This document shows, in pieces, positions 1 to 64,000 of a stretch of 64,000 nt of DNA. The notes beneath the pieces were generated by a model. That model had not been told where the DNA came from, ran no database searches, and saw only the letters and a list, made by a program, of their open reading frames with translations. This DNA is from the human T2T-CHM13v2.0 reference genome, Homo sapiens. Both the position numbers and the translations under genes were made by a program. How positions within the stretch are numbered: position 1 is the first letter of the stretch; every line of letters starts with the position of its first letter. The DNA lies in the NCBI RefSeq assembly GCF_009914755.1, contig NC_060928.1. One strand, given 5' to 3'.

Positions 1-29
1 TATTAGCAGCATGAGAACAGACTAATGCA
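1..29 (+). mobile_element. 3' tip of a THE1/MST (MaLR) LTR running off the window start
   Basis: TATTAGCAGCATGAGAACAGACTAATGCA resembles the THE1/MST LTR 3' terminus seen in other copies here (e.g. 7221-7251). Confidence 0.6.
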
Positions 30-39
30 ATCTAGAAAA

Positions 40-400
40 GAAATAATGGTCTAGGGTGACAACAATGTAGCCGGTAAGAAGGGATCCGATGTAGCACATA
101 TTTTGCAGAAAGAACTAAAAGCATTTCCTGAGAGAATATATGTGAGATTAAAAGTGGGTTAAAGGTTGTGTCTGAGTAACTAAAAGAATGGATTTGCCAT
201 TAGTTGAATGGGGGAACACTGTATGAGACACCTTTAGGTTGTAGCTAAGGATATGATTATGAGCTTAGAACTGGGCATTACAATTTTGACATGTCTATTA
301 AGTATCAAAGCAGGGATGTCTAGTAGGGTATGGACATATTGCGAAGAGATGAATGGTTAGGGCTAGAGGTCATTTACACTTAAAATCCATGAAAATTGGG
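40..400. mobile_element. Degenerate L2 fragment
   Basis: Purine-rich L2-like phrases (GAATGGATTTGCCATTAGTTGAATGGGGGAAC; TTTGACATGTCTATTAAGTATCAAAG); boundaries approximate. Confidence 0.4.
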
Positions 401-1433
401 CTTCCAATTGAGATATAGAAAGTGGTAAAGGATCATGAACCCCACCCTAACAAAGAGAAAAAGGCCTTAAAAAAATCTAGAAAACAATATATTTTTAAAA
501 CCCGTCAGGAGTGTAGGAAGGAAAATTAATCAAAACATCCTCACTCCTAGAAACGAACAATTTCTGACTAGGAGAAAAGTAGCATATAGCCACTATCATC
601 CCTGGTGCATGGTGAAAAGAGAAACAGAATCCTGTCGATTTAGAAGTAGAACCTAGCTAGTGTACTTTAACAGACACAAATGGGTAGGTGAGAAACATTA
701 AAATCCTAAAATGCCCAAGATGTACAGTGAAAGTATTTCTATCCATCATTTTTTTTTTCTGAAGGTATCTGACAAGGGAGCCATGGGAGTGCATCAACAG
801 CTGGGGTAGAGCAGGACAATGAGACAGATATTTCTGAGTCACCTGGGTCATTTGAAAGTGCATGACAGTTTAAAGAAGGCTCAGTGCAAGGTAATAGGGT
901 GAGATCTCTTCAATATGAGGAAAGTTGGAAGTTGGATTGGAGCCTACAGAGAAATCCTCAGTGGTACATAGAACTGGCAACTGGGCTACAAAAAAGAGGG
1001 AGAGGATATAAAAGAGCAAAAGAAAGTGAAAAAGAGAGGGAGAGAGTGAGAGAGAGAGAGATCTAGAGTCTCAGCTGTGCTCAGATTTCAAGCCCTGCTG
1101 AAGAGTCTCCTGATTCTACACTCAGAGCTTATCAGCTTATGAAGCCAATGGTGATCTAAATTTGACTAAAGCTTCAGCAAATTCTAAACCCAGTTCAAGT
1201 ACAAATTAGATTGGTTTAGATCCCACTTTAAAGAGCTGGCAGAGGAAAGGGCCTGTCTTTGTTGGTGATAAATATTATTTACTTCAGCCTCTATTATTTT
1301 TTAATACTCAATATCTGACATGCAATCAAAAATTATGAAACAGGTGAAGAAGAAAAATGTGACGCATAATCAATTTAAAGGATCAGTTAATGAAAGGAGA
1401 CTCACAAATGAAACATATGTAGATATTACCAGT

Positions 1434-1615
1434 TGTAATAGGCCTCCTCTACCTTGTCTCCCAAAGATCTCCACTCCTAATATTCACCCTGTTGTATAAT
1501 CACATCTTTGTGAGTGTGGGGTGGCCCTAGCAACTCACTTCTAATGAGTAGATCCATTTACAGGCATATCACTTTTAAGATTTCATTACAATGAAGAATG
1601 TGGCTTCTGCCTTAG

Positions 1616-1655
<40 letters not shown>

Positions 1656-2002
1656 CCCATCCCAGCCACCATATGTGAGTTGCCCTATGGAGAATGCCAC
1701 ATGGCGAGAAACTGAAGGGGACCTCTGATCCATAGCCCTTAAGGAACTGAGAACTTCGGTCCAACAGTCCACAAAAAGTTGAAATCCTGTCAACAACCAA
1801 GTGAGTAAACCTGGAAGCAGATCCTTTCATAGAGGAGTCCTCTCCAAGACCACAGCACTAGCTGACACCTTGATTCCAGCCTTGTGAGAGAGCTTGAGCC
1901 TAAGCCACAGATGTATTCATGATCCATACAAACTGTGAGATAATATTTGATAAGTTAATATATTTGGGAGTAATTTGTCATGCAATGATAGATTCAAATA
2001 CA
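1434..2002 (+). mobile_element. MLT1-family MaLR solo LTR (MLT1E/F-like) with internal (CT)n
   Basis: TG...CA ends; MLT1 motifs GAGTGTGGGGTGGCCCTAGCAACTCACTTCTAA, CTGACACCTTGATTCCAGCCTTGTGAGA, AACTGTGAGATAAT; (CT)n at ~1618-1655. Confidence 0.75.
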
Positions 2003-2362
2003 AGGAAGGATTTTAAAATAATGAACATAAATTTGTTGAAAACTCTATTGGAAAAGACAAAGATATGTGTGAATAGGTTTAGAATTTTAGCAAAATCAAA
2101 ATGTCTAAAAAGGATCCAAATGGAAATTCTGAAAGTTTATTTTGATTTCTTTATGGGCTCCTTCCTCCATTTGTATTAAATCCTGCCTGTTTTCTGGAAA
2201 GCTAATGAAGTTTTCACAACAGGCTTCCAATTCTTTTATGTAATTTTTTTCATTCACCAAATATAAATAATGAAATGAGTAAAGAGAACAATGATAAGTA
2301 AAATTTGTCTTCTGAAATGAAAAATTAAGAGAAGAGATTGTTCTGGTGGTTGAGAAAACTAT

Positions 2363-2365
2363 CGC

Positions 2366-2410
<45 letters not shown>
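2363..2410. repeat. (CG)3(TG)~21 microsatellite
   Basis: Direct reading. Confidence 0.97.
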
Positions 2411-2415
<5 letters not shown>

Positions 2416-3149
2416 ACCTGACTACCCACCTTCCTACCCACACACATGATTTCCATTGTTATTTTTCTACCTGATGTGGTTTTAATAATAGGATGAATGT
2501 ATTTAAATTAAGTAAACATTCATATACAATGCTAGCATTGACTCTGAAATGAAGCATGTTTTTCTTATATACTTCATACTTATATATTTTAATATATTAC
2601 CAAAGAATCATCAAACACCAAATAAAAAGAGCCCTCAAATTGCGAGGGTCCTATGATTAGGTAATCACCAATAAAACGTCTGTATTCATTGTTATTACTT
2701 GATCCATATTATCTACAGAATCATATAAAAACAAGCATGATAATTTTCAATAAGATGTTTTCATCAGCTCTTGGGAAGACAGTTAAGCCAAAAATACTCA
2801 AAATTGCACAAAGAATTGAAAATAAATAGAAATCCCTATATCCTTGCACTGTGTCATGCTTTGTAATCCTAGGAACTGTCTTCAGTCACTCACGTGAAAC
2901 CAATTGTACTTTATATTAGACAAAATTATGTTTTTTTAATTTTTGAAATTTAATGTTCTTTGAAGAGAAGAGACTAGAAATTAGCAAGCAATTTTGTAAT
3001 TTAAAAAGTAGAAAAAATTATAAAAGCATATTCAAGCATGCTGTTTCGGGACATTTTATGTGAAATTCATTTATTGAAACATATTTCCAATTGCTACTGA
3101 AGAATCTATTATATTTTCATCCAAAATAATTAAACCATGTATATATACT

Positions 3150-3165
3150 TGTGTGTGTGTTTGTG

Positions 3166-3196
<31 letters not shown>
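3150..3196. repeat. Interrupted (TG)n microsatellite
   Basis: Direct reading. Confidence 0.95.
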
Positions 3197-3796
3197 ATAG
3201 ACAATTAGATGAAATAATATTTTATCTGGACAAAACCAAAAACCAAAAGAAAAAAAGTTTGTGTTAAAGCTCATTTTCAGAAAATCTTTAATCAATTAAT
3301 ACTGCATACTTTTGCGAAACCAAGGACATTACTTTTTCATTTTATCAATATATAGTCAGTTGCTACTAGATTTGTCATCTAAACATGGAATTTCATTAGA
3401 ATTTTTTTTTTTACTACAACTTGTCAAACATAAAGAGTTCTCAAAATAGCTTTATTTTTTAGTGGATAAAGCAATTACATTAGTAATTTTTCTTTTAGCA
3501 GGAAGACAAAATCTGAGATTTGGGCATTTTACTTCATGCTTAAAATGATGATGTGATGAAATTGAAGGAAAATTCATTTAAAGTGAACGCAAATATTTGT
3601 GAACTTGAACAAATAGAACGAATTCCTAGAAATCGTTAATAATTCTGATTCAAAATCTATTACAAAAATGTTCTAATTTATATATTCCAGAAAATATATG
3701 GTCAAAAATCACTAAATATGCAATTTTAAGTTTAATTCCTCTTATAATGTGAATAATGCTTCAAAATTTAAAAGGAGGGTGCTATTTTGATATACA

Positions 3797-3800
<4 letters not shown>

Positions 3801-3827
<27 letters not shown>
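3801..3827. repeat. (AT)n microsatellite
   Basis: Direct reading. Confidence 0.95.
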
Positions 3828-5231
3828 CGCAATTTAATCTTGTCAATGACTGAAATCACAGCACAACCCATACATAAAATGAACAAACCAGTTATAACAT
3901 AAGAAAACCAAATTTTATTTACTTAGTTAAGTAAGGAAGGTGACAAGAGAGACACTTCTAAAATTATGCCATGTAAGTGAAAGTGAGGGCAGAGGTTTTA
4001 TTGCTGTGTTTTGGTGTCAGAAGTTCTCAGTATGGACCTCAGAACATAGAGAGTCTTTGCATTGGCTTATCTCTTAGGGACTGATAGAAAATCTTTGATG
4101 GTGAAATCTAATTTTCCTGGAATGGTGAGGTGAGTATACAAACACTGACTGTAACTCACACAAAGACAAAGAGCAGACAAAGATTAGATTTGTTTGACTG
4201 CTTTAAACCTACAAGATTGGGGAAGACACTGGCTTCTTTTTAAATATGGGTGTTTCCACCAAATATTAGTGATGGCAAATATGACATTCTGGCTAGCAAA
4301 TAGAATAAAATCTATTAGATTATATGATAAGAAATGGGCAAAATATGTAGACTTATATCTCAAACCTCAAGGCATGTTGAACATTTATCATTTCAGCTAG
4401 GTTATTGATAAATTTCTGACTTTTTACATATTTGAATAATTTTGATTGTAAGAGATTCTACACCAATTTGATTTAAAGTTTAAAGAGTTAATCATTGATT
4501 ACTCTGAGTAATTTCCTGGTGTAATATTTGATAGTTTGGGGGTATAACCCAAGACATAAAATTGAAAGATGGATATAAATAAATCTTGACTGTCTGAAAA
4601 ATTCTAATAATTCTCTCATAGGCACAAGTTTTATATTTGGTAAACAAATAAAGTCTTGATGTCTATCTGCCTAAAACATGGGAGAAAATTACTAAATATA
4701 GATATCTTTTCATGTGATAGAATTATTCATTTCATTTATCTGTTCTTTGGGAAGAAAAAATTATGTGTGGAGATAGAGAATATCTAAGAAAAATATGTAT
4801 GCTAATAAATAAAATAGAGTTCCAATATATGTTTCCAACATTACTATGTCTTTTGTTCTTGGGAACAGCACTGTAATGATATTTTTGCCAATCAATTTTG
4901 CTGCTTCTTGTCCAATTTTTAACATGAATGGAAGTTACTATTAATAATGTGGCACTATTTCATTTACCCAAAGTGTCTAGTAAAGGCAAATGATCATCTG
5001 AAAAGTATAGGGGAATATATACTAGATTTCCATCCAGAGATATCAGATAGTAGATATTAAAAATAACAGTTGCAGGATACAAAGCTGTAGCTAAAATGTG
5101 TAATAATTGTTTGGTATACATTTTCAAATAATAAAGAATAATTTGTTCTCAATAATTATGTACAATAGTTAAAGAAACTCTCCTTAACATGTTCAAGAAA
5201 TAAGAATTAAGTTATCAGCAATTTAAAACCA

Positions 5232-5607
5232 TGGTCTCAGTCTGGCTTTGCTGCTATAATAGCACACTTGAGACTGGGTAATTTATAATGAAAAGAAATT
5301 TATTAGCTCACAGTTCTGGAGGCTGGAAAGTCCTAGATTGACGAGCTTGCATCTGGCAAGGGCCTTCTTGCTGTATCATTCCATGGCAGTAAGTCGAAGA
5401 GCAAGAGAGAAAGAGACAGAGAGAAAGGATGCCAAATTGGTCTTTTTATAATAAATGTACTCTTACAATAATAGCATTAATCAAATCATAAAGTCAAAAA
5501 CCCTCCTGGCTCAATCACTTCTCAAAAATCCCAGGTCCTGATACTGTCACAATGCCAATCAAATTTTAACATAAGTTTTGGAGTAGACAAACATTTAAAC
5601 CATAGCA
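5232..5607 (-). mobile_element. MaLR solo LTR (MSTC/MLT1A-like)
   Basis: GAGACTGGGTAATTTATAATGAAAAGAAATTTATTAGCTCACAGTTCTGGAGGCTGG ... AAACCATAGCA terminus. Confidence 0.8.
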
Positions 5608-5762
5608 TGTATATAACAGCAAAATAGAAAGAAATAGGCTAAAAAACTAAAGTGCTAGGAGGGGCATACACTAGTTTATGGCTCTTGGTCCTGCTGCAAA
5701 TATTTTGGGTGGAGGCTATTTAATGTGTCCTGCCATCAACTTTAAACAAAGGTCTTGGTTTA

Positions 5763-6120
<358 letters not shown>

Positions 6121-6296
6121 AAGTATATTCAATTTGATAACTTTAGTTGGAATGCTCTTCTAGTCATTGTATAATATCAATAAGATGCTTTCACTGGGAG
6201 TTGATGGCTGTCATTATGTAATTTCTCTTCCAGAACACCAAGCCCCCATGTTTTAAGACATTACATGTTTCTGGAAAAATGTTGAAAATAGATTGC

Positions 6297-7251
6297 TGAT
6301 ATGATTTGGCTGTGTCCCCACCCAAATCTCAACTTGAATTGTATCTCCTAGAATTCCCATGTATTTTGACAGGGACCCAGGAGGAGGTAATTGAAGGGAG
6401 CCAGTCTTTCCTGTGCTATTCTCATGATAATGAATAAGTCTCATGAGATCTGATGGGTTTATCAGGGGTCTCCACTTTTGCTTTTTTCTCATTCTCTCTT
6501 GCCACCAATATGTAAGAAGTGCCTTTCCCCTTCCACTATGATTGTGAGAATTTCCCCAGCCATGTGGAACTGTACGTCCCACTAAACCTCTTTCTTTTGT
6601 GAATCACCCAATCTTGGGTATGTTTTTATCAACAGTATGAAAACAAATACAGTAAATCGGTACTAGTAGAGTGAGTATTTATTCAATACCTGTATCCTCA
6701 TTGTATCTAGGAAGTAACTAGCTTGCTTTTGATTTTACAGGCTCAGAGGCAGAAGAAGGAACTTGCCTTGTCTCAGATGAGATTTTGGACTGTGGACTTT
6801 TGGATTAATGCTGAAATGAGTTAAGACTTTGGGGAATTGTTGAGAAGGCATGATTGGTTTTGAAATATGAGGACATGAGATTTGGAGGGGCCAGAAGAGG
6901 AATGATATGGTTTGGTTGTGTCCCCACCCAAATTTCAACTTGAATTGTAGCTCCCAGAATTCCCATGTGTTGTGGAAGTGACCCAGGGAGAGGTAATTGA
7001 ATCATGGGGGCTGGTCTTTCCTGTGCTATTCTTGTGATAATGAGTAAGTCTCATGATATCTGACGGATTTATCAGGGGTTTCCGCTTTTGCTTCTTCCTC
7101 ATTCTCTCTTGCTGCCGCCATGTAAGAAGTGCCTTTTGCCTTCTGCCATGATTGACCTTCTCCAGCCATGTGGAACTGTAAACCTCTTTCTATTGTAAAT
7201 TGCCCTGTCTCAGGTATGTCCTTATCAGCAGTGTGAAAATAGACTAATACA
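6297..7251 (+). mobile_element. THE1 element: LTR 6297-6651, internally deleted internal region 6652-6902, LTR 6903-7251
   Basis: Two THE1 LTRs (TGATATG..TGTGTCCCCACCCAAAT...AATACA); internal 5' and 3' ends present; perfect 5-bp TSD ATTGC at 6292-6296 and 7252-7256. Confidence 0.93.
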
Positions 7252-7832
7252 ATTGCTCGTACAGTTTCATGTAAAGATTTAGTATACTGTATAATTGCTT
7301 TGGTCATTTAAATTTGCAGCCTAATAGGTTCAAGGACCAAAAATAATATTCTTAAATGTATAGATTAACTGGCCACTAACTCATATAACTATATGTAATA
7401 GAATTATTTCCTTGATTTACTGTTTATTAGTTTTGCCTACAATATAAAAAATTACAATCTTTTTATGTATAATCTGTCTGGATAACAAAGATTTGGTATA
7501 TTCTTTTTTTAACAGTTATGCCCTAAATTATTTAGAAAAACAAGGTTTTCTTACTTATAAAAGAGCTAACATTTTTACAATCATGCTCTCTAAATGTTTT
7601 ATAGCCATTTAGATTAAATAGGAAACTGGGTATTCTTTCTTGGGCACACATAATCCTATATTAATCAACTATTTAAATATCTTCAAACACTTGTTGATTT
7701 TTGCTTTCCAAAACTGGATCCTAATTACAAAATATTCAACAGAATTCAATTCAATTTGGGAATCTCTTTTGCATGTAAAACAATCTTTGAGATTTTTTAC
7801 ACAACTTCTGGAAATTTACAGAATAAGGAATA

Positions 7833-9258
7833 AAAAATCACATTATCTGATTACAAACTACACTATAAAGCCAATGTCAACAAAACAGCATGGCTCTTGT
7901 ATAAAAATAGGTGCATAGACCAACAGAACAGAATAGAGAACTTTGAAATAAAGCCAAATACAGCCAACTGATCTTTGACAAAGAAAACAAAAACATAAAG
8001 TGGGGAAAAGATACCCTATTGAACAAATGGTGCTGGGATAATTGACAAGCCACACATAGGAGAATAAAACTGGATCCTCATCTCTCACCTTATACAAAAA
8101 TCCACTCAAGATGGATCAAGAACTTAAATCTAAGACCTGAAACTACAAAAATTCTAGGAGATTACATTGGAAAGGCCCTTCTAGAGATTGGCTTAGGCAA
8201 ATATTTCATGACTAAGAACCTAAAAGCAAATGCAACAGAAACAAAGATAAATAGGTGGCACTTACAAGCTTTTGCATGGCAAAAGGAACAGTTAGCAGAG
8301 TAAACAGACAACCCACAGAGTGGGAGAAAATTTTCACAATCTATACATCTGACAAAGGACTAATATCCAGAATCTACAAGGATCTCAAACAAATTAGCAA
8401 GAAAAATACAAACAATCTCATCAAAAAGTGCGCTAAGGATATGAATAGACAATTTTCAAAAGAAGATATACAAATAGCCAACAAACATGAAAAAGTGCTC
8501 AACATCACTAATGATCAGGGAAATGCAAATCAAAACCACAATGCAATACCACCTTACTCCCGCAAGAATGGCCTTTATAAAAAAAAAAAAAAAAAAGATT
8601 TTGGTGCGATGCAGTGAAAAGGGAAAACTTTTACACTACTGATGGGAATGCAAACTAGTACAACCACTATGAAAAACATTGTGGAGATTACTTAAAGGAC
8701 TAAAAGTAGAACTACCGTTTTATCCAGCAATCCCACTACTGGTTACCTACCCAGAGGAAAAGAAGTCATTATACAAAAATATACTTGTTCATGCATGTTT
8801 ATAGCAGCACAATTTCCAATTGCAAAATGTAAAACCAGCCCAAATGCCCATCAACCAATGAGTGGATAAAGAAACTGTGATATATATGTATATATATGAT
8901 AGAATTCTACTCTACCATAAAAAGGAATGAATTAATGGTATTTGCAGCAACCAGGATGAAACTTGAGACTATTATTCTGAGTGAAGTAACTCAGGAATGG
9001 AACACCAGACATTGTATATTCTCACTCATTCATGGTAGCTAAGCTATGTGGATGCAAAGGCATAAGAATGATACAATGGATTTTGGGGACTTGATGGAGA
9101 AGGGTGCAAGGGGTAAAAGACTACAAATTGGGTTCAGCATATACTGCTTGAGTGACGTGTTTACCAATATATCACAAAACACCACTAAAGAACTTACTCG
9201 TGTAACCAAATACCACCTCTTCCCCAAAACCTATGGAAATTAAATTTTTTTTAAAAAA
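7833..9258 (+). mobile_element. 5'-truncated L1 (L1PB-like): ORF2 3' part and 3'UTR
   Basis: ORF 8255-8617 gives the ORF2 peptide [25 protein letters not shown]; 3'UTR ends CCCCAAAACCTATGGAAAT then an A/T tail. Confidence 0.9.
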
Positions 9259-9259
9259 A

Positions 9260-11340
9260 TTTTAAATTGTTAGATAAAGCTAAATGAATATAGAACGTTG
9301 GGGAAAGAAAGACAATGAGAAAATAGTAACAGGTTATAATGTTTATAAAACTCTTATCTTCAGTGGTCAAAGCTGACTGAGTTTGAATTGATCTGTTTGT
9401 AAGCTTTTATTAAAATTAACTTTAGCATTAGTAATACACTGATGCAAAGGTAGAATTTGATTTTCTTTTTTGAACAAGACTGTAATGTAGTATTAATAAG
9501 AGCAAAAGACTTTGGTTTATATTTTGAGAAAACTGCAAAAGAAAGGGTGGGAAATCTGCCTCATGCTGTCTTTATTGGCTCTTTTGTTTGTTTGAAAAAC
9601 TAAGACATCTCTTTAGGAAAGAATAAAATTCTCCAGTTTTTTGAAATATTTTAACTATTCCTTTGGCAAAGTGAATTACTATAATTTTACAGTAGCCTGT
9701 GATCCTATTTTAATCAAGTGTTTTAAGCAAGTCTTGTTTTTATATCAAGCGTTTTAAATCTTTGATATTTCACAAACTTCACCAAATCAAATTTTAAATT
9801 CAAATATCAGTTCTGTTGACCTCAAATTAAGTTTTGGGCCTTTCAAAAATAATGCCTGGAAGTCCAAGAGAGAAATCTTAGGCTTTTTTTGGTATGTAAA
9901 AATCATACAGGAAGCATTGTCAAATAGGAAATGAGGTCTAACTTTCTCTGAGTTATATTTGTTTGCATGTATTATTCATATGTGTTCCAAAATTATATGA
10001 AATTCCTAAAAATCTAATGCGTCTTGGTAAATATTATCAATAATAATAATGATTATCATTATTGTTATTGTGAATGATAGCACACAAAAAAAGAAAATGA
10101 CCAAATTGCTTCATCAATTTTATCTTTAACCATGGCCATTTTAAGTCTTGTCCTATTCTTTCTTGGGGAGTTTCTTTAAAGTTTTGCAGAGACCTAGGAA
10201 CCCATTTTATTGGTCAAATAATTCAGTTTATTTATAACCTATGGCCAACTGTTCAGCATTTCAATTTTGCATGCGACCTTTAGTCCTCTGAACTGGTGGA
10301 ATGTACAAATGGAATTAAAAAAAAATTAATAAAGTTATAGAAACCTTGAAACTTCCCTGGCCTAATAATCTTTCATTGGTATTACTTAACTTATGTTCTA
10401 CTATGTTGGAAAACATCAGCTTTCTCCTTTTGAAATAATAACAGGAAGACCCACATTCCTGGATTTAAGAGCCTTCAAACCAGCTTAAAGTTAATATTCT
10501 TCATTATTGCCAAAGTCTTATATAACTTATCACTAAAAAATATTTAAATTGATTTAAGATTCTTTAACATTGAGGACCTGGGAGATAAAGACATCAAAGA
10601 TCATGGCCTTTGACCTGGGGATTTTGTGTATTAGAAATGCTGTTAAATAAAGGAATCCTTGCGACCACATTTGAAGTGACCATACCAGGTATTAAAAACC
10701 AAAACTTGTGCAGCTAAACTCAAAGGCATACACTCATGGACTCACATTTTTTAGTTAAGAAAATGTAGCTCCAGCTAAGTGGATGTCTTCCACCTATAGA
10801 GATCTCCAACTGAATCTGATCTGCACCCAGTTATGTCGATCTTGCCCAGGATGATAAGTGGAAACTCAGTTCAAAAGGATCACTCAAAAGGCTCAATTGC
10901 TACAAAGCATTAGAAAGACAAACCCCTTACATGATTTATTTGATTGGTTACCTTCAGGAATAGGAACCCTTTTTAGACCTGGATTTTTAATTATGTTAAT
11001 AGTTATTTTCATTGCATCATAGTTTTGACTCATAAATCGATTATGGTTTGTGTTTTTAGATGTCTAAAGTCAGTAGCAAGAACTGAAATCATGACAGCTA
11101 GACACTCAGAAATGATCCTACATGCCTTGGCTCTTTGTAAGTGGATGACCTGACTCAGATTCTGTTGCACTGTCCCTTTGAGTTGCCAATCAATTTGGCC
11201 TTTTTAAGCCACAGTACCTCTCCTCTTTGCATTTGACATGAGAAAAAATTATCTGAGAATGATTCTCTCTAACAATGTAAGACAGACTTACATCTAAAAT
11301 AATAATCACCAATATTTTCAGGAAAGAAAGATCTTCATGA
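9260..11340 (+). mobile_element. Degenerate class I (MER4-group) ERV internal fragments, including integrase C-terminal remnant (~10250-10780) and env-TM-like remnant (~10850-11130)
   Basis: 9870-9975 is homologous to the reverse complement of 51975-52070; 10283-10455 reads as a frameshifted SS.LVE.TNG...LPWP...GKHQLSPFEIITGRP integrase motif. Confidence 0.6.
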
Positions 11341-11355
11341 AGAGGGAGTAAATAA

Positions 11356-11652
<297 letters not shown>

Positions 11653-12120
11653 TGTAAATAAGAAAAAATCACAATAATGGTTTAGGGAAGTCTGAGTTAT
11701 GTGAAATAGGCAAAATTTGTGAGGCCCAGAGACCTAAGTATGAAACTTCATTGTCCAGGGATATTTGTTTGAGGAAATTTTCTTCTTTCTTTCCTTCCCT
11801 GTAGTTTCCAGACTAGCTAGATACATTACCTAAAATGTTATCACAAGTTGCAAATGTGACCCTCACCCATTATCTTGATGATGTGGTTTTGGTTAAAGAA
11901 AACCATAAAGGTAGGAAGCCCAAACTCCATTGCATGGCTCTCTCTTGAGTATGCCCACTCTCCCCTTTCTTGAGTGTGTACTTCTTGCTTGGCAATAAAT
12001 CTCTATACTTTCACTATTTTCTGACTGGTCCTTGAATTCCTTCTCATGATCATTTTAAGAGCTTGGACACTGGTCATGATCAAGGTCCCACCAGCATTTG
12101 GAGACCATCCCTAGCCCACA
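11653..12120 (+). mobile_element. ERV1-class LTR, subfamily unresolved
   Basis: Starts TGTAAA, has AATAAA at ~11994 and an LTR-like CTTGAATTCCTTCTCATGAT...CCCACA end; follows a purine tract and ERV internal sequence. Confidence 0.5.
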
Positions 12121-12345
12121 GATATTGCCTCCGACTATATTCCCTCAATATAGAAATTGATTATATTAAGTTTTCTTCCTTTATATTGCTATTGAGTTAC
12201 TTGATAAGTTCATTAAGACTCTCTCCTCTTGTTTAGCAGGGTGTGATTTGTTACCATGGTATAACTGGGAATACTGATTAAGCAACCAGGTCTTACCTGG
12301 GTTGTGCTATTTGAGAATGATGAACACTTAACCAGGAATGACCAG

Positions 12346-12943
12346 TGTTGGGATACAGAAAATAATTCCCTAAAATGTAGTACTTTGACATGCTGAGTGC
12401 TTTTGAAAATGGAAAAACCTCAGAATCAAGATTCATCTAAACTTGTCTTTCCCTCACCCTTCAAATGCAAGTGGGGACTCTTTATAATTTTCTAATCCGA
12501 CCAAAAAAGCTTCTTACCAAAAAGAAACACAATTGCCTTCAATCTCCTCCCTGAAATCTCATAATCTCTTTCAGAAGAGAAGAGTGAGGAATGGCATCCC
12601 ATCTGTATGGATTTTTCAATAAGATAATGCCTGACTGTCTGGCTCATTCAAATTTCAGAAGGAGTCATTTACAAGTTAATTTCTATCTCTCTTGTCTATT
12701 CTATTCTCCCTAATAATCATTATATGTCCCTCGAACAAATTGTCTACATCCTCCATCTTCTCCCTTCCCTGTGAATAAGGATACACAACTTTTGTACCCC
12801 ATTGGGGGACTGAAGCAATCACTCTGATTTTCCCCTTATGTGTTAATAAATTTATATGCCTTTTCTCCTAGTAATCTGCCAGCTTTCACCTGATTTTCAT
12901 GAACCTTCAGAGGGCAAAGGAAAGTTTTCCCCATGTCCCAACA
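12346..12943 (+). mobile_element. MER39/MER34-family ERV1 solo LTR
   Basis: TGTTGGGA...TCCCAACA inverted termini; GAACCTTCAGAGGGCAAAGGAAAGTTTTCCCC end; 4-bp TSD CCAG at 12342-12345 and 12944-12947. Confidence 0.85.
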
Positions 12944-12947
12944 CCAG

Positions 12948-13850
12948 CCACTTTAAAGGAGTTAAGTTTGGTTTTATGAAGTCAAATACTTTCAAAGCCA
13001 CTACCAGGAAAATTGACCTATTACCTGACTTATAAGGTCCAGCCTTACAGGTGGTAAGGGAAGTCACCTCTAGCAGGCCAAATACCTTAGGATATTTGAG
13101 GACTTTGAGAAGAGATGAAATCATCCAAAGTTATGGATACTTGATATGGTTTGGCTCTGTGTCCCCACCCAAATCTCATGTTGAATTGTAATCCCCAATA
13201 TTGGAGGTGGGGCTTGGTGGCAGGTGATTAGATCATGGGGGTGGTTTCTAATGGTTTAGCACCATCCTTCTAGTTTTGTCTTATGATAGAGCTCTCAGGA
13301 GACCTGCTTGTTAAAAGTGCATAGCATCTGTCCCTTAGGTCTCTTTTTTCTTCTCCAGCCATGTAAGACATGACTCCTTCCTCTTCACCTTCTACCATGA
13401 TTGTAAGTCTCCTGAGACCTTCCCTGCCATGCTTCCTATACAGCCTGCAGAACTGTGAGTCAACTCAATCTCTTTTCTCTATTAATTACCCAGTCTCAGG
13501 TAGTTCTTTACAGCAATGCAGGAACAGACTGATAAAGTACTCTAGTCAAATATCAACAAGAAACTTTTTTGGGTTTGAATTAGCTTTCTAGGTTCGACAT
13601 AGCAAATAATAGAGGCTCTTAAAAGTCTAATCTGAGATCTCTTTTGACGACTTACAGCAAAGAAAATTAAAGAAGACCTATGTGATATATTAAGATTCTT
13701 GTTGTACCTCTAAAAATCAGACCACATCTAATGAGACCAGCTTTATTCTGTAGAATATAATAATCTTTCTTTAGATTATTCTTTAATTAAATGGCCAGAT
13801 CTATGGAAACAATTTGTGCTTCAATGGAAAGCTATGCTTTACCTAGAACA
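12948..13850 (+). mobile_element. MER4-group ERV internal fragment interrupted by an MST LTR
   Basis: 13030-13140 is homologous to the reverse complement of 51080-51200 of the HERV-F internal region. Confidence 0.5.
13142..13536 (+). mobile_element. MSTA/MSTB solo LTR
   Basis: TGATATGGTTTGGCTCTGTGTCCCCACCCAAATCTCATGTTGAATTGTAATCCCC ... CCCAGTCTCAGGTAGTTCTTTACAGCA. Confidence 0.9.
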
Positions 13851-15964
13851 TCCTATTTCTCCTTAGTTTATTTCTAGTCTTTCATTAACACTTAGTTGTT
13901 TTACAACCCTTATGTTGTAGATAAATGATAGTAATGCAACTTATTGTCCATAGGCAAGCTAATAAAATCTGTCTAGTAGAGGTTTGGTTGATTTCCTTTA
14001 CCAATGTGTGGGAAAATACACCCGAAATTTAGTTCTATTTGTACATTCTTAATCTATAGACTTTTAATATTTAGATTCTCTTTTGAACCAAATGTAGTAT
14101 CTTACTAGTTCTCTCATTAATCAGCTAAATAGCATCTTTAGCACTGTTCATTTTTATATCTGTATAAATCTCATGATTTTGATGTTTTAAAGTTTAATGT
14201 TTGATACATTGTAATTATTTTTCTGCTTTCATACCACTTTGGTTTGGAAATGTTTAGTCTTTCTTTTCCCCCCAAATTTATCATCTTATTACTGGATGTT
14301 AGCCTTTAAGTTACAAAAACAAGAACTTTGTTTTATCCTGTGGATTTTGCAATTCCATTTATTTAAAACTAAAAAAATAATGGGGAGAAGATGTGTTACA
14401 CAATTTAAAAAACATTCTTATTTTTATGTGAAATTCAAACATAATAAATGCTTTTAATGTGCATAACACAGGTTTAATTCCAGCAGTCATCTTGTGAGGC
14501 AGGAATATTATTATTTTCATTTTAAATTGAATAAAAATAGTGTTTAAAAGGCAGAGTAATAGTCCCAAATTTGCACAACTATTAAGTACATAGAAAATAG
14601 GATTGAAGTGATACAGTGGGCCATATGAAAATCATCCATTGGTTCAGACTATTAAATTCCTTCTCACTTCACATATCTCCCCTTTCTTATATCACATTGT
14701 TTTCTGGGTAAGGATATGACAATATCTTTCACAATATGCCTGAATGACTGATAAGTCCTGAAGTCTATCCTTCTAAGTGATATTATTGTGTATAATGTAT
14801 TATGGCTAAGTAGAGGTAGGACCTTTAAAATACTCCGTGTGAATTCTTAAGCTTAGCTTACTTTTTTATTCCAAGAATGTTACTATGCACGATCAAGCAG
14901 CCAAAAGCTAGCTCCCCAAACATCACTAACACCACTTGCTAATAAAACAAAGCAGAGTTTATTTCTTACCAATGTAAGGGAAAATGCTACCTTGCAAAGC
15001 TTCCGCAGCGTCTCAGAGGGAGAAGTCAAGGTCAGAATGTACTGATAATTGGACGTTTGGTTTATGGCAGGCCTTTCAGTGCAGGCACTTGACTGATATT
15101 GAATCAGAATCATGATACAACACTTTAGAATTTGTGGAAACAGTAAACAGAGATTTCGAGGTGAGAGATTCAAAGAATCTTAGGGCACAAATTCTCTGTT
15201 TATGTTTTTCTTTGAAAAGTTGACAAGCGTTTCAGGTGATTCCTGTACTGAACAACTAAATAATATTCTTAGGCAGCAGAATGCTGGAAAAATAAAATCA
15301 TGTTGCTGAAGACATAGCAAAGTCATGTCAATATAAAGATAAAGGTGTGATTTCAGTTTTCAGGGTCCAGGGTGAGTGTGGGGATAGCTAGTTTTACTTC
15401 TGAAAAATAACATTCAATGAAGGAGAAAAAAGTTATTTTTGAAATGTTTAAAGAATTACTGTTTATGAAATTATTTAAGATCATTTATACCTCTGTTGCC
15501 TTTTAATCGTTGTGTAAGATTACTGTAACATGCAAAGTATATTTCAACCTTCACAGATTAAGAGGCAGGGGATAAAGTAGGTAATGAAAACAAGGATAAT
15601 AAATAATTTTCTTAGTCTGATGACAATCTAGTAATATTAAAAAAACAATTGAGATAAGAAGCACAAAGTACTTAACAAAAAAACAAAGCGTAAATTCCCA
15701 GAACTGAGGACTTTCTAAAAATGCTCATATTTTATTCAAATTAACCTCTTAAAATGTGGTGTAATTAACATAGCTTGTGCCTTGTTATCAACACAGCTGC
15801 CATGTCACATTTCTATCTTTTCAGGTTTCTCTGGAGCTCTCATAAAAGAAATATGTTCATAAAAATTATCATATTAAAACAAGAGAATAAGATTTTAAGA
15901 ATAGGGAAATTTCAGATATGTCTCTTTGTCAAACAAGTTGGAGAGGTTATTTATTAGATTTGCA

Positions 15965-15965
15965 T

Positions 15966-15997
<32 letters not shown>

Positions 15998-15998
15998 A
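15965..15998. repeat. (TG)n(CG)n alternating purine-pyrimidine tract
   Basis: Direct reading. Confidence 0.95.
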
Positions 15999-16584
15999 TG
16001 ATGTCTGAAATGTTGAACTTTACTTGTGTCCTGTGTTCTAAGGAAATGTCTATTTAAAATTTCTCCAAAATCCCCTACACTGCCCTTTGTCTTCAAGGAA
16101 AGCACTAACAGCAAGGGCCATCCACACTCACATATTCCAAGATAAGACTTTTCTCCATCCATTCTTCATGACTTTCTTAAGAATTACCAATGATTCTCAT
16201 GTTTGCCGGCCTCCAACGTATCCAAAGGCCCTCCCCTCCCTTTGAGATCTTCTTCACTGAGGCCTGTTCTCTATATTGCAATAAGTTGTTATTGAATAAA
16301 ATAATCTCTGTAATTGTGTGATCGTCTGGTGCTATATATGCATGGAGACAGACAGATAGATATAGTTGATAGTTACAAATAGCTCCACCATATTGGACTC
16401 TTCACAGGGATGAATTAGATAGATTTTCTCTTTGATATCCCAACAATGCCTGCTTTCAGCCTCTATGCTGCTACCTCATCATTCACAAACACAAGGTGAA
16501 GCAGCATAAAGGGACATATTCAAAAGAGAACAAATGATACTATTTTATACAGATTTTGTTCTCATTCTATTTACATGTATGGAA

Positions 16585-16790
16585 CAGCTGTGGAAAAAAT
16601 AGTATGGGCTTTGGCATTTGAACAATAAGGACTTCAATTTTAGTTTCTCAATTCCTTAGCTTATGACTTTGGTGAAATTACCGAGTCTTATTCTACTCGC
16701 CTGTAAAATGAAAAAAAAATAGATCATATGAAAATATTTCTTAACACATATAAAATATGTACAAAGTTCCTGGCAGAAAGTGGATGTTAG
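16585..16790 (+). mobile_element. MIR fragment
   Basis: ATGGGCTTTGG...TATGACTTTGG...CTGTAAAATG core-like motifs. Confidence 0.55.
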
Positions 16791-16905
16791 TATTCTTTCA
16801 TCCTCATTCCCAGCTGTGTTTTATTTTATCAATTTATGAAGAACTATATCTCCTAATTAATTCACTTATATTAAGTTATAAATAAATACTAATGACTAAA
16901 GTGAT

Positions 16906-17640
16906 TGAAACTGCCTTTGCAAAAATTATAACTGAGAAAATTATGATGGTGAAAGAGATCTGACCTAACTGACTCTGTCTTACTTCCAACCTCCAAACTG
17001 TCCTTGTTCATTCCTGGGTGTAGGCCAAACTAACTTTGAGAGGAACTTACTTTACAGATTAACTTTGAAACAAAGATGATAACAGCTTTTTCCCAAAACA
17101 GACCCTCTTCCTGCCTGGGGACTAGGCTGCCTTTGCCAGACTAACAAATTAGCCACGAGATTAGAAATTATGATTTAGGAGTCATGCAGCTGGAAGCTAA
17201 AAGTTTCTGAACCTCCTCAAACAGCTCTTGGAGATAACATCACTGTTGTAAAACCTAACATCAGTGCTTGAGGTATTTTGCAGACCCCGTACTTGATGGA
17301 TCAGCTGGCACCACCCGGATCAATAAAGGGTCTCATCTAGTTTTGTGGCCCTCACCCAAGAACTGACTCAGTGCAAGAGGACAACTTTGACTCCCAATGA
17401 TTTCATCCCTGATCTAACCAGTCAGCACTCCTGACTCACTGGCTCTCTATCCATCAAAGTATCCTTAAAAGCTCGAATCCCCGAGTTTTTGAGGAGACTG
17501 ATTTGAGTAATACTAAGACTCTGGTTTCCCGTAGATTTTGCTCTGCATGAATTAAACTCTTTTTCTCCTGCAGTTTTCCTGTTTTGATAAATCAGCTCAG
17601 TCTAGGCAGAGGTCAAGGAGAATTTGTTGGGCAGATGAAT
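16906..17640 (+). mobile_element. LTR8-family ERV1 solo LTR
   Basis: Starts TGAAACTGCCTTTGCAAAAATTATAACTGAGAAAATTATG, the recalled LTR8/LTR8A start; ~730 bp. Confidence 0.85.
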
Positions 17641-17683
17641 TTTGCCCCTATTATTGGTATTTGTTTGTGGACATCAACAGAGC

Positions 17684-17978
17684 TATAATCAAGCCAAAAC
17701 ACATAGAGTATGATATAAACACATATAATATAATCAAGCCAAAACACATATAATATCTAATGTAGATGCCATGATTCTCAATAGAGGATATAAAGATGTT
17801 CCCAAAATCAAACCAACAGGCAGGTGTATTTTCTACCTCTGTAAATATAAACACATATAATATAATCAAGCCAAAACACATATAATATCTAATTGTAGAT
17901 ACCATGATTCTCAATAGAGAATATAAAGGTGTTCCCAAAATCAAACCAACAGGCAGGTGTATTTTCTACCTCTGTAAA
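17684..17978. repeat. Tandem duplication with ~132-bp period, plus a third partial 22-bp copy
   Basis: 17713-17844 is nearly identical to 17845-17978; TATAATCAAGCCAAAACACATA occurs three times. Confidence 0.95.
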
Positions 17979-18718
17979 ATCAACCAATACATTAATTTGA
18001 ATAGGTAGATACAGCTACTCATACCTGCTACATATTTCTTTCTCTAGTCTATCTTAATTATTTTGATTTTTGGACTCTGTGTCAAACATATGACTTGTGT
18101 TTTTTTTTTTAATAAATGATAGTAAATGAACATCACCCATGTGAGCCCATATATGTGGCAAATCACAATAAGATACTGGGATTTTGGAAGGCCTATATGG
18201 AAAAACCAAATCACCTTCAGATATAACAACCTGTTTTCCCTGAGATTGTCATTCAAGAACAAGGGCTTTTAATAATCACTGTCATCATTGTAGTTTGTCA
18301 TGCATGCCTAACATGCTCTTTTTTTAAAATAACAAATTAACAGACACTTAAGATTAACCTATCCTGTGCTACATAAACTACTCTGGAATTACCTGAGAAG
18401 TAATGTTTAAATCTCTATAAAGGAATAGAAAATGGTGGGGAATGGAGACGTGTGCCCTTTAAAAATAATAAAATAAATGAAGACTCAAGAATATTCAATC
18501 ATTTATTAGGATGAGCATACTAAAAGTGCTCCAGAAATCAAAGAAAATAAAGCAAAGTGATATAAGTTAATGTAATTGTATTACTGGCTTTCAGGGCCTC
18601 GAGGCCAGGCGTTCAAAGCTAGACATTTGGCACTGTATTTTATTCACAATAAACTGTTAGTCTAATGAAGAAAACTAAAACATTTTTATTTTATTTATAT
18701 TTATTTGACATATTTGGA

Positions 18719-19400
18719 TATGGTTATTCAGGGGGTCTGCACACAGAAGTAACCCAGCAAAGCTGCCTTTTGTGGGGACGATTTGCATCTGTAGAGAAAA
18801 CAAAGGGAAGTAAACAACAGATGCACACAGGTTTCTTTGAGGCCCTCCCTTGTCCAGTCTAGGAAAGATTAACTAAGAATCTGACAACTTTAAATATCTG
18901 ACTGAAGCATTTACCACTGGCTGTCATCTATTCTTTCGGAGGGCTGCAACTTGTAAGGTTTCATCTGCATAAGATCACCTTTGCTAGCCAGGTCTTCTCT
19001 CCCTCTTGTAACCTGTTTTGCCCATAACCTGCTCTGTCAAGCTCCAAGCTTCTATTCCTTCTGCAACCTCAAGATAATGTAAAAAAGTCAATTATCTCAC
19101 CTTTTTTTTTTTTTTTTTTTTTGAGACGGAGTATCCTTTTGTCACCCAGGCTGGAATGCAGTGGCACGATCTTGATCTCAGCTCACTGAAACCTCCACCT
19201 CCCTGGTTCCAACAATTCCTCTGCCTCAGCCTCCTGAACTATCTCACCTTTTTTGAATTTTTATATTCTGTATAACTCTCATGCACACATGGCATGTAAT
19301 AAAACATAAATGCCTTTTTTTCCTGGTCATTTGTCTTTTACCATTTCTTTTATAAACTCAAATTATCAAAACTTCAAGAAAAAAATTAAAGTGTTCTATA
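18719..19400 (+). mobile_element. MER34-family ERV1 LTR interrupted by a truncated Alu
   Basis: GCAAAGCTGCCTTTTGTGGGGACGATTTGCATCTGTAGAGAA motif and AATAAA at ~19298; boundaries approximate. Confidence 0.6.
19102..19236 (-). mobile_element. 5'-truncated Alu (right-arm 3' part)
   Basis: Poly(T) then GAGACGGAG...CTCAGCCTCCTG; TSD AA(T/C)TATCTCACCTTTT on both sides. Confidence 0.9.
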
Positions 19401-19740
19401 ATGAATAAATAAATGAATTTATCAACAAATATTTGAATGATTGCACATAAATCTAGATAAGATAAAACCCTCATTATTAGATTTTATTTCATTTTGACAA
19501 ATATGTCAGTTAGGTTAATGCCAAGAAAGCAGAAAATAATTGCATATAGAAAAGGACTAAACAAAACCACAGAAGCTGAAATTATAATTAATCGTAGGAT
19601 TATGTACAAAACATCCCCGACAATGCCATTGAGGGATAAAATGAATGGATGAACTCAAGCATCATTTTAAAATTATGTGTATACATTTCTTAAGAAACAT
19701 ATTTAATGTTGAAGTTGTCAACATTAAAATAATGGAAATA

Positions 19741-19815
19741 TCTCACATACCCCACACATATACACATTTACTATGTACCCATACAATTTTTAAACGTAAA
19801 AATAAAATAAAATCA
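19741..19815 (+). mobile_element. Very short L1 (L1PB/L1MA-type) 3' tip inserted in the ERV 3' LTR
   Basis: TCTCACATACCCCACACATATACACATTTACTATGTACCCATACAA plus A-rich tail; absent from the paired LTR at 28701. Confidence 0.7.
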
Positions 19816-19870
19816 AAATAATCAGAATCTAGTTCAAACAAGTTTATTCAAGAGCAAAGCTGAAGATAGT

Positions 19871-20240
19871 TGTATTAGTCTGTTTTTACACTGCTATAAA
19901 GAACTACCTGAGAATGGGTAATTTATAAAGGAAAGAAGTTTAATTGACTCACAGTTCTGCATGGGCTGAGGAGGCCTCAGGAACTTTACAATCATGGCAG
20001 AAGGTGAAGGGAAATGCAAAGCACATCTTTCATGGAGGCGGAAGAGAGAGAGAGTACAGGAGGAACTGCCGAGCACTTTTAAACCATTAAATCTCATGAG
20101 AACTCACTCACTATCACAAGAACAGCATAGGGAAAACCACCTCCATGATCCAATCACCTTCTACCAGGTCATTCCCTTGACATGTGAGGAACGCAATTCT
20201 AGATGAGATTTGGGTGGAAACACAGAGCCAAACAATGTAA
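19871..20240 (-). mobile_element. MSTA solo LTR nested in the ERV 3' LTR
   Basis: TGTATTAGTCTG...GATGAGATTTGGGTGGAAACACAGAGCCAAAC. Confidence 0.9.
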
Positions 20241-20530
20241 CTGGCAATCCTGCAACCATACACTCCAAAGGAATGGGGTCAGTGCTTTGAAGTTGTAAAG
20301 GTTAAGGTCATACTTATATAGGCATATATAGGATCAAGGAGTTCCCATGTTACAGAATCAATTGCCAATATTATACAAAGGACAAATTAAAACAAGGAGA
20401 GACAATAATTGGATTACAAAGAAATAAGGCCTGGAATATCAATCCAAGGAGAGGTCATCCTATATAAGTGGTGAATTTATGAACATCTCAGAAGTCAGTG
20501 ACAAGTACTACTAATGTCATATAGTGGTCA

Positions 20531-20900
<370 letters not shown>

Positions 20901-22595
20901 GGAATTTAGTTAAAACAAGCAAGGCAAAAGTTCTACTTTACATAGGGTGGTAACAATCATCAATGTTCCTAAGACAACAATAATAACAACTACTATAAAA
21001 TAAGTATAAGCATTCATTCACATACATGCCTCTTCTTGTGTCTTGGGAAAGCTGACCATCTCCGATGTCATCTCCTTCTTATCGTGGCATCAGTTTATCT
21101 TAAGTCAAAGACCATCTTCCAGTGAAAAGACTCATTCAGGAGATTCAATTTTCATTTCTAGAAAGGTAAATCCAGATATCTATACCTTTTAATTTAGCAA
21201 TATAAGTACTCCTTACTTGGTAAGGTTCATTCCATCTTATTTGGAGAAGGTCATTTACAATGTATTATTTCTAGCAGACAAAATCTCCTAGTTGAAATCC
21301 ATGATCTTTGAGATTTTTGTTTCCTGGGAGCTCACTATGAAAAGATTATTTTGCCAATTCATAATTTTTAATTAATTGTTGCATAAGACGATTAGATAAA
21401 TTTTTTTTCTGTCAAGAAGGCAAAGTTTTAAAGACATAATTTCATAAATCTGTCTGTTATAATTTCAAATGAAGATGATCAGTGTTTACTGAAAGGAGTT
21501 GATCTTAAGTTTAGCAAAACCAGTGGAAGAGCTTTTGGCCAAATAATTTTGAAAACCTTGTTTGATTTTGCCAATTGGCTTTGAGTATTCCATTTATGCT
21601 TTCTACTAATCCAGATTTCTGGGGGTAATAAGCATAACAGAAAAGTTGAAGACCAGAATTATTACTGACTGAGTGAAGTGATTTGTCCAATAAAATGAAC
21701 GCCTCTGTCCCTGTGAGTTTCCAAAGGAAATCCTCAGTCAGAATTTTTTCTAAAAGGATTTTACCATTGCTAAAGCCGTTGCTCCTCTGTGTGTAAATGC
21801 TTCTACCCAATGAGAAAACATACAACTCATTATCAGTACATATTTATAGACTTGTGAGGGTGGCAGCTAGATAATATCCAGTTATGGCATTTCAAAGGGA
21901 TCCTTGGGTAAAGGAAAGTGTCCTTAGGATCCATGTATAGTTTTCCTGGATTATAATTTTGGCAAGTATGACATCTGTTGTCTACCTTATGAGCTATGGT
22001 CAGAGAAAGTTCCATAAACATATTTGCTCTAAGCAACAACTTTGTCAGGACTCCAGTGAGTTAGATTACACACATACATTAAAAATGATAACTGCAGTTC
22101 AGCAAACGGTATGAGCAAATCATTTGGCCTGTACCACATTTCATGTTTGAGGGGTATTTTTACCCTTGTGTTTCCCAACCTTTTTGTTCTGATTTTGGAG
22201 CTTTGGATTGAGCTAATTTTATGTCAAATTCAGGTGCTTTCTTAAAAGTTAATACAGGTTGTTTTTCTTACTTAGATATGCTTAGAGCAGCATTATTTGC
22301 CACCTATCCGCTCACTGATTTCCTCTGCTTTCTGTGGTATTTCATTTTGAATGATACAGAATTCTAATATTGGCCAGAGGTTTTTGTAATAATACGTCTT
22401 CTAGTAGTTTTGAAATAAAATGTTTATGTTTTATGGATTGACCCAGAGAAATTAAGAAACCTTTTTGCTTCCATTACATTTGAAAATCAAGGACTTCTCC
22501 AGTTCAGCAAGTGTGAGTTCAGCAATGCTACCGCAGAATGAGGGACAAAGATATTAAGGGGTATTCCCTTTATAATTTCTTCAGCTGCCTTAACT

Positions 22596-23112
22596 CAGTG
22601 GTCCGGGCACCAGGGACAGGTTTCATGGAAGACAATTTTTCCACGGACCAGGGTTGAGGGATGGTTTCAGGATGATTCAAGTACATTACATTTATTGTGT
22701 ACTTTATTTCTATTATTATTGCATTGTAATATATAATGAAATAATTATGCAACTCACCACAATGTTGAATCAGTGGGAACACTGAGCTTGTTTTCCTGTA
22801 ACTAGTTGGTACCATCTGGGGGTGAGGGGAGACAGTGACAGATCATCAGCCATTAAATTCTCATAAGGAGCACACAACCTAGATTCCTTACACGTACAGT
22901 TCACAATAGGGTCCCTGCTCCTATGAGAATCTGATGCCGCCACTCATCTGATATGAGGCTTAGCTCCGGTGGTAATTTGAGCAATGGGGAGTAGCTGTAA
23001 ATACAAATGAAGCTTCACTCAATTGCCTGCTGCTCATCTCCTGCTGTACTGCGCAGCTCCTACCAGGCCAAAGACCATTCCCCATCCATGTCCTGGGGAC
23101 TGGGGACCCCTG
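22596..23112 (+). mobile_element. MER1A (hAT-Charlie non-autonomous DNA transposon) inserted in ERV pol
   Basis: CAGTGGTCC...GGGGACCCCTG termini; MER1 core GGTTTCATGGAAGACAATTTTTCCACGGAC; perfect 8-bp TSD CCTTAACT at 22588-22595 and 23113-23120. Confidence 0.93.
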
Positions 23113-23627
23113 CCTTAACTAAAATAGCAGTGGCTTATATGGCTCTCATACAAAGTGGCAATTCTCTAGATACAGGGTATAATTGTTGTCTATAATGCCC
23201 TTCAGGTTTATTTTGATCTCTGTGTTTTTGAGTTAGGATCCATAAAACATTTCCATCACTTTCATGTATAAATAATGAAAATGGAAATTTATAATTTGGA
23301 TGCCCCAAAGTTGGGATATTAGCAAGGTCATTTTTGACCATTTCTAAAGTTAGTTGATTTTCTTTAATGCAATCTAGAAGGTCTGGCATTTCTTGTTTTA
23401 AGACCGCATATAGGGGCCAGGCTTTTAAAAAGAAATAAGGATTCAATTTCTACAACACCATGCTGTTTCCCAAAACTCTCTCAAGTGTTTCTACGTTCTC
23501 TGTGGCTGAAAAGCTAAAATTCCTTTCAACCTATCTGGATTCATAGAAAGTCCTTCCTTAGATATTAGGTGTCCTAAGTACTTTACTTGATTTTGACAAG
23601 ATCGAATGAGTTTTTTTAGATGCCTTA

Positions 23628-23973
23628 TGATATAGTTTGGCTTTGTCTCCCTACCCAAATCTCATGTCGAATTGTAATTCCCAATGTTGGGAGTGGGAGG
23701 TGATTGGATCTTGGTTTTCCCCACCATGTTCTCATGAAATCGTTTTTTAAAAGAGTGTAGCACTTCCCCTTTCTCTCTCTATCTCTCCTGCCACCATGTG
23801 AAGACACGCTTACTTTCCACTTGCCCTTCTGCGATGATAGTAAGTTTCCTGAGGCATCCCTAGCCATACCTCCGGTGTAGCCTGTGAAATGGTGAGTCAG
23901 TTAACCCTCTTTTCTTTATAAATTACTTAGTCTCAGGCAGTTCTTTATAGCAGCATGATTATGAACTAATACA
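23628..23973 (+). mobile_element. MSTA/B solo LTR inserted in ERV RT
   Basis: TGATATAGTTTGG...AACTAATACA; 5-bp TSD CCTTA. Confidence 0.92.
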
Positions 23974-24308
23974 CCTTATAATCTTTTAGTGCCAATTTTG
24001 TAACAGGTATATTCTATCCACTATGGAAGCGCATTTGTTCTCTGAGCAAAAAAGTAAATTATCTACATATTTCATTAAGACAGATATATCAATAAAGTCA
24101 ACATCTGAGCAGTCTGTTTTTAGTATTTGTGAAAAGTAAGTTTGGCTCTCAGCATACCCTTGTGTCATAACTGTTGAAATATATTGTCTTTCTTTCCAAG
24201 TGAAGACAAAGAGAAACTGGACATCTTTGCCTCTAGTAATGCTAAAGAATGCACTCCATGTCTATGTCTGTAAAAAAATTATGCATTATATAGAATAATT
24301 GTGAGTAA

Positions 24309-24644
<336 letters not shown>

Positions 24645-24711
24645 TAAAATTATAGATTTTAATCATTCCAAAGCTTCAGTTCTCAAGGGACACTCTCTGT
24701 GTTTTTCTCCA

Positions 24712-25525
24712 TTTTATTTTTTATTTTGGATTCAGGTGGTACATGTTCAGGTTTGTTACATGGGGATATTGCATGATGCTAAGGTTTAGGCTTCTAATGA
24801 TTCTGTCGCCCCAGTATTGAACCTATGTTCAATACTGACAGGTAGTTTTTCCACCCTTAGCCTCCTCCTCTCTCCTTTTAGAGTCCCCAGTTTCTATTGT
24901 CCTCAACTTTGTGTCCATATTTACCTAATGTTTAGTTCCCACTTATAAGTAAAAACATTCAGTATTTGGTTTTCTTTTTATGCAATAATTCACTTAGGTT
25001 AATGGCCTCCAGCTACATTCATGTTGCTGCAAAAGACATAATTTTGTCCTTTTTTATGACCTCATAGTATTCCATGGCATATATGTACCACATTTTCTTT
25101 ATCCAGTACTCTGTTGATGGGCACCTGGGGCGATTCCTTGTCTTTGCTATTGTAAATTGTGCTGCAATGAACATACAAGCACAGGTGTCTTTTTGGTAAA
25201 GTAATTTATTTTCCTTTTGGTGTATACCCAGTAATGGGATTGCTGGGTCAAATGGTAATTTCAGTTTTCGTTTTTTGAGAAATCCTGAAACTGCTTTCTA
25301 CTGGGTCTAAACTAATTTGCATTCCCACCAAGACTGTATAAGTATTTCCTTTTCTCCACAACCTCCCCAACATCTGTTATCTTTTGACTTTTGAATAATA
25401 TCCATTCTTACTGGTATAAGACAGTATCTCACTGTGGTTTTGATTTGCATCTTTCTGAAGATTAGTGATGTTGACTTTTTTTTTCATGTTTGTTGACTGC
25501 TTGTATGTCTTCTTTTGAGAAGTGT
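24712..25525 (-). mobile_element. L1 3' end (L1PA13-16/L1PB-like) inserted in ERV pol
   Basis: T-rich tail, GGTACATGTTCAGGTTTGTTACATGG, CCCAGTAATGGGATTGCTGGGTCAAATGG. Confidence 0.9.
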
Positions 25526-26149
25526 GTGATTGATATTTGGAAGCAGTTTTGATAAGTTCATTTGAATTTTTATTGAAGTAGGTGAAACAATAGTTTATCA
25601 GTGGAGAACTTTGAACACAACTGATCAGACACTAAAATAGCAGGCTTTGTAAGTCTTCATTGCTTAATAATTCAGTGTCTTCAATGTCAAGATGAATAGT
25701 AATTGAATTAAATTTTGAAAAATTTTTGCTAAATTTTTTTGTTATGTCTGTTAACTCTGTTTTATCATTCATTAATTTTGTTTTGCCATTTGGATAATTT
25801 AATTCTAAATACATTTTCCCCATCTGCGAGTAAGAAATATGATTTTTACATAGTTCTAAATAGTCTCTTCCTATTAGCTGGATAGGGGCTGATGGAACCA
25901 AAAAGAAAACATGAATCCCCCATGTAGGGGACCTAGTGGGAAAGTTATAAACTTAGGTTTTTATGTTTTTATGCTGACATAGGAATATTTGTCACACCCA
26001 CCATTGAATCAAGTGTTTATAATAAAGACTGGGGCCTTGTAATAAGGTGGGATTTACTACAGAAAACATTGCCCCAGTGTCAATGAGGGCTTGGAATTGT
26101 TCCCCATTTAAAATAATTGTTATTTCTGTCAGAGTGTTAGTAAAAAGAA

Positions 26150-27520
26150 AAGGAACTATCCCTTTAAGTTTCTCAGAGCACTCCTATCCGTTTCTCCTTT
26201 GTTATTCTCTCTGTTTTAATTTTTGGCATTTAAAAAAAATGGTCTCTTTTTTTGCAGCAATTGCAAGTTGGAGGATTAGATGTGTTCAGGGGTTAATTGG
26301 GGATATTTTGGCTTTTAATTTTTGGGTGGATAATTGTTTCAGTTGCCAATTCATAATCTTGTTAGTTTTATGCTTTTGTCTGGCCTCTTTCTCTTTTTCT
26401 TTAATTAAAGTAGGTCAGCAAGATTAACCAAATCATGAATTTGAGAATTGGCCCAACTGGGATATTGTTTCTGTATTATTTGTGCTAATTCTTTGTGTAA
26501 CCTATTTGTAAAGTTGGAGTTGAGAATACTGTTTTGATGATTAGTATAATTTCCCTCAGATACGCCTGAATATTGGCTAAGAATTTTTTCAAATCTTTCA
26601 AAGTCAGCCATTACTGACTTATTTGGAATTTTTCAACATTAGTGTATTTTATTACAACCCATTACCTTTTGTATGACTAAAGGAATGCCTGCAAGCAGAA
26701 TCTTTACAGTTTCACAGGCATTCCTTTGACCTCGTACTGAACATTTTTGGAAATTCTCTAGTGGATTTCTCCAACGACTTTTACCAATCTAATCTTCAGC
26801 CTTACTTTCCACAACTAATATGTGAACTATTTTTTATTTATATAAATCGGAAAAGCCAAAGTCATAAGTTTAAATATTTAATTTAAACTCCTTGCCAAAG
26901 CCAGTAGAGTCCTGATGGAAGTCCAACATTTCCTTAATTATGTTTTTAAGTTCTACCTTTGACCATGGTTGACAAACTGAGGCAGGGTTTTTCTTTCCAG
27001 ACACTGACTGTATAGAAAATGAAGCCAGAACAGCAAGGGTAGAAGGAGAAGAAAGGGAAGCAGATCAAGGCAAGTTAAGAAAGTAAAGTGTAAAGAGAAA
27101 AAGGAGATGAAGGAAGAGAAGGATAAGCTTCTCATGGAGGAGGAGAAGCTTTGGCAGCCTTTTCATAAAGTGTTTTGACAATCTTTCTTTTTTCTTCTTG
27201 TAAAGAAATAACTTTTCCAGAACCCCTTTTGGATGCTTCTAAATACCAATAAAAATAGGTCTCCCAATGATTCCATTTTATCCTAGAGCCAGCTTTTTTT
27301 TTCTAATTGCACCCACAAGTAAATGATTTTAAGCATTTCAAAAGTTCCCCACTTGAACCATTGCAATTTCGGTTCTTCATATGTTATATAAGACCATTTT
27401 TTTAAATACGACAAGAGGTGAAACCATAAGTATTGTATGTCAATCCATCTGAAGTCTCTAAAGGTAAAGCTTCCTAAAAGACAACTCAGGTTTAGATATG
27501 TGATCACTAATAATTTGTAT
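26150..27520 (-). pseudogene. Disrupted ERV gag
   Basis: MA-like LKKWSYIT..LQWFKWGTFEM (27283-27507) and CA-like FERFEKILSQYSG..LNSNFTNRL (26405-26611), upstream of protease. Confidence 0.7.
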
Positions 27521-27682
27521 TATCCTCTTAATTAATGAAAGGCTGGAAAAGAGAAAGATGTTTTGGATCAAATTTACTAGTTAGGGAAACAGCTCTCAAA
27601 GATGTCATCCTTTGGTCAGTTCTTCCCTTTATGCAGCTAGGTAAAGCCCAGGAATTCTGTGTGCTTAAAGCACTGGAAGATC

Positions 27683-28046
<364 letters not shown>

Positions 28047-29298
28047 TCATTTCTTATCACTAGCGGGAAGCTCCAACATTCCTGTGAGACGTTAGTAATC
28101 TAAGGTTCCTTTCATCTAGGAGGAACACTGTCTTTGTCTTCGGGACATATCATGTCCTCATAAAGGTCTTTTATAAATTTTTGGTCACACAAATAATTTA
28201 AATGTGTCAAATTGAACCAAGCTTCCAAACTTGGCCAGTTTAAGATAACAATTTTACTTAAGCCATAGACATTCACTTCTTCCAGTTAAAGAAAAACATA
28301 TTTTCCTTTAACCAGTTTTCAAACAAGGGAAATGGTTGCAAACTTTAGGAAACAGAACAACAATCACAAAAAAACCACCCCTAACCCTAAAGAAGAGTAA
28401 AATTACAAATTTGCAAACAATAAAATCTGTAGACAGATAAGAAACATCCTACCTTAAATGCTTTAAAATATAATTCTAGCCCTGTCAAGGATATAATCAG
28501 GTTGCTTACATAAAATCTGAAACTCACGTCAGTCAGGGAGATTCAAAACCTGAGACGGGCCTCACCAAGGGCTCTGGCAAACTCCAGCAAAGTCGGTTGG
28601 ATGGAAATGGTCCATGCTGGTACCAGGGCACAGGCCTGTCTGTGAAGCAGCAGGAGTCAATGGAAGAAACCCACTTTGGGTCACATGTGGGATGCCACTA
28701 TGTCAACATAAAATAATTGAAATAATCAGAGTCCAGTTGAAAAGAGTTTATTCAAGAGAAACCTGAGGATAGCCATCTGGAAAACACAGACTTTGAAGGA
28801 ATGAGATCAGTGATGAAAAGCTGAAATGTTAAGGTCTTATTTATATATTCAGAAAACAGACAATTAACAGGATTATATTTTTCACCAAAAGCAGTTTTAA
28901 GAGTTACAGAAATTTGATTACTTACGGGTTGTTTTCTTTTCTTTCCTCAATTTAAAAGCATATATCTCACATTCCATCTTATACAATGTGATATTTCTGA
29001 GGTTTTTGTGAGAAGAGAAGAGAAGAAAGAGGGAAGTTAATATACAATGAAGGACTATCGTTAAGAGGGAAGGGGTCTTTTCTGGCACCCTTGAGTCTTT
29101 ACAACATTTTACAAAACAATGTAGGTAAAGAAAAGTTTAATCTCAAGTCAGAGACACAAAGGTTACAGCAGCCTGAGTTATAGCTGCCTGTTAGGTGACT
29201 CAGGTTCCATAATCACATTCCTTAAGTTATAATAATGCTTATTTTGAATTACTTATTTATGAAAAGTCAAATATTTTCTTCAAAAATTATAAAAACTA

Positions 29299-29608
<310 letters not shown>

Positions 29609-31815
29609 CTAGTGATTTTCTTCCATCTATCATTCTTCCTAAATTGCTTTTCTTCATTTCTCACTGGTAACCACTTTCAACTTGTGAAATAATATATTTT
29701 GTCAATCATCTTTATATTTATAAATATAAAAGGTAATTTCATTACTTGTTAATATTTTGGAGTTACATATTATCAAGTGGCATTTCAAAATCAATGATCA
29801 ATATTTTGATCACTTATAGTAATTATCCTTTTTCTCCATTTCCACCTATCACACACACTCACGTTAATGTCCTCTCTACCTTCAATATAATTAACTCTTA
29901 AATTTTATGTAGTTTAATATTTATTGTTAACAATATCAGGATTAGATGAATATTATTATTCACAGTTAAGTTATGTAGAATACTATAATTAAAACACCTT
30001 TGTTATGTAAATATTTCTTTACTCTAAATTTAATAACGGTCTTCTGTTGTTGTTCATTTAATTTTAACCTACCATCATCTTAGATCCAAATTTTACTAGG
30101 GATTAAAATCTTCTCTTGATGTAGCCAAACAGACTAAGTAGACTATAATATTCTACTTTTCTTGAAGACATCAGAGCTCTTGATCCTACTTCCTGCTTAT
30201 CTCTGGAAATGCAGCATCAAACATAATGCATTATCATTTTTTCTTTTATTTTCTGATATTCCCAACTTCATCATTTTGTTTACCAACTCATTGGGATAGA
30301 AAAATTATTCCAATAGTTTTTTGAAGAGCACCACATGGGAAATAAATGGGCATTTTGCATATCGAAAAATGGTTGATTGGTTCTCATTTTGGTTTTGTAT
30401 AATATTATTGGTTGGACTTCCTTTTTCTCAGAACTAAAAAGGCATTGCTGTATTTTCTTCTGTTTCAGTGTTGCCATTTCACAAGTCCTCCAGTGCCATT
30501 CTGTATATTAAATATGATTTTCTAAAAGACACTAGATGATTTTAGCTCATATTTGTCTTAAATTTTATAAAATTTTCAAATAAGTGACTTTATTGATTTT
30601 TCCCTTTCATTGTGATAGGCACACTATCAGTTCTTGCATGTCTCATGTCCATTTGTTTGTGCGTGTATGTGCATATGTGCACGCATGTGGGTATTTAACA
30701 TACTTCCTGTCATTTTCACGGTCATAAGTTTTTGAAGTTTCTATTTTCACATGTTGCAATGACTAGACCGAACCATAATATTGATATCATTGCTATATCA
30801 TTTCATCTCTCTTATTTTCAATGTTTACTCTTTGAGTAAGACATCACCTTTATCTTCAAACTCTTCTTTTTTTTTATTTTAAGAGTTCTTTTTGTTATAC
30901 TAATGGTAATTTTATATCCATTTGCTCTCATTTTATGATTGCAATATCTTTTTCTATATTTCAAGTATATTAATTAGTCCTTTTATTTGAGGTTTATCAT
31001 CACTTCCTTCCCACTCTATTTCTTGCAAGTTACTATTTTTTCTTTATCTATATTGCCCTTCATTTTATATGTTAGTGGCTTTTCTTAGTGATCCTTTGAG
31101 CCCCTTGAATTTTTCTATTAAATTTTGCATTTATTACCATATAGATATTTTCCCAATAAATACTTTTTTCTAGTCTTATTCCTAGTGACACAAATCCAGC
31201 TTCTATCTTTCTGTAACTCATTGTTGTCAACTTTATTTAATCCTGTGTCTTCTCTATGTGCCTTTCCTTCAGCTGTCCCTGATGTCTCTAATTTCAGAGT
31301 TCAGTTAAAATTTAAATTGAAACTTTCAGAGAGTAAAATATTAATACTAGGCTTGGGTTGGTGACAGAATGTGAGATTTTAAGCATTTCAATTTTTATTT
31401 TTATTTTAGCTATACATGTATCCAGTATAGTGTCACCTATTTTTTTTTTTCTTTTTTACCTTTACTTCTCTTGCAGTAACAGTTAGAAAACAGTTTTTGT
31501 TATTGCCAGCTTAAGTATTTCAGGTTTTAGTTTTCTCTGGTAGGCTAAGCCAGTTTAAATTTGTCTGTCTGCTTTTCATGGTTTAAAGTGTTTTCTTTAT
31601 GTTTCTTTGTCTATGAATAATTTTTAAATTTAATTAAATTGTATTTGAGTTTCTGGTGGTTATCAATGTAAATTAATGTGTTTGATTAGCCACAATTAAT
31701 TGAAACTGAGACAATACTTAGAAAAAAATGTATGCTGTCATCAACCAAACTATACCTAATCTCCCTTTTTGTGGCACTATATGTAGATTTTTTGTTTGTT
31801 TGTTTGTTTGATTTT

Positions 31816-32667
31816 GTAGAAGGTTGAATAATACCCATGCATAGATATCAGGTCCTAATCCATGGAAATAGTAAATGTTATCTTATAGGAAAAAATGATT
31901 CCTTCAGACATAATTAAGTTTAATATTTTGACATTAGAAGATTATTTTGGATTATCCAAGTGGTCCCTAAATACAGTCACTGGAACCTTATAAGAGAGAA
32001 CCAAAGGGGGTTGTGAATAAGAGAAAAGAGTAGAAGATACTCTGCTATGGTTTAGATTTGTGTCCCTGCCCATATCTCATGTCAAATTTTAATCCTCAAT
32101 GTTGGAGAAGGGGCCTGGTGGGAGGTAATTGGATCATGGGGGCGAACTTCCCCCTTGCTGTTCTCGTGATCGTGAGTAAGTTCAAATGAGATATGGTTGT
32201 TTAAAAGTGTGTAGCACCTCTCCCTTCTCTCTCTTCCTCCTGCTCCAGCCATGTAGGACATGTCTGCTTCCCCTTTACCTTCTGCCATAATTCTAAGTTT
32301 CCTGAGGCTTCCTGTATAGTCTGTGGAACCATGAGCCAATTAAACCTCTTTTCTTTATAAATTACTGAGTCTCAGGGAGTTTTCTACAGCAATGAGAGAA
32401 TGTACTAATACATACACAGAGTGAAAAGATGTTGTAAAGCCAGAAGCAGGAATTGGTGTAATGAAAGAAAGTAATCCAGCAGCTGCAAGAAGCATAGTAT
32501 GGAATCTCTGTTAAAGCCTGAAGAGGAAGGATGGTTCTGTGAACACATTGATTTTAGCTTAGTGAAATTGATATTTGATGTCTGACCTCAGGAACAATTA
32601 GAGAATTTCTGCTGTTTACTACCATGTTTGTGGTTATTTGTTACAACAGCTACAGAAAATGAATACA
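31816..32667 (+). mobile_element. MLT1C/D LTR with a nested MSTB LTR (32043-32412)
   Basis: MLT1 start TGTAGAAGGTTGAATAAT...GGATTATCCAAGTGGTCCCTAAAT and end ACAGAAAATGAATACA; MSTB TGCTATGGTTT...CTAATACA with 4/5 TSD. Confidence 0.85.
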
Positions 32668-33004
32668 TTTCCCATGTATCTAGACATTGAATTTGTCTCT
32701 CTTCAAAAATTTTAGGAAAAGTAGATAGAATTTTATAATAGTAAAACATATCATGTTTCTAAGTAGCTAGACTACCTACATAAACTATCTCCAAATTAGG
32801 TTGGATGCAGTGCAAATCAAAATTTTACCATGAACTTATAAAGGATTCTAAGATTTTTTTAAGACTAAAAATAGAAAGACTAGCTCAAAACATCTTGAAT
32901 AAGATTAGCTTATACAACTGCTGTAAGAACAGGGATTACGTCTTGTGATAATATCTTCCTTGTAACATTCTGCAAATATTGTTGAATGAATAAAGAATGA
33001 GAAG

Positions 33005-33616
33005 TGTGACAAGGAGTATTCTAGGATGACACCCAAGATTTTAGACCCCTGGTATATGTGCCCTGTATTATTCCCTTCTCTTGAGTGTGGGTGAGACTTG
33101 TGAATAAGTTATGATTTTACTCCCAGAATTAGGTTACTAACCAGTGGACTTTTAGTTAATCAAAAGGGATGACTGTCTTAGATAAACCTGAAATGCTTAG
33201 TTGAGCCCTTAAATGAGGGACCAGACTCTTCCTAAAGAGAAACTTTTAAAGCAACAGATTCTCTAGAGCTAACTTTCAAGAAGCTAACTATTACGTTGTG
33301 CAGTAGACCATGTGGTAAGAACCTGAGGGGGTGCTCTAGGACCTGAGAGCCACAAGAAAATGGGGATCTCATGTCCATAACCACAGGGAACTAGATTCTG
33401 TCTACGTGTAAAAGAGCATGGAAACTGATTATTTCTTAATCAAGCCACCAGGTAAGAGTGCAGTATAGCAAAAACCTTGTGATTTTAGCCTTCTAGAATG
33501 CTGAGCAGAAGACCTCGTTGATAAATGCACAAACACATGTCCTACAAAACTTTGAGATAATAAACTAAGTTACTAAGTTTGTGGTGATTTGGGACACAGC
33601 AACAGACAACTAACAA
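33005..33616 (+). mobile_element. MLT1E-like LTR
   Basis: TTCTAGGATGACACCCAAGATTTTAGACCCCTGGTATATGTGCCCTGTATTATTCCCTTCTCTTGAGTGTGGGTGAGACTTGTGAATA. Confidence 0.75.
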
Positions 33617-33664
33617 AAGAAAAGACTTTCTCAAGTCTATATTAAATATATCATAACTTCCTTA

Positions 33665-33871
33665 TTTTTTTTTTTTTTTTTTGAGACGGAGTCTCGCTCT
33701 GTCTCCCAGGCTGGAGTGCAGTGGTGCAATCTCGCTCACTCCAATGTTTGCCTCCCAGGTTCAAGCAATTCTCCTGCCTCAGCCTCCCAAGTAGCTGGGA
33801 CTACAGGCATGTGCCACCAAGCCTGGCTAATTTTTTTTGTATTTTTAGTAGAGATGGGGTTTTACCATATT
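33665..33871 (-). mobile_element. Truncated AluS
   Basis: Poly(T), right arm and part of left arm; no TSD evident. Confidence 0.9.
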
Positions 33872-34047
33872 AAATAATTAAAATAGATTTTTCTTGCATA
33901 AGTTTCAATCTGTAGATTGATAGCTCTAATTAGATACCACAGAAATAGACATAATTTATGTATCCAAATTTTATGTATAAAAAATCTACATTATCGGCTA
34001 GATAAAAAATATCATGTACTTAATAAATGGTTCAAGATATTTCTCCT

Positions 34048-34496
34048 TGTGAACTTGTACTAACTCAATTCTTTCCCCTTTCTCACTTATAATTCTGAAG
34101 AATAACTGTAGCATGTGCTGGGAATGCAACATCTGAGATATGGAGGGACAGTCTAGAATAGCCTGGGCTCTGTTCCAGTCACCCCCAGCAACAGGATGCC
34201 CTTCAGTGCTTTAACTTCATAGGTCACATCATCCCAGAGTATCAAATCCAGGGTGGGCTGCTCTCCAGTGTCCCTCAGTTGTGGTGCAAGTGGGACAGAT
34301 GCAGTTGAGACTTTATCTGCTTTAGACAGCTTTTCTGAGCCTTGGGGGACAGGCTCACCATAAATCCTAGGCATCTGTTGTCCCTCTCTGCCAATCAGTG
34401 AGTAATAAATGCACTTTACATAACGTGTGTGCATGGGTCTTCTGTCTCACCAAACTCAACAAGTTGATAACCAATACACAGTGAACCTGCTTCACA
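34048..34496 (+). mobile_element. ERVL-class solo LTR (LTR47/LTR32-like, uncertain)
   Basis: TGTGAA...TTCACA termini; GGGAATGCAACATCTGAGATA; AATAAA at ~34404. Confidence 0.65.
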
Positions 34497-34750
34497 AATA
34501 GCATTAGAATTTCTTATCTTTTTTGACATGTAAAAGAGTAGCTAATTACATGGTATATTCTAAAATATATTCTAGATCCATCAATAATTTAAATGAAAGA
34601 AATAAATTGACAAAACTAGAGGAAAATAAATATAGGCTTTTTTTTCTGATTTCAGAAAAGTAAAACATTTTCCATGCATGATATTATTTGGAGAACTCCT
34701 GAAGAGAATACATGCAATTGTGCTACTATGTCTATTTTGGAACAAGATTA

Positions 34751-35116
<366 letters not shown>

Positions 35117-35142
35117 TCAAAGTGTCAAAAACTTTTGTTGGT

Positions 35143-35520
35143 ATTTTATTTTATTTTATTTTACATTTAGAGAGTACACGTGAAGATTTGTTACACGGAC
35201 ATATTAATGGTGAGGTTTGGGCTTCTAGAGGACCCATGACTCAAACAATGAACACTGTACCCAATAGGTAATTTTAAAAGCCTCACCCTGCCTCATACCT
35301 TCCCTGCTTTTGGAGTCCTTAGTGTCAATTATTTCCATCTTTATGTCCATGTGTACCCATGTTCAGTTGCCACTTATCAGTGAGAACATGAGGCATTTGA
35401 ACATGTGTCCTCCACATCCATCTATGTTGTTGCAAAAGACATAATTTTATTCTTTTTTAAGGCTGTGTAATATTCCATGGGGTATATTTAACACATTTTA
35501 TTTACCCAGTCAACCATCAC
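35143..35520 (-). mobile_element. L1 3'UTR fragment (old L1PA/L1PB)
   Basis: (TTTTA)n tail; similar to 24712-25110. Confidence 0.8.
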
Positions 35521-36395
35521 AGCATCACAAAGGGGGAACTATGAGAACACATTTAAGATAAGTGAAGATATGTATTGAATATAACACCAATTGCACATGC
35601 CACATAAAAACATGGACAAATAGCCTTGTAAGACATATGAATCATAACCTACCCCAATTATAACCCTTTCTAAGCAAACTGCTGCACCCACTGCTTTATA
35701 TCATAATTGTCTTATAGTCTGTTTGTGCTCCACTCCAAAGCCATAAAGACTGGACTAGCGATTAATACCTAAATCAATGATTTGGCAATTATTTTATGGT
35801 CTGCCAAAATAGAAAATTTATAACAGTTAAATTCTTTTTTACAAATTTCACCTGCAAGCCAGACTTTTGTCTCATATGAAAGGTCTGGGTCTGCCATTTC
35901 ATGATTTTTGTTGTATGTAACAAATAAGGAGAGAGAGGACATAATAAAGAAAGGTGAAGATAAAGAAACAGAAGAGAACAGAAAAGAAAAAGGGAATAAT
36001 GGATATGAGAAGAGAAGGAAAGAGGCAAATAGAAAGATAGGCTTGAACACACAGGATCTGAGATTTACAAAGCAGTGAGTGACTATGCTATACAGAGATG
36101 TAGAGCAGAAAGGAAGGCACCCAGCTAAGAAGATGAGGATGATGCACTCATTGTATCTGTGGAATAAGAAGTGGGCATGTAAAGATTGAGACCATGTAAT
36201 GTGAGAGAGCAAAAAAATGGCCCTGCCTACAGTGATCTCGTACTGGAAAGTTCTATTTAGAAGTTATTTTTCTGAGCGACAAAATGTAGAAGGCATCATA
36301 AAATATGAGGAATGGTGTTAACCCTTACTTGGTAATCAGTGTTCTTAATTGTGTTACGGGAAACACCCTAGAAGGTAATATAAAGCTTGTTTATT

Positions 36396-36697
36396 AGCAG
36401 GGTGCTGTGGCTCACACCTGTAATCCCTGCATTTTGGGAGGTCGAGGTGGGAGGATTGCTTGAGCCCATGAGATTGAGACCAGCCTTGGCAACAAAGTAA
36501 GACCTAGTCTCCACAGAAAAATTAAAAAATTAGCTGTGTGTAATGGTGCTCACCTGTAGTCTTAGCTACTTGGGAGATAGAGGCAGGAGGATCACTTGAG
36601 CCCAGGTCGGGCCTGCAGTGAGCCACATTCATACCACCAAACTTCAGCCTGGATGACAAAGTGAGACCCTGCATTCAAAAAGGGGAAGAAAAAAAAA
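36396..36697 (+). mobile_element. AluJ
   Basis: GGGAGGATTGCTTGAGCCC and GGAGGATCACTTGAGCCC; no matching 3' TSD. Confidence 0.9.
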
Positions 36698-36798
36698 TCT
36701 ACACATACTGACACAAAAAGGGAGATTAGGTTTAGTTTGGTTGATGACAGAATACAGTTTTTTCTAAGTATTGTCTCAGTCTCAATTAATTGTAGCTA
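36692..36798 (-). repeat. Inverted ~107-bp copy of 31687-31793
   Basis: Reverse complement aligns end to end (CAATTAATTGA.ACTGAGACAATACTTAGAAAAAA...CTGTCATCAACCAAACTA.ACCTAATCTCCCTTTTTGTG). Confidence 0.92.
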
Positions 36799-37087
36799 GC
36801 AGTTTATTTTGTTAATCATTTCAAAAAACCAGCTCCTGGATTCTCTGATTTTTTGAAGGTTTTTTTGTGTCTCTATCTCCTTCAGTTCTGTTCTGATCTT
36901 AGTTATTTCTTGTCCTCTGCTAGCTTTTGAATTTGTTTGCTCTTGCTTCTCTAGTTCTTTTAATTGTGATGTGAGGGTGTCTATTTTAGATCTTTCCTGC
37001 TTTATCCTGTGGGCATTTAGTGCTAAAATTTCCCTCTAAACACTGCATTTGCTGTGTCCCAGCGATTCTGATACGTTGTGTCTTTGA

Positions 37088-37236
37088 GAATAATGGATAT
37101 GCGAAGAGAAGGAAAGAGGCAAATAGAAAGATAGGCTTGAACAGACTGGATCTGAGATTTACGAAGCAGTGAGTGACTGTGCTAAGAGGAGGTTAGAGCA
37201 GAAAGGAAGGCATCCAGCTAAGAAGATCAGGAGATG
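37088..37236 (+). repeat. Direct ~150-bp copy of 35994-36144 inserted in L1 ORF2
   Basis: GAATAATGGATATG.GAAGAGAAGGAAAGAGGCAAATAGAAAGATAGGCTTGAACA...CCAGCTAAGAAGAT present at both places. Confidence 0.95.
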
Positions 37237-37671
37237 TTATCTTGTTGATCCAGAACACCATGGCATCCTCAAGGTCATACGGAAGTTCCTTCGAGGCACT
37301 GAATGTTGAGAAGTGCTTGACACTGGCCACCACCTTCTCAATGCTGATCATATCCATGGTATAGGCCATCATCAGGGCATCCACCATCACCATGTGGGCA
37401 CTCATCATTATGGGTGCACGACTGAGGTCAGACTCTGTCATGGGGGTTTCGTTACCCTCCATCACATAGATCTCTTTCCAGGCCAGGGCCTGGAAGACAG
37501 ACTGGTGTCCCAGTAAGGTGGCCACCTGGTCCCCTTTCAGAATAAGGCTGCAGATGTGGCAGTACAGCTCGCTGGACAGGAGAAGCTTGATAACAGGCAG
37601 CTTAATGTGCTCCTGCTCATATTGGTTGACGTAGAAAGGGTCTCTGAGGTCCTTGGGGATGTTATCTTGTT
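37233..37671 (-). pseudogene. CAMSAP1: CAMSAP1 retro-fragment (exons 2-3, intronless) with back-splice-junction sequence at both ends; probable circCAMSAP1-derived pseudogene
   Basis: Open frame DNIPKDLRDPFYVNQYEQEHIKLPVIKLLLSSELYC...SKELPYDLEDAMVFWINK matches the recalled CAMSAP1 N-terminal region; GATGTTATCTTGTT repeats at 37233 and 37658, 425 nt apart. Confidence 0.9.
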
Positions 37672-37811
37672 CAAGGGCACTACAGCTTGCATTGTGTATC
37701 AGGAGCAGAAATCCAGTCCCTTCTCACTCTAGTTGAGTATCAGTACATTCCACCAACAGGCACTATACACAGCCAGGAATATCAAAGATTCCAGGAATCC
37801 AGTTTATAGTC
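37664..37811 (-). pseudogene. ZNF483: Probable ZNF483 5'UTR and start-codon fragment fused to the CAMSAP1 piece
   Basis: ATG at 37692 reads MQAVVPLNK, matching the recalled ZNF483 N-terminus MQAVVPLNKMTAISPE; preceded by acceptor-like TTTCTTTCTGCAG|G at 37811. Identity rests on 9 codons from memory. Confidence 0.65.
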
Positions 37812-37820
37812 CTGCAGAAA

Positions 37821-37855
37821 GAAACCAATGACTGCAGTTTACAGTCATTGGTTTC
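37821..37855. other. Perfect 14-bp inverted repeat (fold-back) at the insert/L1 junction
   Basis: GAAACCAATGACTG (37821-37834) / CAGTCATTGGTTTC (37842-37855), 7-nt spacer. Confidence 0.95.
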
Positions 37856-40800
37856 AAAGAACTAATTTATTTCTGCCTTAATTTAATTATCTACCCAGTA
37901 GTCATTCAGGAGCAGGTTGTTCAATTTCCATGTAGTTTGTGGTTTCAAGTGAAATTCTTAATCCTGAGTTCTAATTTCATTCTGCTGTGGTCTGAGAGAC
38001 TGTTTGTTATGATTTCCATTCTTTTACATTTGCTGAGGAGTGTTTTACTTTCAATTATGTGGTCAATTTTAGATTAAGTGTGATGTGGTTCTGAGAAGAA
38101 TGTATATTCTGTTGATTTGAGGTCAAGAGTTCTCTAGATGTCTATTAGGTCTGCTTGGTCCAGAGCTGAGTTCAAGTCCTGAATATCCTTGCTAATTTTG
38201 TGTCTTGTTGATCTATCTATTATGGAAAGTGGGGTGTTAAAGTCTCCCACTATTACTGTGTTGGAGTCTAAGCCTTTTTGTAGGTCTCTAAGAACTTGCT
38301 TTATGAATTCGGGTGTTCCTGTATTGGGTGAATACATATTTAGGATAGTGAGCTCTTGTTGCACTGATCCCTTTACCATTATGTAATGCCATTCTTTGTC
38401 TTTTTTCATCTTTGTTGGCTTAAAGTCTGTTTTATCAGAGACTAGAATTGCAACCCCTGCTATTTTTGCTTTCCATTTGCTTGGTAAATATTACTCCATC
38501 CTTTATTTTGAGCCTGTATGTGTCTTTGCACGTGAGATGGGTCTCCTGAATACAGCACACCGATGGGTCTTGACTCTTTATCCAATTTGCCAGCCTGCAT
38601 CTTTTAATTGGGGCATTTAGCCCATTTACATTTAAGGTTAATATTGTTATGTATAAATTTGATCCTGTCATCATGATGCTAGCTGGTTATTTTGCACATT
38701 AGTTGATGCAGTTTCTACATAATGTCATTGATCTTTGTATTTTGGCATGTTTTTGCAGTGGCTGGTACTGGTTTTTCCTTTCTATATTTAGTGCTTCCTT
38801 CAGGAGCTCTTGTAATGCAGGCCTGGTGGTGACAAAATCCCTCAACATTTGCTTGTCTGTAAAGGATTTTTTTTTTTTTTCGCTTATGAAGCTTAGTTTG
38901 GCTGGATATGAAATTCTGGATTCAAAATTATTTTCTTTAAGAATGTTGAATATTGGCCACCACTCTCTTCTGGCTTGTAGGGTTTCTGCAGAGAGATTGC
39001 TGTTAGTCCGACGGGCTTCACTTTGTGGGTAAGTTGACATTTCTCTCTGGCTGCCTTTAACATTTTTTCCTTTGTTTCAACCTTGGTGAAGCTGACGATT
39101 ATGTATTTTGGTGTTGCTCTTCTCAAAGAGTATGTTAGTGGTCTTCTCTTTACTTCCTGAATTTGAACATTGACCTGCCTTGCTAAGTTGGGGAAGTTCT
39201 CCTGGATAATATCCTGAAGTGTGTTTCCAATTTGGTTCCATTCTCCCCGCCATTTTCAGGTACACCAATCAATCATAGATTTGCTCTTTTCACATAGTCC
39301 CATATTTCTTGAAGGCTTTTTTTTGTTCCTTTTTATTCTTTTTCCTCTAATCTTGTCTTCACGTTTTATTTCATTAAGTTTATCTTCAATCTCTGATATC
39401 CTTTCTTCTGCTTGATCAATTTGGCTATTGATACTTGTGTATGCTTCACGATGTTCTTGTGCTGTGTTTTTCAGCTCCATCAGGTCGTTTATGTTCTTCT
39501 CTAAACTAGTTATTCTAGTTAGCAATTCCTCCAAGATTTTTTCAAAGTTCTCAGCTTCCTTGCATTGGGTTAGAACATGCTCCTTTAGCTTGGAGGAGTT
39601 TGCTATTACCCGCCTTCTGAAGCCTACTTCTGTCAGTTCATCAAACTCATTCTCCGTCCAGTTTTGTTCCTTTGCTGTTGAGGAGTTGTGATCCTTTGGA
39701 GGAGAAGAGGCATTCAGGTTTTTGGAATTTTCAGCATTTTTGTGATGGTTTTTCCTCGTCTTCATGGATTTATCTAACTTTGATCTTTGATGCTGAGGCC
39801 CTTTGGATGGGGTTTTTCCATGGGCGTCTTTTTTGTTGATGTTGATGTTGATGTTGATGTTATTACTTTCTGTTTGTTAGTTTTCCTTCTAACAATCAGG
39901 TCCCTCTTCTGCAGTCTGCTGGAATTTGCTGGAGGCCCACTCCAGATCTGTTTGCCTGAGTATCACCAGCGGAGGATGCAGAACAGCAAAGATTGCTGCC
40001 TGCTCCTTCCTCTGGAAGCTTTGTCCTAGAGGGGAATTCACCAGATGTCAGCTGGAGCTGTTGTTGGCCCCCACCGGGAAGTGTCTCCCAGTCAGGAAGC
40101 ACAGGGGCCAGGGACCCACTTGAGCAGGCAGTCTGTCCGTTAGCAGGGCTTGAGCGCTGTGCTGGGAGATCCACTGCTCTCTTCAGAACTGGCATGAAGG
40201 AACATTTAAGCCTGCTGAAGCTGTGCCCACAGCCGCCTCCTCCCTCAGGTGCTTTGTCCCAGGGAGATGGGAGTTTTATCTCTAAGCCCCTGACTGGGGC
40301 TGCTGCCTTTCTTTCAGAGACACCTGGGCTCTGCTCAGTCCGAACTTCCCAGTAGCTTTGCTTACACTGTGAGTGGAAAACTGCCTACTTAAGCCTCAGA
40401 AACGGCGGACGCCCCTTCCCTCAAGAAGCTCCAATGTCCCAGGTTGACTTCGGACTGCTGTGTTGGCAGCAAGAGTTTCAAGCCAGTGGATCTTAGCTTG
40501 CCAGGCTCTGTGGGGGTGGGACCCACTGAGGAAGACCACCTGGCTACCTGGCTTCCACCCCCTTTTCAGGAGAGTGACTTGTTCTGTCTTGCTGGGGTCC
40601 CAGGCACCACTGAGGTATGAATAAAAACTCCTACAGCTAGCTTGCTGTTTGCTCAAATGGCAGTACAGTTTTGTGCTTGAAACCCAAGGCCCTGGTGGTG
40701 TAGGCACCCAAGGGAATCTCTTGGTCTGAGAGTTGCAAAATCCATGGGAAAAGCATAGTATCTGGGCTGGATAGCACCACCCCTCATGGCACAGTCCCTC

Positions 40801-41931
40801 ACAGCTTCTTTTGGCCAGGGGAGGGAGTTCCCTGAGCCCTTGCACTTCCCAGGTGAGGCAACGCCCCACCTTGCTTTGGCTTGCCCGCCATGGGCTGCAC
40901 CCACTGTCCAACCAGTCTCAATGAGATGAACAGGGTACCTCAGTTGGGAATGCAGAAATCACCTGCCTTCTGCATTGGTCTCCCTGGGAGCTGCAGACCG
41001 GAGCTGTTCCTATTCAGCCATCTTGCCTGGAACTTCTACTTTTATCTTCAGAAGCAATAAAAACAACAACAACAAAAAGAAATTATATCAATTTAAATAT
41101 TAAAAGAGGTGATGAATTTTTAAATAATGACAGAAAACTGAGTTGCCAGACAGGAATACTTACTGAAACATATGTACTAGAAATTCTATATTTGAAAGAA
41201 AATTTTTGTGCTTAGTTTTTCTAAAAATTATTCTTTATATTGGTGGTTTTTAAATACCTACTTTAACATGGACACATAGAAAATAATTTTACACATAATT
41301 GATATCTAGCAATCAAAACATTTTACAATTAACATTTTAAGAATATCACTATTAACATTTTAACAGCTTTGAAAATTACCTCTATGCATTTTTCCTTCCG
41401 TAAATCTAAGACATCATTTCATTTTAATTATAAATTATTCAGTATGTATTCCTAAGAGATACAATATTTTTTACAGTAACCTCAATGCTATTATATGCCT
41501 GATATGATTAAAATGCATCTTTATTATCACCTAAATCCATATCATGTTTATATTTTCCAGTTATCTCAAAAATGTCTTTTTAAAGTATTTTGGTTTAAAT
41601 TGAAAAGTGTCCATCAGTTGCATTCAGTTAATATCTCTTAACTTCTTAAAATTGATAATTTTTATTTTTAAAGTAGTTTTTTACATGTTATTTGCTAGTC
41701 CTGTGGAATTAGCCATCAACTTTGAGCTGTAGAATTTTCTATATCTTTAATTTGGCACCTCTATTCCTCATGATATTATTTACATTTTTACTCTATCTCT
41801 CATGTATTCAGTATACGGTACTTTTAGAGACTTGCTTAGACTCAAGATTAAGTTTTTTGGCAAGACCACATTATAGCTGGAGCTGTGGAATTGTTAATAT
41901 AACACTAGGAAGTACATAAGTTCTGGCTGTC

Positions 41932-42310
41932 TGATATGGTTTGGCTCTGTCTTCCTACCCAAACCTCTTCTTGCATTGTAATCCCCATAATCCCTACATG
42001 TCAAGGGAGAGACCAAGTGGAGATAACTGGATCATGGAGGCAGTTTCCCCCATGCTGTTCTCATAACAGTGAGTGAGTTCTCACGAGATCTGATGGTTTT
42101 ATAAGTGGTTGCCAAGTTCCTCCTTCAGTTATTCTCATTCCTGCCACCTTGTGAACAAGTTTCCTACCTCCCCTTTGCCTTCCACTGTGATTGTAAGTTT
42201 CCTGAGGTTTCCCCAGCCATATGGAACTGTGAGTCAATTAAACTTCTTTCGTTTATACATTATCCAGTCTCAGAAAGTTCTTTATAGCAGTGTGAAAATG
42301 AACTAATACA
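41932..42310 (+). mobile_element. THE1D/MSTA solo LTR
   Basis: TGATATGGTTTGGCTCTG...AACTAATACA; 5-bp TSD CTGTC. Confidence 0.92.
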
Positions 42311-42864
42311 CTGTCTCACCTTAGTAATGTTTAAAACTGACACTTGGATTCAAGTGTGGGCAGCTGGATCCATCTATTATGATATGCTCCACCATGCTTT
42401 CAAGTTTCTCAATTAACTATTATTTCCTTTGAATACCTCAATGGAATTTCTTGTTTTCTAGAGTACATGATAAGGTGACGTTGTAAGTTTTTTATTCCGG
42501 CATTTGTTGTTCTGTAAGAAGCTGTGGTTCCTTTTAGTAAGAAAAGCTTTTAAAGATCCCAACCTAGCCAGTAGAGTTACTCGTTGTTAGTGATTTGTTA
42601 CTACTTTTAAGACTTTATAGTGGGCAGAGATTGAAAATATGTATTCTTCAGAAAGAAATTAATTATAATTAATATTGAGTTTATACTATTTAAATATCAA
42701 GTATAAGTTGTAGATTTTCCCTCTATATTTTTTATTTCTTTCCTATTTACTGTTGTCACAGACACAATTCATTTGAAAATATAGCAATATGCTTTTATAA
42801 AATCTTATAAAATAATTCGATTTATTTTACATAGAAACAAAATATCATTCATCTTATGTAAATG

Positions 42865-43297
42865 CAGTTGATGCTTGAACAACACAGGTTTGAACTGTGG
42901 AGATACATATGTATGTGAATTTTCTTCTGCCTCTGCCAACCTTGAGACAAGATCAACTTCCTCCTCCTCCTCGGCCTACTTAAAGTGAAGACAATGAGGA
43001 TGAAGATCTTCAAAATTATTCACTTTCACTTAATGAATAGTAAATATATTTTCTCTTCCTTACAGTTTTCTTAATAACATTTTATTTCCTCTAGCTTACT
43101 TTGTTGTAAGAATACGGTAGATAATAAATAGAACACAGAAAATATGTGTTTATTAAGTGTTTATGATATTGTTAAAGCTTCTGATCAATAGCAGGCCATT
43201 AACAGTTAAGTTTGGGAGTAGTCAAAAGTTAAATGTTCATTTTTGACTGTGTGAGGGGCTGATGCCCCTAAGTCTCACATTTATTAAGGGTCAACTG
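42865..43297 (+). mobile_element. Tigger2a (MER28)-like TcMar DNA transposon
   Basis: TIRs CAGTTGATGCTTGAACAA / TTATTAAGGGTCAACTG followed by TA; 433 bp; GAAGACAATGAGGATGAAGA core. Confidence 0.85.
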
Positions 43298-43927
43298 TAT
43301 TAGATATGTTTTATTTTAAAATAGTCAAATTATTTTTTCATTATATTAATCCTATTTATACTAATTTGCATACTTTTATAATGCATCTAGTAATAGTAAT
43401 ATTATATGTAATTAAATGAGCACATATCACTTTGATACAAACAGGATTATGAGTAAATATAACTGATTCTTGTTAAGCATTGACCTTTATTTTTATGGCA
43501 AGTTTAAGGACATACAACGACTACCTAAAGAGCTTCAAACATTTTACGAAGGGAATGGAAAGCATCATTTAAGAAAATGATACAGATAACTGCAGTTCCT
43601 GAAGAGAACTTCTACTCTCTTTTAGTTAGTAGGGATAATTTCTATCATTACCTACACCCAAATGATTCTGCATTTATTCCAGCCTTCTTTTTGACTTTCA
43701 TTAGAGTTTAATAGTAATCCTCAGTCAAGTTCTGTAAATTTTAGGTTAAATTTACTCCTGGTGTTTTAAAGTGCAATTGTTAGCATAGATGGTATCTATA
43801 TTTCCATTACACTTTAGGGAAAATATTGACCTTTTCACACTACTTTTTTAGCCAGACAAAATATTAACCTCCAGTTAAGAAATGCTTTCATATGAATTTA
43901 CTAGACAATCTCTAAATCTAACTATAT

Positions 43928-46260
43928 TGTATTAGTCTGTTATCACACTTCTATAAAGATACTGCCCGAAACTGGATAATTTATAAAAGGAAGAGGTTTA
44001 ACTTACTCACAGTTTTCTGTGGCTAGGAGGTCCCCAGGAAACATACAATTATTGCAGAAGGTTAAGGAGAAGCAAGCACCTTCTTCATAAGGCAGCAGGA
44101 AAGACAGAGAGCAAAGGAGGAGGTGCCAAACACTTTTAAACCATCAGATCTCATGAGAACTCACCCACTATCATGAGAACAGCATAAGGGAAACCACTCT
44201 CATGCTCTAATCGCATCCCACCAGCTCCCTCACTGGATATGTGGGGATTACAATTCAAGATGAGATTTGGGTGGGGCCACAGAGCCAAATCATGTCATTT
44301 TGTCCCTGGCCTCTCTCACATTTCAAAACCAATCATGCCTTCTCAGGAGTCCCCCAAAGTCTTAAATCATTCCAGCAATAACCCAAACATCCAAGTCCAC
44401 AGTCTCATCTGAGACAAGGCAAGTCTTTTCAGCCTATGAGCCTGTAAAACAAAAAAATATGTTAACTACATCCAAGATAGAATGCGCATACAGGCATTGA
44501 GTAACTGTTCCTGTTCCAAATGAGAGAAATTGGCCAAAATAAAGGGGCTGCAGGCCAAAACCCAGCCTGGCAGTCATTAAATCTTAAAGCCTCAAAATGA
44601 TCTCCTTTGACTCCATGTCTCAAATCCAGGGCATGCTGATGCAAGGGGTGGGCTCCCAAGGCCTTGGACAGCTCCACCCCTGTGGCTCTGTACAGACCCT
44701 GTGGCTGCTTTCACAGACTGGTGTTGAGTGCTTGTGGCTTTTCCAGGTACATGGTGCAAGCTGTCAGTAGATCTCCCATTCTGGGGACTGGAGGACAGTC
44801 TTCTCACAACTGAAATAGGGAGTGCCACCCCAGTGGGGACTCTCTGTGGGGGTTCCAACCCCAGATTTCACTATTGCATTGACCTAGGAGAGGTTCTCCA
44901 TGAGAGCTCCATCCCTGTAGCAGACTTCTTCCTGGACATCTGGGTGTTTCCATACATACTCTAAAATCTAGGTGGAGGTTCCCAAAGCTCAACTTTTGTC
45001 TTCTGTGCACCCACAGGCTCAATACCATGTCGAAGCCACCAAGGCTTGGGGCTTGCACCCTCTGAAGAAAGTGCCTGGGCTGTACCTTGGCCCCTTTTAG
45101 CCACAGTTGGAGCTGGAGTGGCTGTATACAGGGCACCAAGTCCTAAGGCTGCACAAAGCAGCAGGGTCCTGGGCCTAGCCCAAAAAACCATTTTTCCTTG
45201 GTAGACTTTCGATTCTGTGATGATGGGGGCTGCCATGAATGTCTCTGGCATGTCTTGGAGACATTCTCCCTATTGTCATGGCTATTAATATTGGGGTCCT
45301 TATTACTCATGCAAATTTTTGCAGCTAGCTTGAATTTGTCCCCAGAAAATGAGTTTTTCTTTTTCGCCACATGGTCAGTCTGCAAATTTTCCAAACTTAT
45401 GTTCTGCTTTCCCTTTAAACATAAGTTTCAATGTCAAATCTTCTTTCTGTGAGCATATGTAACTGTACATTTTCAGAAAGAGCGTCTTGAATGCTTTGCT
45501 GCTTGGAAATTTTTTCAGCCGGATATGCTAAATGATCTCTCTCAAGGTCAAAGTTCCACATATGTCTAGGGCAGGGACAAAATGTCACAAATCTCTTTGC
45601 TAAAGCATAGCAAGAGTGACCTTTTTCTAGTTCTCAATAAATTTATCATCTTCATCTGAGACCACCTCATCCTGGACTTTATTATCTATATCACTATGAG
45701 CTTTTTGGTCAAAACTATTCAACAGGTCTCTAGGAAGTTCCAAACTTTCTCACATCTTTCTGCCTTCTTCTGAACCCTCTACAGTGTTCCAACCTCTGGT
45801 TATTGCCCACTTCCAAAGTTGCTTCCACATTCTTAGGTTATCTTTATAGCAATACCCCTCTATACCATTAACAATTCTCTGTATTAGTCTGTTTTCACTG
45901 TACTATAAAGATACTACCTGGGCCTAGGTAATTTATAAAGAAAAGAGGTTTAATTTACTCATGGTTCTACATGGCCGTGGAGACCCCAGCAAACTTACTA
46001 TCATGGTGAAGGCAACGGAAAAAAAGCAAGCACCTTCTTCACAAGGTGACAGGAGAGAGAAGGAGGCAGCAAGGCAGGAAGTGCCAAACACTTTTAAACC
46101 ATCAGAGCTTGTGGCTTATAATGATGAGAACAGCTTGAGGGAAACCACCCCCATGATCCAATTTCCCCCTACCAACTCCCTCCCTCAACAAGTGGGGATT
46201 AAAGTTCTAAATACAATTCAAGATGAGATGTTGGTGGGGACATACAGCCAAACCATATTA
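43928..46260 (-). mobile_element. Full-structure MSTA element: LTR 43928-44297, internal 44298-45879, LTR 45880-46260
   Basis: Two MST LTRs flank ~1.6 kb of THE1/MST-type internal sequence (CAAAACCAATCATGCCTTC, CCCCAGTGGGGACTCTCTGTGGG); TSD not recognisable. Confidence 0.92.
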
Positions 46261-49200
46261 TTTGCTATCTGAAACAATTGTACTTTTGTATTTCTTTGTT
46301 ACAGCTATGCCTGTTTTAAGAAACTGAGGTAAATATGTGATATTTTTGTTTTTTTTTTCTGTTTTTATACCCTGTAATTAGTTTTGAAAAATTGCCCCAT
46401 AGAAAAGTCTACATGGTTTTTTGTTTTTTTGAGATAATTTCTTAGAAACATTCTTAAGATTTTCTATAAATTTTGGTCTAATTAGATTATTACTTTTCAA
46501 GTCAACCTTAAACATTTATGTTTTATGGGACATGATTTATTCTGGCCTTGACTTAAAATATAGACATATTAAATATTTCAATGTAAATTCTCTATTTTTC
46601 TTCTTTTCCTTGTTTCTATTTTTTGTATTTCACTGTCTCTTACTTATTCTTGACTTATTTAATTAGTGATTTATCATTTCATTTACTACTTTAAAGATTT
46701 TTTCTATTTAATTAACAATTTCACTTTTCATGTTCAATGTCATTAAACTTTAAGTCACATTAATTTTAATATTTTTAACCTTAATTTTTATTATTTTACT
46801 AAAATTTTAGTTTGTTGCCTATTCCTGTAATTTTCTTCTTTTTTTCCTAATTTGGTAATACATATTTGTAAGAACATTTCTATTTTGTGTTTTTCATGAA
46901 CGTTTCAATATATTACATTGTTTTGATTTTACATAACTTTGACTTTCTTTTGTCTACTTTATCTGTCATATCTGAGTGAGAATAAAGTCTACTACAGTAT
47001 TACTTTCTTAATTCTTTTCCAACCAATTTTCTAATTCATTTTTGACTTGCACCTGTCTTTCATTCACTCCATATCCAGTCATTACTAAGTATCATTAATT
47101 CTTTTCAAAATTGTTTCATGATTTATGTCTTATCATTTTCAATATTAGTGTGTTCATTGTTTTTATTAAAATTATTACATGTTTTGAGACTTTTTTCCAA
47201 TCTACACTTCATACTTCTATCACATCAATCTTTTAAAAATAAAATCTAATAATTCAGTTTATAAAAACTATTAAAGTTTTTATTGAATGAAGAAAATCTG
47301 AACTCATAGAAAGCACCTTGATTCTACAGTTATTTCATTTATTTTGAAATAATTTTTATAACTTAATTCTTGAATGATCTATAATCTAAATACTTTAATT
47401 TGCTAATTGTCCATGGATTTAAATGTTTATCAAATCAAGGCTTAAGTGTTTAATTAATTTGCTTGCTTATTTTCTTTTAAAATATTCATCATAAAGTCTG
47501 TGTGGCTCTTTTAGTCTCGTGTGGTTTGGTGGGGAGGTAATAAGATATAGATATAAAATTAACTGTGAAAATAGTAGAAATAGGTTAAAACCTTAAATGA
47601 TAAAAATACGTATATGTAGCATACTTTATGAGACATGTTTTTCAAAACAATTTTTTTTGCATGCAAATCCTACATGGTCTTCACAGTTTAGTAAAAGAAT
47701 ATATTTCAACTGGGATTATTACAATGTGGCCAGGTGTCTAGTTTCTTAATATGGCATGATTGCAAGAATAAATATAGATCAGTAATTTTAAAAAGTATAA
47801 GTTTTAGAGAAAATGATTAATTCCTAAAATCATATGAATAATGCCAATAGTCAAAAGAGAGATTAGATTTAAAGAGAGGAGTTACCTATTTTTCCTCCAA
47901 GGAACTCTACTTGTTATATATATTTCTTAAAACAGATAAATGAATCAGTTTAGAAAATAATAAATGGGCATATATCCCACTCCAGTTATTGCAAAAAAGA
48001 AAATGAGAAGTAGAAGGGGAAAGAGGAGAAGAAGAAACTTCAATATTTACATATTTTGAGGTTGGAGAGTTGACATAAAGAAAAAAATGAAATGAGTGAT
48101 AGAATCTGAAAATTGTAACAGGTCTTCTGTTATTTATCTAGAAATAAGATGAAGGGAAGCAGTAGAAGAAGGTGAGGAGAAAATACTAGGTTTTATATAC
48201 TAGATGCCTTTTAATAGTTAACCACTATATTTTTACTAATAAATATCTTTTAATTTAAATTTTTCACAGTTATAATAAGTAAAATTGGAGTTTGCCATTT
48301 CACATGGTATTTAGTAAAACTGATACATCATGCAGAAAATGAACAGATGATGATGTCATAGTGGCCCAATCCACTTGATTTGAACAGTGCAATATGGATA
48401 ACTACACATTTAAAAAAGGAAAACAATTTTGCTTAAATAATGATATATAAATTTTTATTTTTTCATTGCTATTGTTGTAAATTCTACATTTTTCTTTATG
48501 TTTAGTACGTATTTATCCAGATAATACTTTTCAATCAGAATCACACTGGAGAGGGAGACAGATGAATAAATAAGTGGATACAGATATCATGACTATGTAG
48601 ATTTCTTGGCATTAAGGAATCTGAACTCCAGAATATTATTCATCCAGAATGCTTCCACTCCAAGACAGTTTCTTCTTAGCTTCTTATCAGACAGTATATC
48701 AATGTGAAAGACTGCAAGGTAAACGTGTTATGTGAGACTGATTCCCTATGTCTTGAAACCATTCAGTCAGTAATACCTGTTTGAGATTATAGTTTATATA
48801 ATAAATTTTCTTATTTGTCTCTTTCCTTGGTATGGTATCACTCCTTTCCACATTTTTCCAAAATAATGATTATGTTATTTTTCTCCCTTTCCACTTTCTC
48901 TTTTTCTGCAAATTGCTGGATTTTGTTTGTTTGTTTGTTTGTTTGTTTGTTTGTTGGCAGTTAAATGTAGGTTTTCTTTAGTTAAAACCTGAGAGGTGCT
49001 TCTGGCCGATTTCGGTCTGGAGTGCTTTCTCTTATAGACTAAGAGTATATATTGGTTTTAGGGTGAGGGGGCTTATTACAAGCTTGGAATGTTTATGTAT
49101 GTGGAGAAGTTTATGGTGGGGTTAGAATCTCTTTGGGAGGAGGGGAGGTTATCTTGAGCAGACATCTTTCCGGCCCGGAGGGGGCTTGTCTAGAGGCTAG

Positions 49201-49427
49201 CCTGTCTCTGATCAGGGAGGAATTTGGAATGTTTCTGGTTGGAAACATTATTTGTGGTTTATGGTCATGCTGACTTTAGCCATTAGGCTGATGCCCTTTG
49301 GATTTAGGCAGTTTTTTATTAAGGTGAACTCCAGAATGAGGGGCTTGTCCAAGGTGGTGATGCTCCTGCTCTGTCAATCCGGACCGTATAGTTATAAAAA
49401 AGAGGAGGGAGGACATGTTCTTTCTGA

Positions 49428-49793
49428 CTACTTCCTGCTGATGAGGGGACGGAGAGTTTTTTGGTCTCGGGTTGACTGTAGGAGCAATGCCGTTTGTAGA
49501 TGTTTTTGGATAGTTGTCTGTGAAATGGCCATGATCCTGTCAGTTAAAAATCTTTGAAAAAGGTTAATTTGGCAGGGTAAGAACATTAGTTCCAGGCATA
49601 TTATTTGGAGACGGCCCAGGAGTGGGATGGCCCATGCTATGCTTTTGTTTCCAAACCTAGAATCTATTTGGTTGTTTTGATAGTGTCTTAGCTTTTTAGC
49701 CCTTTCTTTAAGTTTTTCAGCAGCGTTTTTCACTAGTCCCAGTTGGTTGATATAGAAACAACTTTCCTTACCTAATGAGAGACAGAGGCACAT
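49428..49793 (-). pseudogene. HERV-F env TM C-terminal remnant
   Basis: CLSLGKESCFYINQLGLVKNAAEKLKERA (degenerate CX6CC) followed by a hydrophobic stretch, just before U3. Confidence 0.8.
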
Positions 49794-50133
49794 GTTTGGA
49801 AAGGTTCATTTCTTATTTTTTTGTTAGTAACCCTTATTCCTGCTATGAGGATACTAATTAAGCAAAATGCTATAGTAATTCGCAGTCTCTGTCCGATATT
49901 CCACCCTGAGGGTGTTACAGTGTATATTCCTACTGCAAATAGTAGAGTGACTAAAGCAATTCCTGCAAGGGTGGTGTAGTAAATAATTACCATTAAAACT
50001 TTTAATATTTGGCTTAAAAGGAGAGGTAGGAATGACAAAAATATTTGGTGGGGTAGGGGTGAGACTGAGTAAGAGAGTAGTTCTTACTTAGTTACTTATC
50101 CTTTGTGATTTTCAGCTTAAGATTTCCTATTTC

Positions 50134-50442
50134 GGCCGGGTGTGGCGGCTCACGCGTGTAATCCCAGCACTTTGGGAGGCCGAGGTGGGCGGATCATGAG
50201 GTCAGGAGATCGAGACCATCCTGTCTAACACGGTGAAACCCCGTCTCTACTAAAAATATTTTTTAAAAAAATAGCCGGGCGAAGTGGCGGGCGCCTGTAG
50301 TCCCTGCTGCCCGGGAGGCTGAGGCAGGAGAATGGCGTGAACCCGGCGGGCGGAGCCCGCAGGGAGCAGAGATCGCGCCACTGCACTACAGCCTGGGTGA
50401 CAGCGAGACTCCGTCTCAAAAAAAAAAAAAAAAAAAAAAAAA
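50134..50442 (+). mobile_element. Full-length AluY
   Basis: AluY diagnostics, long A tail, perfect 15-bp TSD AAGATTTCCTATTTC. Confidence 0.95.
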
Positions 50443-52900
50443 GATTTCCTATTTCTTTACATTGCTATTTAGGACGTTTCTTTTGGCTGTAGGGGTTACT
50501 TCCTGAGCTTTCCAGCCTTTGACTTGAGTGTGATGGATTTAGGAGTTGAATCTTGTAACAGATACCATGTTAGTTACCCTGGGCTCCGTGGATTCACTAA
50601 ACGTGGGGGCAAATAATTCCGGGCACCCTCAGTTATTAGTTGTCTGCACCAGCAGCGAAGAGATTTCTTCCTGTGATGGTCGGGGGGCTTAGAGGCAGCG
50701 CCTACCGAAACACCTGGTTTTCAGTTTATAGGGCTTTGAGAAAGCACAGCTTATTTTGGAAACTTGTAGCCAGAAAAATTATAATTTAATTTAAACAGTT
50801 GAAAATAATAAAAATTGCAAAATATTAGACAACCCTAGAATTTAACAACAGGTGTGCTACAGTTTTTGAAACGTAATTTTTTTCTCTACAGTTTCCCATT
50901 TTTATTAAAAGACAAATCATGGTAGGACTGGTTTGCTTTACTATACTTGGCTGAATTATTTGCATACAGTGCAGCAAGAATAATTACTTGTTATATAGGC
51001 CTTTTAAATTGGCTTTGATGGAACTTTATTCCATAGAAGGAATCTGAGAAAAGACATTTTTAAAGCCAAGCCCACCCAATCTCATACCTAGGAGTTGGGT
51101 GAATTCCTCTCTTCTTTAGGTTACAAGATAACTTGGGGTTCCTGGCCTACTACAAAGTGACATTCTTTACTTACCACAGATCCAGAAACCTTGTACAGGG
51201 ACTTGTATGCAAAATATGAGGCTAGTTTTCCAAGGGTTTTATTGCTTTATAAGTCAAGTTTGATTCCTTAAATGAAAGCCTCGTTCCAGTTAAAGCCTTG
51301 GTAAAAATAACCAGTTTTTCCCATTGTGTCCTGTTACAAAAGAAAACAGATTCTTATTGTACTTATGCAAATAACTATATTGCCATAACTTAAGAATACT
51401 CACAGATAGTTTCCAAATTCCGGAGAAAATCAGGTAGAGAGAAAAAATTATGCTTCAATTTTTGTTTATGGGAGTATACTAAATTGTTAAAAGCTGTCAA
51501 TAGCTCAAAAGAAAAGTTTCTCTGACTTTGAAAAGCAAAACAAAGGATTAGCAATATTTTAAGCAAAACATTAAAAAGATTACTCCAGTATCCTATTAGT
51601 TCATTTTATGCAATTAATTTCTGTTCCACTTGATATTAATGAACATTTTAACTCTTTAAGGGTCCTGAACGTTTTTCCTCTATTTTGATGTTACAACCTC
51701 CAAAGTTATCAGAGACCTGTATTCAAGAACACCAGTTAGAACTTTATAGCTGATTATAAAATCACCTTTTAAAGAGGACCAAAACAAGACAAAAATTGTT
51801 TATGGATGACAAAAAGTTTTAGGGTATCCATAGTTAAAGACACAATTGACAAGGACATCTGTTACCTCTGTGGCACACAATAATTTTAGCACATAACAAT
51901 TATAATAATTACTGTTGATGTACACTAAGATATATCAGAATCATAGGAGTCTCCCATAACTTTGGGACACATGCCAATAACATATTTATACAAATATAGC
52001 CCAAAGAAAGCCAAACACCATTTTATATTCAACAATGCTTCCTGTACAATTTTATACCAGATGAGCTAAATTTCACCTTTATATTAGTGTGCTATTAATG
52101 ATAAACTCAATTTTAATAAAACCTTGTAGACACATTTAATCGATTTTAATGTTTGACCATGAGGTAAGATTTTTGTAGACCCCTTTTAACCCTTTATAAT
52201 TTTTGTTAAAGATAGGTTAGTGCTTTAAGAGAAACACGTTGTGCTTTTATTTTAATGATCAATTTACAGAAAAACTGGATGACACCCCTTTAACTTTAGC
52301 CAGCATGTTTACACACAGAATTTCCTTTACAATTAACCTCTCAAAACTTGCTTAAACCTTCAAAACAATTTTTTAACCTTTTAATCTGGGTAAAACTCCA
52401 CATTCTTATGCCTCTTTATAATCTTTTTACCAAAAGTATATTTTACTTTCCTTACAGACCTTACACATAAACTGCCTTTTCAATAGTTTTAAATACCTGT
52501 TACACTGTTAACTCTTAGCAACCTTTACCTTTGTGGAAACCTTGGTAAGTTTGGGATTTTAATTATGTGCCAGGTGTAGACCCTAGGACCTAGACAGAAG
52601 TGCAGATAAGGTCTGGCTTATTCCAGCATTTAACTCCATGTGTCCTAGGTTTTACCTTAGCTGCAAAGCAGGAAAGTTGTACAGCTAAGAGTTACAGTGA
52701 CATTTTATAAAGCATTCGGGAGGCCTAATCACTTTTAAATTGTACAACATTTCTTGCATAAATTCCCTTTTATAAAATTTTTCATGACTTTCACAGACAA
52801 TTTCTGCCATGCCTCAACTTTCTGACTTGTTATAAACATCTCTCTCTTTAAACAACCAGATAATTTGCTTTAGGACAAGAATTTACCGTATAAGATTCTT

Positions 52901-53200
52901 GTTTATTTATTTATTTATTTCTATTTTGAGACACAGTCTTGCTCTCTCTCCCAGTCTGGAGTGCAGTGGCGCAATCTCCGCTCACTGCAAGCTCCGCCTC
53001 TGAGGTTCACGCCATTCTCCTGCCTCAGCCTCCTGAGTAGCTGGGACTACAGGCGCCCACCACCACACCCAGCTAATTTTTTGTATTTTTAGTAGAGACG
53101 GGATTTCACGGTGTTAGCCAGGATGGTCTCGATCTCCTGACCTCGTCATCCGCCCGCCTCGGCCTCCCAAAGTATTGGGATTACATGCGTGAGCCCGGCC
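52901..53200 (-). mobile_element. AluY
   Basis: GCAAGCTCCGCCTC and GTGTTAGCCAGGATGGTCTCGATCTCC; (TTTA)n tail; TSD AAGATTC(T/C)T. Confidence 0.94.
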
Positions 53201-54159
53201 AAGATTCCTTTTATATAAATTCCCTTTTCTTTAATGTTAAAGATGATAACAGTTCTTTCCCAAAACAAATTTCCTTCATGTCTGTGGACTGGACTGCCTA
53301 AAACCACAAGATTAGAAGCTAGGATATTTTACTAAATAGTTTAAGATATAGTTAACTTCATTAAACAATATTAATGTTTCATTTATTTAAAAAATTACAC
53401 AAGCAAAGATTATTTTGTTTCGGCTGAGTTATAGTTTTGTAGCCTTTATGCCAAATTTTGACACCTTATAGTATTTGGCAGAGATAAGTATGAATTTGCC
53501 TGATTAATAAATGCAAACAAAAATGTATGCTGGCAACTCTAATTTCTAATTTTTTTATACCAGTAAGTTTTTAAAGATTAAAGCCACATGAAATGAAAGG
53601 TCCCACAGCTTTTACTTCTCTCTTAAAAATATTTGATTTAAATGCTTATTTTTCTTATGCCAATTAATTAGAGCTCTTTTAATAGACATGGCACACACAA
53701 CACATACATAGCCACACGGACAACCAGAAGAAGATTCAGTAGTTATAAGATTTTTTTTTTTTTCTGCTTATTTTCCAATTGTATTATTGGCCTTCGGGTG
53801 AGGCCCTTTAAGAACTGGATTAGTAAAACAGTTTCCAGGGCCTAATAAACAAGTATAGCTGGAAGACAAACACAGATTTTGAGAGGTACTTATTCACCTC
53901 TAATTCCAGGGGATCCATAAGGAAAACAGAGATTTTTTTTTTCCCAAAACGGGATTTGTGGGGCCTTTTCTGTTTTCCCAAGGAGTCCCAGGCCACGAAA
54001 AGTTATTGTAGGGTTCTTTATATATGCACCAAGAGTGGCAAGATGGAGTGGAGAAAAGTAATTCAGTTAATCGGGAAAAAAACCTTTTCCAGGAAAACAA
54101 GATTGATGAAGAGAAAAATATAAAGAGAAGAACATAAAGTCCTTTTGAATATACTCATA

Positions 54160-54745
54160 GCTTTGATCTGCGACTTATCAGACGTGGAGAAAGGGACATG
54201 AATGCGAGCAATGCTTTTAACGCCAGCCACTTCCCGGAGAGGGAGAATGGCAGAAGAGGCTTCTGAATGGGTAAGAGGTGGGGCTGAAGGATTGGAGGAA
54301 GGAGAGGCCACTAGGGCGGAGAGTTTGGACAGGCGAGGAATGGGTGCTGGGGGATAAGAATACAGAGAGAGTTTATCTGCAGCCTGAATAGGAGTTTCAG
54401 GGGAAGGGGAGACCTGGGGAGGGTTTTCATTAAGAAGAAAGATTTTACGAGAGGTGCAAGCTTGACACGGGGCGGGGGAGCTGGGATTTAAGGTAGAAGT
54501 AGAAGAAAGCCTGATATAGGGAACCTCTTGCCATTTGCCATTCCTGATTATAAAGTTGTTAAGGTTCCTGAGAATTTGCAAGTCAAAGGTGCCATTTTGG
54601 GGGCATTGGCTGTCATTATGTAATGTGTATTGGGGCCAGGCTGTGTTACAGCAACAGACTAAATTCTTAAGCCAAGTTTGGCGAGGTTGTGAAGGAGACA
54701 GCGCAGTGGAGAGGGTGTAGGAATGTGTGATTGTTTGGCACCCAT
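54160..54745 (-). pseudogene. HERV-F gag N-terminal remnant
   Basis: ATGGGTGCC start; GTFDLQILRNLNNF..GKWQEVPYI and LPLREVAG..RIHVPFS are HERV-H/F-type gag motifs; frameshifted. Confidence 0.82.
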
Positions 54746-55254
54746 GTGGGCTGGTGAGTAGAAGCCTAGGGTGTCTGTTTTTGTTCTAGGCGTCCCCAGA
54801 CAAAAGACAGAGACCCGGAATCCTCTTTCTATAGAGGATAGTCAAGCTGAGAAGAAAATTGGGCGCCCTCCAGATTTCCTCTAGCTTGGTCCTGCTGGTT
54901 CTCCGAGGCCCCGGACTGCAGACCTGACTTTTCCCAGGTACCGCGAGAAAGCCAGGGGAGGGCAGATCTTGCTAGTGGGCTGGATTACTGTCCTGTATTA
55001 GATGTTTCGGTTGGAATCAGCAAAGGGCCTCTTGGACTTCAGGCACACGAGGAAGAGAAATAAATAAAGAGAGAGAGAGAGACAAAGAGACAGAGAGAGA
55101 GAGAGAGCAAATGAATATGAGGGAAAAGTGAAGTGAGAGAAAAGACGGGGCTGATGGCCAGAGACACTCAGGGTTCATTAACTAACTCAGGATGAGCTGC
55201 TGCCGTTGCCCACTGCTTCCTGGGTTGCAAGACAGCCTCTGCCCCCAGCACCTG

Positions 55255-55272
55255 TCCCAACTTTCAGTACCA
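55255..55272 (-). promoter_or_regulatory. Degenerate tRNA-Phe primer-binding site
   Basis: TGGTACTGAAAGTTGGGA matches TGGTGCCGAAACCCGGGA at 13/18, immediately inside U5. Confidence 0.7.
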
Positions 55273-56649
55273 AACGTGAGAGTTCAAGAAAGGGGAAAGA
55301 AACATGAAACACGGCGGGCAGTTAAAGACAGGTTTTATTTAGCTAAAACCTGAGAGGCGCTCCTGGCCGATTTCGGTCAGGAGCCTGCTGTTATTTTTTT
55401 AGGATACACTCCTTTTATTGCCATTGACAATCAATGTAAAAGTACTAAAATTCTATCACATGCCAGCACTCAATTAACAATGAAGTTTCAGCAAACTCTA
55501 TTTGCATTCACATTCTATTTTATATACAGGTTTAAAATTGCGGTTCATTCCTAACACCACATATACAATTGAAACCAGTAAAAGGCAAGGATAGAAGGCA
55601 GAAATCATCTATTTGAATGTAAAAATAAATATTGTTACCTATAGGAAGCCATCCTATTTCTTGCTTGAGGGAATTGAATACGCTGTAATATAATGTAATC
55701 TTTAAAAGCATAATGGCACAGAGACATCTGTGAATAGAGTGCACCAATTCTGACATTGACAAATGGTCCAAGAGTGGATGGAATGTAAATGGAACTGACA
55801 AACTTTCCAATTCCATTGACATTTAGGTACTTTAAAAATCAAAGAGCTCAAATCATTTTAATGCTAGCACTTGCGCAAGACTTTTAAAGCCTGTTATTTT
55901 TAAAAGAAGTCCAAAAACACAACATTGCATTGTATGTTATCATATAAAGTTGCAAGGTAGTCTAATATAAATTCAAACTTATAGAAATCACTCTTCTATG
56001 AGAGAATAGAAATGTTGATTTAGCAAGGAAAATAACAGCCATATCTCCTATTGCACCAAGGAAAAAGTAGCCATCAGCCCAAGAAGTTACTCAAATTTCT
56101 GCAATGATACCTACAAATTTATGTGTAATCATTGTCTTTTTATTTCTATTGTTCCTTTCTCTGTCTCTTCAAGAGGGGTATGCATTTTCCAGGTGCCTGA
56201 TCCCTGACTGCCTTCCCTAGCACCTTGCCAAATACATTATCTAATTAACTATCAGGTCTTGCTCTTCCTCCCTGTCTGTAAAATTAAACTTGTTTTATTT
56301 TTCTTCCCAATGCTTCCTCCTCCTCCAAAAAACAATTTTCCTCACTTCAGAAGTTCTTTTAAATTCTATTCATTCTGTTATACTCTCCAGGTTTTTTTCT
56401 CCTCCCCATTTAAGTGTCAGGCTTATCTTTATTCACAAAGCATTCTTTTAGAATATAGAAACGTCTAAAGATTCTACTAAAGTCTATGAATATTTATAAG
56501 TTTCTGAAGTGCATAGAAAATAAAAACAAATATTTACAATCATTAATAGTCATAGATTACATTTTAATGGGATAAATATATAATTTTTAAATCCTCCAAA
56601 ATAAAAAAGTATGTATTTGTGTGTGTAGCAATAAAAGTAATTGTACTTG

Positions 56650-57030
56650 CCACATAAAAATGTATTTTTAATGAGGAGAGAAATTGCAGGTTTGAATAAA
56701 TAGGAAAGATATATTTCTGGAAGGGGAAGGTAAGGTTATGACGATGTCAGTTCTTCATAATTGAATTTGCAGCTTTAATATACATAAAATTAATATTCCA
56801 ACAAATCTTTAAAAAAATTTGTCAAGAAACTTTCAAATGTTTATATTCAATCAGAAAATAACTGAGAGTACAAAAGGAAGTTTAGAAATATATTGGAGGG
56901 AAAGAGCCCTACTGCACATTACAAATTTGTAATTATATTTTAGAGTTAAAAGAATCAAACAATGTGATAATCAGAGAAGGCTAAATTGATCAATACACTA
57001 GAATTGCAAAACCAGAAATATATTTTAAGA
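56650..57030 (+). mobile_element. Ancient L1M ORF2 fragment
   Basis: GATGTCAGTTCTTC...AATATTCCAACA...AAATTGATCAAT...CCAGAAATA resemble L1 ORF2; strongly decayed. Confidence 0.45.
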
Positions 57031-57794
57031 AAAACAAGCCTTTGGTTTACTACATATTATTTATCCTGATAAAGTTATGGATCAATTAATTATCAGAGAT
57101 TCAAGTCTTGGAGGGCTTAATTCTCAAACATATATACTCGCAGCAAAGAATATCTCACCAGCTTCCCTAAGCTATCTATTTTGATGTCCATAAGGCATCT
57201 CAGAATCAACATGTAAAAATTTATTTTCTCTCCCCACAAAAGTAGCTTTTTCTCTGATGTTTCCTATCAAAGAGAATACCACTATAATTTTTCAAGTTTG
57301 CAAAACTAGAAAATATTTTGATGTTTGACCAATATAGTTTTTCCATGTAAATTTATTTTCTTCTAACAATATTTTTATGAATCTACCAGTGAAAATTCTA
57401 CATATGTAATCAAATTCAAAGGATGAGTTGATCAAAATATTTTTTTGACTGACAGTAGAAATAATGTTTTCTGATTATACTTAAAGATGTTTATGACACT
57501 ATCAGCTGCAGACAACTTAGTAGATCTGAAACTATCCACAGAAATTTATAAAGATGCTAAGAAATTTTCCAGGGAAATTTCGCCTGTTAATATTAGAGTT
57601 GATAGTATCCAACAACTCTTTTCCTTTTTGAAAAATTTTCTTCAATAAATGATTGCATTCAACCTACTTTATAAAGCCTTGCTTCAAGAAATGTAGTTCA
57701 TGCAAAAAGAGACATTAACATCTTTGTGAACAGTTTTGTCTATGTACGTGTTTATTTTATCTTCTCCGAGAAGATTGGAAGGTAAAGATATTTC

Positions 57795-58032
57795 TTTTTT
57801 TTTTTTTGATACTTTAGGTTTTAGGGTACATGTGCACAACGTGCAGGTTTGTTACATATGTATACATGTGCCATGTTGATGTGCTGCACCCATTAACTCG
57901 TCATTTAACATTAGGTATATCTGCCAATGCTATCCCTCCCCCCTCCCCCCACCCCACAACAGGCCCCAGTGTGTGATGTTCCCCTTCCTGTGTCCATGTG
58001 GGAGTTGAACAATGAGAACACATGGACACAGG
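57795..58032 (-). mobile_element. Short L1PA 3'UTR insertion with a tiny 5' inversion
   Basis: Poly(T) plus TTTTAGGGTACATGTGCACAACGTGCAGG; 57998-58032 is L1 in the opposite orientation; TSD GGTAAA(G/T)ATATTTC. Confidence 0.92.
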
Positions 58033-59590
58033 TAAATATATTTCAGTATCACCACTGCATCTGTCACAAAGATCATAGACCCAGCTTTTTAGAAATATTT
58101 GGTTTTGAAAGAAAAAAATATTAAAAATATTGAATGCCAATTATATGTTAGACCCTGATATATTTTTGTCATCTAAACTTCTAAATAACTCTACAAATAA
58201 ACGTTATTTTTGTCATAGCTACATAAGATAAAATAAGTTATTCAGTATAAGTTGGCTAGACTCTGAATTAAACTATTAGCTTAAGTTTAAAGATTATTTT
58301 GTTTTATTACAACTATATTTCTATTTTGTAACATGAGAAAGGAAAATAAAATGTATCACTTTGCTATGCTGTCAATAGTGATATTAAAATATAACCAACA
58401 TTAAATATCTGTCATTCTTCAAACATGCATATTATTATATAAGGAAAGAATTTTCCACCAAAATTTTAACCCAAGAAATAAGAATATATAGTGCATATAA
58501 AGAATGTAAATTAGATGATTTCCATTGTGGTAAATATTGATTACTTAAATTTACAGTTAAGATGTTCAAAGTTAAACCGTGCTAGAAATCTCAGCAGTCA
58601 ATATCCTAGGTGATACATTTCTATGACTGTATTAAACAATATTGTGAATTAATCATGAATATAATAAAATGGTATTATTAAATTGTTACATGTTTGGTAT
58701 AGTAGAACTTGGCAAGCTTTAATTTGATCAGAGATATATCTTGAGAAGATTAAAGTAACATGAAAGTTTTGTTATAGAATGGTAGCTATTTGGCTACCCT
58801 GAAATGACTACAGTTTTAGGAAGAGAGATAGTTCAGAAATTAGGTCAGTAATGTTTTATGAGATTTTTTTTTCCTCACAAAAGTAATTGGAAAGAGAATG
58901 AATGTAAATTAAATTTATAGTAAAAAGCCAAGGAGAGTTGGGAGTAGAGGAAGAAACTTACTAAGTACTTAGTTTATCTCAACAATATTGGCATTTTAAA
59001 ATCTATTCTGTCATTTGATATAACAAAGAATGATAGATTGATATTTGGAGATATAAAATACAAAGAATCTCCGAATCAGCAACTCCATTTGGGTTTTTAT
59101 TTTTCCGCAACTCTTCCCTTCCTCTTGCTCTAAATAAAACTAGGGTCTTAATTGCTATTCCCACAGCCTTTGCATATTAAAATCATTTCTCTTCCACACC
59201 TGATGTATTTCCAGGACCTGTAAATGTGTAGGGATCTTATTTGTTCCATGCTGCTCTTTCCATCAAATGTCTTCTTTCCCTTTTTTTAAATCTTGAGCAT
59301 TTTTAAGGTGTATGTAATTAGGTATCATACACTGTTAACCTCAAGTTGATGTCTCCCAAAGATCTACAAGTTGTGCTCCTTCATTCTCTTATGATTTTAA
59401 TACTTGAATCAGTGTTGTCTTCTTTACTCTTTCTGTTGTCTTGTAGAGTTCAAGATACAGTAGATGATTCCTTCACTGTTTTGTCTTCTCACATTTTTGA
59501 CCATGCTACATTTGAAGATAATTTCTTTCTTTCCACTTTATCCACTTAAACACAGATTTATGATTTATAATCCATATATGTCATAACTAA

Positions 59591-59910
<320 letters not shown>

Positions 59911-59959
59911 TATAATTTTTGTATTGTGTTTCTGCTCTCTGTTCTTGGCCTCCTTTAAT

Positions 59960-60390
59960 TCTGTCTTATTACATATGATACAGTGGTTCACCAATTAACA
60001 CAATATATGTCCCCCGTTGTTATTGCCTTTTTAAATTTCTCTATGAACTGTTTTGTAATTTTTAGTGTGTGGTTTTTTACATAGTTTTTAGGTTTATGTT
60101 AAAGTGTTCAATAGTTTTGATGATATTATAAACAAAATTATATTAATTTCTATTTCTATTCATTTTTATTAGTATATAGGAATAATATTAATTTTGGTAT
60201 ATTTGTCTTAATTCTGCGGCCTTGTAATTTCAATTTTCAATTCTATAGCTTTTTGTAGATTCAATCAAATTTTCTACATAGCAAATCATTTCTGAAAATA
60301 GTTTTACTTCTACCTGTCCAATTAGTAACAATTATTTTACTTCCTTGCTTTATTGCATTGGCTAAAACATGGTGTGCAATATGCTATCAT
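59960..60390 (-). mobile_element. Ancient L1M fragment
   Basis: TTTTTGTAGATTC..TTTCTACATAG..AATAGTTTTACTTC..TTATTGCATTGGCTA. Confidence 0.55.
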
Positions 60391-60399
60391 CTCTGGCCT

Positions 60400-61140
60400 T
60401 CTACTGCCCACAACCACAGCATCATGGCAAATCTTTCTAAAACATAAATCATATTATATGGCTTCTACATGCTGCATACTCCAATGTCTTTCAGTTATAC
60501 TTAAATAAGTATCTAATCTTCCTAAGGCCCAGAGACTATATGATGTGGTTCTTAGCTATATCTCCAACCCCTTCTATTACCTCTGTCTACCTGTTTACTG
60601 TTTTCTACACATCTGATCTCTTTACTATTGATGAAACCTACCAAACATACTCTAGCTACAGGAAATTTTGCTTGCTGGCTTCAATATCTGTCATTTCCAC
60701 TCTCAGGGCCCCACTTTATTCAGGTAGAATTTTTGTTCTTCTTGATAAAAGTGAAATAATTTCTAAATTTTCCTGTAAACTTTTAAAGCCCGTATGTCAC
60801 CTCCATGGAAAACTGTTTTATTGTAAATCACCCAAAAACTCAATTAACGTTATATTATATACCTCATTTTTCCTTGCCCTGCTTCTCTGAGAAGCCAGAG
60901 TTTCTTCTGTAGCCAATCTCTATTCTATTAATGTGTTCTAATTTCTTTATAAAATGTATGAGAAATATCTTATTTAAGCATTTGCTTTTGTGATTCTTAT
61001 CACATGTACCACTGATGTTCCATTTCTAGAATATAATCTGTTTAAAGGCAAGAATTTAATCAATTTGATTCACTTCTATATCACGAGTCTATAACTTGCC
61101 TGAAACGTATTAGACACTCAATATTTGTTGAATAATCAAC
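60400..61140 (+). mobile_element. L2 3' fragment
   Basis: CTAGAATATAATCTGTTTAAAGGCAAGAA...TAGACACTCAATATTTGTTGAAT resembles the L2 3' end. Confidence 0.6.
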
Positions 61141-63269
61141 AAATGCCATTCAAACCTTTAATTGAATGGCCTATATCAGCAGTACAATGTTATTAAATAT
61201 AAGATTGTATATAATATCCTCAACAAAGACTGGAATCAATTATAACACAACATATTTTTTAAACTCTAAAATTATAGTATTTTAAAAAGATATTTAAAAA
61301 AAATCCCAAGACACTTAATTGTTTCCAACTTTGTGTTTGAAAGAAAATCTAGATACAAAAACTGATGGCCTAAGTGAAAAAGGATTTTCATAAGTTTCAT
61401 TAATGCGTAATTAGCACTTCGTATTAATGAAAAGGCAGATTTAAAGGAGAATAAGAAAATATAATGAGGTCAAGAAAAACACAAAGCGCACATTATGATG
61501 ATAGAAAAATAGAGTAGTAAGGAAGCATAGATGCTAAAAGAGTTGGAGCAGAGAGCACACTTAAAAAATTAAAACTGAACAAACAAAAATGTTTGAAAAT
61601 AGATTATACTTCCTTCCTCTTCCAACACTGGTGCACATTTGTGTTTGTTGTGATATGACAATATCTATGGGATGTTAAATGATCATGTTTGTTTCCTAAA
61701 ATATGGTTTCTATTGTGAAAATTTATACTAATGTAATTTTTTTCTCTCCCCATGTCAAAGAATAAAGAATAGCAAGTGTCACACAATGTCAAAAAATGTT
61801 CTATAACCCCAAATAGGAATAAGTGATAGTCGTGGCAAATCTCCGGTAGAATTTCATCAATAATTCATTCTCAACACACTTCTGGGTGCTGCAGCAGTTT
61901 TTAATAGGCTCTCTAGTGCATACTCTGTAGTGTGTTTTGGACTAAACCATTGACACAGAGGAATAATGCTGAGGGGGAAACCAGCACAACTCAGCCCTTG
62001 GTGAGTAATTCAAAAAAATGAGTGAATCATTTTTCTTCCTAGGAGTTTTGTTTATCCTGTCTCAAACTTTTATCATCATAAGTAAGGTTTGCATTTTCTT
62101 CAGAAGAGTCTTATTCTGACAAATACTCATTGAAAGGTTATAAGAAAGCAGGGGGAGGATGTCATAATTTTATAGAGGAAAAAAATGCAATGAAAATGAC
62201 TTATGTTCCTTCAGCAGATATCTGATCCCTGAGAGTATCATTCAAACCATTTGATCCTGCTGAAAACCTATGGCCTTCATAAATCTTTCCTGTTATAAGG
62301 AACAACTTCACTTATTCTACCATGCTTAACAGAGTTGTTAAATCACTTCTCATCACGTCTTATCCCTAAGAGAGAGAATTATGTTATTTTAGTGCATTTT
62401 ATATGTGCTTTTATTGTTTTGTAGGTTAAGTTACAGTAATTTTTGTTTCTGCTCTCTAGCCCACGGCCCTTGATTTTTTTTTATTTTGTACTTTCCTTGG
62501 GTTCCATATTGTTCTGTTTTTAAATATTGACATTTGACTCTATAATTTAATATCCTGAAAGACAGCCAAATCCCATAAACTATTGGGAACTATTAAAGAT
62601 TTATAAGCCAAATTTAGAATAAGGATAATGACAATGTGAAAAAATAAAAGGGAAGAAAGTAAATATAGGAAACAGAGGTAGAGAAAATGTAATTTGCTAT
62701 TTAGAATATCGAATAGAACATTCAGAGAAATTAACAAGAAAAGAAGACAAATAAATAAAAAAAACAAGGAGAGAAAGGATAGGGAGAAAAGGCATATGAT
62801 GTAAAGTTACTTGAGTTTTGAGTTAAGAATAAAATAAATTCTCAAGTAATTGGTATAATGTAATGCAAAGTTTATGGAAAATTGAGACATTATTTTTTTT
62901 TCTCAAGAAGGATGCAACTTCTGCTTTTTAATTTATTTGAGAAAAAAGCGATAGTAAAAACAAAACAGTGGTAAGAAAGCAATTGTCAGTTTTCTGGGGA
63001 ATGTTGACTATATCAGGTTCAATAGTTTTCAGAGAACTTTTCAATCAACTAATAAAATGGTATGAGTCTTTACAGGAAAGTGGGTAAGAATAACTACACA
63101 TTCACTTATTTATTCATTTATATACTCAATGAACATATTTGTTTATTAGACGTTATATAAAGTATGAGGATATAAGGATCAATATATCCCCAAGCAAATA
63201 AGTGATTATTGTACATCAAATCTGGGAGAAAACCATATTGATTAAAAGAGAGGTGATTATGGATATATT

Positions 63270-63960
63270 TTGAAGTTATAGCCAACACATTCTGATGAAT
63301 TGGATGTGGGACATGTGTGAATCAAGTCATGGGTAATATTCAGAATTTTGGTGTAACAATAAGACAGATAGAGGTGCCCTCAATTAAAATCAGGAAATAT
63401 GTTTTTAACATGGTGAGATATTTATTTAGATATTTAATTTCATAAGATATGTTGATTAGGCAGTAAGACATAGATTAAATTTGGGAAAAGATGTAATCTG
63501 GAGAGAGAAATTTGTGGATCTTTCATATAGAGAAAGTATTCAAATCTATGAAAATAGATGAGATTACTAAGGAAATAAAGGCATAGACAAGAAAACTAAG
63601 TACTAATCCTTGTGGCACTCCAAAATTAAGAGGTTGAAGATAAAAGAAGAAGTGAGTACAGTAAGCTGAAGAGGAGAAGCCAGTATGACCAAAAAACAAA
63701 GAATCCCAGAAGAGCACTTTCTCCTTGAAGCCTGGTGAAGCAATTTTATAAAGCAAGCAGGAGTGATAAATTTAAAGTGTTGAATGCCAATTTGTTAAAT
63801 GAGATGAAGATTGAAAATAAATATCCTCAAGAGATGCACATTAAGGTACAAAGAATAGTGAAATAATGGTAGTATAATATATTGATGATTCTAACAGATT
63901 TTTGGAACTGATGTACCAAAGATTAAGTTAGACATTTTGAGGAAAGTGATTAGGAAGTAG
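63270..63960 (-). mobile_element. L2 fragment
   Basis: CTGATGAATTGGATGTGGG, GATGAGATTACTAAGG, GAGATGAAGATTGAAAA are L2-like motifs. Confidence 0.5.
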
Positions 63961-64000
63961 GATAGATAAACCTAACAGTAAGGACATCAGCAGTGGTGGG

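What the first reader, a model, noticed from the sequence alone, without database searches (positions are those of the whole stretch)
37087..37844. Four-part mosaic patch (local DNA + circCAMSAP1 cDNA + ZNF483-like piece + hairpin) inside L1 ORF2, with no TSD or poly(A)
Seen: L1 stops at ...GTTGTGTCTTTG (37086) and resumes at TCATTGGTTTCAAAGAAC (37845). Against the recalled consensus only ~3 nt are lost and nothing is duplicated. The ~760 bp between comprise a copy of 35994-36144, the CAMSAP1 circle, a second gene-like fragment and a fold-back. Internal joints show microhomology (GATG; AACAAGAT). Both gene pieces share the L1's polarity. Inference: this is not standard target-primed retrotransposition. 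It looks like break repair in which a polymerase/RT (L1 ORF2p without endonuclease, or Pol theta) hopped between nearby DNA and cellular RNAs, including a non-polyadenylated circle. That would offer a route for circRNAs to enter the genome without a poly(A) tail.
Basis: partly seen in the sequence, partly recalled or inferred. Interest (0 to 1): 0.88.

Follow-up and report, generated by a model that had tools for sequence, protein, structure and literature searches.

The report
Circular-RNA copy patching a broken chromosome
A known human pseudogene copied from a circular RNA turns out to be the middle of a 758-base patchwork insert that likely sealed an ancient DNA break in one step, a rare fossil of how tail-less circular RNAs may enter the germline genome.

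Summary
A 758-bp insert (37087-37844) splits an L1 with 3 bp lost, no target-site duplication and no poly(A). It holds a copy of DNA 1.1 kb away, 427-439 nt of the 425-nt CAMSAP1 exon 2-3 circle, 157 nt of the first SCAN-coding exon of ZNF483, and a fold-back built from the L1 end and the ZNF483 piece. The circle copy is already published (Dong 2016, circCAMSAP1 pseudogene on chr4, mechanism called mysterious). The other parts were not found in print in my searches. The joints interlock (8-nt microhomology, chance 2e-4; the hairpin copies both neighbours), so one event is likely. The patch looks younger than the host L1 (3.1-3.7% vs 5.9% per branch, p 0.02-0.001). Best reading: repair of a break without L1 endonuclease, in which a reverse transcriptase (L1 ORF2p favoured, Pol theta possible) hopped between templates, ran just over one lap of the circle, and end-joining finished the job. 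The enzyme is untested, RNA origin is shown only for CAMSAP1, and no ape orthologue could be read. A new variant of templated break repair, n=1.

The parts
36785..37086 (-). Host L1, ORF2 fragment left of the break; the element is 3'-truncated at about 36780-36807
   Evidence: blastn to five L1-bearing loci; left limit in 29 copies
37087..37087 (+). One base not matching the local donor (untemplated, or a later substitution)
37088..37236 (+). Direct-orientation copy of window 35994-36144
   Evidence: 7 of 144 non-CpG sites differ
35994..36144 (+). Donor of the local copy, intact, 1.1 kb from the break, downstream of the truncated L1 3' end
37233..37236 (+). 4-nt microhomology GATG shared by local donor (with a 1-nt gap before it) and CAMSAP1 exon 2 start
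37233..37671 (-). circCAMSAP1 copy: in sense, 6 nt exon 3 end, exon 2 (37403-37665), exon 3 (37241-37402), 8 nt exon 2 start; back-splice junctions at 37240/37241 and 37665/37666; 427 nt if both microhomologies are given away, 439 nt if kept, circle = 425 nt
   Evidence: span of the source equals the published hg19 circle span, 1446 nt
37664..37671 (-). 8-nt microhomology AACAAGAT shared by the circle's back-splice junction and ZNF483 (13 of 15 over a longer stretch)
37664..37820 (-). First 157 nt of the SCAN-coding exon of ZNF483, ending exactly at an AG splice acceptor; no splice junction inside
37821..37834 (+). Fold-back arm: inverted copy of 37842-37855, 11 nt of which are the L1's own right-hand end
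37835..37846 (-). 12-nt second copy of the ZNF483 exon start (matches the gene, where the main piece has one substitution); overlaps the L1 end by 2 nt
   Evidence: 3 of 5000 shuffles reach 12 nt
37845..41026 (-). Host L1 right of the break: ORF2 start, ORF1 and 5' end

Best explanation
The insert is a circRNA-derived pseudogene flanked by a local copy, a ZNF483 exon piece and a fold-back, and it is likely the scar of one germline double-strand-break repair in an older L1, probably written by L1 ORF2p reverse transcriptase without its endonuclease and probably finished by Pol-theta-type end joining. Inferred order (window + strand = first strand): the left broken end primed on the local donor (sister or nearby duplex DNA, or a read-through RNA of the host L1) and copied 149 nt; it switched through GATG onto circCAMSAP1, 4-8 nt from the back-splice junction; it copied one full lap and a little more, running into its own start; it left through the 8-nt match to ZNF483 RNA and copied 157 nt to the exon start. 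Meanwhile the right broken end made an aborted 10-nt extension on the ZNF483 cDNA, snapped back on itself to copy its own end, and was joined to the cDNA. Shown: parts, joints, 3-nt loss, back-splice junction, more than one lap, no TSD or poly(A). Inferred: single event, order, RNA origin of the non-CAMSAP1 pieces, the enzymes. The product is most likely a neutral scar.
For: 3-nt loss in 29 of 29 comparisons; no TSD, no poly(A). Intron-less exons with back-splice junction and at least 427 of 425 nt need reverse transcription of a closed or tandem template. 8-nt microhomology: 46 of 212,500 random junctions between these two templates reach it. The hairpin copies both the ZNF483 piece and the L1 end, tying them to one break. 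The three pieces are equally diverged from their donors (7/144, 25/388, 7/156 non-CpG; heterogeneity p 0.60) and pooled look younger than the host L1 (28/752 or 28/908 vs 116/1965; Fisher p 0.022 or 0.0012). All pieces share cDNA polarity, the pattern ascribed to template-switching RT (PMC11702581). ORF2p is processive, copies RNA and DNA, uses 5-10 nt primers and jumps templates (PMC10830420); RT inhibitors cut templated insertions at induced breaks over threefold (PMC5110952). Pol theta makes inverted-repeat insertions by stem-loop extension from 2 bp (PMC11292364).
Against: No sequence feature names the enzyme; Pol theta also reverse transcribes RNA, including 16S rRNA in vitro (PMC8195485). 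The ZNF483 piece has no splice junction, so a DNA template is not excluded; it lacks the circZNF483 junction. GATG is only 4 nt (about 2% by chance in the table, made for another template pair) and needs a 1-nt gap; if it is given to the local donor only 4 nt past the left back-splice junction are circle-specific. There is no microhomology at the L1/local joint, and TTTC is present twice at the hairpin/ZNF483 joint, so a clean microhomology join is not seen there. The age gap is not significant for the CAMSAP1 non-synonymous sites alone (14/308, p 0.43) or for ZNF483 if the gene branch is zero (p 0.59), and the host figure may include subfamily differences. The experimental multi-RNA insertions of PMC11702581 carry TSDs and poly(A), unlike this one. 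No primate orthologue was read.
Confidence: 0.55

Rival explanations
1. Same single break-repair event, but Pol theta did all the synthesis, on DNA and RNA alike, with no retroelement enzyme.
For: Fold-back plus aborted 10-12 nt templated extension is the Pol theta signature; microhomology at the switches; Pol theta has RT activity (PMC8195485 passages).
Against: Continuous tracts of 149, about 435 and 157 nt with no indel in the 425-nt circle or the ZNF483 piece, whereas Pol theta insertions are described as short and its cDNA showed indels.
Confidence: 0.17
2. The ZNF483-circCAMSAP1 chimeric cDNA was made away from the chromosome (primed by a short RNA or DNA) and captured ready-made at the break by end joining; only the local copy and the hairpin were made on site.
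For: ORF2p makes cDNA off the chromosome from short primers; captured cDNA is one reading of class 2 insertions; weakest joint is local/circle (4 nt).
Against: The local copy sits at the priming end of the cDNA and overlaps the circle by a microhomology, which fits priming from the extended chromosome end.
Confidence: 0.15
3. The patch arose during the insertion of the host L1 itself: one endonuclease-independent L1 insertion whose RT left the L1 RNA, copied three other templates and came back 3 nt further on.
For: The host L1 lacks its 3' half, poly(A) and a detectable TSD; all parts share its polarity; CAMSAP1 non-synonymous divergence alone does not differ from the host's (p 0.43).
Against: Pooled patch divergence is lower than the host's; return within 3 nt after 758 nt is simpler for a broken duplex; the hairpin copies the right-hand L1 end, which must have existed as DNA before the join.
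Confidence: 0.08
4. The parts arrived in separate, nested insertions at different times.
For: Point estimates of divergence differ a little (4.5-6.4%).
Against: No heterogeneity (p 0.60); no TSD around any part; microhomology and the hairpin interlock neighbours.
Confidence: 0.04
5. Assembly artefact or cDNA contamination.
For: None found.
Against: Pieces differ 4.5-9% from their donors with CpG decay (12 of 17 CpGs changed); reported in hg19, all human populations examined, chimp and gorilla (PMC4897178 Fig. S1 legend).
Confidence: 0.01

Closest known systems
circCAMSAP1-derived pseudogene, Dong et al. 2016 (PMC4897178; whole text and Fig. S1 legend read, figures and Table S1 images not seen)
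   Same: Almost surely this locus: human chr4, exons 2-3 of CAMSAP1, short overhangs past both back-splice junctions, RT proposed to pass the junction twice; my genome search finds only this one exon 2-3 copy. Coordinates on chr4 were not visible to me.
   Different: The text I read does not mention the L1 host, local copy, ZNF483 piece, hairpin, microhomologies or break repair, and calls the mechanism mysterious. The exon 3 overhang it counts as a second pass is also ZNF483 sequence. Its legend gives 8 nt of exon 3 and 6 nt of exon 2; I count 6 and 8.
Class 2 templated sequence insertions (Onozawa and Aplan, PMC5110952; parts 1-2 of 4 read) and endonuclease-independent L1 RT at breaks (Morrish 2002, seen only as cited there and in PMC9237045 passages)
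   Same: No TSD, no poly(A), microdeletion, microhomology, distant spliced template.
   Different: Three templates plus a fold-back in one scar; one template is circular and copied more than once round; reported as present in all human populations examined, not polymorphic.
Complex ORF2p insertions in cells (PMC11702581; passages and one section read)
   Same: Two RNAs in the same orientation with microhomology, plus nearby genomic DNA and inverted copies at the reciprocal end.
   Different: Those carry poly(A), endonuclease sites and TSDs; none circular in the passages read; somatic and experimental.
Pol theta templated insertions (PMC11292364; passages read)
   Same: Short direct and inverted copies of break-adjacent sequence, stem-loop extension.
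   Different: Explains only the last 24 nt readily; the long RNA-templated tracts are outside the usual pattern.
L1 chimeric insertions with other RNAs (bioRxiv 10.1101/2025.02.02.635956; passages read, supplements closed)
   Same: RNA pieces in L1 polarity, template switching proposed.
   Different: Those are RNA fused 5' to an L1 3' end within TSDs; here the pieces interrupt an L1 internally. CAMSAP1, ZNF483 and circRNA do not occur in its main text.

Membership tests
circRNA-derived pseudogene (Dong 2016) | Non-colinear back-splice exon junction | tested here: met
   8 nt of exon 2 start follow exon 3 end; exon 4 starts differently
circRNA-derived pseudogene (Dong 2016) | Intron-less exons confined to the circle | tested here: met
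   exons 2 and 3 only, intron absent
circRNA-derived pseudogene (Dong 2016) | Parent circle is expressed | not testable with these tools
   No RNA data; a published table lists a CAMSAP1 circle whose 1446-nt span equals the exon 2-3 span here
circRNA-derived pseudogene (Dong 2016) | Few or no 3' adenosines | tested here: met
   longest A or T run 3
Processed pseudogene by target-primed RT (class 1 insertion) | Target-site duplication | tested here: not met
   3 nt lost, nothing duplicated
Processed pseudogene by target-primed RT (class 1 insertion) | Poly(A) tail | tested here: not met
Processed pseudogene by target-primed RT (class 1 insertion) | Insertion at a TTTT/A endonuclease site | tested here: not met
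   the site in other L1 copies has no TTTT/A on either strand, judged by eye
Class 2 templated sequence insertion | No TSD or poly(A); microdeletion at the site | tested here: met
Class 2 templated sequence insertion | Template from a distant locus, donor intact | tested here: met
   two chr9 donors present
Class 2 templated sequence insertion | Microhomology or untemplated bases at joints | tested here: met
   8 nt and 4 nt inside, 2 nt at the right L1 end, 1 unmatched base at the left
Class 2 templated sequence insertion | Polymorphic among humans (for the TSIP label) | not testable with these tools
   No population data; Dong et al. report it in all populations examined, so it works like a class 2 insertion but is probably fixed
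Pol theta templated insertion | Short direct or inverted copies of break-adjacent sequence | tested here: met
   14-bp fold-back and 12-nt copy
Pol theta templated insertion | Final join through a single-copy microhomology | tested here: inconclusive
   TTTC occurs twice at the hairpin/ZNF483 joint
Pol theta templated insertion | Dependence on POLQ | not testable with these tools
   fossil event
RNA/L1 chimeric retrogene (U6/L1 type) | Foreign RNA fused 5' to an L1 3' end, all within one TSD | tested here: not met
   pieces interrupt an L1 that continues on both sides; no host TSD found

The most novel reading that the evidence does not exclude
This is a fossil of a general tail-independent route: at a chromosomal break, endonuclease-free ORF2p primes on circular RNAs through a few bases of microhomology, rolls past one lap by displacing its own cDNA, and hops on. 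All three templates were RNA: a read-through transcript of the host L1, circCAMSAP1, and a ZNF483 RNA that may itself have been the circle whose acceptor marks the end of the piece. Other circRNA pseudogenes in mammals would then prove to be break patches.
Probability: 0.25. Interest if true: 0.72.

Novelty: new variant of a known kind. Interest (0 to 1): 0.52.

Why it matters
The paper that defined circRNA-derived pseudogenes left their mechanism open, since L1 retrotransposition needs a poly(A) tail that circles lack. This locus, one of its two named human examples, carries junction-level evidence for an answer: entry as a break patch by microhomology priming and template switching. That makes the question directly testable (Cas9 break plus abundant circRNA, with ORF2p RT or POLQ removed) and gives a prediction for the other known cases. 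It also refines the published double pass of the back-splice junction: that junction served as the exit microhomology. Limits: one old, probably neutral event; the core pseudogene and the repair classes are known.

Tried and rejected
Linear CAMSAP1 mRNA as template: rejected, exon 4 does not begin with the bases that follow exon 3. Hairpin region as an upstream ZNF483 exon or circZNF483 junction: rejected; the best suffix followed by GT in 7 fetched ZNF483-region loci was 5 nt, and the last exon of the reported circle ends in other bases. Left and right L1 halves as different elements: considered because the left half had fewer private changes (9/272 vs 107/1693, p 0.052), rejected because 282-nt bins of the right half range 4.3-8.7% against 3.9% and one copy (chr11:120786360-926) is among the 40 best for both halves with a 3-nt gap. 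TSD of the host L1: none found. PDB hits of the translated insert to designed beta-propellers are repeat-summed noise. Selection on the open CAMSAP1 frame: rejected, 20 non-synonymous changes. The codon table was misregistered by one base and was redone; only the microhomology table is used. Earlier scan findings were not open. Paper searches for the composite structure found no description; subscription papers, Dong's figures and Table S1 images, and bioRxiv supplements were not visible.

Full report
Observation. The window lies at chr4:33.17-33.23 Mb of the human assembly (hub note). A minus-strand L1 runs from about 36785 to 41026, with its 5' end present and its 3' half missing. It is split between 37086 and 37845. 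In 29 of 29 other L1 copies fetched (the loci cut from the 40 best-scored matches, self excluded) exactly 3 bases lie between the matching points. The 758-nt insert has no A or T run over 3 and the flanks share no word over 5 nt.

Parts. (1) 37088-37236 copies 35994-36144 in direct orientation; no other donor was found in the genome. (2) 37241-37665 is two exons of 263 and 162 nt from chr9:148.11 Mb joined without their intron. The translation hits the CAMSAP calponin-homology family, and the genomic span of the two exons, 1446 nt, equals that of a published CAMSAP1 circle. Eight bases of the exon 2 start follow the exon 3 end, and six bases of the exon 3 end precede exon 2. Exon 4 starts and exon 1 ends with other bases (both exons identified by splice signals and reading frame), so the first is a real back-splice junction. 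With both microhomologies given to the neighbours, 427 nt remain circle-only, still more than the 425-nt circle; with them it is 439 nt. (3) 37664-37820 matches chr9:123698652 onwards, 7 mismatches in 156, the start of a SCAN-domain exon. The piece stops exactly at the AG acceptor and holds no splice junction. (4) 37821-37834 is an inverted copy of 37842-37855, the only perfect hairpin of that size in the window (z -8.9). New here: 37835-37846 is a second, 12-nt copy of the ZNF483 exon start, identical to the gene where the main piece has since mutated (3 of 5000 shuffles).

One event. ZNF483 and the circle's back-splice junction share 8 exact bases at their joint, 13 of 15 over a longer stretch, against 4 exact with the linear exon 1-2 junction; 46 of 212,500 random junctions between these templates have 8 or more. 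The hairpin is made from the ZNF483 piece and the right-hand L1 end, so both were at the break together. The local/circle joint is weaker (4 nt, one gap), and the L1/local joint has no microhomology. Non-CpG divergence from donors is 7/144, 25/388 and 7/156, homogeneous (p 0.60).

Age. Host-private changes against 29 copies are 116 of 1965 non-CpG columns (5.9%). The patch branch is 28/752 to 28/908 (3.7-3.1%), counting the local pair as two branches, only non-synonymous CAMSAP1 sites, and the ZNF483 gene branch as zero or equal; Fisher p 0.022 and 0.0012. CAMSAP1 alone (14/308) does not differ from the host (p 0.43). So the patch is probably, not certainly, younger than the L1. With the recalled yardstick of about 3% per branch for the human-macaque split, it dates near or somewhat after that split, older than 'very recent', which is compatible with the reported absence in rhesus.

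Mechanism. All pieces read as first-strand cDNA on the window's + strand, from the left broken end rightwards. The exit from the circle comes 2-14 nt after one full lap, as expected if the enzyme stalled on meeting its own cDNA start and left by the next microhomology (inference). A direct-orientation copy from the same side cannot come from fold-back of the resected end; it needs duplex or sister invasion, or a minus-strand RNA, which the host L1, with its promoter end and no 3' end, could have made by read-through (inference). The right end shows iterative short synthesis: 2-nt priming on the ZNF483 cDNA, 10 nt added, snap-back, 14 nt of self-copy, join. L1 ORF2p fits the long tracts: processive, active on RNA and DNA, short primers, template jumping (PMC10830420 passages), works at breaks without its endonuclease (PMC9237045 passages), and makes same-orientation two-RNA inserts with local DNA in cells (PMC11702581). 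Pol theta fits the hairpin (PMC11292364 passages) and can reverse transcribe (PMC8195485 passages). I put ORF2p plus end joining at 0.55, Pol theta alone 0.17, capture of a ready-made cDNA 0.15, a wandering L1 insertion 0.08.

What is known. Dong et al. 2016 (PMC4897178; whole text; Fig. [quoted passage not shown] As my search finds one such copy in the genome, it is almost surely this locus. The scar meets the sequence features of class 2 templated insertions (PMC5110952, parts 1-2 of 4) and fails those of target-primed retrocopies. Searches, and a term search of the L1 chimera preprint, found no account of the ZNF483 piece, local copy, hairpin or a break-repair origin; subscription papers and unseen figures or supplements could hold one.

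Unexplained. Three of the four RNA-side breakpoints lie at or within 8 nt of a splice site: circle entry, circle exit and the ZNF483 end. Exit follows from entry if the run is lap-limited. The ZNF483 end is also the only TTTC in the first 170 nt of the exon, matching the hairpin's end, but the motif is present twice in the scar. A ZNF483 circle apparently using this acceptor is reported (PMC4872085 passages and supplement row), yet its junction is not in the insert.

Verdict. Real, accurately described, partly known. The core is a published circRNA pseudogene; the surrounding anatomy turns it into a junction-level example of circRNA capture by break repair, a new variant of a known kind. Interest 0.52.

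Noticed in passing
window 36780-41026: The host L1 keeps its 5' end but stops inside ORF2, with no poly(A) and no TSD found; either a later deletion or an endonuclease-independent insertion in its own right.
   Followed up: partly
window 37233-37241, 37664-37671, 37820: Circle entry, circle exit and the end of the ZNF483 piece all fall at or within 8 nt of splice sites; the 12-nt copy also starts right after a second AG 9 nt into the exon.
   Followed up: partly
window 37241-37663, minus strand: The CAMSAP1 frame has no stop or frameshift over 141 codons, but 20 non-synonymous changes; the ZNF483 frame runs into it out of frame and stops.
   Followed up: yes
window 37817-37824: A 4-nt motif is doubled at the ZNF483/hairpin joint; it may be a single microhomology duplicated by slippage then or later.
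   Followed up: partly
window 36394-36697: An Alu lies between the local donor and the L1's truncated end, so the donor-to-break distance may have differed when the patch formed.
   Followed up: no
window 7837-9029, 24910-25536, 42918-43300: Older L1-like fragments, about 70-75% identical to the fetched loci.
   Followed up: no
window 39834-39861: A 6-nt tandem repeat, 4.7 copies, inside the host L1.
   Followed up: no
PMC4897178 Fig. S1C legend vs window 37233-37240 and 37666-37671: The published overhang lengths (8 nt exon 3, 6 nt exon 2) are the reverse of those counted here (6 and 8).
   Followed up: yes

What the first reader, a model, noticed from the sequence alone, without database searches (positions are those of the whole stretch)
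37233..37671. Probable circular-RNA-derived pseudogene: one full turn of circCAMSAP1 (exons 2-3) in the genome
Seen: on the minus strand the CAMSAP1 piece reads AACAAG|ATAACATC...[425 nt]...TGGATCAACAAG|ATAACATC. The end of the piece (WINK) runs straight back into its own start, which is why the ORF track shows WINK-ITS. The 14-mer GATGTTATCTTGTT recurs exactly 425 nt apart. There is no intron, no flanking CAMSAP1 exon and no poly(A). Knowledge (recalled): CAMSAP1 exon 2 starts ATAACATC, exon 3 ends ...ATCAACAAG, and the well-known circCAMSAP1 is exons 2-3, 425 nt. Inference: an RT copied the circle for slightly more than one turn. The many CpG-type changes (E>K, D>N, R>H, A>T) suggest an old primate event, so this would be fossil evidence of this back-splice in an ancestral germline or early embryo. 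Caveats: the 5' AACAAG is shared with the ZNF483 piece and the terminal CATC with the local duplicate. I also recall circCAMSAP1 being named in earlier work on circRNA-derived pseudogenes, so this piece may already be reported.
Basis: partly seen in the sequence, partly recalled or inferred. Interest (0 to 1): 0.92.

Follow-up and report, generated by a model that had tools for sequence, protein, structure and literature searches.

The report
Known circular-RNA fossil inside break patch
A one-turn DNA copy of the circular RNA circCAMSAP1, very likely the chromosome 4 copy published in 2016, sits with a ZNF483 piece, a copy of nearby DNA and a small hairpin inside a LINE-1 element, likely as a patch that sealed a germline chromosome break.

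Summary
Window 37665-37241 (minus) is CAMSAP1 exon 2 (263 nt) spliced to exon 3 (162 nt), 425 nt, 91% identical. The next 8 nt match the exon 2 start 8/8, against 3/8 for exon 4 or intron 3. It is the only such copy my genome search found. It is already in print: Dong et al. 2016 (PMC4897178, Fig. S1C legend) describe a chromosome 4 circCAMSAP1 pseudogene of exons 2-3 that passes the back-splice junction twice, present in chimp and gorilla, absent in rhesus. What I add: the copy is one part of a 758-bp insert that replaces 3 nt of an otherwise colinear LINE-1, with no poly(A) or target-site duplication. The insert is a fold-back hairpin, a ZNF483 exon 2 piece, the circle and a 149-bp copy of DNA 1.1 kb away. 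The ZNF483 switch uses an 11/12 match across the back-splice junction, tied best of 224,825 pairs and absent from the mRNA. Best reading: a break patch made by a template-jumping reverse transcriptase. Locus known; this context was not found in my searches.

The parts
37845..41030 (-). LINE-1 5' part (5' UTR, ORF1, start of ORF2), decayed; host element left of the insert
   Evidence: 84-88% to other copies over the ORF1-ORF2 stretch up to 37845; 5' UTR best matches 78-84% among 40 of 5491 candidates scored
37821..37855 (-). Fold-back hairpin at the left junction: 14-bp perfect arms (37855-37842 and 37834-37821), the first arm overlapping the LINE-1 end; holds a second 12-nt copy of ZNF483 sequence at 37846-37835
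   Evidence: -15.6 kcal/mol, z -6.6, 0 of 200 shuffles; 12-mer match to ZNF483
37664..37820 (-). ZNF483 exon 2 piece: 128 nt of 5' UTR, the ATG (37692) and the first codons; starts right after an AG acceptor; spans no intron
   Evidence: 95% to G000:C9:123698652-123698812, only other match of this piece; acceptor context; 7 of 157 mismatches
37666..37671 (-). 5' overhang AACAAG: end of CAMSAP1 exon 3 and also ZNF483; centre of the 11/12 switch homology
37403..37665 (-). CAMSAP1 exon 2, complete (263 nt)
37241..37402 (-). CAMSAP1 exon 3, complete (162 nt), joined to exon 2 without the intron
37233..37240 (-). 3' overhang: first 8 nt of exon 2 again (back-splice junction); last 4 nt shared with the local duplicate
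37088..37236 (-). Copy of local DNA, direct orientation, 139 of 148 aligned bases identical, 4 gap positions
35994..36144 (-). Source of the local copy, about 1.1 kb from the copy and 650 bp beyond the LINE-1 end
36795..37086 (-). LINE-1 continues 3 nt after where the left part stopped, then ends without 3' half or poly(A)
   Evidence: subject positions 1501 to 1497 in L018, 1789 to 1785 in L043, 1797 to 1793 in L045/L046; junctions; no continuation found in the window

Best explanation
A spliced copy of CAMSAP1 exons 2-3 with back-splice overhangs lies in a 758-bp four-part insert that interrupts a LINE-1, and it was likely written in as a patch when a germline double-strand break in that older LINE-1 was repaired. 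Shown: order and sources of the pieces, 3 nt of LINE-1 lost, no duplication of the target, no poly(A), short homologies at the joins. Inferred steps, read in the direction of cDNA synthesis (increasing window coordinates): (1) the broken end at 37086 primed on DNA about 1.1 kb away and copied 149 nt; (2) through 4 shared bases it jumped to circCAMSAP1 8 nt into exon 2, crossed the back-splice junction, copied one full turn and reached the junction again; (3) through an 11/12 homology across that junction it jumped to ZNF483 RNA and copied back to the exon 2 start; (4) the free end was joined to the other LINE-1 end by repeated short priming and fold-back synthesis, which left the hairpin. The likely enzyme for steps 2-3 is LINE-1 ORF2p acting without its endonuclease, with polymerase theta for step 4; enzyme identity is inference. 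The copy is most likely neutral and non-coding.
For: Circle: (8/8 vs 3/8 and 3/8); local alignment scores circle 690, mRNA 667, pre-mRNA 401; switch site tied best of 224,825 12-nt pairs (11/12, one other site equal) and tied best at 17 nt (14/17), absent from the exon 1-4 mRNA; published circle span of 1446 bp equals my exon 2-3 span. Patch in an existing element: LINE-1 colinear across the insert with 3 nt missing; the hairpin copies the LINE-1 bases right at the left end in reverse, which needs that end to exist as DNA (sequence); the break sequence is not the TTTT/A consensus cited in PMC5110952 (by eye). Age: window LINE-1 carries 88 of 1375 (6.4%) and 11 of 271 (4.1%) private non-CpG differences; the insert 7 of 257 at CAMSAP1 non-degenerate sites, 7 of 143 between the two local copies, 7 of 157 for ZNF483, about 2.5-3.0% per lineage. 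Class 2 templated insertions show these marks (PMC5110952); patchwork templated insertions are tied to polymerase theta (PMC12426944).
Against: Only 4 nt are unique to the back-splice, and the mRNA reading needs just one G-to-A change to reach the local duplicate (mRNA alignment ends at 37237). The age gap is not clean: the 3' LINE-1 piece (4.1%, interval 2.0-7.2%) overlaps the insert, P for equal age ran from 0.0006 to 0.11 by assumption, and subfamily differences can inflate the LINE-1 figure. The LINE-1 itself lacks its 3' half, poly(A) and a target duplication, so it may be an atypical insertion made in the same event. The ZNF483 piece spans no intron, so RNA origin is not shown. Polymerase theta insertions are usually under 25 bp; the 149-nt local copy is long for it. 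No ape or monkey genome could be searched here.
Confidence: 0.7

Rival explanations
1. Circle origin is right, but LINE-1 and insert arrived together: ORF2p primed internally on LINE-1 RNA, left it after about 290 nt for local DNA, circCAMSAP1 and ZNF483 RNA, then returned to the still-tethered LINE-1 RNA 3 nt further on.
For: All pieces are in LINE-1 sense, as expected for template switching (PMC13174262 passages); the LINE-1 has no 3' half, poly(A) or target duplication; divergence of the 3' piece overlaps that of the insert.
Against: The hairpin copies the left LINE-1 end in reverse, hard to explain before that part existed as DNA; the left LINE-1 part is about twice as diverged as the insert; the published absence from rhesus sits badly with an element this diverged, if the LINE-1 predates the ape-monkey split (age recalled, not tested).
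Confidence: 0.17
2. The CAMSAP1 piece came from linear mRNA: it starts at exon 2 and runs 4 nt into exon 4 with one later G-to-A change; ZNF483 supplies the 5' AACAAG and the local duplicate the final CATC, so the back-splice is an illusion.
For: Both overhangs are mostly shared with neighbours; the mRNA alignment covers 37667-37237 and abuts the local duplicate; a 4-mer like this has about 1% chance from base composition.
Against: Needs both ends to fall within 4 nt of the boundaries of an abundant known circle, one extra substitution, loss of the 4-nt homology at the 3' switch, and a chance 4-nt extension of the ZNF483 homology that makes it the tied-best of 224,825 pairs on the circle.
Confidence: 0.05
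3. The template was a linear RNA with repeated exons (trans-splicing or exon repetition), or the 3' overhang arose by the nascent DNA slipping back onto its own 5' junction, not by a second pass round a circle.
For: Sequence alone cannot tell a circle from a tandem exon repeat; slippage on the shared AACAAG would give the same 8 nt.
Against: Two junction crossings would need three tandem copies in a linear RNA; no exon 1 or 4 sequence is present; the exon 2-3 circle is RNase R resistant and abundant (PMC8883650 passages; Table S5 row).
Confidence: 0.05
4. The insert is a functional element or chimeric gene (ZNF483 start fused to CAMSAP1 coding sequence).
For: The CAMSAP1 frame has no stop over 176 codons; differences are fewer at non-synonymous (20 of 333) than synonymous sites (18 of 90).
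Against: The ZNF483 ATG is in another frame and closes after about 51 codons; the synonymous excess is expected from change in the constrained parent gene; 20 amino-acid changes in 141 codons; no gene or element is annotated in the window (hub note).
Confidence: 0.03

Closest known systems
[quoted passage not shown] 2016, PMC4897178, Fig. S1C)
   Same: Same parent exons 2-3, same chromosome, short overhangs at both ends, junction passed twice; my search found one such copy in the genome, so it is very likely this locus.
   Different: The legend gives 8 nt of exon 3 upstream and 6 nt of exon 2 downstream; I find 6 exact upstream (7 of 8) and 8 downstream. The text and legends I read say nothing of ZNF483, the local copy, the hairpin or the host LINE-1, call the mechanism mysterious and the event very recent. 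The figure and the table pages are pictures that I could not see, so coordinates were not compared.
Class 2 templated sequence insertions / endonuclease-independent retrotransposition (Onozawa and Aplan 2016, PMC5110952)
   Same: No target duplication, no poly(A) or signal, microdeletion, microhomology, distant transcribed templates.
   Different: Reported as present in all populations examined and shared with apes, not polymorphic; three templates plus a fold-back in one insert; one template is a circular RNA.
Polymerase theta templated insertions (PMC12426944)
   Same: Patchwork of pieces copied from the break flanks with minimal priming; iterative; fits the hairpin junction.
   Different: Usually under 25 bp and from flanking DNA; here 149 nt of local DNA and about 590 nt from two distant genes, one spliced.
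LINE-1 chimeric insertions with other RNAs (PMC13174262)
   Same: Non-LINE-1 RNA pieces in LINE-1 sense next to LINE-1 sequence.
   Different: Those carry the foreign RNA at the 5' side with target duplications and arise in one event; here the foreign pieces are internal. CAMSAP1, ZNF483 and 'circular' do not occur in its text, and the two gene names not in 6 supplementary files.
Classical processed pseudogene
   Same: Intron removed between exons 2 and 3.
   Different: No poly(A), no target duplication, no 3' end of the mRNA, non-colinear junction.

Membership tests
High-confidence circRNA-derived pseudogene (Dong 2016) | Non-colinear back-splice junction sequence in genomic DNA | tested here: met
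   Exon 3 end followed by exon 2 start, 8 of 8; only 4 nt not shared with a neighbour
High-confidence circRNA-derived pseudogene (Dong 2016) | Only circle-resident exons, spliced, no flanking exons | tested here: met
   Exons 2 and 3 complete, intron absent, exon 1 and exon 4 absent
High-confidence circRNA-derived pseudogene (Dong 2016) | The matching circle is expressed | tested here: met
   From papers only: exons 2-3, RNase R resistant; 1446-bp span equals mine. Germline expression not found in one search listing
High-confidence circRNA-derived pseudogene (Dong 2016) | Identity with the published chromosome 4 locus by coordinates | tested here: inconclusive
   Chromosome and structure agree and one copy was found; published coordinates are in pictures
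Class 2 templated insertion (break patch) | No target-site duplication; microdeletion at the site | tested here: met
   LINE-1 colinear, 3 nt lost, nothing duplicated
Class 2 templated insertion (break patch) | No poly(A) tract or signal, no TTTT/A site | tested here: met
Class 2 templated insertion (break patch) | Microhomology or added bases at junctions | tested here: met
   4 nt, 11/12 nt and 2 nt homologies, fold-back, one unassigned base at 37087
Class 2 templated insertion (break patch) | Empty site seen in an outgroup or another allele | not testable with these tools
   No relatives held for this genome; empty state inferred from other LINE-1 copies and from divergence
Classical processed pseudogene (TPRT) | Poly(A) tail and target-site duplication | tested here: not met
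circZNF483-derived piece | Back-splice junction of circZNF483 at the start of the ZNF483 piece | tested here: not met
   Upstream bases match neither the likely circle donor (found 6 nt from the predicted end), nor exon 1, nor intron 1; they are the hairpin arm
circZNF483-derived piece | Piece begins at the circle's acceptor | tested here: inconclusive
   Published span 7086 bp vs 7080 bp from this acceptor to the nearest donor, 7071 from the second AG 9 nt on
LINE-1 subfamily L1PA7/L1PA8 (name recalled from the 5' UTR) | Diagnostic positions against subfamily references | not testable with these tools
   No repeat library here; only pairwise identities

The most novel reading that the evidence does not exclude
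Both RNA pieces came from circles: a reverse transcriptase at a germline break went once round circCAMSAP1, then jumped by junction-spanning homology to circZNF483, whose acceptor is where the ZNF483 piece starts. Circular RNAs, stable and free of poly(A), would then be preferred templates for break patches, and circRNA pseudogenes would be repair scars rather than ordinary retrocopies.
Probability: 0.12. Interest if true: 0.6.

Novelty: already known. Interest (0 to 1): 0.3.

Why it matters
The fossil itself was reported in 2016. Its value now is mechanistic: that paper left open how an RNA with no poly(A) and no free end gets into the genome. The junctions here suggest an answer for this case: capture at a break, entry and exit by short homologies, no need for a tail. 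The ZNF483 homology also turns the weakest part of the evidence (shared 5' bases) into support for a circular template. It gives a direct prediction for the other human and mouse circRNA pseudogenes: no target duplications, small deletions, extra captured pieces.

Tried and rejected
Second copies of the CAMSAP1 or ZNF483 pieces elsewhere: none (a Pfam CAMSAP_CH search gave 10 matches, none at this locus). A circZNF483 back-splice junction or ZNF483 exon 1 upstream of the ZNF483 piece: no match. The missing 3' half of the LINE-1 or a target duplication elsewhere in the window: none; only scattered 10-11-mers; DNA outside the window was not examined. A coding chimera: ZNF483 ATG is out of frame. 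The source of the local copy has AGATA 9 nt before the shared CATC; deriving the overhang from it needs an 8-nt deletion plus a substitution, judged less likely than the circle but not excluded. Published coordinates: table pages are pictures. The figure 425 nt was not in the main text of PMC8883650; it rests on my exon measurement. Literature for the composite: ZNF483 with CAMSAP1 gave 2 unrelated papers; a five-term search on circular RNA, retrotransposition and template switching gave 0; circCAMSAP1 with pseudogene gave 26 papers, 20 listed, mostly reviews, seen as listing only. Earlier scan findings were not available, and full-length LINE-1 relatives were not obtained, so LINE-1 comparisons cover only about 1.5 kb each side of the break.

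Full report
Observation. The window is human chr4 (hub note; G000:C4). A genome search with 37225-37680 found three places: the locus itself and two stretches of chr9 about 1 kb apart. I fetched that gene and defined its exons by AG and GT ends: exon 2 is 263 nt, exon 3 is 162 nt, span 1446 bp; exon 1 and exon 4 were located. The window carries exon 2 at 37665-37403 and exon 3 at 37402-37241 on the minus strand, without intron or indel, with 38 of 425 mismatches. The name ZNF483 rests on recall of its N-terminus and on a span that agrees within 6 bp with the published circ_ZNF483.

Is it a circle? After the exon 3 end the next 8 nt match the exon 2 start 8 of 8, exon 4 3 of 8 and intron 3 3 of 8. 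Before the exon 2 start the last 6 nt match the exon 3 end 6 of 6, exon 1 3 of 6 and intron 1 2 of 6. Local alignment scores were 690 for an exon 3-2-3-2 template, 667 for mRNA and 401 for pre-mRNA. A further test favours the circle. Among all 224,825 12-nt pairs between ZNF483 exon 2 and the circle, the actual switch site is tied best (11 of 12, one other site equal), and it is tied best at 17 nt (14 of 17). It straddles the back-splice junction and does not exist in the exon 1-4 mRNA. A homology-guided jump from the circle explains why ZNF483 is there; the mRNA model must treat it as luck. I put the circle origin at about 0.9.

It is published. Dong et al. 2016 (PMC4897178; whole main text read; supplementary methods; figure legends; table pages unreadable) report a circCAMSAP1-derived pseudogene of exons 2-3 on human chromosome 4, with short overhangs at both ends, reverse transcription presumably passing the junction twice, present in all populations examined, chimp and gorilla, absent in rhesus. 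With one copy found in the genome, this is very likely the same locus; I could not compare coordinates. A review repeats the claim (PMC6965350 passages). PMC8883650 (passages) confirms the exon 2-3 circle and RNase R resistance but its main text does not give 425 nt.

Surroundings. The copy is not free-standing. On the minus strand a LINE-1 runs from about 41030 to 37845, stops, and resumes at 37086 only 3 nt further on in its own sequence, as read against other copies. It ends near 36795 with no 3' half, poly(A) or target duplication found in the window. The 758 bp between hold, in order: a fold-back whose 14-bp arm repeats the LINE-1 end in reverse and whose middle is a second 12-nt copy of ZNF483; 157 nt of ZNF483 exon 2 starting right after an AG acceptor, 128 nt before the ATG; the circle with its overhangs; and 149 nt copied from 36144-35994 (139 of 148 identical). 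There is no AATAAA or A run over 3 in the insert.

Age. Outside CpG contexts the three pieces differ from their sources by 15 of 379, 7 of 157 and 7 of 143. Per lineage this is about 2.5-3.0% (21 of 700 to 857, by assumption). The host LINE-1 differs from 11 relatives by 1202 of 12,716 (9.5%, two lineages) and has 88 of 1375 private differences left of the insert and 11 of 271 right of it, measured against 24 fetched copies. The insert thus looks about half as old as the LINE-1, with P from 0.0006 to 0.11 depending on assumptions; subfamily differences may inflate the LINE-1 value, and the short right piece overlaps the insert. By recalled primate divergence figures this points to the ape stem, older than 'very recently' suggests, and agrees with absence in rhesus.

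Mechanism. Shown: pieces, order, sources, 3-nt loss, no duplication, no tail, junction homologies. Inferred: a break in the older LINE-1; the end at 37086 copied nearby DNA, jumped by 4 nt to the circle, went round once and reached the junction again, jumped by 11 of 12 nt to ZNF483 RNA, and was joined to the other end by fold-back and re-priming. These marks define class 2 templated insertions (PMC5110952, parts 1-3 of 4 read), and patchwork inserts copied from break flanks are linked to polymerase theta (PMC12426944 passages). I favour endonuclease-independent ORF2p for the RNA steps because about 590 nt of processive copying is long for polymerase theta inserts; this is inference. Inheritance implies a germ cell or early embryo. 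The main rival is a single LINE-1 insertion with three template switches and a return (0.17). Nothing suggests function: the ZNF483 ATG is out of frame with CAMSAP1 and no gene is annotated.

Novelty. The finding as given is already known. The composite context was not found in print in my searches (listings; PMC13174262 passages and 6 supplementary files), but the library lacks most subscription papers, and the picture in Dong's Fig. S1C may show flanking repeats. The boldest reading, two circles in one patch, rests on the ZNF483 piece starting at what is probably the circZNF483 acceptor; no back-splice junction supports it, so 0.12. Interest 0.3: a known locus with a useful, testable mechanistic addendum.

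Noticed in passing
window 36795-41030 (-): The host LINE-1 keeps its 5' end but lacks about the 3' half, poly(A) and a target duplication; either a later deletion or an atypical insertion. Its 5' UTR also has a gap of about 60 nt against most relatives near 40325.
   Followed up: partly
window 37820 and 37846; G000:C9:123698652 and 123698661: Both ZNF483-derived stretches begin right after an AG: the main piece at the first acceptor, the 12-nt hairpin copy at a second AG 9 nt downstream. May be chance.
   Followed up: partly
window 6311-6575 and 6917-7181: Two similar stretches about 606-610 bp apart with several exact 15-19-mers; look like a pair of MaLR-type LTR pieces (name recalled, untested).
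   Followed up: no
window 17684-17980: Local tandem duplication with 133-bp spacing and nested 25- and 45-bp repeats.
   Followed up: no
G000:C4:179531806-179531961 (L040): A weak CAMSAP_CH-type domain match with one TAG inside; probably a fragment of another calponin-homology pseudogene.
   Followed up: no
PMC4897178 Fig. S1C legend: Overhang lengths are given as 8 upstream and 6 downstream; the sequence shows 6 exact upstream and 8 downstream, so they may be swapped or counted with a mismatch.
   Followed up: yes
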